NCBI GenBank assembly: GCA_963664115.2 | Contig: CAXWPJ010000009.1 | Span: forward strand, 448,001-512,000 | DNA from: Terriglobia bacterium | Lineage (GTDB): Bacteria > Acidobacteriota > Terriglobia > 20CM-2-55-15 | Length of the DNA: 64,000 bases | Direction: 5' to 3' | Part shown: piece by piece, positions 1 through 64,000 of the stretch | How positions within the stretch are numbered: the stretch's first letter is position 1 | Layout: the number at the start of each line of letters is the position of its first letter | The notes under the pieces: model-generated | The model's input: the letters and a program-made list of their open reading frames with translations, nothing else | What the model was told of the DNA's origin: nothing | Databases searched by the model: none | Translations under genes and position numbers: made by a program

Positions 1-1
1 A

Positions 2-583
2 ACCGAGACCGTTGAAATCGGCGGAGTGCCCGTCCGGTTTGCAGATACCGCAGGCGTGAGGGACGTGCTCGATACTGTGGAAGCCCTCGGTGTGAGTCGT
101 ACCCTGGCAACGGTTGCGGAGGCGGACCTGACCCTGGTGGTTCTCGACAGTTCCCGGCAGTTGGACGACGACGACCGTGCCGTCCTGGCAACGGTCGAGG
201 ATAGGCCTCATCTGGTGGTCATCAACAAGGAGGATCTGCCGGCTCAATGGGAAGAATCCAACGGATGGAACGCGGTGCGGGTGAGCGCGTTGGCGGGCAC
301 GGGGTTGGACCAACTGGAGCGGGAAATCACGGCATATATTAACGAAGGTCTGCCCAGCGATTCGGAGACTTTCGTCATTACGAACGAGCGGCAACAGGAA
401 GCGTTGAAGGTCGCCGTCGATAAGCTGGAATGTGCGGCTGCTGCGTTGACGGAGCGTGTCCCTCATGAAATGGTCCTATTGGATCTCTACGCTGCGCTCT
501 CCGCAGTCGGCGAACTGACCGGCGAAGTCGCCACCGACGATATACTGGATAGAATTTTTTCGACATTCTGTATCGGGAAATAG
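2..583 (+). CDS. mnmE: tRNA modification GTPase MnmE (5' truncated by window edge)
   Basis: DTAG (G3) and NKxD (G4) motifs, C-terminal FSTFCIGK signature, directly upstream of mnmG. Confidence 0.97.
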   Translation, partial: TETVEIGGVPVRFADTAGVRDVLDTVEALGVSRTLATVAEADLTLVVLDSSRQLDDDDRAVLATVEDRPHLVVINKEDLPAQWEESNGWNAVRVSALAGTGLDQLEREITAYINEGLPSDSETFVITNERQQEALKVAVDKLECAAAALTERVPHEMVLLDLYAALSAVGELTGEVATDDILDRIFSTFCIGK

Positions 584-2503
584 ATGAACGAAACGTACGA
601 CGTTGTCATTGTAGGAGCCGGGCACGCCGGCTGTGAGGCGGCACACGCCGCGGCACGGCTGGGCCTATCGACCGCGATTTACACGATGAACGCCGACCTG
701 ATAGCGCAGATGTCCTGCAACCCCGCCGTGGGAGGCGTCGCCAAAGGACACCTGGTACGGGAAATTGATGCGATCGGCGGAGTCATGGGTGTCGTGGCGG
801 ACCGGGCCGGAATCCAATTCCGTTTGCTAAACACGAGCCGCGGCCCCGCCGTCTGGTCGCCGCGGGCACAGGCCGACAAAGCGGCCTACCGTCAGGAAAT
901 GCGGAGCGTTCTGGAAAAGCAGGAAAATCTTTACATCAAGCAGGCCGAAGTGACCGAGGTCTTGTTTGAAGGGACCCGCGCTTCCGGGATTGAGTTGATG
1001 GACGGTCGCCGCGTTGCGGCCCGAGCCATCGTATTGACGACCGGAACCTTCTTGAACGGGTTGATCCATATCGGGGAGAAACAATTCGCCGCAGGGCGCA
1101 ATGGAGAGGCCGCATCGACTGCCCTGGGCACCTCCGTGCGCAAGATGGGATTTGAGTGGGGGCGGCTTAAGACGGGTACGCCACCACGGCTCGACGGCCG
1201 GACAATCGATTTCAATCGTTTTGAGGCGCAGCCGGGAGACACAACACCGACGCCGTTTTCTTTCCGGACCGTTCGGCCGCTGGAAAACAAGATTTCCTGT
1301 TACCTCACGCGAACGAACGCCACGATTCACGAAATTATCCGCAAGAACATGAGCCGGTCGCCCCTCTACAGCGGACAGATACAGGGATTGGGGCCGCGCT
1401 ATTGCCCTTCGATTGAGGACAAGGTTGTTAAGTTTGCCGACCGAACCGAGCACCAGATTGTTCTTGAGCCTGAGGGCATCAATACGCACGAAGTCTATGT
1501 TAATGGCATGTCGACCAGCCTTCCGATTGATGTGCAGCAGGACATACTCGCGCACATGCCGGGCCTGGATTCAGCGACGATGATTCGTCCTGGCTATGCG
1601 ATTGAATACGACTTTGTGCAACCCACCGAGTTGGAGCTTTCACTGGAGTGCAAGCGCTATCCGAGTCTTTTCCTGGCCGGTCAGATCAACGGAACGACAG
1701 GTTACGAAGAAGCCGCCGCGCAGGGCGTGATCGCCGGCATCAATGCCGCGCGGCAGGTTCGCAGTGAAGACCCCTTGGTGCTCGGTCGTTCCGAGGCCTA
1801 CATCGGCATCATGATCGACGACCTGGTGACGAAGGGAACGAACGAGCCGTATCGGATGTTTACCTCGAGGGCAGAGTTCCGGCTGAATCTACGTATCGAC
1901 AACGCCGACCTGCGGCTCACCCCCGTGGGGCGGCAATGTGGACTCGTGGACGATCAACAATGGAAGCTCTTTGAAAGCCGCCGGGCTCGAATCGATGCGG
2001 TCAGTGTGAGGGTGGACGCGACACGGGTCGACCCGTCACATCCGTTCTTTGCTCGTCTGGGCATCGTGTTGCGAGAGAAAGCGACCGTGCACGACCTGCT
2101 TAAGAGACCGGAAATACGGCTGGAGGAACTGGCCGAAGCCGGCATCGTATCGACCGAGGGTCTGCGTCCCGAAGACGTCGTGTCGATAGAGACGGCAATC
2201 AAGTATGAAGGCTATCTGAAACAACAAGAGCGCCAGATCGAAAGATTGCGAAAAGCCGACGACCGAACACTGCCGGCAGACCTCGACTATGCTGCGATGC
2301 CCGGTCTTTCGGCGGAAGCCGTCGAAAAACTGAGCCGCATCAACCCCCAATCCATCGGCCAGGCGAGCCGAATACCGGGAATCACTCCTGCCGCTCTCTC
2401 CATTCTCCTTCTGCATCTGGAAATTCGACGGAACGGGAAAAAACCCGGAAAGACGTCAAGTAATTCATCAGAAATGAGTTATAGTCGCAAGCTGGGCCGC
2501 TAG
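584..2503 (+). CDS. mnmG: tRNA uridine-5-carboxymethylaminomethyl modification enzyme MnmG (GidA)
   Basis: [30 protein letters not shown] and [16 protein letters not shown] motifs. Confidence 0.98.
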
Positions 2504-3090
2504 TGTCCCAGCCAGAGACGCTTGAGGCGCAGCTGGCGGAGTTTTCGCTGCACCTGACAGACACCCAAATCACTTTACTTCTCCGCTATATCGCAGAACT
2601 CGAACGATGGAATCGAACGATCAACCTGACGGCTCTCAAGGACGTCGCTCTCATTCGTCGGTTGGTGGTTGAGCCTCTCTGGGTTCTGGAGCAGCTGTCG
2701 CCGAGCGGGCGCTACATCGACATCGGATCCGGAAACGGCTCTCCAGCGTTTCCCTGGCATATTCGAGGCGGTTTCGTTGCGGTTGACCTGGTCGAGGCGC
2801 GGATGCGTCGCGCGACGTTTCTTAGGCAGATCACGCGCCACCTTGGTCTCGAGAGCGTCACCGTGCATCGAGGGCGTTTCGAAGACCTGGCGGCGGAACT
2901 TCAACCGGCCCATTGGGTCACATTGCAAGGCGTAAAGCCGACCGCCGAATTGCTGGAGAAAATACGCACAAACGCCCCACAAAATACTACAGTCATTTGG
3001 TTTACAAGGGCCGTGCAAGCGCTCGTGTCGCCGGCCAGCGTTTTAGAGATACCTTTTTCCGACCGCCGCGCCCTGGTATTTCGCTTCTAA
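2503..3090 (+). CDS. rsmG: 16S rRNA m7G527 methyltransferase RsmG (GidB)
   Basis: WNRTINLT and DIGSGNGSP SAM-binding motif; canonical position after mnmG. Confidence 0.9.
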   Translation: MSQPETLEAQLAEFSLHLTDTQITLLLRYIAELERWNRTINLTALKDVALIRRLVVEPLWVLEQLSPSGRYIDIGSGNGSPAFPWHIRGGFVAVDLVEARMRRATFLRQITRHLGLESVTVHRGRFEDLAAELQPAHWVTLQGVKPTAELLEKIRTNAPQNTTVIWFTRAVQALVSPASVLEIPFSDRRALVFRF

Positions 3091-3227
3091 AAGCGGACCT
3101 CTTCTGGGTCTATTCAGAGAGACGATTCAAAGAGAATCCGGAATTTCTTCCTCCTGCGAGCCTTTTTCTGGGCTGAAGATCAATTCCGGAGGCCAATGAA
3201 GGCTGGTTCTGGGGGCGGTGAGCCAAC

Positions 3228-3243
3228 TGTTCCACGTGGAACA
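3228..3243. promoter_or_regulatory. parS: parS site (TGTTCCACGTGGAACA)
   Basis: Perfect 16-bp palindrome matching the parS consensus, 32 bp upstream of the parA start. Confidence 0.93.
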
Positions 3244-3275
3244 ATTCACCGATCCTGTGGTACATTCCGCCAAAT

Positions 3276-4091
3276 ATGGGACGAATCATCGCCATCTCGA
3301 ACCAGAAGGGGGGCGTCGGTAAGACGACGACCGCCATCAATCTGGCCGCGTCTCTGGCTGCAGCTGAGATGCGTACGCTCCTTGTGGACATCGATTCTCA
3401 AGGAAACGCGACCTCCGGATTGGGGGTGCGCCGGGATTCATACGATAGCTCGACGTATCATTCGCTGGCGTTCGGTGAGCCGATATCATCCATCCTCCTG
3501 CCGACCGAGATGGAGTCGCTGTTTCTGGCACCCTCAGGCCGTGATCTGGTGGGTCTTACGCTGGAGCTGGCCCAGGTGGATGGGAGAGAACGCCGACTCC
3601 GCGAGTTGCTGCGCCCCATTGCCGATGACTACGACTTCATTCTGATCGATTGCCCGCCATCAATGGATCTTCTGACCGTCAACGCACTCGTCGCGGCCGA
3701 TAGCGTCCTGATCCCCATTCAGTGCGAGTATTTCGCGCTCGAGGGTATTTCTGAGCTGGTCGAAACGATCCGCCAGATCCGCCGTCAAAGAAACCCGGAC
3801 CTGGAAATAGAAGGGGTTCTGGTCACGATGTTCGATGAGCGGACCAATCTCGCGCAGCAAGTTCACGCAGACCTGGCATCATTCTTTGGCCCTCAATTGT
3901 TTACTACCAAAATTCCAAGAAACATCCGGCTTGGTGAAGCCCCAAGCCACGGTCAGCCCATCCTGCTCTACGACATCAAGTCTAAGGGTGCGGCGAGCTA
4001 TATTCGGCTGGCCAAGGAGGTCATTAATGCCCGCTCAGAGAAAAGCTTTAGGCCGGGGACTGAGCGCACTGCTCGGCACGCCGGATCTTGA
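3276..4091 (+). CDS. parA: Chromosome partitioning ATPase ParA/Soj
   Basis: NQKGGVGKTT deviant Walker A, DCPP, PIQCEYFALEG, IPRNIRLGEAPSHG. Confidence 0.97.
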   Translation: MGRIIAISNQKGGVGKTTTAINLAASLAAAEMRTLLVDIDSQGNATSGLGVRRDSYDSSTYHSLAFGEPISSILLPTEMESLFLAPSGRDLVGLTLELAQVDGRERRLRELLRPIADDYDFILIDCPPSMDLLTVNALVAADSVLIPIQCEYFALEGISELVETIRQIRRQRNPDLEIEGVLVTMFDERTNLAQQVHADLASFFGPQLFTTKIPRNIRLGEAPSHGQPILLYDIKSKGAASYIRLAKEVINARSEKSFRPGTERTARHAGS

Positions 4092-4884
4092 GTCCGACCG
4101 CTTACGTGATATCGATGTCGAGCGGATTATACCGAACGCCGAGCAGCCGCGTAAATCATTTAATAGAAACGGTTTAGAGGATCTTGCGGGGTCTATTCGG
4201 ACCTACGGCGTCGTGCAGCCTATCGTTGTACGGTCGTTGCAGGATGGGGTCTTTCAGATCGTCGCTGGAGAGCGGCGGTGGCGCGCTGCCCAAATGGCCG
4301 GACTGACCCGGGTGCCGGCCCTGGTCCGAGAAACCCACGAGCACCAGGCCCTGGAATTGGCCTTGGTCGAAAACGTCCAGCGCGAAGATCTCAACCCGAT
4401 CGATGAGGCGCAGGCCTATCAACGACTCTTGTCGGAGTTCGGGCTGACTCAAGATGAATTAGCCGAACGTGTCGGTAAACGACGGGCGACCATAGCCAAT
4501 ATGTTGCGGTTGCTGAACCTGCCGGGCGAAGTGCAGCTGTGGCTGCAGGATGGAAAGCTGACGGTCGGTCACGCCAAAGCCCTGTTGTCGCTCACGGAGA
4601 CCGATGAGATTCTTCGCGCGGCGCAGGAAATAATCCGCGGCAATTATTCGGTTCGCCAGGCAGAAGCTTTGGTCGCACGTCCGGGCAAAGGTCGGGGCGT
4701 CAAGAGGAAGGCGGGCTCGGTAGTCGACCCCAACGTCCGGGCTGCCCTCACGGGCCTGGAACGCGCCCTGGGAACAAAGGTCACGATTCGAGAGTCGGGC
4801 AACAAAGGCAAGATCGAAATTCATTTTCATTCAAAAGAAGAGCGCGACAGGCTCTACAATGGACTGCTTCAAACACGCTTCTGA
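4027..4884 (+). CDS. parB: Chromosome partitioning protein ParB/Spo0J
   Basis: Start at ATG 4027 (MPAQRKALGRGLSALL); GERRWRA CTPase motif; ENVQREDL; HTH. Confidence 0.96.
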   Translation: MPAQRKALGRGLSALLGTPDLESDRLRDIDVERIIPNAEQPRKSFNRNGLEDLAGSIRTYGVVQPIVVRSLQDGVFQIVAGERRWRAAQMAGLTRVPALVRETHEHQALELALVENVQREDLNPIDEAQAYQRLLSEFGLTQDELAERVGKRRATIANMLRLLNLPGEVQLWLQDGKLTVGHAKALLSLTETDEILRAAQEIIRGNYSVRQAEALVARPGKGRGVKRKAGSVVDPNVRAALTGLERALGTKVTIRESGNKGKIEIHFHSKEERDRLYNGLLQTRF

Positions 4885-4903
4885 GGACGGATAGGGAGGT
4901 TCC

Positions 4904-5311
4904 ATGCGACAACGGGGAAAGGTTTCCTCTGAAGAGATCACTGGATTTCTGGATCGCGGTACGGCCGTGACCGGTGAGCTTCGGTTTTCGGGAACGATGA
5001 GAATCGAAGGCGATTTCCACGGTTCGATCGCGACCGATGATGTCCTGACCATTGGGGAGCATGCCGAAGTTCATGCCGATATTCATGCTGGAGAAGTCGA
5101 AGTTCACGGGCGGGTTTCAGGAAATATCGCGGCTGTCCGGCGGATCGATATTAGCTCGACTGGGCGTGTTCTGGCCGACATCCGGACCCCCGTGCTGGTA
5201 ATCGAAGACGGCGGTACGCTTGACGGCCGCAGCCGCATGAGTGGAGACCCTGGAGACAGCGAAGAGGTGGCAGGCCCCGCAACGTACGAAGGAGTGGATG
5301 AGGCTAACTGA
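4904..5311 (+). CDS. Bactofilin (polymer-forming cytoskeletal protein)
   Basis: Beta-helical repeats (TAVTGELRFSGTMRIEGDFHGSI; VHGRVSGNI); common after parB. Confidence 0.88.
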   Translation: MRQRGKVSSEEITGFLDRGTAVTGELRFSGTMRIEGDFHGSIATDDVLTIGEHAEVHADIHAGEVEVHGRVSGNIAAVRRIDISSTGRVLADIRTPVLVIEDGGTLDGRSRMSGDPGDSEEVAGPATYEGVDEAN

Positions 5312-6326
5312 CTTTGCAAAATGTGCAGGCTGAGCGGGCAAATTAAGTCCAGGGGACCTGGACCGCGCGCTAAAAGGCCTGCAGTTGCAGCGAATTCCCG
5401 AAATTCTTGTCGGTTTCGATCAGGCCGACGACGCCGGAGTATATCGACTCACCGACAAGCTCGCTCTAGTTCAGACCGTCGATTTCTTCTCGCCTATCGT
5501 TGACGACGCTTTCGCGTTTGGACAGATCGCTGCCGTGAACGCCTTGAGCGACATATACGCGATGGGTGGCACGCCACTGACGGCGCTATCCATTGTCGGC
5601 TTTCCGGAAGGCGTGGCCGGCCCCGGCGTGCTTCGGGAAATCATTGAGGGGGGTCTGGACAAACTTAATGAATGTGCGGTGGCCTTGCTGGGCGGCCATT
5701 CGGTGAAGGACGAGGAAATAAAGTTCGGATACGCGGTGACCGGAACAGTGGACCCTGCACGTATTCTACAGAACAGCGCCGCGCGCGTCGGGGATCGGGT
5801 GTTGCTTACGAAGCGCCTGGGGACGGGTCTGATCGCGACCGCATCAAAAAGAGACCAGGCAGAGGCCGCTCATGTCGAGCGTGCCGTCCGGTCGATGCTC
5901 GAAACCAACCGGAAGGCGGCTGAAATCGTTTCCGGTTTCGACGTTCGAGCGATGACCGACATCAGCGGTTTCGGGCTCATAGGCCATGCAGTCGAAGTGG
6001 CGCGTGCCAGCAATCTGACCATCGAGTTCGACCATAAGCGCTTGCCGATTCTTGATGGCGCACTGGACTACAGCGCGAAAGGTTATCGAGCGGGTGGCCT
6101 CAACAACAATCGCGACTTCTTTTCCCCTCACGTTAGCTGGAAAGGGACGATATCTGAAGACCATCAGGGCATCCTCTTCGACCCCCAGACCTCTGGAGGA
6201 CTCCTCATTTTTGTCTCTGAAACAAATTGTGCAGGCCTGATTGACGCGCTTGGAAGCGAGGATATCGTTGTGTGTGAAGTTGGCATCGCGCGGACCCTCG
6301 ATGACACCTGCATCCATATCTTCTGA
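5298..6326 (+). CDS. selD: Selenide, water dikinase SelD, selenocysteine-containing (in-frame TGA 5331-5333)
   Basis: ATG 5298 after GAAGGAG reads MRLTDFAKCAG-TGA-AGKLSPGDL, in frame with ORF 5385-6326 (DDAGVY, QTVDFF, GGHS, DPQTSGGLL). Confidence 0.95.
5347..5363 (+). promoter_or_regulatory. Putative bacterial SECIS hairpin
   Basis: GTCCAGG-GGA-CCTGGAC stem-loop starting 13 nt after the in-frame TGA of selD. Confidence 0.75.
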
Positions 6327-6679
6327 CCCTTTTGTGGCCTGAGCTCGAGCCCGCCTGGTGCGGGAAAATCTTAAGATCAAAACGGGCCCCGTTTCGGGGA
6401 TCGGGCGTGTCAGTTTCTTGTCGCCGTTTCCTCTCTTGCCTCCAAGGTGCTCCTCTGCGAAATCGCCACGGGAAACCCAGAAATAACCGCCGATGCTTAG
6501 TTCCCGATTGTGTAGGACTGGCGTGTGCTGACCCTGTGTAGTTAGGTATCAGGATTGCCTGATACGGCACCATAAAGCGATCGAGTTTCCCTCAACGACA
6601 TGGTCGCCTCAATCACCCGCCAATACCCGCTAAACCGCTAATGTCTATAGACTTAAGGCTGAATAGAATTTTTTAGACT

Positions 6680-6726
6680 CCCCTCTATGTTGGGGAGATT
6701 TTTATCGGTGCCACAAGATATGGGCG
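6680..6726. promoter_or_regulatory. Tandem NrdR-box-like sites
   Basis: CCCCTCTATGTTGGGG (6680-6695) and CCACAAGATATGGGCG (6711-6726) resemble acaCwAtATaTwGtgt, with starts 31 bp apart. Confidence 0.5.
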
Positions 6727-6779
6727 TAAGGTAGACCTAATCTGTCTCTAACGGGGCGTAGGGTAATGGCGTTGAGTCG

Positions 6780-6856
6780 GCCCGGGTGCCGAAGTCTGGC
6801 CAAACGGCGCTCCCCAGCAAGGTTGCGAACCGTCGGTTCGAATCCGACCCCGGGCT
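6780..6856 (+). tRNA. tRNA-like gene / pseudo-tRNA with a disrupted anticodon arm (loop CCAGCAA)
   Basis: Acceptor GCCCGGG/CCCGGGC plus U73, D arm with GG, perfect T arm GTCGG-TTCGAAT-CCGAC; anticodon stem imperfect, no U33; no encoded CCA. Confidence 0.72.
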
Positions 6857-6858
6857 CT

Positions 6859-6943
6859 GGAGAGGTAGCTTAAAGGTAAAGCAGCGGTTTTAGGAACCGT
6901 CCATCCATAGCCGGATATGTGGGTTCGAGTCCCGCCCTCTCCG
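6859..6943 (+). tRNA. Class II tRNA with anticodon TAG (Leu) but Ser-like acceptor and G73
   Basis: GGAGAGG/CCTCTCC acceptor, GCTT/AAGC D stem, GCGGT-TTTAGGA-ACCGT anticodon arm, 18-nt variable arm, GTGGG-TTCGAGT-CCCGC T arm, discriminator G; no encoded CCA. Confidence 0.85.
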
Positions 6944-6994
6944 CTTCTAGCCTATACCCTATTGTCAAGCCGGGACAGCTCTGGTCCAAAAGCC

Positions 6995-7024
6995 GGTATT
7001 AATTCGGTAATAAAGGGGTATTAT
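6995..7024 (+). promoter_or_regulatory. Three helically phased direct repeats (GGTAWTAW), putative RHH operator
   Basis: GGTATTAA 6995, GGTAATAA 7006 and GGTATTAT 7017 at 11-bp spacing, just upstream of ATG 7041. Confidence 0.5.
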
Positions 7025-7130
7025 TGTCCTTAATATCCCAATGCCTTCTAGCAAGAAAAAGACGGGCGGTCGCCCGGCGAACATCGTCCGGGCGGTGACG
7101 CTCACGATTTCAACGACCGCGATGAACGAG

Positions 7131-8515
7131 GAGTTATTGTCAAAAGTGGTGTTTAGGAGATTGATTCAAGCGGCGGCCTGATCGACTTGTGTCGCTTCGA
7201 CACCATCGTTGAATTTCACTCCGATGATTACCTTGCTCAGATCATCGAATCCTCGTAATCGTCGCCAATTGTTCTCAGCGCACTGGCCCAGTTTGAACAT
7301 CATGTGCAGCATGCCATCCCGTGTCAGGCAACCTCTGGATCGCTTCGTTCGGTGTCGAATGGTGGCAAAGGTCGACTCAATGGGATTCGTCGTTCTGATG
7401 CTCTGCCAGTGCTTGGCCGGAAAGTCGTAAAAGGCCAGCAGTTCCTCTCTGTCTTTCTGCAGGCAGAGTGTGGCTTTCGGATACTTCGGTTCATAGGTTT
7501 CAATGAACAAGTCGAATGCCTTCTCGGCGTCTGCCTTCGTCTCGGCCTGCCAGATCGAGTGCAGGGCCTGTTTCGCCTTCGCCTGGACCGACTTGGGCAG
7601 GCAGTTGAGGACGTTCATGACTTTGTGCATCCAGCAACGTTGTTGACGTGTCTCGGGATAGATTTCCTCCAGTGCGGCCCAGAACCCCATCGCACCGTCA
7701 CCGATGGCCAACTTCGGAACATTCATCCCACGGGACTTCAGCTTCAACAAGACCTCGCGCCAACTCTGTGTCGATTCCCGTACACCGTCTTCGATCGCCA
7801 GGAAACGCTTCTCTCCGCGTTCATTCACGCCGATCACGACCAATGCACACAACTTGGTTTGTTCCGCCCGAAGTCCGCTGTAGATGCCGTCGGCCCAGAC
7901 ATAGACCCAGCGATCTGCATCCAAACGCTCCTCGCATCCGAGGCGGTACTGTTCGCCCCAAACCTGTTTCAACCGCGATACCGTGCTCGCCGACAGACCC
8001 TGCGCCTGGGGACCGACAAGAACTTTTAGGGCCTCACCCATCTCGCCGCTGGAAACGCCTTTCAAATACAACCACGGCACCGCTGCTTCCAGCGACTTCG
8101 TCTTCCGAATGTACGGTGGTACCAGGGCCGATCGGAACGTCACAGCTTCGCCCGTCTTGGCACGGACCTTCGGGATTTGGACTGTTACCGGACCCAATCC
8201 CGTCTGCAGTTCGCGTTCCGGCAGATAACCGTTGCGTACCACCCCGGCGTTTCCTGTCTCAGTTCGCCGGCCACCGTGCTGGGATAGCAGCTCTGCCAAT
8301 TCGGCTTCCACTGCGCGTTGGATCAGTTGCTGTGCCCCAACTCGTAGTAGTTCTGTTACTGGATCCTCAATCGTTTCTCGACCTTCCGGTCCATTCACGT
8401 TACTCTTGCTCACAGTGGCGTATCTCCTATGGTTGCTTTGAAGTTTTGTCACAACAAATCAACCAGATACGCCGCTCTTATTCAATCCCTCAAACACCAG
8501 ATTCGGTTATAACTC
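7131..8515 (-). mobile_element. IS256-family insertion sequence (1385 bp)
   Basis: Imperfect IRs GAGTTATTGTCAAAAGTGGTGTTT / GAGTTATAACCGAATCTGGTGTTT; 9-bp TSD ATGAACGAG at 7122-7130 and 8516-8524. Confidence 0.95.
7166..8413 (-). CDS. IS256-family transposase
   Basis: RNGY, YLKGVS, WADG, IGDG, QRCWMHK, IRTTNPIES motifs; likely GTG start at 8413 after AGGAGA. Confidence 0.95.
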   Translation of the reverse strand: MSKSNVNGPEGRETIEDPVTELLRVGAQQLIQRAVEAELAELLSQHGGRRTETGNAGVVRNGYLPERELQTGLGPVTVQIPKVRAKTGEAVTFRSALVPPYIRKTKSLEAAVPWLYLKGVSSGEMGEALKVLVGPQAQGLSASTVSRLKQVWGEQYRLGCEERLDADRWVYVWADGIYSGLRAEQTKLCALVVIGVNERGEKRFLAIEDGVRESTQSWREVLLKLKSRGMNVPKLAIGDGAMGFWAALEEIYPETRQQRCWMHKVMNVLNCLPKSVQAKAKQALHSIWQAETKADAEKAFDLFIETYEPKYPKATLCLQKDREELLAFYDFPAKHWQSIRTTNPIESTFATIRHRTKRSRGCLTRDGMLHMMFKLGQCAENNWRRLRGFDDLSKVIIGVKFNDGVEATQVDQAAA

Positions 8516-8919
8516 ATGAACGAGAAATATCTGCGGCAATTGGTTTTCAAAGGACAGAAGGGGAAGAACCTGAATGAAGCCGCTGAGCGAGTCATCGGCG
8601 ATCACATCGAGCATCTTCTGAGGTTGGGTGAACTAGCTCCAATGGAACAGTCCCCAGAAGACCTGGTGCCCACGGGCGAAGACGACTAGAAATTAAAAGT
8701 AAAAGTTAAATCTGTACCATTCTGACCTGTCGCGCCGCAATCAAGATTCACAATCCACTGGATAGTGTTAAGCTGCGATGCTAGTATTCTCCTTGTCATT
8801 AGTTCTGACCATTTTCGTCAAGCAACCTTAATTTGGATATTTCTAAAGGGTCCATTCCCATTGGACGATAAGCGGAATACAAGGGGAGAGTTTTATCCCT
8901 AATATCCGTCTAATATAAT

Positions 8920-9249
8920 ATGGCAACACAGCAGGCAATGGTCGGAGCACAGTTTCAACTATTTGGTACGTTCAAGAAACGTGGCAACTGGTACATTGCG
9001 CATTGTCCTCCGCTGGATATAACTACCCAAGGACGAACACGTGCCGAGGCTCGACGGAATCTAATTGAGGCAAGCGAATTGTTTTTAATAAGCTGCCTTG
9101 AAAGGGGAACGCTTGACCTCGCGATGCGTGAGTTGGGCTTTGTCCCGATGGGAAGACCCACTACACGCCGACTCCCACAGAACGCCTTTAAATTTCAAGC
9201 TCCGATCCCGCTCGTCTTCCAGCGCCGCACAGCGGAATGCCGCGTCTAA
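8920..9249 (+). CDS. hicB: HicB-like antitoxin
   Basis: YIAHCPPLDITTQGRTRAEARRNLIEA partial RNase H-like fold; overlaps the hicA start. Confidence 0.85.
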   Translation: MATQQAMVGAQFQLFGTFKKRGNWYIAHCPPLDITTQGRTRAEARRNLIEASELFLISCLERGTLDLAMRELGFVPMGRPTTRRLPQNAFKFQAPIPLVFQRRTAECRV

Positions 9250-9449
9250 CACCGCTTTCTTGGGAAAAACTAGTTTGTGTGTTTCAAAGCATCGGCTACC
9301 GCCGAGCCGGGCAAAAGGGAAGCCACATTAAGCTTGAAAAAGCCGGCGTCTCTCGGCCCCTTATCATCCCGCGATATTCCGATATTGGACCGGACATAAC
9401 CACCAACCTTATCCGGACCGCGAACATCAGTCGACTTCATAACTGCTAA
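9237..9449 (+). CDS. hicA: HicA-family mRNA interferase toxin
   Basis: 70 aa with GYRRAGQKGSHIKL (conserved GSH); C-terminus may be slightly clipped. Confidence 0.85.
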   Translation: MPRLTPLSWEKLVCVFQSIGYRRAGQKGSHIKLEKAGVSRPLIIPRYSDIGPDITTNLIRTANISRLHNC

Positions 9450-9467
9450 TTTCCACTTGTGTACATG

Positions 9468-9483
9468 TGTATCATATGATACA
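9468..9483. promoter_or_regulatory. Perfect palindrome TGTATCATATGATACA, putative operator
   Basis: 16-bp perfect palindrome 8 bp upstream of the RHH gene start at 9492. Confidence 0.55.
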
Positions 9484-9491
9484 TTGCATAC

Positions 9492-9650
9492 ATGTCAACC
9501 AAGACCATCAATCTACGCGACATGCCGGAGGATCTAGTGAGGCAAGCCAAGGCCAACGCCGCCTTGCAGGGTCTAAGCCTAAAAGCTTTTATCATTGCCC
9601 TACTAGAAAAGGCTGTCCGACAGGGGAATAAACTGAAGAAAGCGAAATAG
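9492..9650 (+). CDS. Small Arc/FitA-like ribbon-helix-helix protein (52 aa, below the ORF-track cutoff)
   Basis: MSTKTINLRDMPEDLVRQAKANAALQGLSLKAFIIALLEKAVRQGNKLKKAK shows the RHH strand-helix-helix pattern. Confidence 0.8.
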   Translation: MSTKTINLRDMPEDLVRQAKANAALQGLSLKAFIIALLEKAVRQGNKLKKAK

Positions 9651-9776
9651 AAACGAAACGGCCCTGCCCGGTGCTACTAACACCAAACAGGGCCTAACCA
9701 ACTCACGCGATAGAGCCGCATGAGCCAGCCATCAAACTCATTGTGAGCCTGTCCGCGTGGAAAGGCAAGGTTCACA

Positions 9777-10760
9777 ATGACCTGCATCCACTGCCAACAC
9801 GCCCGAATTAGAAAGTCCGGCACCTACGGAAAGAAACGCATCCAGCGTTACCGCTGCACCTTCTGCGATAAGACATTTTCCGAACCCCAGCCGAAACCCC
9901 TCGGTAAGCTCCGCATATCAGTCGAGAAGGCCGTCCAGATCGTCAATTGCCTTGTTGAAGGCTGTGGTATCCGCTCCACGGCGAGGCTGTGTGACGTAGA
10001 TTCAAAGACCGTCCTGGCAGTGCTTGAGGTAGCCGGGAAAAAGTGCCAACGATTGTTGGATCAGAAGCTGCGCAGCATTCATGCGCCACACATACAATGT
10101 GATGAAATTTGGACATTTGTTCAGAAGAAAGAAAAGCGCATCAAGCCTTGGGAAACTGGAACGGAAATCGGCAGTCAATTCATTTACGTCGCCTTTGATC
10201 GTGACTCGAAACTCGTCATCAACTACGAAATAGGAAAGCGTAGCCCCGCGACAACGCGCCTATTCGTAGCCGATCTGGAGCGCCGAGTCCTTGGACGTGT
10301 CCAAATCAGCACAGATGGATATGGAGCATATCGTCGCGCAATTGAGGACACGTTCGGGGCCAACGTCGATTACGCTCAACTAGTGAAGGTTTACCAGAAC
10401 GAACCCGCAAGGCGATTCTTCAGTGGAACACCATGGCGACCGAACCGGCCGCTATGCCCCTTCAAAGTTTGTACGGGCGATCCCGACTACCATATCTGGC
10501 AATCCCGAACGGAAACATATCTGTACATCCCACGTCGAACGAAACAATCTCACCATGCGGACGTTCATGCGACGACTGACAAGGCTATCGCTCGGCTTCT
10601 CAAAGAAGCTGGAGAATCTGAAACACGCGACAGCACTGTATTTCGCTTGGTACAATTTTGTCAGGATTCACAAAACATTGAGGGTGACACCGGCGATGGA
10701 AAGCGGAGTGACCAGTCGAGTTTGGAGGCGTTGCGGATTCAAGACCTCGTGGTGGCCTAA
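9777..10760 (+). pseudogene. IS1-family transposase, frameshifted
   Basis: CxxC...CxxC zinc ribbon, HTH, CDEIWTFV and STDG in frame 9777; catalytic C-terminal part (TSHVERNNLTMR...YNF...TPAM) lies in the shifted frame 10423-10767. Confidence 0.85.
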
Positions 10761-10815
10761 AAGATAATGAACCGAAAACACACTGAAATCCCGCATTATC
10801 TAGTTCCCGGGCCCC

Positions 10816-10844
10816 TTGACAGCCCATAGTGGCAGTGCTAACCT
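10816..10844 (+). promoter_or_regulatory. Sigma70-type promoter of the atp operon
   Basis: TTGACA-N17-TAACCT with extended -10 TG. Confidence 0.7.
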
Positions 10845-10893
10845 AACTCGTTTGTTGTCAAGGGCGTCTCAGGAACTTTTCACGCTTCCTCCC

Positions 10894-11017
10894 AGTCTAG
10901 AACGATGATTAATCCGGACCTTTTTACTCTTCTCGTAACGATCATCTATGTCGCTAGTCTAGAACGATGATTAATCCGGACCTTTTTACTCTTCTCGTAA
11001 CGATCATCTATGTCGCT
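10894..11017 (+). repeat. Perfect 62-bp tandem duplication spanning the start of the b' gene
   Basis: 10894-10955 is identical to 10956-11017. Confidence 0.95.
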
Positions 11018-11389
11018 ATCCTATATGTATTTCTTTCCAAGTTTTTCTTCGGGCCGGTGACTCGGATTCTGGCCGAGCGCCGCCAGGCGATTGAGGGAAG
11101 CCTCGAAGAGGCAGCGCGCCGGATTGGAGAAGTAGAAAACAAGACGACAGAATACGAGTCCGCAGTTCGGGAGGCGCGCGCCGACGCGTACAAGCACCAG
11201 GAAGCCATTCGAGAAGAAGCGCTCGAAGAGCGTGCCCGACTGCTCAACGATGCCCGGCGCGAGGCCGGCCAGATCGTCGCCGACGCGCGGACGCGCCTGG
11301 AAACGGAAACGGCCGAGGCGCGAAAAGAGCTCGAAGGCGAAATCGACGCGCTCGCGACGCGACTTTCCGGAACGCTTCTCGAGGATTGA
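10967..11389 (+). CDS. ATP synthase F0 subunit b'
   Basis: N-terminal TM, FFGPVTRILAERR, coiled coil; first of two b-type genes. Confidence 0.88.
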   Translation: MINPDLFTLLVTIIYVAILYVFLSKFFFGPVTRILAERRQAIEGSLEEAARRIGEVENKTTEYESAVREARADAYKHQEAIREEALEERARLLNDARREAGQIVADARTRLETETAEARKELEGEIDALATRLSGTLLED

Positions 11390-11397
11390 TCATCAGA

Positions 11398-12027
11398 ATG
11401 AAAACCCGCTGGCTGTCCCTTTTCCTCCCATTTGCGATCATGCTGAGCTTGGGATTGATGCCTGCGGCTGTTTCGGCCTGGGCACAGGAAGAAGAAGGCG
11501 CACAGTCTGAAGAGTTCGGTGCTGAGGCGGGTGAAGAAGGCGAAGAGGGCGAAGAAGAGAGTGGCCTGCTCGCGGTGGCGCTGCGCTGGATCAATTTCGC
11601 CATTCTCTTTGGCGGCCTGGGCTACCTGTTGCGCCAACCTGCAGCGGAGTTTTTCGAGACACGTCGCCAGGCCATTCTCGGTGGTCTTGAGAAATCCCGA
11701 GCAGCGCAAAAAGACGCCGACGAACGCATCGCTGACGTCAACGGCCGTCTGGCTAAACTTTCGACCGAGATAGCCAGCATCGCATCGGACGCGGAAGAAT
11801 CGGCCCATAACGAGCGGGATAGGATCGTGGCCGACGCTAAGAAGGAAGTCGACCGGGCCTTGGAGCGTTCGCAATCTGAGGTCGAGCGACTGGCTGGCGG
11901 TATGGAATTGGAGATTCGGTCTCTCATTGCCGACCGTGTGGTGCAGAGTGCCGGAGAAAAGCTCCGCTCCCGACTGACCGAGCAGGACCATGGTCGCTTG
12001 GTTCGACGGGCGGTTGATGAGCTCTAG
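11398..12027 (+). CDS. atpF: ATP synthase F0 subunit b, with N-terminal signal-like segment and acidic linker
   Basis: RWINFAILFGGLGYLL TM followed by coiled coil; precedes atpH. Confidence 0.88.
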   Translation: MKTRWLSLFLPFAIMLSLGLMPAAVSAWAQEEEGAQSEEFGAEAGEEGEEGEEESGLLAVALRWINFAILFGGLGYLLRQPAAEFFETRRQAILGGLEKSRAAQKDADERIADVNGRLAKLSTEIASIASDAEESAHNERDRIVADAKKEVDRALERSQSEVERLAGGMELEIRSLIADRVVQSAGEKLRSRLTEQDHGRLVRRAVDEL

Positions 12028-12036
12028 TTATTTACT

Positions 12037-12579
12037 ATGACTGTAGTAGCAAGTCGATATGCGCGCGCGCTGATCGAGGCCCTTAGCGGAGAAAACACGG
12101 CAGGCCCGGATGCTGGCTTAGAGCAGTTGGGTCAGATCAAGCTGCTTCTGGGGAACGAGCCGGACGCACGCAAGTTATTGATAAATCCGGTGATACCGCC
12201 CGATCGGCGCGACAGCTTCGTGGACGAAATCAGCCGGTTGCTGGGACTGGATGCCCGGGTGGCGAAGTTGCTGCGCCTGATTGTGGAGCGGCGGCGGCTC
12301 GAGATCCTGGACGACCTCATCGACGCTTACAGAAAGATGCTCGACGAAAAAAACGGCATTGTCCGGGCGGTGGTCCGCTCGGCCGGTCCGTTATCGGAGG
12401 CACAGCAACAGGAAGTCGCCGAGAAGTTGGAGAAGTCGCTCGGCCAGCGGGTTGTTATGGCAGTCGAAGAAGATCCTTCCTTGATCGCCGGCCTGATCGT
12501 TCGGGTCGGAAGTACGGTCTACGATGGATCACTGCTCCAGCAGTTGACAGGTTTCAAGGAACGTTTGATGGCGGGTTGA
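12037..12579 (+). CDS. atpH: ATP synthase F1 delta subunit
   Basis: VASRYARAL, DPSLIAGLIVRVGSTVYDGS. Confidence 0.95.
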   Translation: MTVVASRYARALIEALSGENTAGPDAGLEQLGQIKLLLGNEPDARKLLINPVIPPDRRDSFVDEISRLLGLDARVAKLLRLIVERRRLEILDDLIDAYRKMLDEKNGIVRAVVRSAGPLSEAQQQEVAEKLEKSLGQRVVMAVEEDPSLIAGLIVRVGSTVYDGSLLQQLTGFKERLMAG

Positions 12580-12647
12580 AATCAGGATGCCCGTTCTTAA
12601 TTCTTTAATGTTTGAACATAATTTGAGCGTTTGAGTCAGGGAGCCGC

Positions 12648-14171
12648 ATGGAGATCAAGGCAGAAGAAATCAGCAAGATTATTCGAGAACAGATCGACGA
12701 ATTCCGTCCGGGGCTCGAGGTCAATGAAGTCGGCAGCGTGATCTCTGTCGGTGACGGCATCGCGCGCGTCTATGGTCTGGAGAAAGCGATGGCGGGAGAG
12801 CTGCTCGAATTTCCTCATGGCGTCATGGGCCTCGCCCTCAACCTCGAGGAGTCTCAGGTTGGTGTCGTCCTGCTCGGTGAGTACACCCAGATTCGTGAAG
12901 GTGACCAGGTCCGTCGGACCGGTCGCATCATGGAAGTTCCCGTAGGCGAGTCCTTGACTGGTCGCGTAGTCAACGCTCTCGCGCAGCCGATCGACGGTAA
13001 AGGCGCCATTGAATCCGACAAGACGCTACCGATTGAACGGCTCGCTCCCGGTGTGATCGATCGACAGCCTGTGGCTGAGCCCTTGCAAACGGGTCTCAAG
13101 CCGATCGACGCGATGATTCCCATCGGTCGCGGCCAGCGCGAGTTGATCATTGGCGACCGGCAGACCGGCAAGACCGGCGTCGCGATCGACACGATCATCA
13201 ACCAGAAAGGGCACGACGTGATCTGTATCTATGTCGCGATCGGGCAGAAGCGATCGACGGTCGCGCAGGTAATCAAGACGCTCGACGAAGCCGGCGCGAT
13301 GGATTATTCAATCGTCGTATGTGCCTCGGCCAGCGATCCTGCACCCATGCAGTTTCTGGCACCGTATGCCGGTTGCGCCCTTGGCGAATATTTCCGCGAT
13401 TCAGGACGCCACATCCTGTGCGTCTACGACGACCTCTCCAAACACGCCGCCGCATACAGAGAGATTTCGCTCCTCCTCAGGCGCCCTCCAGGCCGTGAGG
13501 CATATCCGGGTGACGTGTTCTATCTCCATTCGAGACTCCTCGAACGCGCATGCAAGCTGAGCGACGAAAACGGCGGCGGATCTCTAACGGCGCTGCCCAT
13601 TATCGAAACTCAGGCGGGAGACGTTGCAGCCTACATCCCAACCAATGTCATTTCGATCACCGACGGACAGATCTATTTGGAATCGGATCTCTTCCACTCC
13701 GGGGTTCGTCCGGCCGTGAACGTGGGTCTTTCAGTTTCACGCGTGGGTGGCAGCGCGCAGATCAAGGCGATGCGGCAGGTGGCCGGCACGCTGCGCCTCG
13801 ATCTGGCTCAGTTCAGGGATTTGGCCGCCTTTGCGCAGTTCGGATCGGATCTCGACAAAGCCACCCAGGCTCAATTGGCGCGCGGTGAACGCTTGACCGA
13901 GATCCTCAAGCAGGGCCAGTACGCACCTCAGCCGGTGGCCAAGCAGATTGCGATCATCTATGCGGGAACGAAAGGTTTCCTCGACGACATGGAAGTCGCC
14001 GATCTGGGAAACTTCGAAAAGGAACTGCATCGCTTCCTCGACACGAGTAAGCCAGAGCTTCTCAAGAACATCGCCGAAAAGAAGATTCTCGATGACGCAC
14101 TAACTGCGGAGTTGGAAGGCGCAATCAACGAGGTCAAGCAAAAGTTTAAGCAGGAACGCGAGGCCCGGTAG
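12648..14171 (+). CDS. atpA: ATP synthase F1 alpha subunit
   Basis: [29 protein letters not shown]. Confidence 0.99.
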
Positions 14172-14184
14172 GGACGAAGACTGA

Positions 14185-15039
14185 ATGGCGAACCTTCTCG
14201 ACATCCGGCGTCGGATCCGCTCGGTCAAGAACACCCAGCAGATTACCCGCGCTATGAAGAGCGTTTCAGCGGTGAAGCTTCGCCGCGCGCAGGAGCGGGT
14301 TCTTGCCGCACGTCCCTACGCCATTGAGTTGAAAGCCATTCTTTCTGACCTCTCAGCGAGGGTGGAAAACCTGAGCCATCCCTTGTTGGAAATCCGACCC
14401 GAAAAAAAGATTCTTCTCGTTGTGGTCACATCCGATCGTGGCTTGTGCGGTGCCTTCAACACGAATATTTCCCGTGCGGCCGAGGATTTCATGAAGTCTC
14501 GTCCGGAGCGGGAGCTTGCGTTGATGACCGTCGGACGGAAAGGGCGCGACTACTTCAAGCGACGGGGCGCCTCGATTCTGGAAGAGCACATCGGTATTTT
14601 TTCGCAGCTCGACTTCAAACACGCACGCACGATCGGGGAACGCATCGTCGAACTCTACAGCACCGCCGCAATCGACAGCGTGTATCTGGCGTACAACGAG
14701 TTCAAATCCGTCATCCAGCAGAGACTGGTCGTCGAACCACTATTGCCGCTGAGCCCAAGCGACTTTGAAGGGGAACAGGCAGACGGCGGCGACTATATTT
14801 ACGAACAGCCGCCACAAGCGATATTTGAGCGCCTGCTCCCGCAGTTCGTCGACACCCAGGTGCATCGCGCCTTGCTCGAGTCGGAAGCTTCAGAACACGG
14901 TTCCCGCATGGCTGCGATGGATTCGGCGACCCGCAATGCAGGAGAGATGATCGAGGCTCTGACGCTCAATATGAATCGCATTCGGCAGGCGGCGATCACG
15001 CGTGAAATTATTGAGGTCGTCAGCGGAGCGAGCGCGTAA
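14185..15039 (+). CDS. atpG: ATP synthase F1 gamma subunit
   Basis: DRGLCGAFN, RQAAITREIIEVVSGA. Confidence 0.98.
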   Translation: MANLLDIRRRIRSVKNTQQITRAMKSVSAVKLRRAQERVLAARPYAIELKAILSDLSARVENLSHPLLEIRPEKKILLVVVTSDRGLCGAFNTNISRAAEDFMKSRPERELALMTVGRKGRDYFKRRGASILEEHIGIFSQLDFKHARTIGERIVELYSTAAIDSVYLAYNEFKSVIQQRLVVEPLLPLSPSDFEGEQADGGDYIYEQPPQAIFERLLPQFVDTQVHRALLESEASEHGSRMAAMDSATRNAGEMIEALTLNMNRIRQAAITREIIEVVSGASA

Positions 15040-15072
15040 CCGGATGGAAAGCATCGCTGGCTTAGAGACTAA

Positions 15073-16518
<1,446 letters not shown>

Positions 16519-16525
16519 CGACTCT

Positions 16526-16933
16526 ATGGCGGACGGACTCAATCTGACGGTTGTGACGCCGGAACGGGCTCTCATTCAGGAAGAAGTGGACCAGGTCCAG
16601 GTCCCCGGCCTGGGCGGATACCTGGGGCTGTTGCCCGGCCACGCGCCCTTGTTTTCTGAGCTCGCCAGCGGCGAACTGTCTTACACGCGAGAGGGTGCAA
16701 AGCATTCGCTCGCGCTCGCCAGAGGCTTTGTGGAGATCTCGAGCGACCATGTCCGGGTGCTGGCCGACGTCGCCGAACCAGAAGCCGACATCGACGTGGA
16801 GCGAGCCAACGAAGCGCGGCAGCGCGCTCAAGAGAGAATCACCGAAGGCGGCGATGATATCGACTATCTCCGGGCCCAGGCCGCGCTCGAGCGCGCAGTT
16901 GTGCGTATAGCAGTTGCTCGGCAAAAGAAATAG
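16526..16933 (+). CDS. atpC: ATP synthase F1 epsilon subunit
   Basis: VVTPER, GLLPGHAP; last gene of the operon. Confidence 0.96.
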   Translation: MADGLNLTVVTPERALIQEEVDQVQVPGLGGYLGLLPGHAPLFSELASGELSYTREGAKHSLALARGFVEISSDHVRVLADVAEPEADIDVERANEARQRAQERITEGGDDIDYLRAQAALERAVVRIAVARQKK

Positions 16934-17255
16934 GTTGGGTAGTTAAATTGCCCGCTGAATAGATCCTTCCTCAAAACACAACCCGCAAGCGGTTCTTGTC
17001 AACTTTACTCTCGAAGTCCGAATCCACGCCCGTTGGTGCATTCACAGGATCGGCCGCGACGCCCGGGCCAAATAGCTGAAAGAAAAGGTAATGTCCTCCC
17101 GTTCAAATCCCGATCTAGACAAACGAGGGGTGAACGGTCACAGATCAAAACTTGCGACGGAAGCTCAGGTGTGTGTGTCTCAGTATTCCGAGAAACCCTT
17201 GGAAAAGAAGCATTTGTGAATTTCCAATGTCGAAAGATGTGAAGGACGCGAGTCA

Positions 17256-19163
17256 ATGAATCAGAACGCAATAATCGACGACCCTGCCAAATCGACGGAA
17301 GTCCAGAGCCAGGACAGTCCCGATGTCATCGGCCAATTGCTGGTTGATACGGACCTCATTACGGGAGAGCAACTCCGCTACGCTCGGCGGGTTCAGGACC
17401 GAATGCCCGGCGCAGCCAATCTGATGGGGGTTCTGGAAGAATTGCATCTGACGACTGCCGACATGGTGCGTGGTGCGCTAAAAAACCAGAGGATTCATGC
17501 GCCGATCGGTCTGCTGCTGTTCGAACTCGGCTACGTCGAGAACTCGCACCTCAAAATGGCTCTGACCGTCCAGAAGGGACGGCCCGACGATTCGATTGGC
17601 GCTATTCTGGTCGAAAACCGGGCTGTTTCCGAAGAGCAGTTCGTCGATGTTCTCGCGCTTCAACTGGGCCTGGAGCGCCTGTACCCTCTCGCCTCTGCCA
17701 TCGATCGCCGGCTCATACGAAAGGCGGCGCAGTGGTTTAGATCCCGCGACATGATTCCCATTGAACGCCGCGATCGGACCGTCGTCATTGCTCTCGAGAA
17801 TCCGCTCAATCCTGAGCACGTTCGTGCAGCACAGCGAGAGTTTGGGAAAGAGCTGATCCTGGGAATTGCCAGCAGGAGTGAAATACATCAGGCTCTCAGT
17901 TGCTTCGACACTAAGCAGGCCGACGCCCCGGTCGAGTTCGGGGCGAACGTTGTTGTCGATACCGTCTCACAAATCATTCGCGATGCCGCAAAGGCCAGGG
18001 CATCAGACATCCACATCGAGCCACAGAAAGACGGGCTGCGTGTTCGCTTCCGGCTTGATGGTGTCCTCACCGACTATGAGCGCTATCCCATTGCCATGGG
18101 TCGCCCTATGCTCAGCCGCATCAAGGTTCTTGCCCAGGTGGATATCGCTCAGAAACGGCGGCACCAGGACGGACGTTTGTTGTTCGAGGAAGACGGGATA
18201 ACGCACGATCTTCGGCTCTCCACCTACATTTCCGTCCACGGGGAAACGGCGGTGCTGCGTCTTCTCAATACACGTAGCGAGTTGCTCGACATCAAGCGGC
18301 TGGGAATGGGGCCCCTGATGGAACAGAAGTTTGTTGACTGCGCGCTGGATGCTCCCAGTGGAATCGTGATCATTACCGGGCCGACGGGGTCCGGAAAGAC
18401 GACGACCCTGTACTCGTCGGTCAACTACCTGAACAACCCGCATTCCAGCATCATCACGGCCGAGGATCCGGTCGAGTATATGGTTCACGGAATCACCCAG
18501 TGCTCGATCAATCCCAAGATCGGAATAACATTTGAAGAGACACTGAAACACATCGTCCGGCAAGACCCCGACATCATCGTCATCGGAGAGATGCGAGACA
18601 CGTTTTCGGCGGACACCGCCATCCAGGCGGCCCTGACCGGACACAAGGTGCTCACAACGTTCCATACCGAGGACAGCATTGGCGGGCTCATTCGCCTGCT
18701 CAACATGGACATCGAGGCGTTTCTGATTTCATCGACGGTCGTCTCGATCCTGGCTCAGCGACTGGTTCGCAGGGTCTGCCCGAACTGCGCCGTGGACGCA
18801 GCTCTGGCGCCGCATCAAATGGCCCGCCTGGGATACGACGCCAAAGATCTTGACGGCTCAGTCTTCAAGGAAGGTCGTGGGTGTGGCGAATGTCACTTTA
18901 CGGGATACAACGGGCGGATACCCATTTTCGAACTACTTGTCTTGAACGAATTGGTGAAGGATGCCGTGCTCATGCAAAAAAGTTCGTACGAGATCCGCCA
19001 GCTGAGCGTGGAGACCTCGGGAATGGTCACGCTGCTGGAAGATGCCGTGCACAAAGCCGTTCAGGGCTTGACCACCTTTGATGAAATTATTCGACAGATA
19101 CCCAGGATCGGATCACCCCGTCCGGTCAGTGAAATCAGAAGACTACTTGGAGAGGCGTCTTGA
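17256..19163 (+). CDS. GspE/PulE/PilB-family ATPase with N-terminal MshEN-like repeats
   Basis: ASDIHIEP, GPTGSGKTT, EDPVE, RQDPD, tetracysteine motif; IGxLL...L..AL..Q repeats. Confidence 0.9.
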   Translation: MNQNAIIDDPAKSTEVQSQDSPDVIGQLLVDTDLITGEQLRYARRVQDRMPGAANLMGVLEELHLTTADMVRGALKNQRIHAPIGLLLFELGYVENSHLKMALTVQKGRPDDSIGAILVENRAVSEEQFVDVLALQLGLERLYPLASAIDRRLIRKAAQWFRSRDMIPIERRDRTVVIALENPLNPEHVRAAQREFGKELILGIASRSEIHQALSCFDTKQADAPVEFGANVVVDTVSQIIRDAAKARASDIHIEPQKDGLRVRFRLDGVLTDYERYPIAMGRPMLSRIKVLAQVDIAQKRRHQDGRLLFEEDGITHDLRLSTYISVHGETAVLRLLNTRSELLDIKRLGMGPLMEQKFVDCALDAPSGIVIITGPTGSGKTTTLYSSVNYLNNPHSSIITAEDPVEYMVHGITQCSINPKIGITFEETLKHIVRQDPDIIVIGEMRDTFSADTAIQAALTGHKVLTTFHTEDSIGGLIRLLNMDIEAFLISSTVVSILAQRLVRRVCPNCAVDAALAPHQMARLGYDAKDLDGSVFKEGRGCGECHFTGYNGRIPIFELLVLNELVKDAVLMQKSSYEIRQLSVETSGMVTLLEDAVHKAVQGLTTFDEIIRQIPRIGSPRPVSEIRRLLGEAS

Positions 19164-20026
19164 CTATGAATGTGGAACACAGCGGTGAATCCCTGCTCGA
19201 CAGAATCACCGAACAGATCGATTCGGGCAATCTGGATCTACCCGTCTTCAGCCAGGCTGCCATGGAGTTGCAATCCGCTGCCGACGACGTGCACGTCGAT
19301 GCGGCCGAGATCGAAGGGATGATCCGTGGCGACCAGGTTCTGGTTGCTGAGGTCTTGCGGGCGGCGAATTCCTCGTTCTTTGGGGGCCTTTCCGTCGTCC
19401 AGACCGTACAGAGCGCGATCGTCCGGCTTGGACTGTCTCAAGTGGCGCACCTTGCCCTGGCGACATCCCACCGGTCGGTTTTTAATGCGGAAGACGCCGA
19501 TTTGCGTCGCATGATGCAGCAGCTGTGGACGCATGCGAACGCTACAGCTGTGGCGGGAGGATGGCTCGCCGGAAAGCTGGGTTACGGGAAGCAGCTGGAA
19601 CAGGAGGTATTTCTGGGCGGCTTGCTGCATGACGTGGGGAAGCTTGTGATCCTGCGCGCAATTGACGAAATCATGAAATCGGACACTCCGGGTGGGTGTC
19701 TGTCTCCCGAGCTGCTGGATGAAGTTATGGTGAGCGCACACCCGCGCCTCGGTTACGAATTTCTCATGAAGTGGAACATTCCTGAGCTGTTCTGCGAAAT
19801 CGGGCGAGACCACGAACTGATGGATTTTGACGCCTCGAAGATCCCTCTGGTCCTCGTGCGTCTTGCCAACCAGGCCACATCGAAGCTCGGGCTGAGCCTG
19901 AAATCCGACCCGGATCTGGTCATCAGTGCGCTGCCCGAGGCGCAGTGTGTGAACTCCACGCACCTCCTGATCGCCGAGTTGGAAATCATGATGGAAGACA
20001 CGCTGTCGGGCTCGATCGCCGCATAA
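19160..20026 (+). CDS. HDOD-domain protein
   Basis: LPVF, DQVLVAEVLRAANS, AIVRLG, GLLHDVGK; overlaps the ATPase stop. Confidence 0.9.
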   Translation: MTMNVEHSGESLLDRITEQIDSGNLDLPVFSQAAMELQSAADDVHVDAAEIEGMIRGDQVLVAEVLRAANSSFFGGLSVVQTVQSAIVRLGLSQVAHLALATSHRSVFNAEDADLRRMMQQLWTHANATAVAGGWLAGKLGYGKQLEQEVFLGGLLHDVGKLVILRAIDEIMKSDTPGGCLSPELLDEVMVSAHPRLGYEFLMKWNIPELFCEIGRDHELMDFDASKIPLVLVRLANQATSKLGLSLKSDPDLVISALPEAQCVNSTHLLIAELEIMMEDTLSGSIAA

Positions 20027-20053
20027 AAAAGGGGGACAGGTTGTCCGCCCCTT
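20025..20053 (-). terminator. Rho-independent terminator between convergent genes
   Basis: AAGGGGGACA-GGT-TGTCCGCCCCTT hairpin with a preceding A-run (U-tract on the minus strand). Confidence 0.55.
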
Positions 20054-20092
20054 GGCGACTGTGGGAGGGTGATTCGGGTTTCAATCATAAAG

Positions 20093-20968
20093 TCATCCGG
20101 TCCCGCTGCGGTCCGAACGCCGATTGCGATATCTTTGTTTCACGTCAATGGACGACCCGCCGAGACGGGTCAGGCGATACGTTCCCCGTGCAACCGCTGT
20201 CGCATATCCTTCCTTTACAAGAACCTGATTTCCAATTCCAGCTTCCACACGCGATAAACCTGTGACACGCGCCAGCTCACCGGGCAGTGTGAGGCCCGCG
20301 CCGTCGAGATAGCAATGAGCGACTTCTTTTACAGCCCTGAGGTGGTTCGTCCTTGCAGCGAGTTCTTCGGGAAAACGCTCCGTGGCCAACTCCCAAAGGT
20401 AGGTGAACTTGGGGCGGTAGATGGCTTCGCTGGGGACGACGAGCATGGCTCCCTGAAGTTCATCCATCGCGTGGGTGAAGGCTTTCCGATCCGTCATGCC
20501 GGATTCCGAACGTAGATCGGCGGTGGCCATTTCCCACTCCCGGCGTAACACCGCCAGGATGGCGCGTGCCGCCTCGGTCAAACGCACGCTTTCGTGTCGC
20601 CGCGGAATGCCCCGGAGGGCTTTGAAATACGGGACCATCCGTGGAGCCAGAAACATGGCTCTGCCCCGGGAAAGCTTGGCGTAGTAGACACGACCGCGTC
20701 TCAAGAGCTCGTCTTTCAACTGCCACGTGTGCGAGCTTTCCTGGTCTTTCTGGACATTGCGCGGCATGATGGCATCGCGCCTTCCGCAGACGGCGATGTA
20801 GAGCGACGGACCGGGTCGACGCGAGTCTGTCATGCAGCCCGCGAACCCGACTTGTTCAATAAAGCGCTCCGCTTGTTCTGCCGTGTTCACAGCCGCGGTT
20901 TCCGACCGCAGCCAACGTCGGTCACGGAAGGCTTCGATGTCTTCGGGGAGCGGCTGTCGACGGGGCAT
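20093..20968 (-). CDS. AlkZ-like winged-helix DNA-binding protein
   Basis: FIEQVGF...[17 protein letters not shown]...VYYAKL pattern. Confidence 0.55.
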
Positions 20969-21348
20969 GTCCGGAGTCTAAACCCTGAGGACGGCAACTC
21001 ACGCGTCATGATTACGAAAGTCTTCATCCAGAACGAATCCGGCCCGTCCCCGTGGGTTCTTTGTAGAAAGGAACGACGCCTTGATCAACGGAATCCGATG
21101 GGTCGACTCTCTGATCGAAATCGTTGGCGGGGAATGCCTCATTCCGGAATTGCGCGAGCGGGCGCTCGTCCCGGACGGCATTGTGAAGCCGGCGGTGGTC
21201 ACGGGAAGGGACCCACGGATTGTTATTGGTTGCATGTGCGGGTAGGATTCAACCCGGATATCGCCCCGGAATAAAAAGTGGGCCCGGCGTTACAGGCGTC
21301 GGCAAGAGTACTTGAACGGCTACAAACAAACAATATGGGAGGACCCTC

Positions 21349-22407
21349 ATGGCAAATCGTAGAGACTTCTTAAGAGCCCTCGGTTACGCGGGGGCTGGGA
21401 CCTTGCTGATGGGAGGCGGCTTCGGCGCCCGGGCTCAGGCACCACGGAAGGAAGTGTTTGTTGGCGGACGACGCACGACGGTCGTTGACGTTCACGCTCA
21501 CTGTGCTTTTAATGACGAGCTCCGGGCCAGCCTTCCAGACGCGGCTCCTAATGGACGCCGTGCCGTCCTGGGGCCGGACCGTCTGGAAGAGATGGACAGA
21601 CGCGGCATCGATATCCAGGCGCTCAGTATCAATCAATACTGGTGGTACGCGGCCGATCGCGGCCTTGCGGCCGAGATCGTACGGATCCATGACGAAAACC
21701 TCGCCGCATGGTGCGCCATGCACCCTGACAGGTTTGTCGCTCTCTCGTCCGTGGCGCTGCAGCATCCCGATCTCGCGGCCGAGCAACTCGAACACGCGGT
21801 CAACAATTTGGGCCTTCGGGGCGCTTCGATCGGCGGCCACGTGAACAATGAGCCTCCGACCTCGGCCGAATACGACCCGTTCTGGGCCAAGGCCCAGGAG
21901 CTCGACGTTCCGGTCTTCATGCACCCGGGCGGTGCGGAGAACGTTGTGCGCGAGGACGGACTGGCCGGCCGGGGGGACCTCGGTAATATCATCGGGAATC
22001 CGCTGGAAACAACGGTTTTTCTCACTAAGATGATTTTTGACGGGGTTCTGGACCGCTTTCCGCAACTGAAAATCTGCGGGTCCCACGCCGGGGGCTATCT
22101 GCCATCCTACCTGGGCCGTACCGAAGTCGCCTGCACGGTGAGAAACAATGCGAATTGCGCAAACCAGAAGAATCCGAGTGAATATCTCAGAGACCAGATT
22201 TTTGTCGATTCCATGATCTTTTCCGAAGAAGGCTTACGCCATCTGGTTGCCGAAACCGGCGTGAGCCAGGTTGTATACGGGTCCGATATACCATTCAACT
22301 GGCCGGATACGATTGACCTGATTGCCGGGTCGCCCACTCTTGCTGACGCCGACAAGGAGGCAATCCTCGGAGGCAACCTGATCCGCCTGCTGCGAATCGA
22401 CGCATAG
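21349..22407 (+). CDS. Amidohydrolase-2 family protein with Tat signal
   Basis: NRRDFL Tat motif, DVHAH, FMHP, HAGG, YGSDIPF. Confidence 0.88.
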   Translation: MANRRDFLRALGYAGAGTLLMGGGFGARAQAPRKEVFVGGRRTTVVDVHAHCAFNDELRASLPDAAPNGRRAVLGPDRLEEMDRRGIDIQALSINQYWWYAADRGLAAEIVRIHDENLAAWCAMHPDRFVALSSVALQHPDLAAEQLEHAVNNLGLRGASIGGHVNNEPPTSAEYDPFWAKAQELDVPVFMHPGGAENVVREDGLAGRGDLGNIIGNPLETTVFLTKMIFDGVLDRFPQLKICGSHAGGYLPSYLGRTEVACTVRNNANCANQKNPSEYLRDQIFVDSMIFSEEGLRHLVAETGVSQVVYGSDIPFNWPDTIDLIAGSPTLADADKEAILGGNLIRLLRIDA

Positions 22408-22928
22408 TGATGCACGAGATTCCGCCGCAACATGACAGCCCGACAGCGACAGTCGGGCTGTGCGGCTTGCCACCCCCTGAACCGCGAACGCCGATCGTTT
22501 TACTTATCGGTCAAAGTTTCATCATGACCGCCGGATCTTCACGGGTCACGACCTTGGGTGCTATCGAAGACGATGACTACCGGGTAACGACGTAGCGATT
22601 ACGTACTTCCATGGTCTCCCGTTACTTGCTACCTGGCGGCAAGGCAGGAGTCATCTGGCGTTTAGGGGTTTCGGCCTTTCTCCAAGGAGTGCCCGCTGTT
22701 GCTTCCGATGCTGAAGCTGGAATTCGAAGCGAACGGGTCCCGGGCCTCATGACCGCTATCCGGATCCCGGAGCCTCGGAATTGCCGCACGCGGTCCCCGG
22801 CTTCATCAATTAAGGGCCTCTGATTGCGCCTACACGCCCCGCATGCGGCTCCTACCCGTGATGTATACTCGGAATTCCAATCCCTGTATTACTTGTATTA
22901 ATAAAATGAACAGCATCTGAAGGGTGTA

Positions 22929-25367
22929 ATGAAATTATTTCGATTCGGGTTGATCTGTATCTTCTTAACGCCGTCGGCTTTTGGACAGCTTACCGCGCGC
23001 AATCCGGTCGACGAACTGAAGGACCAGCTGACCCGGGCCCTGGAGGAAGCACAGGTCCCTCTCACCTCAGATCAGGAAAGGCAGTTGGCGCTGCTCATTG
23101 AAGAGGAGCGTCAGGCTGCGGAAAACCTGTTTGGCGAAACCTGGGATTTCAGTCAGGGTCCGCCCCAGGGCGAGCAGCAGGACCAGGCCCTGGCCGGCAT
23201 CCGGTGGATGTATGACGAGATGAAGAACAGGCTTCCCGTCTACCTGAACGAGGCGCAGAGAGCGGCGTGGGAGAGCTACCAGAGAGAGCAGAACGCGGCG
23301 TTTTATGAGGAAGATTCCCCGGATGCCGTCGCTGGGAGCGGAAGAATTCAACAGATCCGCGTGACGAATAACGCTTTCAATGTTGAAACCGCCACAGCTG
23401 GCGGTAGTCGGGGCCTGGCGGAAGGTGGGGCGAGAACCGAGGTGATCGAGCGCGGCGGCATCGGCGCCTTTCACGGAAATTTCAGACTGACCTTCCAGGA
23501 CGAATCGCTGAACGCCCGGAATCCTTTCGCGGACAATAAGCCGCCCTACTACGAACGGACAATCAATGCGAACGTCAGCGGTCCCATCATTCGAGACCGC
23601 CTCTCGTTGAACTTCACAGCCGACGACAACAAACAGGAGAACGTCGGCACTGTTCAGGCAGAGACGCTGGATGGCCCGTTTTCACTGGGGGTCACCCGCC
23701 CGACGCTGAACCGATACTACGACCTGAAAAGCGTGCTGCAGCTGGCTGACGCCCACTCGCTGATTACGAGTTTCCAATACGCCACCGCGGACAGAAAGAA
23801 CGAGAACGTGGGCGATTTCAGCCTCCCCGAACGCGCTTCCCGCACACAAGGGCAAAACTACATGATCGATCTGCGGGAAATCTCGATTCTTTCCGAACGC
23901 ACCGTTCACGACCTCAGCTTCAGATGGACCAGAGAGCATGGCGAGACGAATCCGTTCAGCGATGCGACAAAGATAAACGTAAAGGGCGCTTTCGAGGCCG
24001 GGGGGGCGCAGAACCGGAGCCGGACCGACAGGGATATATACGAAGTGTCCAACCTCATCTATTTTGCCGGTGACAGGCTGACGATGAGAAGCGGAGTGCA
24101 GGCCTGGCATTTGCGCAATCGCATCGACTCGGAACGGGATTTTTTCGGTGAGTTCACGTTTTCCGACCTTGACAGTTACCGCGCCGGACAGCCGCTGCAA
24201 TACAGCATCACCTGCTGTGATTCCTTGTTTGAGATGAGCCAGACGCAGGTGGCGTTTTTCTCCCAGAATGACATCAGGCTGACAAACACATTCACGCTGA
24301 TGCTGGGGGCCCGCTACCAGATGCAAACCAACATTCGTGATCGGAACAATTTTGATCCACGCATCGGATTTGCCTACGCGATCGGCAACGCGACCGTCAT
24401 CCGGGGAGGAACAGCGCTGTTCACCGGATGGCTGACCGCTAACTTCATTGAAAGATATGGCCGCGTGGATGGAGAACAACGCTACCAAATCCAAATTGAC
24501 AATCCGGGCTGGCCGGACCCGTCCACATCGGGCAGCATCCGGCCTCGATCCTTCCGCGTCATAGAGCCCGATCTCAAGGCGCCATACTACTGGGTTTCGC
24601 AGGTGGCTGTGGAGCGGAGCCTTCCCAACAATCTTTTCGTGACGGTGGCCTACGACGTGAGCCGCGGCGTTAAAAACGGCCGAACCCGAGACATCAATGC
24701 CCCCCTGCCCGGATCCGACGTCCGGCCGCAGCCTGACAAAGGCCAGATCGCTCAGCTTCAGAGCAGCGGCGGGTCATTGCACCAGCATTTCAAGGCCACC
24801 GTTCGACAGCGTTTTAGCGTCTTCAATGTCACCGCGGACTATTTGTATTTCCGCGGAAAAAGCGACGAAAGCATCCGCGCCAGGGGCAGCGATGTTGAGC
24901 TGCCGACGAACAGCTACGACCTCAGTCAGGAATGGGGCACTCACCAAAACCCGCGCCATACTTTCAATGCGGGGGTCAATTCAAGGTTGCCGCTGGACGT
25001 GTACTTGACCACGGTGATCGAGGCAAGGAGCGGCAGGCGATATACGATCACCACAGGCAAGGACGACAACAACGACGGTTCAATCAACGACCGGCCGGCC
25101 GGCGTTCCGAAGAACAGCGAGGTGGGCCCTCATTTTTTCAATGTCAGCTTTAACTTTTCCAAGGCTTTCGAGTTCAACGGCGGCGGTGCGCTCCAGGGTG
25201 GATCGAGTTCCGGACCGCAGCTGAACGTCTTCGCAAATCTGAACAACGCTTTCAACATGACCCACCCGGGAACGCCCAGTGGCGTCATGACATCCCGGTT
25301 CTTCATGAGGTCCTTCAATGCGACCTCGCCCCGCACAATCGAAGCTGGAATGAGATTCCAGTTCTGA
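22929..25367 (+). CDS. TonB-dependent receptor (Oar-like)
   Basis: Signal peptide, LNARNPF, NNFDPRIGFAY, C-terminal PRTIEAGMRFQF. Confidence 0.85.
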   Translation: MKLFRFGLICIFLTPSAFGQLTARNPVDELKDQLTRALEEAQVPLTSDQERQLALLIEEERQAAENLFGETWDFSQGPPQGEQQDQALAGIRWMYDEMKNRLPVYLNEAQRAAWESYQREQNAAFYEEDSPDAVAGSGRIQQIRVTNNAFNVETATAGGSRGLAEGGARTEVIERGGIGAFHGNFRLTFQDESLNARNPFADNKPPYYERTINANVSGPIIRDRLSLNFTADDNKQENVGTVQAETLDGPFSLGVTRPTLNRYYDLKSVLQLADAHSLITSFQYATADRKNENVGDFSLPERASRTQGQNYMIDLREISILSERTVHDLSFRWTREHGETNPFSDATKINVKGAFEAGGAQNRSRTDRDIYEVSNLIYFAGDRLTMRSGVQAWHLRNRIDSERDFFGEFTFSDLDSYRAGQPLQYSITCCDSLFEMSQTQVAFFSQNDIRLTNTFTLMLGARYQMQTNIRDRNNFDPRIGFAYAIGNATVIRGGTALFTGWLTANFIERYGRVDGEQRYQIQIDNPGWPDPSTSGSIRPRSFRVIEPDLKAPYYWVSQVAVERSLPNNLFVTVAYDVSRGVKNGRTRDINAPLPGSDVRPQPDKGQIAQLQSSGGSLHQHFKATVRQRFSVFNVTADYLYFRGKSDESIRARGSDVELPTNSYDLSQEWGTHQNPRHTFNAGVNSRLPLDVYLTTVIEARSGRRYTITTGKDDNNDGSINDRPAGVPKNSEVGPHFFNVSFNFSKAFEFNGGGALQGGSSSGPQLNVFANLNNAFNMTHPGTPSGVMTSRFFMRSFNATSPRTIEAGMRFQF

Positions 25368-25409
25368 CCACCTAAGGTCAAAGGCGAGGTCGGGAGCGAG
25401 TCCTGAAAC

Positions 25410-26246
25410 TTATCTTGCTTCCGCCCTCTGCTTGGCCAATTCGTCCTGGAACTGTTTCTCGTATGTATCCACGTGATTCGGAAGCGTCGTCGGGTCGATG
25501 AATGGATTGGGACCCTGACCGACCTTCGCAAGCTTTTCGAGAAGACCCCAGTGGTGTCCATGAGAACCCAGGAAAACGTCGGCATGCAGGGTTCTCGCAA
25601 GCTGGTAGGTGCGTACGTAATCATTGGCCTTGTCGGGATAGTCCGCATTGTTTACGAGAACACGCCCGCCGGCTCCGAAGCCGCAACCAATCACGACATC
25701 GTAGGTTCTGTCTCCGTCTTGAGCCTCCATCGTGTACGTCGTGCAGCCCTCCGTATGTCCAGGCGTGAGCACAGCCGTGAGGGTAACGTCGCCGAGCTGC
25801 ACGCTATCTCCGTCGCGGAAAACCCTGTCGACCGGGTGTGGCTTTTCGCCGGGCTTTATGTTTCGTAGCGCGGGAACGTCCTGTTCCATGGCCATCACTT
25901 GAGCCCCGGTCAATGCCTTGATCTGGGCGTCTCCTTCCTGGTGATCCACGTGAGCGTGACTGCCGAGGACGATTCTAATGTCGTTAAATTCGAACCCTAG
26001 TTTCTCGACACTTCCCCGTATCGTCGGAAGCTGTCTTTCGAAGCCACTGTTGATGAGGATATGGCCCTCGGACGTGGTGATCAGATACGAGGAGTGTTCC
26101 GCCTCGGGACCCACAAAGTAAACATTCCCGACTATCTGGAATGGTTCCACCAACATGTCCGCAGGTCTAGTCGCTTCTTGAGCCAGGAGTTGTGCTGAGC
26201 TCAAGGTCACGAGCAGTAAAAGGTAAGGTAAGGCGCATTTTTTCAT
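25410..26246 (-). CDS. Subclass B3-like metallo-beta-lactamase-fold protein (secreted)
   Basis: Start MKKCALP with signal peptide; PFQIVGNVYFVG, HAHVDH, PGHT, SH. Confidence 0.85.
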   Translation of the reverse strand: MKKCALPYLLLLVTLSSAQLLAQEATRPADMLVEPFQIVGNVYFVGPEAEHSSYLITTSEGHILINSGFERQLPTIRGSVEKLGFEFNDIRIVLGSHAHVDHQEGDAQIKALTGAQVMAMEQDVPALRNIKPGEKPHPVDRVFRDGDSVQLGDVTLTAVLTPGHTEGCTTYTMEAQDGDRTYDVVIGCGFGAGGRVLVNNADYPDKANDYVRTYQLARTLHADVFLGSHGHHWGLLEKLAKVGQGPNPFIDPTTLPNHVDTYEKQFQDELAKQRAEAR

Positions 26247-26433
26247 GGCGAAACCAATAGCACAGCGCAGGGACGCAATGCAAGAAGCCGTGCGATTGGT
26301 GTAAACGCGCGGTCTGGCTGGTGGTTCCGCCAGGTGGATTTGAAACACACTTTCGCTCAAATCTTTCGCGGCGCGGCGCCCGGAGTAAACTGTCGCTGAA
26401 ACCTGTCGTCCTGAATATAATTGCGGGACACAA

Positions 26434-27399
26434 ATGCAGATCGCGGGGACCATAGTTATCATCGGCCTGATCTTACTGGCGGGCGTCGGCGGAATCGCTG
26501 AGGTCTCCAATATGACCTTGGCGCCGCAAGAAGCAGGACCTCCCGTCGTTCGGTCTCAGCTCCTTTGGCTGGACCGTGATGGCCAGCAAATCGCGACACT
26601 GGGAGACCTGGAAGACTTCGGGAACATCGAGTTGTCTCCGGCCGGAGACCAGGTGGCCGTAGCGTTGATGGACAACTCCGAGGGGACGCGAGATATCTGG
26701 TTGTACGATGTTGTCGGGGGAAGTCGGACACGTTTCACTTCGAACCCGGCGGATGAGAACTGGATGATCTGGTCTCCCGACGGAAGCCGCGTGGTCTTCA
26801 ACCGGTTCGAAGGCAACGAGCTTGGCCTTTACCAGACTCTTTCGGACGGAAGCGGGGCCGAGGAACTGCTCATCAGTGACGCCGACGGCAAGTGGCCCGT
26901 CAGCTGGTCTCCCGACGGCGAAATCATCCTGTACGTGACCAACAGCGCCGGTACGGGCAACGATCTGTGGGCCTTGCCCTTGTCCGGTGATCGGGCGCCC
27001 TATCCAATCTTCCAATCGCGATTCGTTGAGAACTGGGCTTCGTTTTCTCCAGACGGGCGTTGGATTGCGTTCAGTTCGACCGAATCCGGTCGCGCCGAAA
27101 TCTATGTGACTTCGTTTCCAACCTCGGATCGCCGGTGGCGGATTTCCGCGGGCGGAGGATCGCAATCACGATGGCGTCGCGACGGCGAAGAACTGTTCTA
27201 CCTGGCTCCGGATCAAACGCTGATGGCCGTGGAGTTCCAGGGACAGGGTTCAGATATCGAAGTGGGCCCGGCGCGGAAACTGTTCGAGATCCGTCCTCCA
27301 TGGCTGTCCTACCGCGCTTACCATCCCACCGATGGAGAGCGCTTTCTGGTAAATCGCCTGGTCTTTGCTCCGGGTCAGGATAACCAGCGCGCCGAATAA
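26434..27399 (+). CDS. TolB-like / PD40 beta-propeller protein
   Basis: Repeated WSPDG/FSPDG motifs, hydrophobic N-terminus. Confidence 0.82.
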   Translation: MQIAGTIVIIGLILLAGVGGIAEVSNMTLAPQEAGPPVVRSQLLWLDRDGQQIATLGDLEDFGNIELSPAGDQVAVALMDNSEGTRDIWLYDVVGGSRTRFTSNPADENWMIWSPDGSRVVFNRFEGNELGLYQTLSDGSGAEELLISDADGKWPVSWSPDGEIILYVTNSAGTGNDLWALPLSGDRAPYPIFQSRFVENWASFSPDGRWIAFSSTESGRAEIYVTSFPTSDRRWRISAGGGSQSRWRRDGEELFYLAPDQTLMAVEFQGQGSDIEVGPARKLFEIRPPWLSYRAYHPTDGERFLVNRLVFAPGQDNQRAE

Positions 27400-27528
27400 A
27401 TCTCACACGTGAATCTGGCAACAGTTCCACCGGGCGTCGGGTCACACCATCCACTGCGAATCCCGATTGTTTTACTTGTCGGCCAAAGATCACTCATGAA
27501 GGCTGGATCTTCAGGGACATCTACACGT

Positions 27529-28110
27529 TTAATTTGTGATGTCTTGGATCAGCGCCGGCTGCGGACCAATCACCTGCTCCATCGCTCGGTGCGCGCAGAT
27601 TTCGTCGCTCCACTCCGGTACACGGGGCGCCATGCCCCCAACGCCGATGAAGCCGATTATTTGACTATCGACCCAAATCGGCAGACCGCCCGAGTTCGGG
27701 AAGAAACCCAGGTTCCACTCACGCACCGCGCGCGTTGGATTGCGGATCACGTTGTTCATCCGCTGCTTACTGGGGGCGCGAGCCAGCATGGCTGTCTCAG
27801 CTTTTAGTTCGGCGGTATAGATTGCGATGTGGCGGGCTGCGCCATCCATACGGTGCTGGTGAACCACGTCGCCGAAATTGTCCAGGATAACAATGGCCGC
27901 ACTCAAGTTCCGTTCCTCAGCCATGCTCTGGCAGGCATCGGCGATGCCTCGGGCGGTCGCAGCGTTGATCATGTTCATTTCGCCGATCCGCGCGGCAACT
28001 TCGCCTGTGATGACGAATTTCGAATCGACCTGCGCCAACGCGTCGGGCACTGTCAGCGCCACTAAAGCAACTGCTGTCAGTCCGCCTATTATCTTTTTGC
28101 TGAACCTCAT
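27529..28110 (-). CDS. GlcG/HbpS-family heme-binding protein (secreted)
   Basis: AIVILDNFG...RMDGA, KAETA, GGLPI...IGFIGVGG; start MRFSKK after AGGAGG. Confidence 0.82.
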   Translation of the reverse strand: MRFSKKIIGGLTAVALVALTVPDALAQVDSKFVITGEVAARIGEMNMINAATARGIADACQSMAEERNLSAAIVILDNFGDVVHQHRMDGAARHIAIYTAELKAETAMLARAPSKQRMNNVIRNPTRAVREWNLGFFPNSGGLPIWVDSQIIGFIGVGGMAPRVPEWSDEICAHRAMEQVIGPQPALIQDITN

Positions 28111-28373
28111 CGTTTCCTGCCTCCTATTCTGAAGATGCGCTATCAATGCTCACTACCAAAGACAGAATGCCCGGACGTGTCATTGAAAGCAAAGAGTTAA
28201 TTGGCCACGCCGAACTTTCACATCCGCTCTGTTTGGAGCGTTAATGAAGCCCTGAATATCGGTACTCATGGAGCCTCAGGGTATGAAGCGGAATATCGCT
28301 TGATTCAAGTATATAATCCCGTGAAATAAACATTTCTCCCTTGGATCTGTGGTGGGAGTCGTTGGAGGCTGCA

Positions 28374-29714
28374 ATGAACACGAAACTCCATGTCTTTCTG
28401 ATCGTTCTTTTAACCTTGGCCGTATCGTGCACACCGGCGGAGACCCCTCCGGCTGCGGAAAACGCCGATCCCGGTGTCGCATTTGTCGGTGTCAATCTGG
28501 TGCCGATGGACACGGAGAGGGTCGTGGCCAATCAGACCGTCGTGACGCGTGACGGCAGCATCGTTGCAATGGGGCCCGTCGAGAGTACCGACGTTCCGGC
28601 TAATGCTCTGCGCGTTGAGGGCAACGGGATGTACCTCATGCCGGGACTTGCGGAAATGCACGGGCATATCCCGGATCCGGAGGAGCCTCAGCAGCTCACC
28701 GAGGATGTCCTGTTCTTATATGTTGCGAACGGAGTCACGACTGTCCGCGGTATGCAGGGCGCTGAGGGCCAGTTGGATCTACGCCGTCGGGTGAATACGG
28801 GCGAGCTGGTCGGACCGAACCTCTACCTGGCCGGATCCAGTTTCAATGGCGACGACGTGCTGACCGCCGAGGCGGCCATCGAGAAAGTGCACGTTCAGAA
28901 AGCGGAGGGATGGCATCTCCTGAAAGTTCAAAGCGGGCTGAGCCTTGCCACCTACGATGGGATGGTAGAAACGGCCCACGCCGAGAGCATGCGATTTGGT
29001 GGTCATGTGCCTGCCGATGTCGGTCTCATTCATGCGATTGAGGCCGGGCAGGAGACCTTCGATCACATGGACGGTTACGTGGAATATGTGGCCGACGGTG
29101 CAGGCAATCTGGATGAAGCCCGACTGGCCGAGGTTGTCACCCGAACGCGGGAGGCCGACGCATGGATCGTCCCGACGATGGCGGTTCGGGAGGTCCTGCG
29201 GGGGGCGCTCTCCGTGGAAACCGTTCGCGCTTATCCCGAGGCGCAGTACATGCCGCCCGAGATGGTCGAGCAGTGGATCGCGCGCGTGGAATCGAATTTC
29301 GCGAACCCCGACTTCGATCCGGCTGCAGTACGTCAGTTGATCGCGAATCGGATGCGGGTCCTGGCGTCACTTCACGAGGGTGGCGTGGGCGTCCTGCTCG
29401 GCACGGATGCGCCTCAGGTCTTCAGCGTTCCAGGTTTTTCAATCCATCGCGAGATGGAACGAATGGTTGCGGCAGGCATGACTCCCTATGAAGTGATCGC
29501 CTCCGGCACACGGAACGTCGGCGAGTACTTCCAGAACGAGGACCATTTCGGGACCATCGAAGTCGGTACGCGCGCCGATCTGATTCTGGTCGAGGCGAAC
29601 CCCTTGGATGATGTGAGCAACATCGCCCGGCGCGCCGGCGTCATGGTCCGCGGGCAATGGTTGTCTGAGGCCGATATCCAGGAGCGCCTGGCACGAATTG
29701 CCGCTTCCTATTGA
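28374..29714 (+). CDS. Amidohydrolase-family lipoprotein
   Basis: Lipobox AVSC, MPGLAEMHGH, GTDAP, GTIEVGTRADLILV. Confidence 0.88.
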   Translation: MNTKLHVFLIVLLTLAVSCTPAETPPAAENADPGVAFVGVNLVPMDTERVVANQTVVTRDGSIVAMGPVESTDVPANALRVEGNGMYLMPGLAEMHGHIPDPEEPQQLTEDVLFLYVANGVTTVRGMQGAEGQLDLRRRVNTGELVGPNLYLAGSSFNGDDVLTAEAAIEKVHVQKAEGWHLLKVQSGLSLATYDGMVETAHAESMRFGGHVPADVGLIHAIEAGQETFDHMDGYVEYVADGAGNLDEARLAEVVTRTREADAWIVPTMAVREVLRGALSVETVRAYPEAQYMPPEMVEQWIARVESNFANPDFDPAAVRQLIANRMRVLASLHEGGVGVLLGTDAPQVFSVPGFSIHREMERMVAAGMTPYEVIASGTRNVGEYFQNEDHFGTIEVGTRADLILVEANPLDDVSNIARRAGVMVRGQWLSEADIQERLARIAASY

Positions 29715-29736
29715 AACTCTGTTTCCTTAGGGGAAA

Positions 29737-30405
29737 ATGGGTATGAGGCGAGCCAGCTTTCGTAAGATGGCAGAACTGAAAATCCTATGGGTCATCGCGA
29801 TTCTGTTGTCGATGGGCGCTGTTACATCGTGTGCTCCCGCAGAGGAGCTGACTCCGCCCGATTCTTTCCCGGCCGATGCGGATGAATCCGGGGACAGCAG
29901 TTCACCGTATGTCAATGGCACAAGTCTTGTGCTCCCCGCCGACTACCGCGAGTGGCCGTTCGTCGGCTCGGGTCTGGGTCTGACTTACTCAGAGGAAGGT
30001 GCCTCTGGGGAGAGACCGCCGTTATTCTCAAATGTTTTCGTAAACCCGGCCGCTCATCGAGGGTTTATGGAGACCGGAATATGGCCCAACGAATCCATCT
30101 TCGTTCTGGAATTTCGGCACTCTGAAACCGACGCGGCTCCCAATAACGGCGGTCGGTTTCAAGGCGACTTGTTGGGGATCGAGGCAGAGGTCAAGGATTC
30201 CCGATTTCCCGACGGCTGGGCTTTCTTTAACTTCGGGGGTGTCCCGGCTCTATTAGACGTTGCAGAACCGCTTTCCGGCGAAGCGGCTGCGCCTTGTGTC
30301 CAGTGTCACACCGAGAACACAGCGGTGGAACGCACCTTCGTACAGTTCTATCCCACGCTTCTCGAGGTCGCCCGCCGCGAGGGCACCGTAAAACCCGGAT
30401 TCTGA
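29737..30405 (+). CDS. Cytochrome P460 / c'-beta family lipoprotein
   Basis: LPADYREW, NVFVNP, GWAFF, CVQCH, FVQFYP; start may be 29767. Confidence 0.82.
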   Translation: MGMRRASFRKMAELKILWVIAILLSMGAVTSCAPAEELTPPDSFPADADESGDSSSPYVNGTSLVLPADYREWPFVGSGLGLTYSEEGASGERPPLFSNVFVNPAAHRGFMETGIWPNESIFVLEFRHSETDAAPNNGGRFQGDLLGIEAEVKDSRFPDGWAFFNFGGVPALLDVAEPLSGEAAAPCVQCHTENTAVERTFVQFYPTLLEVARREGTVKPGF

Positions 30406-30480
30406 CGCATCAGGTCAGAGCGCGTCCCGAAATTCAGAGCGGTAAAATTGGGATACCCGAACGCGAAGTGAGGACGAGTT

Positions 30481-30969
30481 TTGAACGATTCGAGACCTGT
30501 GAACAGCAAGAACGCCGATAACGCCGGGGTCGCGTTCCATCCACCGGTACTGTTGGCAGCGGTCATTGCCCTCGCCTTCGGTGGGCGGTGGGCGTTCCCG
30601 CTCAGCTTTCTTCCGCCTCGCCTGTCCGCGACGGGTGGCCCGATTATTGTAGCCGCATCTTTTGCTTTGTTCTTTGCGTCTGTGTATACGATGCGACGGG
30701 GAGGGGGGTCCATCCCGACCGGCGAACCGACCGACGTCATTGTGAAGCAAGGCCCATACCGACTTTCGCGTAACCCGATTTATCTCAGCATGCTTTTTCT
30801 TCAGATGGGGCTCGGTGTCTGGACCAACAGCGCTGGGTTCTTCGTCCTGACCGTCGCATTCCTCGTTCTTGTGACATGGGGCGTCATCTCTCGCGAGGAA
30901 CGATATTTGGAGCGGAAATTCGGCAGCGAATATATCAGTTATAAGGCGCAAACCCGACGTTGGTTGTAG
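30481..30969 (+). CDS. Isoprenylcysteine carboxyl methyltransferase family membrane protein
   Basis: GPYRLSRNPIY, REERYLERKFG..Y..Y...TRRW. Confidence 0.88.
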   Translation: MNDSRPVNSKNADNAGVAFHPPVLLAAVIALAFGGRWAFPLSFLPPRLSATGGPIIVAASFALFFASVYTMRRGGGSIPTGEPTDVIVKQGPYRLSRNPIYLSMLFLQMGLGVWTNSAGFFVLTVAFLVLVTWGVISREERYLERKFGSEYISYKAQTRRWL

Positions 30970-31266
30970 AAAGGCAGTAACCGTCGCTTCCCCGCTCACA
31001 CTCCGCGAGTCAGTGCCTATTGTAAGATGTCGCTCCTGCTTACCGCTGCGGAGCGGCTCCGGGTTTTCACCGGATTCCCTGAAGCTTCTGTTGAGGCCAA
31101 ATCGCTAACGAGCGGGAGCGCGAAACGCCCTTCATGCAACGCCAATCCAAATGAATTGTCGAAGAGCGAAATAGAGCGAAGGGCAAGAGCAGACTCAGTG
31201 CCATCGACATACAACAACAGCGCGCGCAACAGTTGAAGGGAATCAGTTTGTTGTACCTTTAATGTC

Positions 31267-33105
31267 ATGAGCCCCGGTTACGACCCCCACTCGGAATATA
31301 CGCTGCGGCGCGAAGCGCGCCTGAATGATGTGCAGCAATCCGCGAAACTCTTCTTTCGAATAGCGCAGGCGCGCCTCGCAACAGCGATCACCTTTGTTCT
31401 CGTCGCGTGGATGGGCTGGTGGCGCGGTTTATTCTCGGCATCATGGTTGCTGGTTCCGGCCATGGGATTCCTGATACTGGTCATCATTCATGCGCGTCTG
31501 GACGAAAAGAAGAAGCGTGCAGAGAAAGCGGTGCACTTCTATGACGACGGACTGGCGCGGATCGAAGATCGCTGGGCCGGTCGAGGAAACTCGGAAAAGA
31601 CTTTCGTTGACGCGTCGCATCTTTTCGCCCCCGACCTGGACATATTCGGTGAAGCGTCGTTGTTTGAATTGCTGTGCACAGCCCGCACACGATCCGGCGA
31701 GCGGACCCTCGCGAGTTGGTTGACGTCCGCTGTAGACCGTAGCGAGGTTTTGGCAAGGCAGGACGCGGTGGAGGAATTACGTCATCGGCTCGATCTCCGA
31801 GAAGATCTCGCGACCCTTGCATCGAAGATCCGATCGTCGATACATCCGGATCGGATAATCGGATGGGGCGAATCGCCTCCGGTTCTGACCAGCCGCTGGG
31901 CGCGGATTGCGGCGCCGTTTCTGGCCACGGGAACTTTTTCGGCTGTCGGTGCGGTTTGGTATTCGGGCACCGATGACGCCTGGCTCGTTTTGGCCGGTCT
32001 TCTCGTGCTGGCAAGCCTCTTCGGGCTGTTTTATCGGAAGCGTGTCTTGATCGTTATCGCGGCTGCCGAAGAGCAGGAACATGATCTCGAACTGTTGTCC
32101 GAGATACTCCTCCGTCTGGAGAAAGAAGAATTCCGGTCCCCACGTCTCCGCGAACTTCGATCTTCGCTCGACACCGACGGGCTGGCTCCATCAAGCCAGA
32201 TCGCACGTTTCACACGCTTGAGCAGCGTTCATACGATGCGAGGGAGCGAGTTGCCGTTCGCGCTCGTCTTGCTCTTTGTCCTCCAGGGGATTCTGATCCT
32301 TCCCTTCTCTTTCTCAATGTGGTCGACGCAATTCGCGTTCGCACTCGAGGCCTGGCGCCGGAGGTGTGGATCGTCAATCCGACACTGGGTCTCAATTGTC
32401 GGGGAGTTCGAGGCAATGTGCGCGCTGGCCGGGTTTGCCTACGAGCATCCGGAGGATCCCTTTCCGGACGTTGTGGAAGAGGGGCCGGTATTCGAAGGTG
32501 ATGACCTGGGTCATCCGCTCATCGCGCGGACCCGGTCCGTGGCGAATACGGTGCGACTTGGTGTGGAACCTCAATTGCTGGTCGTGAGCGGTTCCAACAT
32601 GTCGGGGAAGACCACGCTGCTCCGAACCGTCGGTGTGAACACGGTACTGGCCCTGGCGGGAGCGCCCGTGCGCGCCCGACGTTTGCGGTTGTCACCTTTG
32701 GCTGTGGGTGCGGCAATCCAAATACAAGATTCGCTTCAGGCCGGAGCGTCGCAGTTCTATGCGGAGATCCAACGTATCCAACACATCATAGAGCTTACCG
32801 GCGGCGGTCTGCCCGTCCTGTTCCTTCTGGACGAACTTCTCCACGGCACCAACTCACACGACCGGGCAATCGGGGCCGAAGCGATCGTGCGCAGCTTGAT
32901 GCGGCGTGGAGCCATTGGCCTTGCCACCACTCACGATCTGGCCCTGGCGAAGATTGCCGAAGCGCTACACCCCAGTGCTGCCAACGTCCATTTCGAAGAT
33001 CAACTCAAAGATGGCAGGATGGTCTTTGACTATCGAATGAAACAGGGAGTCGTTCAGCACAGCAATGCCCTGGGCTTGATGAAATCCCTCGGACTGGACG
33101 TTTGA
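31267..33105 (+). CDS. Membrane-anchored MutS domain V ATPase
   Basis: TM segments, SGSNMSGKTT, LLDELLHGTNSHDR, TTHDL. Confidence 0.88.
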   Translation: MSPGYDPHSEYTLRREARLNDVQQSAKLFFRIAQARLATAITFVLVAWMGWWRGLFSASWLLVPAMGFLILVIIHARLDEKKKRAEKAVHFYDDGLARIEDRWAGRGNSEKTFVDASHLFAPDLDIFGEASLFELLCTARTRSGERTLASWLTSAVDRSEVLARQDAVEELRHRLDLREDLATLASKIRSSIHPDRIIGWGESPPVLTSRWARIAAPFLATGTFSAVGAVWYSGTDDAWLVLAGLLVLASLFGLFYRKRVLIVIAAAEEQEHDLELLSEILLRLEKEEFRSPRLRELRSSLDTDGLAPSSQIARFTRLSSVHTMRGSELPFALVLLFVLQGILILPFSFSMWSTQFAFALEAWRRRCGSSIRHWVSIVGEFEAMCALAGFAYEHPEDPFPDVVEEGPVFEGDDLGHPLIARTRSVANTVRLGVEPQLLVVSGSNMSGKTTLLRTVGVNTVLALAGAPVRARRLRLSPLAVGAAIQIQDSLQAGASQFYAEIQRIQHIIELTGGGLPVLFLLDELLHGTNSHDRAIGAEAIVRSLMRRGAIGLATTHDLALAKIAEALHPSAANVHFEDQLKDGRMVFDYRMKQGVVQHSNALGLMKSLGLDV

Positions 33106-33128
33106 ACTGCTTATCGGGCTGGATCTAG

Positions 33129-34977
33129 TCCCTGAACAAGCGTGATTGACGAGGAAATGATAGTGCAATAAGAGCGGAAGTACCCGAAATGCCCCCTCTC
33201 CGTGCGAAAAAAACCTTGAACAGATTCTTCGGAAAAGGAGGCATTTCAGATGAACGATTATACGCGCAAGAACATGAGGAACCGCAAGCGGCGAATCGAA
33301 CGTCGGCTTGGGGACCGGCATTGGACGGATCAGGTAGAGCCGATGTTTTCGGCGAGCAACATTCAGTACGAGATGGGAGAGCGGACGCGGGGCACATCGG
33401 TTGGTGGTATCGGGACGATGCAACTGGTGGCGCGGCGGACCGGGCTGATCGAAGCCATCGACAAGGGCGTGCATGTGTTGAAGCGGCACCTGCCGTATCA
33501 CGAGTCGGATCACGTGCTGAACATCGCCTACAACGCCTTGAGCGGAGGAACGTGCCTGGAAGACATCGAACTGCGGCGCAACGATGCGGTGTATCTGGAT
33601 GCGCTGGGAGCGCAACGGATTCCGGATCCGACGACGGCGGGAGACTTCTGCCGGAGATTCGAGGCCGACGACGTGGAGTGTCTGATGGAGGCAACCAATC
33701 AAGTCCGGCTCGGAGTCTGGCGACAGCAACCGGCGGCGTTTTTCGAAGAAGCGGTGTTGGACGCGGACGGGACACTGGCCGAAACCACGGGGGAATGCAA
33801 GCAAGGGATGGACGTGGCCTACGACGGGACGTGGGGATATCACCCGCTGATGATCTCGCTGGCCAACACCGCCGAACCGCTGTATCTGGTCAATCGTAGC
33901 GGCAACCGGCCGTCGCATGAAGGAGCCGCGGTCCGGTTCGACCAAGCCATCGCATTGTGCCGGCATGCGGGGTTTCGCCAGATCCTGCTGCGCGGGGACA
34001 CGGACTTCAGCCAGACCCGGCATCTGGACGGATGGGACGACCAGCAGGTGGGTTTCATATTCGGGATTGACGCGATGGCGAACCTGAAGGCCCGGGCCGA
34101 TGAACTGGAGCCGCGCCAGTGGAAGCGCCTGGAACGGCCCGCGAAATACGACGTGGCGACCGAACCGCGCCAACGTCCCGACAACGTGAAGGAAGAGATC
34201 GTTCGGCAGCGCGGTTTCGACAATATCCGCTTGCAGGGTGAGGATGTGGCCGAGTTTCGGTATCGACCCGGAGCCTGCGATCGGGACTACCGTGTCGTCG
34301 TGGTGCGGAAGAATCTGTCGGTGGCCAAAGGAGAGCAGGTGTTGTTTGACGACATCCGGTACTTCTTCTACATTACCAACCGTTCGGATCCGGCCGACCA
34401 GATTGTGATGCGTGCCAATCAACGGTGCAATCAGGAGAATCTCATTGAGCAGTTGAAGAACGGCGTTCAGGCGTTGCGGATGCCGGTCGGAGATCAGACC
34501 AGCAACTGGGCCTACATGGTGATCGCGTCACTGGCCTGGACACTGAAAGCGTGGTTTGCATTGCTGCTTCCCGAAACCGGACGTTGGGGCCAAAAATATC
34601 AGGCTGAGAAGCAAACCGTGCTGCGCATGGAGTTCAAAACCTTCTTGAACGCTTTCATGCTTGTGCCGTGCCAACTCGTGCGCACCGGGCGGCGCATTCT
34701 GTTCCGGATCCTGGCCTGGAACCGGTGGTTGCCGGTCTTGTTCCGCGGGGTGGATGTGTTGCGTCAGCCTCTGCGATGTTGACCCGATCATGACTCTGAG
34801 CCCGGGCGATCGAGGTCCCGGTTTCTGTCAACCGTCCAACACCAGCGAGGCTGAACTGAAACAGATTCAACAGAAACTCGATACCTGGAACAGGCCATCC
34901 GGGAACGGGATTCTATGCCTCGAATTCTATCGGCGCGAACTGGGCCTCGGCGGACTGGTTATGCGCTTGTTTTGGGA
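33129..34977 (+). mobile_element. IS1380-family insertion sequence
   Basis: IRs TCCCTGAACAAGCG / revcomp TCCCAAAACAAGCG, flanked by CTAG at 33125-33128 and 34978-34981. Confidence 0.88.
33250..34782 (+). CDS. IS1380-family transposase
   Basis: PDPTTAGDFCRRF, LDADGT, GYHPL, LRGDTDF, RCNQENLIEQLK. Confidence 0.93.
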   Translation: MNDYTRKNMRNRKRRIERRLGDRHWTDQVEPMFSASNIQYEMGERTRGTSVGGIGTMQLVARRTGLIEAIDKGVHVLKRHLPYHESDHVLNIAYNALSGGTCLEDIELRRNDAVYLDALGAQRIPDPTTAGDFCRRFEADDVECLMEATNQVRLGVWRQQPAAFFEEAVLDADGTLAETTGECKQGMDVAYDGTWGYHPLMISLANTAEPLYLVNRSGNRPSHEGAAVRFDQAIALCRHAGFRQILLRGDTDFSQTRHLDGWDDQQVGFIFGIDAMANLKARADELEPRQWKRLERPAKYDVATEPRQRPDNVKEEIVRQRGFDNIRLQGEDVAEFRYRPGACDRDYRVVVVRKNLSVAKGEQVLFDDIRYFFYITNRSDPADQIVMRANQRCNQENLIEQLKNGVQALRMPVGDQTSNWAYMVIASLAWTLKAWFALLLPETGRWGQKYQAEKQTVLRMEFKTFLNAFMLVPCQLVRTGRRILFRILAWNRWLPVLFRGVDVLRQPLRC

Positions 34978-36549
34978 CTAGGGGAGCCAGAACCAGAATG
35001 CGGCTTGATCGCCTATAGAATGGACAACCTCTATGGCCACTGTTTCGCTCGTGCCGAGTTCGTCCAGCATCCCAATCTCGCTGATACACAGCATGCGGTC
35101 GGATGTGGCCAGCGCAGCGAGTTCTTCCTCCGACAGCGCGGTCTCAACGTGCCTGCCGCGATAGTACTCGAGTCCGTACTCCATCCACGGCCTGGGCCTG
35201 TACAGAACCACGTTCTGGCCCTCGGAAACGAAGCGATTCAGTTCCGTTTCCCAGGGGCGCATCGATTCAACACTCTGGATTCGCGGGAATACCGCGGCCG
35301 TGATTACGAACACCAGGATCGCGATCGTAAGCACATTCAAAGTGCCAAACGCCGGTGGCGGCAACCAGATGCCGATGGCAACCAGAGCCGCTGCCATCAC
35401 GAGTGTCACGGCCAGGATGGCCATTCCGTTGACCTGAATGTCGATGTTTATCTGATCTCCAAAGAAGCCAAAAGCAAGGCCGACTGCGACCCAAAGCGCC
35501 GCCTGAGCGAATGCGGCAATCCGGTAAGACAGCAGGCTGTCGCGCCGGGACACTTCCCGGGCGCACAACAGCGCGAGCGGTGGCACCATGGGAAGGATGT
35601 AGGCGGGCAGCTTTGAGCCGGAAAGCGAAAAGAAGATAAGAGGCGCCAGAGCCCACATCAGAATCAGTTGCTCATTCCGGGCGAAACGGCGCCGCAGCGC
35701 CGGGATCAAGAGAAAGCTCCACGGGAATGTCATCAGCAGAAGCACGGGAAGGTAGAAATAGAAGGGTTGCTCGTGCCCGTACACGTCACTGGTAAAGCGA
35801 CCCAGATTGTGCTCGAGAATAAAGACGTTAATGAATTCCATTCCGTTCGCCATCGTTACGGCCGCATACCATGGACCCGCAACCAGGCCCGTAACAAGGA
35901 TTCCCTCCGGATGCCACTTCTTCCACTCTCCTATTGGTCCCCGCCAGATCAGAAACATCACGAGCGCAAACGCGGGCAGAACGATTGCAACCGGTCCCTT
36001 CGCAAGCACACCTAAGCCCAGCGCGGCATAGAAGGCATAAAAATACCAGCGCCGGGAAACTCCAGAGGATTCATGACCAACGATAAAGAAGGCGAGCGCC
36101 GCCGTCAGTGACGCCGTCAATGGCATATCGGTCGAGGCCGCCCGCGCAAGACCGAAGAAACCGATCGATGTGGCCAGAATCACTGCCCCGCCGAAGCCAA
36201 TGCTTCGGCTAAACACACGCCGACCGGCCCAGTAAACCATGAAGACCGACAGCGTCGCGCCCACCGCCGATGGCAGCCGTGCTCCAGTTTCGCCTATGCC
36301 AAAGATGGCATACCCCAGGGCAGCACCCCAGTACATCAGTACGGGCTTTTCGAACCAGTTCTCACCAAGAAGTCGGGGGGTGATGTAGTCGCCGCTCAAA
36401 TACATCTCGCGCGCTACGGCCGCATATCGAGGCTCATCGGGCCCTAAGAACCCAATTCCACCCAACTCGTGGAAAAAGAGGACGTAACAGAGTCCGGCAA
36501 GTGCAGCGGGGATGAAGTAGTCGAGGTCGTGGTCCAGCTTCGGTCTCAT
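34978..36549 (-). CDS. ArnT/PMT-family (GT39/GT83-like) membrane glycosyltransferase
   Basis: PDEPRYA, WFEKPVL, RLPSA, LAKGP, multiple TMs. Confidence 0.88.
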   Translation of the reverse strand: MRPKLDHDLDYFIPAALAGLCYVLFFHELGGIGFLGPDEPRYAAVAREMYLSGDYITPRLLGENWFEKPVLMYWGAALGYAIFGIGETGARLPSAVGATLSVFMVYWAGRRVFSRSIGFGGAVILATSIGFFGLARAASTDMPLTASLTAALAFFIVGHESSGVSRRWYFYAFYAALGLGVLAKGPVAIVLPAFALVMFLIWRGPIGEWKKWHPEGILVTGLVAGPWYAAVTMANGMEFINVFILEHNLGRFTSDVYGHEQPFYFYLPVLLLMTFPWSFLLIPALRRRFARNEQLILMWALAPLIFFSLSGSKLPAYILPMVPPLALLCAREVSRRDSLLSYRIAAFAQAALWVAVGLAFGFFGDQINIDIQVNGMAILAVTLVMAAALVAIGIWLPPPAFGTLNVLTIAILVFVITAAVFPRIQSVESMRPWETELNRFVSEGQNVVLYRPRPWMEYGLEYYRGRHVETALSEEELAALATSDRMLCISEIGMLDELGTSETVAIEVVHSIGDQAAFWFWLP

Positions 36550-36560
36550 CTTAAAAGTAT

Positions 36561-37487
36561 GTGAAAATACCACGGATGCGTGTGGGGGTAAAAGCTCGTA
36601 TACAGTACATCTTAGCGAGAGGCATACTTGGCGTCTTCACTTCGATGTCCCGGGACATGGCCTCGGGAGCGGGTAGAATCGTTGCCCAAATCGGCTACCA
36701 CCTCGCCGGACACCAGCGCAGCACCGCTCTTCACAACCTTCGCATGGCCCTGCCTGAGTTATCCGAAGACGAGCGTCAGCAAATCGTTCGAGGTATTTTC
36801 TCCAACCTCGGCCGGCTCCTTGTCGAGTTCAGCCAATTTCCAAAACTAACGCCAGAAAACGTCTCTGAAAGGGTTGAGTACGAGGGCCTGGATAATTATT
36901 TGGAAGGACTCCGGCGCGGCCGGGGTGTGTTGTTCCTTACAGCTCACGTCGGTGCCTGGGAACTGTCGTCCTTCGCGCACTGTCTCTACGGCTATCCCAT
37001 GAAGTTCCTGACGCGGCCACTGGACAATCCCATGGTGGAGTCACTGATCACCGGCATGCGAACGCTGTCAGGGAACCGTGCCATCGATAGAAACGGCGCG
37101 GCGCGCGAAGTTCTGAAGGCGCTCCGGAACAATGAGACCGTAGGCATCCTCATCGATCAAAACACGATTCAGTCCGAAGGCGTGTTCGCCGATTTCTTCG
37201 GAATTCCAGCGGCCACAACACCCGCTCTGGCAACGTTCGCCATTCGGACCGGAGCCGCAGTCGTCCCCGGCTTCATTCGTTGGGATGGGAAACGAGAACG
37301 CCATGTCCTCTCCTTTGAACCGCCGGTCGAATTGAAACAAACGGGCAATCCCCAGGACGACATCGTCGCCAACACACTCATGTTCAACAATATCCTCGAA
37401 CGCTTCGTCCGGCGGTTCCCGGACCAGTGGTTGTGGATTCACAAGAGATGGAAAACCCGCCCAGAAGGTGAACCCTCCCTTTACTGA
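36561..37487 (+). CDS. lpxL: Lipid A lauroyl/late acyltransferase (LpxL/HtrB family)
   Basis: AHVGAWE, LIDQ, FFG.PA, PDQWLWIHKRWK. Confidence 0.85.
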   Translation: MKIPRMRVGVKARIQYILARGILGVFTSMSRDMASGAGRIVAQIGYHLAGHQRSTALHNLRMALPELSEDERQQIVRGIFSNLGRLLVEFSQFPKLTPENVSERVEYEGLDNYLEGLRRGRGVLFLTAHVGAWELSSFAHCLYGYPMKFLTRPLDNPMVESLITGMRTLSGNRAIDRNGAAREVLKALRNNETVGILIDQNTIQSEGVFADFFGIPAATTPALATFAIRTGAAVVPGFIRWDGKRERHVLSFEPPVELKQTGNPQDDIVANTLMFNNILERFVRRFPDQWLWIHKRWKTRPEGEPSLY

Positions 37488-37493
37488 AATTTC

Positions 37494-37631
37494 ACCGCAA
37501 AGGCGCAAAGACGCAAAGGTCATCAGTCAGAAGGACAATAACTTCTGTCGTTCGACTCGGCGACAAAAAACCGGCCCGTAGCGGGGCCGGCTTTAAGAAA
37601 TCTTATATTTGCGTCTTTGCGCCTTTGCGGT
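37494..37631. repeat. Intergenic inverted-repeat element of the CGCAAAGN-unit family
   Basis: Perfect 24-bp IR ACCGCAAAGGCGCAAAGACGCAAA (37494-37517 / 37608-37631) around a 90-bp spacer. Confidence 0.85.
37565..37594 (-). terminator. Rho-independent terminator (htpX; possibly bidirectional)
   Basis: AAAAAA-CCGGCCC-loop-GGGCCGG-CTTT. Confidence 0.7.
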
Positions 37632-37639
37632 TGATTCTT

Positions 37640-38494
37640 CTATTCGATCGCGCCGTAGGCCATTTTTTCCAGGCGGGCAACGCGCTCGGCCATCGGGGGG
37701 TGTGTGCTGAAAAGCCTGGCCGTTCCGCCGCCACGGAGCGGGTTCACTATGAACATGTGGGCCGTGGCCGGGGTGGCAGCCATCGGAACACGCTTGGCCT
37801 GAGCTTCCAGTTTCTTCAAGGCACTGGCCAGCCACAGGGGGTTGCCACACATCCGGGCACCGGTCGCGTCAGCCTGATACTCACGGGAACGCGAAATCGC
37901 CATCTGAATGAGCCCAGCCGCGATCGGTGCGATGATCATCATCGCGATCATGCCGACGATGCCGCCACCATTGTTTTGGTCTCGCCGGCCGCCGCCAAAT
38001 ATCATCGCCCACTGGGCCATGGTGGCCAGCATGCCGATCGCACCGGCGATCGTTGCGGCCACGGTGCCGACGAGGATGTCGCGGTTGCGGACGTGCGCCA
38101 GTTCGTGCGCCATGACACCGGCTAACTCTTCCCGACTGAGCAGCTTCAGGACGCCTTCAGTCGCAGCGACCGCTGCATGACTCGGATTACGGCCCGTTGC
38201 AAAGGCGTTTGGAGCCTCTGAAGGGATGACGTAAACCTTCGGCATGGGCATATTCGCCCGCGTCGTCAGATCGCGCACCACGCCATACAGTTCCGGGGCA
38301 TCACTCTCGCTGGCTTCCTTGGCCCGGTACATTTTCAAGACGAGTTTGTCGCTGAACCAATAGGAAAAAGCATTCATCCCGATCGCCATAACGAAGGCGA
38401 TGACCATCCACTGTCGGCCTCCGAAGGCTCCGCCGGCAAGTACGAGCAAGACGGTCAGCCCTGTCATGAGAGCAGCAGTCTTTGCAGCGTTCAT
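37640..38494 (-). CDS. htpX: Zinc metalloprotease HtpX
   Basis: [31 protein letters not shown]. Confidence 0.96.
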
Positions 38495-38578
38495 TTTTCT
38501 CCTCCGCGCTTACGAGCGCCTCTCTGTTTGTCTCGGCCGCATTAGTCTTAAGAGTCTTAAGTCTTAACTTTACCCTTT

Positions 38579-39934
38579 CTATTTGATTCTATGAGTCAAA
38601 AGCTCATTGTCAACTCGCGGGGCACGGACGTCACTCCCCATTGCCCTCTGAAGAAACTCCGCGATATGAACGACCTCGAGATCGAGACCGTGGCGCCGGA
38701 CTCCGTACTGGAGTTGGAACAGGCAACCCGGATTACCTGTAACGATCACGTCCAGATTCGCAGCACGAATGTTCTCCATCTTTCGATCAAGAATTTCCAT
38801 CGACAATTCGGGCTCGGTCAGGTTATAGATACCGGCGCTGCCGCAGCACTCGTCCGCACCTCGGACCTCGATCAGATCCAAACCCGGAATCCCAGAGAGT
38901 AATTCCCGCGGTGCGTCACTGACACCTTGAGCATGAATCAAATGACAGGGATCGTCGTATCCCACACGCAGCTTCAGACGATTCGTCAGCCGCGTCTGAA
39001 TCGAAGTCGACGCTAAGAACGAGGACACATCCATGACCTTTGCGGAAAACTCTTCGGCCCCATCGATCAACAGCGGGTACTCGACCAGCATCGCGCCACA
39101 CCCCGAGGCGTTCACGATGATCGCGTCCACGTCAGGAGAGGAGAACGCAGCGAGGTTCGTTCGGGCCATGTCGGAAGCGGTTTCTCTGAATCCGGCATGG
39201 TTCGCCAAGGCCCCGCAACAGATCTGGTCGGGGGGGACTATCACGTCGTATCCTGCCGCCGTGAGCAAACCGACGGTTGCCCGGTTGACTTCGCCAAGCA
39301 AAGAGTTCATCACGCAACCGGAGAGGAAAGAAACCGTGCCCTCCCGCCGCCCAAGAGCCCTATAGATGTTCCCGGGACGGACACCGTAGGTGAATTCGAC
39401 TTCGGGTGTCATCTCTTCCGCCCCAGCGTATGCAGGCGCGAAACGCTTCAGCAGGCCCGTGGTTCTCAGGATTGGGGACATTCCCGACTTCCGATAGAGT
39501 TGCAACAGGCGGGCCGCGATATGAAACCGACCCGGGTACGGGAAGACATGCTTGAGTACGAGTCTGGAAACGAGGTTAGGGACACGCTCTCTCGCGATCT
39601 GCCCTCGCATCTCCTCCATCATGTTTCCGAAACGGACTCCAGAAGGGCATGCCGTTTCGCAGGCTCGACAGTCCAGACAGCTGGACATGTGTCGCACGAA
39701 GCTGTCGGTAATCGTCGTCCGGCCCTCCGCAAAGGCACGCATCAGGTAGATGCGGCCCCTGGGAGAATCCATTTCCGTCCCGAGCACGCGATAGGTCGGG
39801 CACGACGACAGGCACAATCCACAATGAATACAATCGAGATAACCGGCGTTTGCGTCGATACTCGAAACGCCATCACTCCCGGCCTTGTCAACCGTCTTGT
39901 CATCAATAGCGCCGTGACCGGTAACCGCGCTCAT
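38579..39934 (-). CDS. glcF: Glycolate oxidase Fe-S subunit GlcF
   Basis: CIHCGLCLSSCPTY, SPRGRI, CRACETACPSGV, two CCG domains. Confidence 0.88.
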   Translation of the reverse strand: MSAVTGHGAIDDKTVDKAGSDGVSSIDANAGYLDCIHCGLCLSSCPTYRVLGTEMDSPRGRIYLMRAFAEGRTTITDSFVRHMSSCLDCRACETACPSGVRFGNMMEEMRGQIARERVPNLVSRLVLKHVFPYPGRFHIAARLLQLYRKSGMSPILRTTGLLKRFAPAYAGAEEMTPEVEFTYGVRPGNIYRALGRREGTVSFLSGCVMNSLLGEVNRATVGLLTAAGYDVIVPPDQICCGALANHAGFRETASDMARTNLAAFSSPDVDAIIVNASGCGAMLVEYPLLIDGAEEFSAKVMDVSSFLASTSIQTRLTNRLKLRVGYDDPCHLIHAQGVSDAPRELLSGIPGLDLIEVRGADECCGSAGIYNLTEPELSMEILDRKMENIRAANLDVIVTGNPGCLFQLQYGVRRHGLDLEVVHIAEFLQRAMGSDVRAPRVDNELLTHRIK

Positions 39935-41046
39935 TGGGGGTTTTCTCCGTCGACGTGCCGCCCCGGATTGAGACGGTGGTCGGGATCGAAGGCATTCTTG
40001 ATTTCAACCATCAACCGGTGTTCAGCCCCACGGATGCCAAAGGCAGGTATTTGACGTCTCACTTCAAGCGGCGCCCGTTCGATGACGACTGGGTATTCCT
40101 GTCTCAATGCGGCGATCTGGTCCGGCGGAAGACGCATCAGAACAATTCCGCGAGCCGGGTGTGCCAACCAGGGTGCCGGTTCGAAGCGCTTCAATACATC
40201 ACCCACAGCTGAGGGTGAAACGGCGACTCGAACGACAAGGTCTCCGAGACGTTCATAGAAATCGCGAACGGATTCCCATGCTGCGGGTTCCCCGTCCGGG
40301 TCGAATCGTTCCCAATCACCGCCGGGCAAATGCTCCAGCTGCCATTGGACCGCTGCGGCTGTATCTCCAAACCGGATATAGAGCGCATTCTCGGGTCCGA
40401 GCCAGACGAAGGAAATGGGATTGAGCGGACCGGTACGAATGCGCCGAACCATCGCGGAAGCATCCGCCAGAGTCGATACCGGAAGTCGTGCGGTCGCCGT
40501 CGTCTGATAGCGGGGGCTCACCTTGAAACTGACTTCAGAAATAACGGCCAACGATCCCAGAGAGCCCGTGTATAGCTTTGCCAGATCGTATCCGGAGACG
40601 TTCTTGACAACGCGGCCTCCCGTACGCGATATCCGTCCGATCGAATCCACCACCGTCATCCCGATGATCCAATCGCGCACGGTCCCGACTGTGCGGAGGG
40701 GTCCCTGTGCGTTGGTCGCGACGATGCCGCCGATCGTCCGGTTCCGCCCGTTCCACGGATCCAACGGAAGCATTTGATCGTGCCGGGCCAGCGCATCCTG
40801 CAGCTCACCGAGTCGTATTCCGGCCTCCACATGAACGGTCAGATCGGCTGGAACATACTCAGTGATTCGATTCAGCCGGCGGGTGTCCACAACGGAATCG
40901 ATAGCGCCGAGCGGGTTGCCGACCGAAAGCGCGCTGCCGGATCCGACCGGCGCAATGGTCCTCGACGCTTTCGCCATGGCATCCGCTAACTCTTCGATCG
41001 AAGCCGGGGCCAGTACAGAGTCCACCGTTAGGGAATCGACGATCAA
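39931..41046 (-). CDS. glcE: Glycolate oxidase FAD-binding subunit GlcE
   Basis: GGRVVKNVSGYDL, FDP...LNPGR; lies between glcD and glcF. Confidence 0.85.
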   Translation of the reverse strand: MIVDSLTVDSVLAPASIEELADAMAKASRTIAPVGSGSALSVGNPLGAIDSVVDTRRLNRITEYVPADLTVHVEAGIRLGELQDALARHDQMLPLDPWNGRNRTIGGIVATNAQGPLRTVGTVRDWIIGMTVVDSIGRISRTGGRVVKNVSGYDLAKLYTGSLGSLAVISEVSFKVSPRYQTTATARLPVSTLADASAMVRRIRTGPLNPISFVWLGPENALYIRFGDTAAAVQWQLEHLPGGDWERFDPDGEPAAWESVRDFYERLGDLVVRVAVSPSAVGDVLKRFEPAPWLAHPARGIVLMRLPPDQIAALRQEYPVVIERAPLEVRRQIPAFGIRGAEHRLMVEIKNAFDPDHRLNPGRHVDGENPQ

Positions 41047-42515
41047 TTCTCCTCCGAACCGAAAACAAAACGCTCGAGGCGGCGCGCCGCCTCGGCCGTA
41101 GTCGTCACACCCGGACCGACTTCAGTACAGCCTCCACGACTCGGAAAAATCTTCCCGGGATTGAGCAGATTTCGAGGATTGAAAACATTCCGCGTGCGGC
41201 GCATCACATCCAGATCTGCGTCGTTGAAGATCATGCACATGAATTCCTTTTTCTCGGCACCAATGCCATGTTCCCCACTCAATGCTCCGCCCACGCCGAC
41301 GCAGACGTCCATGATCGCTTCCCCCATGGCGTGAATGCGGTCGACCTGGTCTTTGTCCCGGCTGTCGAAAAGAATTAACGGATGCAGATTCCCGTCACCA
41401 GCGTGGAAGACGTTTGCGACCTTCAGATCAAACTGTTCGGAAATCTCTTCTATCCTCGAAAGCACTTCGGGAAGCCGTGTCCGTGGTATGACGGCGTCCA
41501 TAACGATCATGTCCGGACTGATCCGGCCCATGGCGCCGAACGCCCCCTTGCGGCCCAGCCACAATCGATCACGCTGTTTATCATCCTGGGCCACTTGAAT
41601 TTCGTAGGAATTGTTTCGCTCACAGATCCGAACAATATCGGTGGTGGTATCTTCGATTGACACCTCGAAACCATCGACTTCGATCAGTAGACTGGCGGCG
41701 GCATCGAGGGGGTATCCTGCCTTAAAGACGGACGCTTCCACCGCCTCTGTGGCTCTTTGGTCCACAAATTCCAAGGCCGCCGGTACGATTCCAGCGGCCA
41801 CGATATCCGAAACCGTCTGGCTGCACGCCTCAACGCTGCGAAACGCAGCCAATAGGGTCTTCACGGATTGCGGTATCCGGAGCAAACGCACTGTGACCTC
41901 AGTCACGATCGCAAAGGTGCCTTCCGAACCCACAAGCACGCCGACCATATCGTAGCCAATGGGCTCTCCGACCGGATTCCCGAATCGGGCAATGCTTCCA
42001 TCCGCGAGGACGGCCTCGACCGCAAGGACATGGTTTGTCGTCATGCCGTACTTCAGGCAGTGCGGTCCCCCCGCATTCTCAGCAACGTTGCCACCGATAC
42101 TGCAGGCCATCTGGCTTGAGGGGTCGGGGGCGTAATACAAGCCATGCGCCCGAACGGCCCGGCTTACATCGAGGTTGACGACTCCGGGCTGCAGGACGGC
42201 AATCTGGTTTTCGGAATCAATCGAAAGAATGTGGTTCATTCTTTGCAACTCGATGATGATTCCGCCTTCAGCCGCCATCGCGCCGCCGCTCAAGCCCGTT
42301 CCCGCACCCCGGGGCAAGAAGGGCACGTCAAATTCATTGGCCAAGAGAACGATGGCCGACACTTGCTCCGTAGTCGTCGGAAATACGACGGCGTCGGGCC
42401 TGTGTTTGAACAGGGTGAGTGCGTCGCACTCGTATACCAGTAGTTCCGTCTCGTCGGCGGTTGCGCCGGCCTCACCAACGATCGCTTTCAACCGGTCGAT
42501 GATTTCCTGTTTCAT
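41043..42515 (-). CDS. glcD: Glycolate oxidase subunit GlcD (FAD-linked oxidase)
   Basis: RGAGTGLSGG, PDPSSQ..C, HAGDGNLHP, GEHGIG. Confidence 0.9.
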   Translation of the reverse strand: MKQEIIDRLKAIVGEAGATADETELLVYECDALTLFKHRPDAVVFPTTTEQVSAIVLLANEFDVPFLPRGAGTGLSGGAMAAEGGIIIELQRMNHILSIDSENQIAVLQPGVVNLDVSRAVRAHGLYYAPDPSSQMACSIGGNVAENAGGPHCLKYGMTTNHVLAVEAVLADGSIARFGNPVGEPIGYDMVGVLVGSEGTFAIVTEVTVRLLRIPQSVKTLLAAFRSVEACSQTVSDIVAAGIVPAALEFVDQRATEAVEASVFKAGYPLDAAASLLIEVDGFEVSIEDTTTDIVRICERNNSYEIQVAQDDKQRDRLWLGRKGAFGAMGRISPDMIVMDAVIPRTRLPEVLSRIEEISEQFDLKVANVFHAGDGNLHPLILFDSRDKDQVDRIHAMGEAIMDVCVGVGGALSGEHGIGAEKKEFMCMIFNDADLDVMRRTRNVFNPRNLLNPGKIFPSRGGCTEVGPGVTTTAEAARRLERFVFGSEEN

Positions 42516-42548
42516 GCCGACTCGTAGATCGATGACAAACGGCTGAAC

Positions 42549-43118
42549 TTAAAAGGATCCCCTCAATCGGTCGATCTCGGTTTGGACCAGATCCCGTTGC
42601 GGGTAGGAGGGATTCATCCGTATGAGTTGTTCCCACAATTCGAGGGCGCCGTCGCGATCATTGCGTTCTTCGATAAGTACAATGCCCATGTTGAACAGCG
42701 TCTGAGGATGATTCGGTGCGATTGCAAGTGTGGTCTCGAATTCGACGATCGCTTCATCAACCTGGTTGGAATAATAGAGTGCAGTGGCCATGTCCGTTCT
42801 CAGGCTGGGATCATCGGGACGGAGTTCCAACGCGCGGTCGTAGTATGCAATCGCACCCTGATAACTTTCGATTTCGAAATAAAGATTCGCAAGATCCACC
42901 AACAGCTGAAAGTCATCCGGCGTCTCTATCACCTGGGCTTCGAGCTCCTGGATCATCTGCAGTTCACGCGCGATTGCCTCGGCGGACGGAGCAGGCGCTC
43001 CGACGAGGGCATCCCGAATAACGACGGGGCCCAGATCCCGGTCCCGTACCACGAGATAAGTGGCAATGAATCCAACGAGCACGCCCATTACGAGCAGGAG
43101 GTAGGAATCCCTATTCAC
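42549..43118 (-). CDS. Membrane-anchored TPR protein
   Basis: N-terminal TM followed by three TPR-like repeats. Confidence 0.8.
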   Translation of the reverse strand: MNRDSYLLLVMGVLVGFIATYLVVRDRDLGPVVIRDALVGAPAPSAEAIARELQMIQELEAQVIETPDDFQLLVDLANLYFEIESYQGAIAYYDRALELRPDDPSLRTDMATALYYSNQVDEAIVEFETTLAIAPNHPQTLFNMGIVLIEERNDRDGALELWEQLIRMNPSYPQRDLVQTEIDRLRGSF

Positions 43119-43140
43119 AGGGTGATGATATCACTTACTC

Positions 43141-43211
43141 AAAAGTTAGAAGTTAAGAGTTAAGAGTCAAGAGACCGGGCCGTGACCGAGGGCTATCAAC
43201 TATCAACTTTT
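43141..43211. repeat. Degenerate inverted heptamer-repeat element
   Basis: AAAAGTTAG-AAGTTAA-GAGTTAA-GAGTCAA arm and CTATCAA-CTATCAA-CTTTT arm; related array at 38544-38571. Confidence 0.55.
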
Positions 43212-43238
43212 AACGATTCACTCTGGTCATAACCCCTG

Positions 43239-43844
43239 CTAATCGATCAGAAACGGTTGAAAGATTTCCTTGTACTCCGGGTCCGGGAACGCATCCCCAA
43301 ACGCCCTGGAGTCGATCAGGTCGATCACCGTAATTTGGCGCCTGCGGCGGGGAAGCGTCCCGGAAACGGCCTCGATCGCCAACAGCCGATAGGCGAGCAC
43401 CACCGCCCAATCGGCCACCTTCCGCCTGAATAGACCGCCAGCAAACCGGGCCCAGCGATCGAGTTGATCGTCGTCAAGGACGGGCAAAAATCGGACCGCG
43501 ACCTTCCGTCGGCCACTTCTGAAAAGTTTATCCCCACCGCCCATTTCGACCTCTTGCCATCCGGACCTTCCAAGTAACTGGTCGGCGGCACCGAGAACGG
43601 CAATCTGTAAAGGCAATGGTTCGGCAATTCTCTGCTTGCAGTCGTAGGTCCCGCGACTGACGGGGTTTCGGAGGCATGCGTAGGCTTCGTTTACGAGCAC
43701 CATATGCCCGGACAAATCAATGGCAGCGGGGCCGGTATTGCGATCCGGGTGGTACTGGCGGGCCAGTGCACGGTAGGCGCTGTGAATGGTTTCCAGGCTC
43801 GCATCGCGGGGCACGTTGAGGACACGATAGTAATTAATTTGCAT
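43239..43844 (-). CDS. J-domain (DnaJ-like) protein
   Basis: NYYRVL...YRALARQYHPD...NEAY. Confidence 0.85.
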   Translation of the reverse strand: MQINYYRVLNVPRDASLETIHSAYRALARQYHPDRNTGPAAIDLSGHMVLVNEAYACLRNPVSRGTYDCKQRIAEPLPLQIAVLGAADQLLGRSGWQEVEMGGGDKLFRSGRRKVAVRFLPVLDDDQLDRWARFAGGLFRRKVADWAVVLAYRLLAIEAVSGTLPRRRRQITVIDLIDSRAFGDAFPDPEYKEIFQPFLID

Positions 43845-43868
43845 CTTGAGTCTCCAACAAATCTCGGC

Positions 43869-45158
43869 TCATTGGAAGTCTCCGAAGTAGCAGGTGCGGT
43901 AGGCTTCGTCGATCGCGATTTCACCGGCAAGCACCTTTTCCCGCGCCCGATTCAGGACCGGAACGTATCCCGATCGAACAGCGACACGCCGTAGCTCGGA
44001 TTCGCTTCCGGCAACAACGCACTCCCGCGTGTCCCGATTCAGTTCGAGAACTTCGAAGAGCGGAATGCGGCCGTCGGCTCCCGTAAAGCGGCATTCCGCA
44101 CATCCGTGACTCCTCCGAAGTCGGAACGCTTCGGATGGGGCTATTCCAAGCCGCTCAAGGTAGAAAGCCGCCGGCAGATCGGGCCCAAGACAATGCGAAC
44201 AATTTCGCCGCACCAAGCGCTGAGCCACAGCACCGATCATAGCCCCAGCAACCACATGGGAGTCGACACCCAGTTCCTCGAGACGCAGCAGGATCGAAGG
44301 CGCATCGGTCGCATGCAACGTTGAAAGCACGAGGTGCCCGGTCAGTGCGGCCTCAAGGGCGATATCGGCCGTTTCCCTATCCCGAATTTCACCCACCAGA
44401 ATCACGTCCGGGTCCTGGCGCAGAACGGAACGCAGCGCCCGGTGGAAGGTGAACTGTGCCTTGTGGTCGACCTGAATTTGACGGATTCCGTCCACGCGAT
44501 ATTCGATGGGGTCTTCGATGGTGACGACGTTCAGCGGAAGAGCTCTCACTTCGTCGATGAGAGCAAAGAGCGTCGTCGTCTTACCACTGCCGGTAGGACC
44601 TGCAACGATGACGATCCCTTGGGGCCGGCGGCTGATCGCCTTCAGCTGTGTTTCGATCGCTCGGCCCGCACCCAAACCGGCGATAGTCGGAAGGTGATCC
44701 TGGTCCCTGAAGATCCGAACGACGAGCGCCTCTCCTCCGTCGGTCGGCATCGTCGACAACCGTCCATCGATTCCTTCGGATCGATCCACGATGTGGCCGT
44801 CCTGAGGCAAACGCCGTTCAGTAATGTCCAGACGGGCCATTACTTTGATGCGGGCAACGAGCTGGGCGTGAAGCCATCGCGGAAGCTCGAGCGTATGGAA
44901 CAGCAATCCATCAATCCGGTAACGGACCCGTGTCTGGCGACGACCGGGCTCGATATGTATGTCGCTGGCGCCCAAGCGGACAGCTTCGTTAAAAATCAGA
45001 TGCTGGATTTCCAGCAGAGGCGGTTCCACCGAAGAGGCGGCTCGCCCCCGACGATCCGGGACAGGCAATTGTGACGTTGTGGAACGCCGAGATACGGGAA
45101 CAAGCTCGGTCTGTGACATGGGTTGTTGGGAAACTGAAGCTCTGGAGGGCGCCGCCAT
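43869..45158 (-). CDS. Short GspE/PulE-family ATPase without N-terminal MshEN domain
   Basis: ASDIHIEP, LPQDG, GPTGSGKTT, LRQDPD, CxxC pairs. Confidence 0.88.
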   Translation of the reverse strand: MAAPSRASVSQQPMSQTELVPVSRRSTTSQLPVPDRRGRAASSVEPPLLEIQHLIFNEAVRLGASDIHIEPGRRQTRVRYRIDGLLFHTLELPRWLHAQLVARIKVMARLDITERRLPQDGHIVDRSEGIDGRLSTMPTDGGEALVVRIFRDQDHLPTIAGLGAGRAIETQLKAISRRPQGIVIVAGPTGSGKTTTLFALIDEVRALPLNVVTIEDPIEYRVDGIRQIQVDHKAQFTFHRALRSVLRQDPDVILVGEIRDRETADIALEAALTGHLVLSTLHATDAPSILLRLEELGVDSHVVAGAMIGAVAQRLVRRNCSHCLGPDLPAAFYLERLGIAPSEAFRLRRSHGCAECRFTGADGRIPLFEVLELNRDTRECVVAGSESELRRVAVRSGYVPVLNRAREKVLAGEIAIDEAYRTCYFGDFQ

Positions 45159-45199
45159 AATACCACTATTCTGCTCGAAAGTTGGATGGGAGGATTTTC

Positions 45200-45342
45200 A
45201 CCGCAAAGACGCAAAATTTGAAGTTCTGCAGAGTGTCCTTTTCCCAACCACTGTGAGGTTCCAACAGCTTTGTTGCTAACCCAGGGACTTAGATCAGGAC
45301 AGAAATTCATTATCTATCTTCCTTTGCGCCTTTGCGGTTGAA
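45200..45342. repeat. CGCAAAGN-unit inverted-repeat element
   Basis: ACCGCAAAGACGCAAA ... TTTGCGCCTTTGCGGT. Confidence 0.75.
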
Positions 45343-45387
45343 GATTCCCGTCCTGAAAAATGTTGTAAAGTGGTATGGGAGAGACAG

Positions 45388-47306
<1,919 letters not shown>

Positions 47307-47312
47307 ATGTCT

Positions 47313-47403
47313 TTCAACACGAAGGCACGAAGCTAACGGAGATCAACGAAGGGGTTTTTGTCCATACATTCCAGCTTCGTTACCTTCGTGACTTCGTGTT
47401 GAA
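47313..47403. repeat. CACGAAGN-unit inverted-repeat element
   Basis: TTCAACACGAAGGCACGAAG / CTTCGTGACTTCGTGTTGAA (19/20 complementary) between convergent eno and ruvB. Confidence 0.8.
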
Positions 47404-47431
47404 CTCTTTCTCTTATTAATTTCTGACTTTA

Positions 47432-48460
47432 TTAAAACAGGCCAGATTGGTTGGATTGGCTGGAGCGGCTGAAATCGAGGCCGAAGTACTCATACGCCAG
47501 CTTCGTGGCGACGCGACCGCGGGGGGTGCGTTGCAGGAATCCAATCTGTAGCAGAAAGGGTTCGTATATGTCTTCGATCGCATCGACTTCTTCACTCAAA
47601 ACAGCGGCGATCGTATTGACACCCACCGGTCCGCCCTCGAATTTTTCGATTATCGCCCGCAGAAGTCGCCGGTCGGTTTCGTCAAAACCATGCTCATCCA
47701 CGTCGAGTAGCCGTAAGGCATCACGCGCGATATTGTCGGTGATTTCACCGTTACCACGGACTTCAGCGAAATCTCGCGTGCGTTTGAGTAGGCGGTTGGC
47801 GATACGCGGTGTTCCACGGGAACGCTTGGCAATCTCCTGAGCCCCCGAAACGGTGATTGGGGCCTTCAGGATGTCGGCAGACCGCCGGACAATGACCTCC
47901 AGGTCCTCCTGCGTGTAGTAATCCAAGCGGTGGACGATGCCGAACCGTGAACGCAAAGGAGCCGTGATCAATCCTATCCTTGTGGTGGCGCCGATCAAGG
48001 TATAGTGCTCTAAATCGAGACGATGGGTGCGGGCACTCGGGCCCTGCCCGATGATGATGTCGAGCTTGTAGTCTTCCATCGCGGGATAGAGGATCTCTTC
48101 GATGTTCGGCTGCAAGCGGTGAATCTCATCGACAAAAAAGATGTCCGCACTTTCAAGATTTGTCAGGATCGCGGTCAGATCACCTTTGATCTGGACCAAT
48201 GGGCCCGCTGTCGCACGAAAGTGCGCCGACATTTCGTTCGCTATGACTGAAGCGAGGGTCGTCTTGCCCAATCCCGGGGGACCGTACAGCAAGATGTGGT
48301 CGAGAGGCTCGCCCCGTTTCCGGGCAGCTTCGATCGAAACCTCCAGGTTCTCTTTGACCAGAGCCTGACCGATATATTCATTGAGCGTTTTCGGACGCAA
48401 GGAGAGTTCGAAAGGGATTTCTTCCTCTGACGCGGCACCTATAGTGATTCGCTCGGTCAT
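47432..48460 (-). CDS. ruvB: Holliday junction helicase RuvB
   Basis: [31 protein letters not shown]. Confidence 0.98.
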
Positions 48461-49038
48461 TATCCTTTGGTCAGAATCTGCAGGGTCCGCTTGAAGAGTT
48501 CGTCAAAACCTGGGTCTTCATCCCCATCGAGCGATCGCCTGATCGCTCCTTCGATCAGACCGCGATTGTAGCCAAGGTTCTCCATCGCCGAAATAACATC
48601 AACCTCACTGCCGCCCGGCGCCTCATCAACGACAAAGTCGCGCAACTTATCTTTTAATTCAAGAATTATCCGTTCACCGGTCTTCTTGCCGATACCTGGG
48701 ATTGAGGTTAACCGGGCGAGGTCTTCCCTCTTGATGGAAGCGACCAGGTCATCTACGGAACTTCCCGAAAGAATCGTCATCGCCAGCCGGGGGCCGATTC
48801 CCGAGATCTGCACCAGCCGCTCGAAGATTGAGCGTTCGCGTTTGGTCGAGAAGCCGAATAGCTGAATGGCGTCCTCACGTACGTGCGTATGAATATCGAG
48901 TACGACCTCAGCACCGAGGTCAGGTAAGGACGAATAGGTGGGAAGTGAGATGAATGCCTGATAGCCAACCCCATCGATATCCAACACGACCTGTTCAGGG
49001 GTCTTCTCTAACAGCGGGCCCCGGAGCCGGGCAATCAC
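48460..49038 (-). CDS. ruvA: Holliday junction DNA-binding protein RuvA
   Basis: GVGY, VRED...LFGF, HhH motifs GIGPR and GIGKK. Confidence 0.97.
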
Positions 49039-49322
49039 CGGAGAGCGACCTCGTCGATCAGGGTGACCTCATCGACGACACCCACAACGGCCGCATCGAT
49101 CGCTGCACCTTCACGGTCCACAGTCGTGGCCGCCGACCACCCTTCCTGGACAACGAGAACGCGATCACCCACCCCGGCATCCACACCATCGAGAGCGAGG
49201 ATTCTCGCGCCATATTCGCTACCATCGATGCCGAGCGGTTGCACCAATAGTGCCTTCCGGCCCTCGTGGCTGCTGTCTTTCTGCGAGGCAACGACGGTTC
49301 CCACTACTTTCGCTATAAGCAT
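49035..49322 (-). CDS. BMC pentameric vertex protein (EutN/CcmL)
   Basis: AKVVGTVVASQK, DGVDAGVGDRVL, IDAAVVGVVD. Confidence 0.92.
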   Translation of the reverse strand: MLIAKVVGTVVASQKDSSHEGRKALLVQPLGIDGSEYGARILALDGVDAGVGDRVLVVQEGWSAATTVDREGAAIDAAVVGVVDEVTLIDEVALR

Positions 49323-49456
49323 CTAAATAGCATCGGGCCCACCGGCCACTCGATCGTTAAAAGTTGTAGGTGCCCCAACCTCTCCATTCCCCGAAAGTAC
49401 AGGGAATACTGACGCCGGCCGGCCCCCCCATGCAGGCGACCTGGGGCTCTGGCGCC

Positions 49457-49777
49457 TCACTTGTCCTTCGTCACTGAAGGTGCGGCCGGTTCGTCGACCT
49501 TTTCATTGGTATCGGTGGCATCGGTGCTGGCTACATCAACGCTGTCCACAATGCCGACGATGGTGGCGTCGGAGGGTGTCTTTTCAGGAGAGAATGCGAA
49601 CGAAGCTTCCCGACCCCGACAAATATACACGCGTTCACCGGCCCCAGCCCCGACCGAATCAATCGCAACGACGACCTTGTCGTCAGACAGCCTGCGGACA
49701 AGCAGGAGCTTCCTGCCAACGAGGGATGAGTTCTTGGCCGTTGAAACGACGGTGCCGATAACGTCTCCAAGGTACAT
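49457..49777 (-). CDS. BMC pentameric vertex protein (EutN/CcmL)
   Basis: VIGTVVSTAK, DSVGAGAGE, DATIVGIVD. Confidence 0.92.
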   Translation of the reverse strand: MYLGDVIGTVVSTAKNSSLVGRKLLLVRRLSDDKVVVAIDSVGAGAGERVYICRGREASFAFSPEKTPSDATIVGIVDSVDVASTDATDTNEKVDEPAAPSVTKDK

Positions 49778-49813
49778 GGGGTAAGGTGCCCGACGTTAAT
49801 CCTGAGTATTTCG

Positions 49814-50080
49814 TCAGTCTTGAGATATTTCGTCAATGATGCCCACGATGGCGGCATCGACAGGCGTATCCTGGCACCCGTCCGACATCCGCGCCGAGCT
49901 TCCCTGGACCACGAGTACTCGCTCTCGAATTCCCGCTGATACCGTGTCTACAGCGACGACATAACCACTTCCGTCCTCGCCGTCGGGATTCATCGGTCGA
50001 CAGACGAGCAGTTTCTTGCCTTCGAGGCGGGGATCCTTCCGCGTCGCAACGACCGTGCCGATGACCCTGGCCAGTTGCAT
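49814..50080 (-). CDS. BMC pentameric vertex protein (EutN/CcmL)
   Basis: ARVIGTVVATRK, GSSAR, VDAAIVGIID. Confidence 0.93.
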   Translation of the reverse strand: MQLARVIGTVVATRKDPRLEGKKLLVCRPMNPDGEDGSGYVVAVDTVSAGIRERVLVVQGSSARMSDGCQDTPVDAAIVGIIDEISQD

Positions 50081-50086
50081 GGCGTT

Positions 50087-50392
50087 CTATTGGCTCGCTT
50101 TGCCGATATTGAATACGTCTTCGAGATTCGAATGCGGCCGGGGGATCACATGAACGCTGATCAACTCACCCACACGGCGAGCCGAGGTCGCGCCGGCGTC
50201 GGTGGCTGCCTTTACCGCTGCGACATCACCTCGCACCATGGCTGTTACGTAGCCGGATCCGATCTTTTCCCAGCCCATGAGCGTGACCTTTGCCGCCTTT
50301 ACCATCGCATCGCACGCTTCGATCAACGCCACCAATCCGCGGGTCTCGATCATCCCGAGGGCTTCACCAACTGTTTCTCCCTCTTTTGCCAT
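50087..50392 (-). CDS. BMC hexameric shell protein (EutM/PduA-like)
   Basis: [34 protein letters not shown]. Confidence 0.96.
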
Positions 50393-50516
50393 TCAATTGC
50401 TCCTTAGGGAAATTCAGGACGGGGTCCTAACTTCCTCACCACCATGTGATTTGGGGCCTTCATTAATTTGGGAAATGAGGACTTTCTCCTGGGACTTCCC
50501 CGTAACACTTGACTTA

Positions 50517-51293
50517 CTACTTCACCAGACTCGAGACGACCTGATGGACCAGATCGACCAATTCGTCTTTGGAAAGAGAGATCGTTTCTGATCTTCCGTC
50601 GGTCACCGGACACATTGGGTCCTTCGGGCGCGCATCATCGGCAGTCTCCAAGCCAAAATACTTTTGCCGCTGTACCCACAATTTCTCAACATCTTCAGAT
50701 GACAGCAGCTGCTCTTCTCCGAGAATCCGCGTATAGATGGAGATCTTCGCGAAGTGCTCGACGGTATCCATCCGGTTGTACGCCTCCATCATATCCGCAC
50801 CGTAGGTGACCACCCCGTGATTGGCCATGAGCAGCGCGTCATAGTTTGCGATCCACGGTTCGAGTCTATCGGTCAACTCGGCAGTGCCGGGTGTCCCGTA
50901 CTCCGCTATGGGTATACATCCCAGAGCAAGAACGACTTCTGAAATCAGAGCCTTGTTCAGCGGAATACCCGCAGCTGCATAAGCCGTCGCACACGGCGGA
51001 TGACAGTGGACCACCGCATTAATATCGGGACGGAGTTTGTAGATGAGGGTGTGCATAGAGATTTCGCTGGATGCTTTGCGCTCTCCACGAACGTGTCGGC
51101 CTTCGAGATCAACGACAACGGGGTCCTCGGGACGCACGAAGCCTTTGTTGATTATCGTCGGTGTGCAAATCACGTTTCCATCCGGCAGCCGGGCACTCAA
51201 ATTCCCGTCTGTCGACGCCAGGTAACTCTTTTGATAGGTCAGTTGGGAGAAATCGGCGATCTGCTGCCTTAATTCAGCTTCTGAAGACATCAT
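50517..51293 (-). CDS. Class II aldolase with C-terminal encapsulation-peptide-like helix
   Basis: GNLSAR, SSE..MH, HCHP, LMANHG; tail SKDELVDLVHQVVSSLVK. Confidence 0.88.
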   Translation of the reverse strand: MMSSEAELRQQIADFSQLTYQKSYLASTDGNLSARLPDGNVICTPTIINKGFVRPEDPVVVDLEGRHVRGERKASSEISMHTLIYKLRPDINAVVHCHPPCATAYAAAGIPLNKALISEVVLALGCIPIAEYGTPGTAELTDRLEPWIANYDALLMANHGVVTYGADMMEAYNRMDTVEHFAKISIYTRILGEEQLLSSEDVEKLWVQRQKYFGLETADDARPKDPMCPVTDGRSETISLSKDELVDLVHQVVSSLVK

Positions 51294-51452
51294 GCTTGGA
51301 GCGCATTCTACTACGCCCAATCAGATTCACAATGCAGATGTTGGAGTGGCTGTCATTAAGCCACTTGAACGCATTTGTTTCGCAAAAACGCAAAATTTTC
51401 ATGAACCGTGCCAAGTAATATATGTTGGCTAAGGGTCTTAAGAAGAAGAATT

Positions 51453-51554
51453 AACACGAAGATCGAATTGCGTAAGAATAAAGACCTTCGTGAACCTCCG
51501 TGTCCTTCGTGCCTTCGTGTTGAAAAACAATTCGCGTCTTTGCGCCTTTGCGGT
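51453..51554. repeat. Composite of CACGAAG-type and CGCAAAG-type repeat arms
   Basis: AACACGAAG ... CTTCGTG-like units x4, then TTCGCGTCTTTGCGCCTTTGCGGT. Confidence 0.75.
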
Positions 51555-51569
51555 CAGGTCTTCCCCGCC

Positions 51570-53792
51570 TCAGACGACTTGGAGCGAGGCGTATTTGGCG
51601 ATCATCTTCTTCAGGCCGTAGTTACTGAAGCTCACCGTTAACTTGGCATCATCACCCGCGCCTTCCATACGCAGTATTGTTCCGACACCAAACTTGGGGT
51701 GCTTCACGCGTGTACCCTGCTTCCACCGTCGGGTGCCGCCTCCACGCCCCTTAGCTCTTGGGGGCGGACCTTGGGACTTCAGGAATTCCTGAACTGCATT
51801 GACGGTGTTGTAGGTCTCTCCTGAATACGTCGTCCTTTCACGGGGTTCAGCCCGCAATGGCAAGGACACATCGAGACCCTCGATCAATTCGGCCGGTATC
51901 TCTTCAAGAAACCGCGAAACTTCAGAAATCATTGGATCCATTGTCCCAAAAGTCCGCCGGTAGCGAGACGCGCTCAGGTAGAGGCGTTCTTCAGCCCGCG
52001 TCATGCCGACGTAGAAAAGGCGCCGCTCTTCTTCGAGCGATGTCCGCTCAGTGAGGGATCGATTGTGGGGAAACAGACCGTCTTCCATCCCGATGATGAA
52101 CACGACGGAAAACTCGAGTCCTTTCGCGGTATGGAGCGTCATCAAGGTCACCGGTGCGCGTTCATCGTAGTCGTCCTGATCAGAAACCAAGGCCGCGTTG
52201 TCTAAGAAATCGCGCAAACTCTCGCCACGCGCCGTACTTTCTTCTGCGGCCGTCAGAAGTTCACGAATATTGTCGATCCGGCTCAGCGCTTCCTCGGTCC
52301 CCTCCTGCTGGAGAACTTCAACGTAACGCGACTTTTCGATGACCCTCTGAAGCAAATCGATGCCGGACATCTGATCCGCGGATTCCAGAAAGTCCGTCAT
52401 CAGTTCGTGAAAGGCTCCCAGGGCGCGCCTGGACCGGAGCGCCAGACCGTCTCCACCGATCGTGATCCCGACGGCTTCCCATAGAGACACCTCTCTCTGG
52501 GCAGCCATATCGAGGAGAGCGTCGATCGTCGTCCGTCCGATGCCGCGGGTTGGCGTGTTGATGATTCGCATCAGGTGGACCGAATCGTTTGGATTCAGAA
52601 TAGCGGTCAGGTAGCTGAGCAAGTCCTTTATCTCCGCACGTTCGTAGAAACTGAGTCCTCCGACAACGCGGTACGGGATATCAAACCGTTGAAACATTTC
52701 TTCGAGGACGCGTGAAAGAAAGTTTGTTCTATAAAGGACGGCAATGTGGCGTTCCGGCCCGGCCCCGCGTTCGCCCATGATCCGTTCGGCAACGTGCGCC
52801 GCCTCCTGGTCCGGGTCGCGGGCTTCGAAGAACATTATCTTTTCGCCGGACGAGTTCTCGGTCCACAATTCCTTACCCTTCCGATCCTCGTTGTTGGCAA
52901 CGACGGCACCAGCAGCTGCCAGAATCGTCTTTGTGGAGCGGTAATTCTGTTCGAGCCGAACGATTTGCGTGTTCGGATAGTCCTTTTCAAACGAGAGGAT
53001 GTTCTGGATGTCGGCACCCCTCCAGCTGTAGATGGACTGGTCCTCGTCTCCAACGACACAGACGTTGCGGTGCTGGTCGGCCAGATATCGAACCAACTTG
53101 TACTGGGTGCGGTTCGTGTCCTGATATTCGTCGACCATGATGTAGCGAAAGCGCTGGCTGTATTTTTCTGCGACCGACGGAAACTTTTCGAAGAGCTCGA
53201 CGGTCTTCCCCAGCAGATCGTCAAAATCAAGTGCGTGGGCCTTTCGCAGCCGCTTTTCATACTCCGCATACACCTGAGCCGTGTACTCCCAATCGGGCTG
53301 CCAGGCGTCTTCGGCCATCTTGTCCGAAGTGGTTCGCTGATTCTTGGCAGCGCTGATGCGAGTCTGGATCACCCGAGCGGTCACCACTTTGTCGTCTACG
53401 GAAAGATCTTTCATCGTGGATCGGACGACCTGAAACTGATCGTTCGAATCGTAGATCGTAAACTCCTTCCTGTAGCCAAGCGCTTCGATCTCGCGCCTCA
53501 GGAGACGTACGCAGAGCGAATGGAAGGTGGAAATCCATGGATCAGCCGAACGCGGCGCGCGAAGCTGATCGCGAACCCGAGCCTTCATCTGATCCGCCGC
53601 CTTGTTCGTAAACGTGACCGCCAGGATAGATTCAGGCCGAACCCCAAGGTTCTCGACCAGATGAACGATTCGATACGTAATGACCCGGGTCTTACCGCTG
53701 CCGGCACCGGCGAGAATTAAAATCGGCCCCTCGATCGCCTCGGCAGCTTCCAACTGCTGCGGATTCAAATGTTCTTTTAGATCAATGCCCAT
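51570..53792 (-). CDS. pcrA: UvrD/PcrA ATP-dependent DNA helicase
   Basis: AGAGSGKT, DEYQDTN, LEQNYRS, KGLEF, EEERRLFYVGMTRA, C-terminal HPKFG Tudor-like domain. Confidence 0.94.
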   Translation of the reverse strand: MGIDLKEHLNPQQLEAAEAIEGPILILAGAGSGKTRVITYRIVHLVENLGVRPESILAVTFTNKAADQMKARVRDQLRAPRSADPWISTFHSLCVRLLRREIEALGYRKEFTIYDSNDQFQVVRSTMKDLSVDDKVVTARVIQTRISAAKNQRTTSDKMAEDAWQPDWEYTAQVYAEYEKRLRKAHALDFDDLLGKTVELFEKFPSVAEKYSQRFRYIMVDEYQDTNRTQYKLVRYLADQHRNVCVVGDEDQSIYSWRGADIQNILSFEKDYPNTQIVRLEQNYRSTKTILAAAGAVVANNEDRKGKELWTENSSGEKIMFFEARDPDQEAAHVAERIMGERGAGPERHIAVLYRTNFLSRVLEEMFQRFDIPYRVVGGLSFYERAEIKDLLSYLTAILNPNDSVHLMRIINTPTRGIGRTTIDALLDMAAQREVSLWEAVGITIGGDGLALRSRRALGAFHELMTDFLESADQMSGIDLLQRVIEKSRYVEVLQQEGTEEALSRIDNIRELLTAAEESTARGESLRDFLDNAALVSDQDDYDERAPVTLMTLHTAKGLEFSVVFIIGMEDGLFPHNRSLTERTSLEEERRLFYVGMTRAEERLYLSASRYRRTFGTMDPMISEVSRFLEEIPAELIEGLDVSLPLRAEPRERTTYSGETYNTVNAVQEFLKSQGPPPRAKGRGGGTRRWKQGTRVKHPKFGVGTILRMEGAGDDAKLTVSFSNYGLKKMIAKYASLQVV

Positions 53793-53814
53793 TGCTCAGA
53801 ATAAATACTTGTTC

Positions 53815-53945
53815 ACCGCAAAGGCGCAAAGTTTAAGAATCGAGTTTCTGGGAATCGGAACGTTTCTATCGAAATTCACGCACGCCATTGCTCCATCCGT
53901 TGACAAGACAATCATAGTTCCTTTGCGTCTTTGCGCCTTTGCGGT
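53815..53945. repeat. CGCAAAGN-unit inverted-repeat element
   Basis: ACCGCAAAGGCGCAAAG ... CTTTGCGTCTTTGCGCCTTTGCGGT. Confidence 0.8.
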
Positions 53946-53952
53946 CGATTTC

Positions 53953-55803
53953 TTATTCCACGGTGACGCTTTTGGCGAGGTTGCGGGGTTGGTCTACGTC
54001 ACAGCCCCGTTGTACGGCAATCTGATAGGCGAGGAGCTGCAGTGGGACGACCTCTAGAATGGGTAGCAGGAAATCAGTGGCCTTCGGAACGAAAATGCAG
54101 TGGTCGGATTCTGCCGCGACCGCGGTGTCGCCTTCGATGGCAACGGAAACGATGATCCCGTCACGCGACTTCACTTCTCGAACGTTGTTGAGCACTTTTT
54201 CGTAAATCTGGCATGACGCCTCCCGTTCCTCGTCCTTGGTGACCACGAAAACGACGGGCAAGTCGCCATCGATAAGCGCGTTGGGTCCGTGCTTCATTTC
54301 GCCGGCCGGGTATCCTTCAGCGTGAATATAGGAAATCTCTTTCAGTTTCAACGCACCTTCAAGAGCAATCGGAAAATGGATGCCTCGCCCAAGAAAAAGG
54401 AAATCGTTTGAATGGGCCAGAGACCGGGCGATCGTCTCGATCTGAGGTGCCGACGCCAGCACCTGCTCGATCTTGGGCGGGAGCGCCGTCAGTTCCGACA
54501 AAGCCGCGCCGATCTGGTCCGGAGACAAGGTCTGGTGCGATTTCCCCAACTGGAGTGCCAACAGGTAGAGGGCAGTCAGCTGTGTAACGAACGCTTTTGT
54601 CGACGCCACACCGATCTCAGGACCGGCACGCGTGTAGAGAACGCCATCAGCCAGTCGGGTTGTCATAGAGCCAACGACATTCGTTATCGTAAGAACGCGA
54701 AAGCCCATCTCGCGCACCAAACGCTGAGCCGCGATGGTATCGGCTGTTTCACCCGACTGCGTGATGACGACGAAAAGTGTGGCCGGATCCACCGCCGGGC
54801 TTCGATATCGGAACTCGCTGGCATAGTCGACCTGAACCGGCAGACGCGCTATGGCCTCGATCATGTACTTACCTGCCACGCACGAGTGCCAACTCGTACC
54901 GCAGCCGAGGAGGCAAATACTCTTAAAGCTCTTCCAGTCCTCCTCCAAAAACCCCGCGTCATCCAGGCGCACTTCGTTCGATTCCAGCGCCAGCCGTCCC
55001 ACCAGCGTCTCGCTGACGGCTTCCGGCTGCTCGTGGATTTCCTTCAACATGAAGTGCTTGTAACCCCCCTTCTCAGCTTGCACGGGGTCCCACGTGATGC
55101 GATTGAAATGGGGCTCGCGCTGGGCTCCGTCAAAGTCCATCAGTCGGATCCGGTCGGATTCGACGACAGCCAGTTCACCATCATCCAGGAACAACAGCTC
55201 ACGGGTGTGGGGAAGCAATGCCGAAATGTCGGAAGCAACGAAGCCCTCTCCGTTCGTGCGCCCGACAACAGTGGGCGGCCCATCGCGTCCGGTCACAATT
55301 TTTTGAGGATCGTCTGCTGAAATAGCAGAAAATGCGAACAAACCGCGCAACTCCTTCACAGCCGCCAGCACCGCAACTTCAAGGTTTCCCTCGAAGTACT
55401 TCTCGATGAGATGCGCGATGACTTCGGTGTCGGTTTCTGTCGCGAACTGATGACCTTCCCCGCTCAGACCACGCTTGAGCTCCAGGTAGTTTTCGATGAT
55501 CCCGTTGTGAACAACAACGATCCGCCCCTTGCAGTCACGATGGGGATGCGCATTTTCTTCGGTCGGCCGGCCATGTGTCGCCCAACGCGTGTGGCCCAGA
55601 CCGTAGCTACCACTGATGGGTTCCTTGCCCAGAAGCAGTTCCAGATTGACCAACTTGCCTTCCGAGCGACGCACGACAACCTCACCGTCGCTAACGATCG
55701 CGATACCAGCCGAATCGTATCCACGGTACTCAAGGCTCCGAAGACCCTCCAGCACCAGCGGGACGGCATCACGATTACCGATGTATCCGAAAATTCCACA
55801 CAT
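53953..55803 (-). CDS. glmS: Glutamine-fructose-6-phosphate aminotransferase
   Basis: MCGI, LEYRGYDSAG, HTRWATHG, PRNLAKSVTVE. Confidence 0.99.
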   Translation of the reverse strand: MCGIFGYIGNRDAVPLVLEGLRSLEYRGYDSAGIAIVSDGEVVVRRSEGKLVNLELLLGKEPISGSYGLGHTRWATHGRPTEENAHPHRDCKGRIVVVHNGIIENYLELKRGLSGEGHQFATETDTEVIAHLIEKYFEGNLEVAVLAAVKELRGLFAFSAISADDPQKIVTGRDGPPTVVGRTNGEGFVASDISALLPHTRELLFLDDGELAVVESDRIRLMDFDGAQREPHFNRITWDPVQAEKGGYKHFMLKEIHEQPEAVSETLVGRLALESNEVRLDDAGFLEEDWKSFKSICLLGCGTSWHSCVAGKYMIEAIARLPVQVDYASEFRYRSPAVDPATLFVVITQSGETADTIAAQRLVREMGFRVLTITNVVGSMTTRLADGVLYTRAGPEIGVASTKAFVTQLTALYLLALQLGKSHQTLSPDQIGAALSELTALPPKIEQVLASAPQIETIARSLAHSNDFLFLGRGIHFPIALEGALKLKEISYIHAEGYPAGEMKHGPNALIDGDLPVVFVVTKDEEREASCQIYEKVLNNVREVKSRDGIIVSVAIEGDTAVAAESDHCIFVPKATDFLLPILEVVPLQLLAYQIAVQRGCDVDQPRNLAKSVTVE

Positions 55804-55814
55804 AAGAGCCGCTC

Positions 55815-55892
55815 AACGCAGAGGCGCAGGGTTCGCAGAGGCCGCAGGAGGAGGAACTGAAGAAAATATCTCTATACCTCAGTGCCTCTGTG
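55815..55892. repeat. Degenerate CGCAGAGN-unit repeat element
   Basis: AACGCAGAGGCGCAGGGTTCGCAGAGG ... CCTCAGTGCCTCTGTG in the glmU-glmS spacer. Confidence 0.6.
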
Positions 55893-55899
55893 CTTAGAC

Positions 55900-57276
55900 C
55901 TAATTCTTTCCTTTCTTTTTTCCTTTTTGCTTCATCCGGTCTTTCTTCACCACCTGGCGGCCGCGGCCAATGGCCAGGGAGTCCGGTGGAACGTCTTTCG
56001 TGATGGTGGAACCGGCACCTAGATAGGCGTTCTTTTCGATCCGGATGGGAGCGACGAGCGAAGAATTGCTTCCGATGAAAACGCCGTCCTCGATAGTCGT
56101 TTTGTGCTTGTTCACACCGTCGTAATTGCACGTGATCGTGCCAGCCCCGACATTAACATTCTTTCCGATGTCGGCGTCTCCCAGATACGTCAGGTGCATG
56201 GACTTGGTTCCTTCGTCGAGCTTAGACTTCTTGATTTCAACAAAGTTACCGACTTTGACGCTGTTCTCAAGAAGCGTCCCCATCCTCAGATGGGCGTAGG
56301 GGCCAATGCGGACATCGCTCCGAACTTCGGACTGATCCATAATGCAACCGTCCAGGATGGTGGACCCATCGCCCACCTTGGAATCTGAGATCCGGCAAAA
56401 GGACCTCACGGTTACGTCTTCGCCAAGAATCGATGCGCCCTCGATAGCGACCGAGGGGTAGATAGTGGAATCGCTTCCGATCTGCACGTCGGCGTCAATC
56501 CGGGCCGTTTCCGGGTCGAGGATCGAGACGCCGTCCGCCATGAGGGACTCACACTTTCGTCGGCGGATCTCACGATCCACAAGAGCCAATTGCTTGCGCG
56601 AATTGATACCCGACGCTTCAATAGGATCTTCAAGCGCGAACGCCCCAAAACGGTGCCCATCCCCGGAAAAAATCCTGACGACCTCGGTCAGATAGTATTC
56701 CTGCTGAGCATTGTCAGCCCCGGTTCGCTCGAGCGCGTCGAACAGAAGCTCGGAGTTGAACAGATAAATGCCGGAATTGATCTCTCGTATTGCGAGCACC
56801 TCGTCGGCACCGTCCCGATGTTCGACGATGCTGTCGACCTCGTGCTCGGAACTGCGAATAATCCGGCCATAGCCCTGCGGATCATCCATTGTCGCCACAA
56901 CGAGGGACCCCGCAAACGAACCCTCACGATGAAAATCAGCCAGTCTCCGAAGAGTTGCCGGCCCGATCAAGGGCACGTCACCTGGCAGGATCAGCAGATC
57001 ACCCGCATTCTGGAGCGATTCGCGCGCCGCCATCACCGCATGTCCTGTGCCGAGTTGCTGCTCCTGTTGGATGAAGTGGACCCCTTCGACCGCATCCTGA
57101 ACCTCGTTGGCATGGTGGCCCACGACAACGTGAACCTCCGGAGACACGTCGCGTGCCGCCCGAACCACGAACTCAAGCATAGGCAGGCCCCCGACCTGGT
57201 GAAGGACCTTCGCCTTCTTGGACTTCATCCGGGTGCCTGCACCAGCGGCCAGGATCAATACGGTTAATTTCGGCAT
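55900..57276 (-). CDS. glmU: Bifunctional GlmU
   Basis: LAAGAGTRMKS, QLGTGHA, GNFVEIK, YLGDA, CNYDG. Confidence 0.98.
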   Translation of the reverse strand: MPKLTVLILAAGAGTRMKSKKAKVLHQVGGLPMLEFVVRAARDVSPEVHVVVGHHANEVQDAVEGVHFIQQEQQLGTGHAVMAARESLQNAGDLLILPGDVPLIGPATLRRLADFHREGSFAGSLVVATMDDPQGYGRIIRSSEHEVDSIVEHRDGADEVLAIREINSGIYLFNSELLFDALERTGADNAQQEYYLTEVVRIFSGDGHRFGAFALEDPIEASGINSRKQLALVDREIRRRKCESLMADGVSILDPETARIDADVQIGSDSTIYPSVAIEGASILGEDVTVRSFCRISDSKVGDGSTILDGCIMDQSEVRSDVRIGPYAHLRMGTLLENSVKVGNFVEIKKSKLDEGTKSMHLTYLGDADIGKNVNVGAGTITCNYDGVNKHKTTIEDGVFIGSNSSLVAPIRIEKNAYLGAGSTITKDVPPDSLAIGRGRQVVKKDRMKQKGKKKGKN

Positions 57277-58223
57277 ATTTTGAGTACAGCTTCCGCGAGA
57301 AGGTCCGCGTCGTGACGGATCACCTCACCTTCGGAAAGCAGATCTTTCTCGACGATCGTTATTCCCATCGCGCGAACACGCTCTTCATCAACTTCAACCA
57401 TGTGCGCGTTCTGTTCCCTGTATTTTCGCAGAATCGCGTTCGAAGGCGAGAGCGTATTTAAGAGAACATTCGGAAACAATACTTCCCCGACGTGATCGAT
57501 GATCGCTTGAATGTGGTCGCCCATCGTCATATCCGTGGTCTCAGCCGGTTGCGTCATGATGTTCTGGACGTAGATCTTGTGAGCGCCCGACGAGCGGATC
57601 GCGGACACGATCTCGCGGGGCAGGAGGTTTGCGATGAGACTGGTGTAAAGGGATCCGGGACCGATCGTAATGATCTCAGCCCCAGCAATAGCTTCCAGCG
57701 CTTCCGGCAGTGAATGGGCGTCGGGAGGATCCAATTCCAGACGACGGATGCGGCGGGGGTCCGCTGTGATACGGGTTTCGCCCGCAATCCACTCACCGTC
57801 GGCCAGCAGCGCCTTCAAGGCAACATCCGACGTTGTCGAAGGGTAGATGGTGCCTTTGATGGCGAGCACTTCCGAGGTCAGTCGGACAGCTTCGGCGAAG
57901 TCTCCAGTTACACCGGCCATCGCCGTCAGGAACAAATTTCCGAAGCTGTGATCATTCAATCCGCCGTCGGTGTCCTCACTCGAAAATCGATGCCTGAAGA
58001 GTCGGGACATGAGGGCTTCGTCTTCAGACAGCGCGACCATGCAGTTGCGAATGTCGCCGGGAGGCAGGACGCCAAACTCCTCTCTCAGGCGGCCCGAGCT
58101 GCCTCCGTCATCGGTCACTGCGACAATGACAGAGAGGTCCACGTCTGTCTTTTTCAAACCCCGTAAGAGGTTCGACAAACCGGCGCCTCCCCCGATCGAT
58201 ACGATTTTGGTGTCCTCTCCCAT
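57264..58223 (-). CDS. yvcK: YvcK/GlmR-family UDP-sugar-binding protein
   Basis: IGGGAGL, DDGGSSGRLR, PPGDIRNC, GPGSLYTS, RHD. Confidence 0.9.
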   Translation of the reverse strand: MGEDTKIVSIGGGAGLSNLLRGLKKTDVDLSVIVAVTDDGGSSGRLREEFGVLPPGDIRNCMVALSEDEALMSRLFRHRFSSEDTDGGLNDHSFGNLFLTAMAGVTGDFAEAVRLTSEVLAIKGTIYPSTTSDVALKALLADGEWIAGETRITADPRRIRRLELDPPDAHSLPEALEAIAGAEIITIGPGSLYTSLIANLLPREIVSAIRSSGAHKIYVQNIMTQPAETTDMTMGDHIQAIIDHVGEVLFPNVLLNTLSPSNAILRKYREQNAHMVEVDEERVRAMGITIVEKDLLSEGEVIRHDADLLAEAVLKICRN

Positions 58224-58299
58224 AGGTGCTGTCTCTAACGTGCAGGGCGGGAGGGCTTAATGACGAGCTCGATACGCTTTCGTCTTCGAGCCTCGCCTG

Positions 58300-59136
58300 T
58301 CAGCCCATGTCGGACGTGGTCAAGTCGATGAAGTCCGAATCTTGGGACAGGGACTCGAAGTCGTCGTCGTTGACCGCAAGGAAGCGGTTCTCGTCGCGAT
58401 ACTGGATGGCTTTCCGCAGATAGTCCAGAGCGGTTTCCCGGTCACCATTGAGCGCTGACGCTGCGGCGAGAGCGTAGTGAATATAGTCCCCCTTCGGGGA
58501 CAACTTCAAGGCACGCTGCAGATGCTCAAGCGCCTTAGTGATATTTTGTCCGTTTAACTCGGCAATCCCGACCTCATAGTATTCGTCGGCGCCCTGAAGC
58601 CGTGGAGAATTTTTTGCGTCTTGGATTCGATTATTGCAGGCATGGATCAGGACATGAGCCCGATCGAGCAATTCGATTTCGTAGGGGAATTCCTTGATCA
58701 GCCCATCAAATGTTACCTTGGCCTTTGCAAATTTTTCCGATTGCATCTGCTTGAAACCGGTTTCGTAAAGCTTGAGAGCTGCGGAAAAAGTGGACAGACG
58801 TGGCCGCCGGCTGGACGTCTTCCCCTTCGACTTGGCAGACTTTTTGGTCTTCTTGGGAGCACTGGCCCGCTGCTTTGCCGGCTGTTTCTTGCTGGCCGCG
58901 GCCCGGCCTTGAGACTTTTTGGAACCGGCCTTTTGCTTAGTCGTTTTCTTTTTCGCAGCGGGTTTCTTGCTGGAAGAGGCTTTCTTTGCCGTTGAAGATG
59001 CTTTCTTCGCCCTAGATGTGGCCTTCCGCTTAGCGAAAACAGCCTTCTTCTTGGTCGATTTAGACTTTAAACTCTTGTTAGGTTTAGACTTAGATGCCGT
59101 ACGGCTCCTGGACTGAGTTCGTTTTTTTGCTGCCAT
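58300..59136 (-). CDS. TPR protein with histone-H1-like basic N-terminus
   Basis: About 110 aa of K/S/A/R-rich low complexity, then TPR helices ending A..DDDFESL. Confidence 0.8.
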   Translation of the reverse strand: MAAKKRTQSRSRTASKSKPNKSLKSKSTKKKAVFAKRKATSRAKKASSTAKKASSSKKPAAKKKTTKQKAGSKKSQGRAAASKKQPAKQRASAPKKTKKSAKSKGKTSSRRPRLSTFSAALKLYETGFKQMQSEKFAKAKVTFDGLIKEFPYEIELLDRAHVLIHACNNRIQDAKNSPRLQGADEYYEVGIAELNGQNITKALEHLQRALKLSPKGDYIHYALAAASALNGDRETALDYLRKAIQYRDENRFLAVNDDDFESLSQDSDFIDLTTSDMG

Positions 59137-59306
59137 GATTTAGGAAGTCGCTTTATGGATAGAAGGGCCACTTATAAATGAAACCCGCAGCCAAAGTCAA
59201 GGCAGGCTCGGCTGGTACAAAGTCGTATCACCATGGCAAGGCATTCTATTAGAGTCACTTAGCCTGCTACTTGAGAAGGATTGTGGAGGCCCCAGATGGA
59301 GCTGAA

Positions 59307-59534
59307 TCAGCGCTTGCCGCCGGACTGGCCCGCTGCCATGGTCCGGGGAGGCTGATCCGTATCTTCGGAAGTGGATTCCGATTCGGGAAGGCTCTGCAGT
59401 TTGGTCTGTATGGCAACATCCTTCGGGGCCTCGATACCGAATCGGACGCGGTTTCGGCCAATCTCCAGAATGGTGATTTCGATATCGTCAGCAATGATGA
59501 TCTTTTGATTCGTTCGGCGGGCGACGATAAGCAT
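59307..59534 (-). CDS. csrA: CsrA-family protein (atypical)
   Basis: MLIVARR...IEITIL...VRFGIEAPKDV; GGAG SD upstream. Confidence 0.82.
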   Translation of the reverse strand: MLIVARRTNQKIIIADDIEITILEIGRNRVRFGIEAPKDVAIQTKLQSLPESESTSEDTDQPPRTMAAGQSGGKR

Positions 59535-59758
59535 AGGACTCCCCGGTTCGGTAGAGCACAGCGCAAACCTAAAAATACTAAAAATAACCTAAAATATAAC
59601 TCGCCCTTCGTCTGACCCAGACCCGAGCGCTGGCCACACACGCCGTTTATACCCGGAGATTCCTTCTTATTTCCCTGTTTTTCTGGCAGAATATGCTCGT
59701 TTATTCATGGGTCTAAACTCAGGGTCTGAATAGACGGAAGGAAGTCGTCGCCGAACTG

Positions 59759-60943
59759 ATGCTCAACCGTTTGGTTTGCCTCTTATTGCTGGCTGTCGTC
59801 ATTTTCGTCTGGCCCGTCCAAACCCAGGAAGCCACGTCGGATTTGGAGCAGTTGAGGGAACCCGCCCGTATCGAAGCAGCGGCCGCTGCCGAATACCTCG
59901 ACGAATTGTCCTACCGCGGTGTTTCTCTTGATGCCCAGGGTATTCGCGTCGAGTCCCTCGACGGCGGACTGATCATCGCCGATCACCAGGGAGACCAGGT
60001 GTTCAACCCGGCATCGGTCATTAAAGTCGCGACCTCGCTTGCCGCGCTGGAACGTTTCGGAATCGATCATCGATTTGAAACGGCGTTCTATGTTGACGGC
60101 ACCATCGACGAGGCAGGCGTCCTCCACGGAGACCTGATTCTTTCCAGCGATGGTGATCCCGTGATGGGCACTGCGGATTTGACCCGGCTCGCGCGGGAAG
60201 TGATCCGTGCCGGCGTGCGGCGCGTGGATGGCAACTTCGTCATCTCCGGACCATTCACGGTCGGCAACCTGTACTCAAGGCGTCGCGTCGACCCCTACGT
60301 CGTTCGAACGCTCCGGCGTATCGGAGTGCGGGTTCCCGACGAAGTGACTCACGGCCCGGTGGTCGGCAGGCAAGTTGCCCGGCGTTTATCCGATCCTCTG
60401 CTAGGCATCCTGTTTGATCAGAATGCGCGCAGCAACAACACGACGGCGGACCGCATGGGCGAGGCAGTGGGTGGCCCCGGGGCCGTGGAAGACTACCTGA
60501 TTCAGGAGGTCGGAATCCGTGCCGAGGACATCCGCATTCAACGAACATCCGGACTGCGGCGGAATCGGATTACTCCCGAAGGAACAATCATGGTTTTCCG
60601 CAAACTGACGTATTGGATGGAAAGCCACGGTTTGTATCCCGCACATGTGCTCCCTGTTGCGGGACTAGACCGCGGCACGCTACGTCTCCGATTCAACAGC
60701 CGGACACACCGCGGCGCAGTCGTCGCCAAGACGGGAACCCTGGTGTCCACCGATGACGGCGTCAGCACACTGGCTGGCATTCTCTACACCGAAGATCATG
60801 GCCCCCTGCTGTTCGCCATATTCAACACCCGGGGCCCAGTGTTGCAATACCGGAAATTTCAAGACAACTTTGTGAAGGATCTTCTCTCCGAATACGGTGG
60901 GATGCCAACCATCAACGCGTCAACGCACCGTTTCGGTAGCTGA
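59759..60943 (+). CDS. dacB: D-Ala-D-Ala carboxypeptidase/endopeptidase, peptidase S13 family
   Basis: PASVIK (SxxK), SNN, KTG motifs; signal peptide. Confidence 0.85.
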   Translation: MLNRLVCLLLLAVVIFVWPVQTQEATSDLEQLREPARIEAAAAAEYLDELSYRGVSLDAQGIRVESLDGGLIIADHQGDQVFNPASVIKVATSLAALERFGIDHRFETAFYVDGTIDEAGVLHGDLILSSDGDPVMGTADLTRLAREVIRAGVRRVDGNFVISGPFTVGNLYSRRRVDPYVVRTLRRIGVRVPDEVTHGPVVGRQVARRLSDPLLGILFDQNARSNNTTADRMGEAVGGPGAVEDYLIQEVGIRAEDIRIQRTSGLRRNRITPEGTIMVFRKLTYWMESHGLYPAHVLPVAGLDRGTLRLRFNSRTHRGAVVAKTGTLVSTDDGVSTLAGILYTEDHGPLLFAIFNTRGPVLQYRKFQDNFVKDLLSEYGGMPTINASTHRFGS

Positions 60944-61042
60944 GACTCTTTCCCCAACGATTCGGCGTATCCCTTCGAGGCCCGCTATTCCTTATCGACT
61001 CTCCGCCAGGCTCCACATCTTTTATCGCGGCATAGACAGCGC

Positions 61043-61942
61043 ATGAGTCTGCTCAACAGTCTGGTCGTACACAGCCTGCCTTTCATACCGAAGTCTGTGG
61101 TCGGCGCTGTTTCGAAACGTTACATCGCAGGTGAAACGCTGGAGGAAGCCCTGAAGGTCGCCAAAGATCTGAATCGTCACAGCTTTATGACGACCATCGA
61201 TCTATTGGGCGAAGATACGATCCACGTCGAGCAAGCCCGCCGGGCTGCAGGTGATTATCGAACCCTTCTCAACGCGATCGCGCGCAACGGCATTGAGGGG
61301 AATATTTCAGTCAAACCCACACAGTTCGGCCTGAACCTCGACATGCGCTTGTGCACCGATCTTTTCCGCGGACTCATCGAAGAAGCACGTTCGCTCGGGT
61401 ATTTCGTGCGCGTTGAAATGGAAAACTCTACCTGCACCCAAGCCACCGTGGAACTGTACCGCACGCTCCTCGCCGACTATGACAATATGGGAATCGTACT
61501 CCAATCGTACCTGCACCGCACTTCGTCCGACGTCGAGGCCGTCTCTCGATTCTCTCCGAACGTCCGAATGGTCAAAGGTGTCTACATGGAACCGGAAACC
61601 ATCGCGTACCAGAACGGCGACACGATCCGTATGCAGTACATAAAGTTGTCGGAAATTCTCTTGCGGGCCGGCTCATACCTTGCGTTCGCCACTCACGACC
61701 AGGTGTTGATCGAGGAAGCATGTCTCCTGGTCGACAGGCTCAAGCTCCCACCGACGGCCTACGAATTTCAGATGCTCCTCGGGGTGGGAGGAGCGCTGCG
61801 AACAAAGCTAGTGGAGTCAGGGCGGCGGATGCGCGTCTATGTGCCCTTCGGCGGCGATTGGTATCCGTATTCCATGCGCCGACTTAGAGAGAATCCAAAG
61901 ATCGCGGGCTACGTCCTGCGTGCCATGCTCGGGCGAGGGTAG
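61043..61942 (+). CDS. Monofunctional proline dehydrogenase
   Basis: DLLGE, SVKPT, RMVKG.Y, FATHD, EFQMLLG, YVPFG..WYPYSMRRL.E. Confidence 0.92.
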   Translation: MSLLNSLVVHSLPFIPKSVVGAVSKRYIAGETLEEALKVAKDLNRHSFMTTIDLLGEDTIHVEQARRAAGDYRTLLNAIARNGIEGNISVKPTQFGLNLDMRLCTDLFRGLIEEARSLGYFVRVEMENSTCTQATVELYRTLLADYDNMGIVLQSYLHRTSSDVEAVSRFSPNVRMVKGVYMEPETIAYQNGDTIRMQYIKLSEILLRAGSYLAFATHDQVLIEEACLLVDRLKLPPTAYEFQMLLGVGGALRTKLVESGRRMRVYVPFGGDWYPYSMRRLRENPKIAGYVLRAMLGRG

Positions 61943-62014
61943 ACAACAGCCCATGTTAATCTACGTTATTCGATGAATCGTTACTGTTCCCATTGATCAC
62001 CGCATCTAATCGTT

Positions 62015-62929
62015 ATGAAGATCGTTTTGCTGGGCACAAGTGCCGCCGTTCCGACGCTGTATCGAAGCCTGTCATCGACGGCATTGATCCGCGACGGAGA
62101 CGTGTTTCTGTTCGACTGTGGCGAAGGAACACAGGTACAGCTGATGCGTGCCGGTGTGCGGCGAAGTAAAATCCACTCGATATTCATCGGTCATCTCCAT
62201 GGAGACCATCTTTACGGTATCAATGGGCTGCTGAGCACCTTGCATCTGGACAACCGGGAAACGCCGCTCCGCGTGTATGGACCACAGGGAATACTGCACT
62301 TTCTTCACGCCTCGTTCAGGACGAATAGCCTCAAATTCAGTTACCCGATAACGGTTCAGGAGTTTTCGCGCGGTTTCCACGGACGCGTACTCGAAGAAAA
62401 AGAGTTTTATGTCGATGCGATGCCCTTGGATCACTCTATTTTTTGTCTGGGATGGCGCTTTCAGGAAAAAGATCGGCCCGGCATCTTCAATCTGGAACAA
62501 GCCGAAGCGCTGGGCGTTCCTCGAGGACCCCTGTTCGGCAAACTTCAGAACGGAAATTCTATAATCCTGGAAAAAGGGCAAACGATCCGCCCCGAAGAAG
62601 TGCTGGGCGAAACCCGACCCGGGAAGTCCGTTGCCTATTGCCTGGACACTCAGTTTTCAAAACGGTCTATCGAACTGGCCGAGGGCTGCACAGTGTTGAT
62701 CCACGAAACGACCTTCGGACCCGATGGCGTCACGATGGCACGGGAACGGAAGCATTCCACAATGGAAGACGCCGCCCGTGTGGCCGCCGATGCAGGCGCC
62801 GGGCAATTGATCGCCACTCACTTCAGCAGCCGCTACGATCATCGTCAGGTGAAGCGGATCGCCGACGAAGCCCGCGCCACGTATGAAAACATCACGATCG
62901 CCCGCGACTTGAAAGAGATTGATATTTAA
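62015..62929 (+). CDS. rnz: Ribonuclease Z
   Basis: LGTSAAVP, FDCGEGTQ, HLHGDH, GP-rich exosite, HST, HFSSRY. Confidence 0.95.
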   Translation: MKIVLLGTSAAVPTLYRSLSSTALIRDGDVFLFDCGEGTQVQLMRAGVRRSKIHSIFIGHLHGDHLYGINGLLSTLHLDNRETPLRVYGPQGILHFLHASFRTNSLKFSYPITVQEFSRGFHGRVLEEKEFYVDAMPLDHSIFCLGWRFQEKDRPGIFNLEQAEALGVPRGPLFGKLQNGNSIILEKGQTIRPEEVLGETRPGKSVAYCLDTQFSKRSIELAEGCTVLIHETTFGPDGVTMARERKHSTMEDAARVAADAGAGQLIATHFSSRYDHRQVKRIADEARATYENITIARDLKEIDI

Positions 62930-62956
62930 AATCGGGAAATAGGGCTCTGACCCGAA

Positions 62957-64000
62957 TTAAGGCGAAACGAGGGTTTCGTGGGGGACAGGAACACCCTGGA
63001 GGGTGCCGCGTGCGATACCGGAAACCTGGACCCGAACGGTTTCGCCCGCTCGATGCACACCTTCAAGCTGAATCTTTTGGTTGCCTCGTGTTCGGCCGCA
63101 GTTCGGTTCTTCGATCAGGACTTCCTGAAAGCTTCCCACACGATCGGCCCGTTTCTCTCGAGCGATCGTCTCGACCCGGTCGAGGCATTCCTGGTGACGC
63201 GCTTCGACGAAGTCCTCTGGATGGCACTCCATCGAAGCCGCAGGCGTGCCGGCGCGAGCCGAGTACTTGAACACGAAACCCCGGTCGAATCGTGCCTCAT
63301 CAAGTAAAGACAGGGTCTCGGCGAAATCGTCCTCACCCTCGCCCGGGAACCCGACGATCAGATCCGTGGAGATCGCGATGTCCGGCATTCTGGAACGCAG
63401 TTTTCCAATCAGCTCCAGGTAGTATTCACGCGTGTAGTTGCGGAGCATGGATTTCAGAATCGGCGTCGAACCGGACTGAACCGGCAGATGCAGTCCCTCG
63501 CACACCGCCGGTATCGAAGCCATCGCGTCGATTACACGGTCGGTCATGTAGTAGGGATGTGGGCTGACAAAGCGAATGCGTTCGACGCCGTCAATTTCGG
63601 CGACGGCCTCGAGCAGGTCTGAGAATTCGGTATCGCCGCGTCGTGAGCCGTCGCGGTGGTAGGAGTTGACGGTCTGTCCGAGGAGGGTAAACTCGCGTAT
63701 GCCGGTCTCGGCCCCTCGACGCACCTGGGAAAGAATCTCCTCCATCGGGCGGTAGCTTTCCCGGCCACGCACATATGGAACAATGCAATAGCTGCAGGAA
63801 TAGTTACAGCCGCGCATGACGGTCACGAAGGTCGCAACCTGATCGTTCGTGGAACCGGCCGCGTATTCCAGGTTTTCATCGGTAGGCCTGCGCTCGAGCA
63901 AGCCATCGACAATGGCGCCAAACGCTTCGATGGACTTGGCACCCACCACGAGATCGATATGAGGAAAGCGGGTTTCAAGGACTTCTTTCGTCCGTTCAGC
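62957..64000 (-). CDS. miaB: tRNA methylthiotransferase MiaB (5' end beyond window)
   Basis: GCNYSCSYCIVP radical SAM motif, RGRE, HLPVQSGS, SPHP, TRAM-like tail. Confidence 0.9.
   Translation of the reverse strand, partial: AERTKEVLETRFPHIDLVVGAKSIEAFGAIVDGLLERRPTDENLEYAAGSTNDQVATFVTVMRGCNYSCSYCIVPYVRGRESYRPMEEILSQVRRGAETGIREFTLLGQTVNSYHRDGSRRGDTEFSDLLEAVAEIDGVERIRFVSPHPYYMTDRVIDAMASIPAVCEGLHLPVQSGSTPILKSMLRNYTREYYLELIGKLRSRMPDIAISTDLIVGFPGEGEDDFAETLSLLDEARFDRGFVFKYSARAGTPAASMECHPEDFVEARHQECLDRVETIAREKRADRVGSFQEVLIEEPNCGRTRGNQKIQLEGVHRAGETVRVQVSGIARGTLQGVPVPHETLVSP

Follow-up and report, generated by a model that had tools for sequence, protein, structure and literature searches.

Positions 6506-10800 of the analysed stretch of 64,000 nucleotides (the window) constitute one IS1-like element flanked by an 8-bp duplication, and the IS1-like family to which it belongs often homes to sigma70 promoters, a habit that is new here; we hold unit and homing, as a joint claim, with high confidence. 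Taken as a whole, the locus is best explained, with moderate confidence, as an IS1-like promoter-homing element that carries HicBA together with a serine-type UAG tRNA, which would come into play mainly on relief of NrdR repression.

The direct repeat TAGTTCCC (left copy 6498-6505, right copy 10801-10808) encloses 4295 bp, or 2901 bp when the IS256 insertion is subtracted along with one of the two copies of its 9-bp duplication; the first-pass annotation gave about 2.9 kb. The left inverted repeat (6506-6527, plus strand) is decayed, with 16/22 identities to the sister-element end, the right one (10779-10800, minus strand) has 17/22, and the two ends match each other at 14/22 positions. By itself, an 8-mer repeat between two intergenic stretches is at chance level (1.3 expected), and the duplication was accepted because the empty site in the genome G002 and the ends of the family fix it. 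The site was empty in three genomes of the same genus (G001, G002 and G004), and in G002 it consists of a single TAGTTCCT, i.e. the bracketing repeats that had been described do collapse to one copy. In the same way the proposal of one delimited mobile unit stood: the ends and 8-bp duplications of transposase relatives agree with those found here, tRNA cargo is a trait of the family, and a search of 400 genomes of the phylum, phages and plasmids found nothing closely related to the tRNA pair away from a transposase.

In the genome G003 the same base is occupied by a sister element in reversed orientation, whose cargo differs (pyrF-like and HTH genes) but again includes a serine-type tRNA with anticodon UAG. 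Each element has its own perfect duplication; the two are independent insertions at one base, and cargo is exchangeable between elements of the family. The earlier grouping of tRNAs and HicAB in one unit applies to this element, but the pairing is not fixed, since the sister has the same kind of tRNA without HicAB. The present copy is ageing: it is single and chromosomal, the second base is altered at both ends, and IS256 lies within it. Four read sets deviate from the window at four places, and neither an empty allele nor a circle junction was seen in the reads of four runs.

The transposase (9777-10730, plus strand) has a zinc finger, an HTH and the D-D-E residues, and is split into two frames in the window by a break between 10414 and 10447 that is absent from the four read sets. 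Residues C3/C6/C28/C31, D108, D179 and E244 were at least 90% conserved in 36 alignment rows, and the structure model (pLDDT 87) has an RNase H-type fold, the top fold match being ISCth4 over the core only (TM 0.38); no solved IS1 transposase structure was found by sequence. In the structured leader (9660-9776, plus strand) the first hairpin (9660-9694) covaries in 30 relatives and could equally be taken for a terminator on the minus strand. The structured leader first reported is borne out by this covariation.

The family resembles IS1 in its Zn-finger/HTH/DDE transposase, in the 8-bp duplication (found here, in G003 and in relatives, and demanded in the later family searches), and in GGTA(G/A)TG ends, which in 69 elements were GGTAGTG (57), GGTAATG (10) and GATAGTG (2), with a search pattern that favoured such ends. 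IS1-family terminal repeats begin GG(T)AATG-like. The IS1 transposase model NF033558 (cut-off 100 bits) scored 90.6 and 17.6 bits across the two frames of the window and 94.5, 92.2 and 59.4 bits in intact relatives, and was the top family in every case; RefSeq labels three of four plasmid relatives as 'IS1 family transposase'. In classical IS1, two frames (InsA/InsB') are joined by a programmed -1 shift; the relatives have a single frame of about 315 codons, so that the classical arrangement does not apply. The closest class, we presume, is the IS1 family with passenger genes, of ISMhu11 type. From known IS1 passenger elements the present one differs in its single frame, a NF033558 score below cut-off, non-AT-rich targets (GC 0.58), fixed promoter landing and tRNA cargo.

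The element ends 15 bases before a match to the promoter of the atp operon (10816-10844, plus strand; TTGACA, 17 bases, TAACCT), which stays intact after the insertion. A TTGACA-like box with at most one mismatch starts 7 bases past the duplication, corresponding to 15 bases from the element end to the -35 box, in 17 of 70 family sites, when the other 59 offsets have a mean of 0.68 and a maximum of 4. With unchanged rules, 41 fresh sites gave 10 boxes at this offset (elsewhere mean 0.22, maximum 2), and in the combined set 27/111 sites have the box and 84/111 do not; homing is therefore a preference, shown by about a quarter of the sites, or the remaining promoters differ. A TA...T hexamer followed the box after 16-18 bases in 7/17 sites (0-2 in non-overlapping bins), and with eight right, eight left and one double-sided case among these 17, the box is found on either side of the element. 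Promoter adjacency could also be a survival bias, in which insertion is random and only the harmless near-promoter copies persist, as might be read from the 84 boxless sites and from genome G021, where an unrelated IS lies directly ahead of this atp promoter. We consider this very improbable: the peak is a single base wide and was reproduced in the fresh set, two independent insertions hit one base, stacked elements exist (7/71 family sites adjoin the end of another element), and the IS256 sites of the same genome have no box at offset 7 (0/25).

Homing through mimicry by the inverted repeats was rejected, as Zn-finger elements with ends lacking TTGA also home (9/32 vs 8/38). Homing was not associated with tRNA cargo (5/21 vs 12/49). 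To locate its site, the transposase would recognise either RNA polymerase bound at the promoter or the -35 DNA itself, and such a landing place would break no gene. The TnGBS, ISLre2 and ISKra4 group of prokaryotic Mutator-like transposases inserts ahead of the -35 box at a distance of 15-17 bases (PMC3942029), and in the literature searched a fixed -35 distance is described for Mutator-like elements only. The present family shares with that group the fixed distance, 15 bases here, but its transposase is unrelated, with no PF00872 match, and lands in either orientation, which in the group is described for an ISKra4 subset only. An IS1-type enzyme thus joins the few transposases known to insert at a set spacing from promoters, and a gene-sparing, single-frame protein of 315 residues offers a small system in which to study how such enzymes recognise the transcription machinery.

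Of the two tRNA-like genes originally noticed, tRNA2 (6859-6943, plus strand) is called by ARAGORN and matches Rfam RF00005 with 61.3 bits. The other, tRNA1 (6780-6856, plus strand), is a degenerate short-arm tRNA with U73 and no G3:U70, whose disturbed anticodon arm contains AGC; its acceptor and T arms are good, the anticodon stem is broken, default settings give no call, and the sequence is identical in 4/4 read sets. An Rfam scan of 5500-12000 returned nothing other than tRNA. The fully paired tRNA2 is of 7/5 form, with a serine-type acceptor stem, G73, a long variable arm, anticodon UAG, G37 and an ordinary D arm (4-bp stem, 7-base loop), and its CCA is not encoded. The host tRNAs Ser(CGA) and Ser(GCU) have an identical acceptor stem and G73, and the best full-length matches in the 400 genomes were housekeeping tRNA-Ser(UGA) genes with 74-76% identity. 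In these genomes the pair returned T-arm matches and tRNA-Ser only; in genome G428 the sole match to the tRNA2 anticodon arm was a tRNA-Ser(UGA), and four of five viral matches to this arm were ARAGORN tRNA-Leu(UAG) genes beside other tRNAs.

Irregular tRNAs have been tied loosely to 'a transposon-related protein' (PMC5389517). PMC5389517 and the review PMC7609411 describe allo- and polycistronic irregular tRNAs which, like the present pair, combine serine identity with a non-serine anticodon, lie near toxin-antitoxin genes and occur as a tRNA1-tRNA2 tandem, and the tRNA1 class of Mukai et al. includes GCC...GGCU forms with AGC, as here (PMC5389517). The long variable arm, G73 and non-serine anticodon of tRNA2 are allo-tRNA traits; it was nevertheless rejected as an allo-tRNA, being 7/5 rather than 8/4 or 9/3, with an ordinary D arm and not the long, tetraloop-capped D stem of that class. 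Relatives of the element do carry true forms of both 8/4 and 9/3 type. With this element the carrier of irregular tRNAs is defined in its ends and target, and orphan tRNAs near toxin-antitoxin genes can be studied with natural cassettes of defined ends, target and cargo.

In the preferred explanation, tRNA2 would be charged by host SerRS and place serine at CUA. Since SerRS ignores the anticodon, charged tRNA2 would compete with the tRNA-Leu(UAG) that the host already encodes. From its sequence, tRNA2 is rather more probably than not serylated and active in decoding, and it would likely make the cell misread one codon, with Ser at CUA; the translation tampering first suggested is likely in this sense. 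Serine-identity tRNAs with Leu anticodons put Ser into protein and killed E. coli (PMC5389517). Against this explanation, CTA is common in the cargo, which a mistranslator would damage, and one RNA run had no coverage anywhere in 6250-7113. Within 6250-7190, the matches of runs X14 and X20 were confined to IS256, and these runs therefore inform neither habitat nor expression.

Charging with leucine, by which tRNA2 would top up a rare CUA supply for the element's own genes and unit and homing would be kept, appears improbable. Such a role fits the codon usage: in the host, CTA makes up 3.1 of every 1000 codons and 3% of the Leu codons, compared with 6/8 Leu codons of rhh2 (Fisher p 0.002 vs the rest of the element) and 3/6 in the rhh of the G003 sister; the rhh of element L240 likewise has 3/6, though no tRNA was detected in that element. 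A15:U48 and G37 fit leucine identity, and A15:U48 together with a single unpaired base at the variable arm is leucine-like; tRNA2 has all three features, and its Ser(UGA) relatives have both A15:U48 and the unpaired base. Leucine charging is at odds with the G73 and serine acceptor stem common to all three UAG tRNAs of the family, with the host's own Leu(UAG), and with the stop reader UUA among the family anticodons.

Among 69 other delimited elements, 20 contained tRNA-like genes in which body and anticodon disagree (2.6 per shuffled set), and these cluster on the transposase tree, with 10 changes vs 17.5 in shuffled trees (0/500); the tree came from a quick search, the L016 row (wrong frame) was disregarded, and three of the 69 elements had no 200-residue frame. 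Two further elements (G003 and L351) have different serine-type UAG tRNAs with G37, i.e. position 37 changed along with the anticodon in three separate tRNAs. This change and the full pairing of tRNA2 argue against the idea that the tRNAs are not for decoding and serve as structured RNAs, anticodon-nuclease decoys, processing signals or neutral hitch-hikers, with the nrdJ and mutL pieces as scars, an idea that we consider possible and yet doubtful. The tRNA of most relatives precedes the transposase start by 120-310 bases and sits beside the leader, many tRNAs are distorted, tRNA1 has its broken anticodon stem, and cargo is apparently thinned in runs X8 and X5, all as expected of non-decoding RNAs; here and in G003, the tRNA does not adjoin the leader. 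Most allo-tRNA(UAU) tested by Mukai et al. were inactive in translation, six bodies failing to decode in E. coli (PMC5389517). Cognate-codon enrichment in the cargo of other elements gave no clear pattern among the rows listed. Self-recoding was rejected both here, since no serine column holds any of the 3 CTA or 8 CTG codons present in the transposase gene (Ser at most 0.10), and in the ochre-tRNA element L272/L293, where in-frame TAA is absent.

The hicB-like antitoxin gene (8920-9249, plus strand), of short form, overlaps the hicA toxin gene (9237-9449, plus strand). As in HicAB type II systems, HicA matches its family (PF07927, 30 bits, cut-off 27) with a GSH motif beside an overlapping HicB-like gene; unlike these, hicB comes first, is short and remains below threshold (PF21748, 16.7 bits, cut-off 27.3). 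Of the pair first annotated, hicA has its family match, and for hicB many among the 120 homologues listed are named HicB. The four read sets have 18 extra bases near 9434-9437 in hicA. Downstream, rhh2 (9492-9650, plus strand) encodes a ribbon-helix-helix protein (PF22513, 26.2 bits, just below the cut-off of 27), and a 16-bp palindrome (9468-9483), on sequence its likely operator, lies inside a minus-strand promoter match (9498-9471, 11/12); rhh2 would repress its own and the transposase transcript. The first 'RHH' gene was only a pattern, with no Pfam, NCBIfam, Atlas or database relative, in an orphan gene of 84 codons split by IS256 into 7041-7130 and 8525-8689 (plus strand). The IS256-family element (7131-8515, minus strand; 9-bp duplication ATGAACGAG) came in later as an unrelated insertion and recurs across the genome in many identical copies.

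HicBA would be ordinary stabilising or defence cargo in the preferred explanation. A post-segregational addiction cassette, in which cells that lose the element would be harmed by the long-lived tRNA and HicA, has little probability. Toxin-antitoxin-type cargo is indeed frequent in relatives (among 150 cargo frames Panacea (2), DUF433 (2), PIN, HEPN, NYN and Gp49 with HTH), and a plasmid copy carries RES-Xre. The present copy, by contrast, is single and chromosomal, the tRNA has no evident antidote, and the sister lacks HicAB; the addiction module first proposed is further weakened by run X8, in which an IS256 end adjoins 9301 within hicA in the main allele (the shorter side of the junction has 26 letters), while the depth of contigs across tRNAs and hicB is about 2 vs 9.

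Ahead of the tRNAs lies a stretch of 66 bp copied from the promoter region of host nrdJ (6687-6752, plus strand; 63/66 identical to C7:31845-31910), both junctions of which are present on read contigs, with an NrdR-type box pair at 6680-6726 (6680-6695 and 6711-6726, 15-base linker). By the operator criteria used (two 16-bp boxes, linker 15-16, C4 A6 A8 T9 T11 G13), box 1 has 5/6 and box 2 6/6 consensus positions; the genome has seven such pairs, including those of nrdJ and the element, and encodes nrdR. Like the NrdR operators of ribonucleotide reductase genes (PMC13584703), the pair has two 16-bp boxes 15 bases apart, derived from host nrdJ; unlike them, it precedes tRNA genes and is part of a mobile element, with box 1 altered in its 5' half. 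Against the preferred explanation, this box has C at position 6, a change that weakened an E. coli box. The captured piece would drive tRNA1-tRNA2 and NrdR would repress it for as long as dNTPs are plentiful; on their shortage, for example during phage replication, tRNA2 would act as a conditional translation poison. Such NrdR-gated, defence-like use is, on these motifs, a tentative suggestion, and the anti-phage role first proposed is supported indirectly at most; if the NrdR link is true, the tRNA is a regulated effector tied to dNTP supply. Rather unlikely is the broader idea that the family is a vehicle spreading and reshuffling code-breaking tRNAs (missense, ochre), wired here through NrdR as a nucleotide-sensing Leu-to-Ser abortive-infection switch. 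No NrdR pair occurred in the cargo of other elements, where all five pattern matches in 69 fell at a transposase motif, and capture of host pieces was absent in three other elements of the genome, in the G003 sister and in L241. Neither promoter homing nor the two host-derived pieces had been mentioned in the first-pass annotation. The second, a 58-bp piece (8723-8780, plus strand), resembles the 3' end of a host coding sequence that we take to be mutL from its N-terminal sequence, with 50/58 identities to the host gene and 86-90% to four other genus members.

The IS1-like, cargo-carrying element between selD and the atp promoter (6506-10800) is genuine. Its direct repeat, ends and length, as proposed in the first-pass annotation, agreed on re-check, and so in general did the gene list, apart from a first "RHH" gene that found no support. 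By itself the 8-bp repeat (6498-6505 and 10801-10808) was at chance level (1.3 expected); the duplication boundary was fixed by the empty site of relatives: the single-copy junction anticipated earlier was present in the same-genus genome G002, where selD meets the atp promoter through one single copy of TAGTTCCT, and the site was likewise empty in G004 and G001. IS256 (7131-8515) inserted later and made its own 9-bp duplication; its identical copies number in the dozens in the host genome, and many of them are damaged or nested. Judging by the names of transposase and HicB relatives, the host is probably an acidobacterium. The contribution of this analysis is the homing statistics for an IS1-type element, a sister element at the same base, and the capture of an NrdR box pair.

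From 217 loci of related transposases, 80 elements with both ends and an 8-bp duplication were delimited, which together with the window element and its sister in G003 gave 82 elements at 71 distinct sites, or 70 once the shared atp site was merged. A TTGACA box (at most one mismatch) started exactly 7 bases past the duplication, i.e. 15 bases from the element end, at 17 of these 70 sites, as compared with a mean of 0.68 and a maximum of 4 at the other 59 offsets. Because offset 7 was discovered in this data set, the same rules were then applied without change to a fresh set of 64 loci (60 matches and 4 plasmids, leaving out loci near contig ends or already included); 41 had ends, and the box lay at offset 7 in 10 of them (maximum 2 at other offsets). 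At the IS256 sites of the host genome it was found at offset 7 in 0 of 25. A -10-like hexamer followed 16-18 bases further on in 7 of the 17 offset-7 sites, and the targeted promoter was found on either side of the element. The box was not shown at about three quarters of the sites, and 7 of the 71 sites abutted the end of another element, two of these being the two sides of one pair. Such homing would supply a landing place that spares genes.

Homing at 15-17 bases is known for the Mutator-like TnGBS, ISLre2 and ISKra4, according to PMC3942029. No report of it for IS1 appeared in the literature searched, whose scope lay outside the IS1 reviews and ISfinder and which thereby does not prove novelty; the accessible portion of PMC7780238 does not address IS1 promoter homing. 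Separately, in a different genus the -35 box of this atp promoter is directly preceded by an unrelated IS that has a long direct repeat (L336, G021:C46:241300-242800), and the family element L253 lies at the promoter of a Thr-Tyr-Gly-Thr tRNA operon.

The G003 sister occupies the same position in reverse, with its own perfect duplication, intact ends and a transposase N-terminus 85% identical to that of the window element. As cargo it has one HTH-like gene, one gene of the OMP-decarboxylase family, and a serine-type tRNA distinct from tRNA2 whose anticodon is also UAG; common to both elements are only rhh2 (9492-9650), the palindrome (9468-9483) and the leader (9660-9776). One old insertion would have had to be lost three times, as G003 is by selD the farthest of the four same-genus genomes (76%), and two independent insertions are thus the simpler account. 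Several other ISs are also held within the sister.

The transposase (9777-10730) is IS1-like, not classical IS1. In relatives it is a single frame of about 315 codons with four cysteines, an HTH and D-D-E; its best family was IS1 with a score under the cut-off, relatives on RefSeq plasmids are annotated as IS1, and the predicted model has an RNase H-type fold. The first leader hairpin covaries (8 of 11 pairs changed on both sides in 30 chosen sequences), and the second folds in single sequences and did not align across relatives. One family branch (L031, L032, L277, L291, L293, L295) lacks the two-hairpin leader and has instead a short open frame and a TTGACA promoter.

The window was compared with contigs from four public runs of four separate studies; one of the runs may be where the window comes from. 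Contigs of all four runs lacked 31 bases net at 10414-10447, where the transposase changes frame, and 8 bases near 10730, and held 18 extra bases at the end of hicA (9237-9449); the tRNA region was identical in 4/4 runs. At 10894-11017 the window repeats 62 bases in tandem across the start of atpF', and this duplication was missing from the four read sets and three relatives. The frame break and the other differences, this duplication included, are likely assembly errors.

Two pieces of cargo resemble host sequence. Positions 6687-6752 are a copy of the promoter region of the host class II ribonucleotide reductase (63/66 identical; 47-52/66 in four other genus members), with both junctions spanned by read contigs. 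The copy bears a pair of NrdR boxes (candidate sites, the pattern following PMC13584703), and the host genome has nrdR. No -35/-10 boxes could be placed within it, and the NrdR link is unique to the window copy of the element. The second piece, at 8723-8780, is similar to the mutL 3' end, a match not obtained in 20 shuffles. Speculatively, a minus-strand promoter match at 9498 could transcribe antisense over hicBA (8920-9449) and this piece.

tRNA2 (6859-6943) is a 7/5 tRNA with all stems paired, and is not an allo-tRNA by the criteria of that class. Two host serine tRNAs have the same acceptor stem and G73; among full-length relatives, tRNA-Ser(UGA) genes of other phylum members come closest, and they share the D arm of tRNA2. 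Positions 35, 36 and 37 of the anticodon loop have changed together, and G37 recurs in both other serine-type UAG tRNAs of the family; for decoding, an anticodon with G36 is ordinarily followed by G37. The host encodes its own Leu(UAG). tRNA2 is likely a missense tRNA that would put Ser in place of Leu, and NrdR plausibly gates it. Set against this reading are the CTA-rich cargo, leucine-like tertiary features, the altered NrdR box 1, and one run with an interrupted hicA and shallow cargo contigs, contig depth being a weak measure. Serine-identity tRNAs with a leucine anticodon inserted Ser and killed E. coli, as PMC5389517 describes, and by analogy tRNA2 should act alike; the degenerate tRNA1 (6780-6856) is similar to the polycistronic tRNA1 class of that paper.

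Across the family, a tRNA-like gene was present in 20 of the 69 other delimited elements (2.6 per shuffled set, ARAGORN part), counted with a T-loop filter that was widened after matches had been viewed, and in 8 of the 41 fresh elements, some doubtful. The window element falls within a 17-row clade of the transposase tree, 11 rows of which are tRNA carriers. By identity rules, the family tRNAs include Ser anticodons on Arg-type bodies, UCC or UUA on Leu bodies and GUA on G73 long-arm bodies, as well as allo forms of the 8/4 and 9/3 kinds. The cargo family scan covered 150 frames, 147 of them picked from 244 distinct cargo frames. Cargo slots are filled by TA-type genes and mismatched tRNAs.

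Four further IS1-like elements with cargo lie in the host genome. L016 (G000:C9:318579-322654), split by IS256, has a toxin/HTH-type pair, a short-arm GCU tRNA 124 bases ahead of its transposase, and TTGACA 7 bases away too. The other three are L017, L018 and L019 (contigs C6, C4 and C10); L017 and L018, with an HTH/IrrE-like peptidase gene, are identical copies, so the element moved recently. Swapped tertiary pairs (C19 and G56 for G19 and C56) occur in tRNA-like genes of L016 (3604-3678) and L289, and UUA (ochre-reading) tRNAs called by ARAGORN, with serine-type and leucine-type bodies, adjoin family transposases at L064, L272/L293, L348 and L350.
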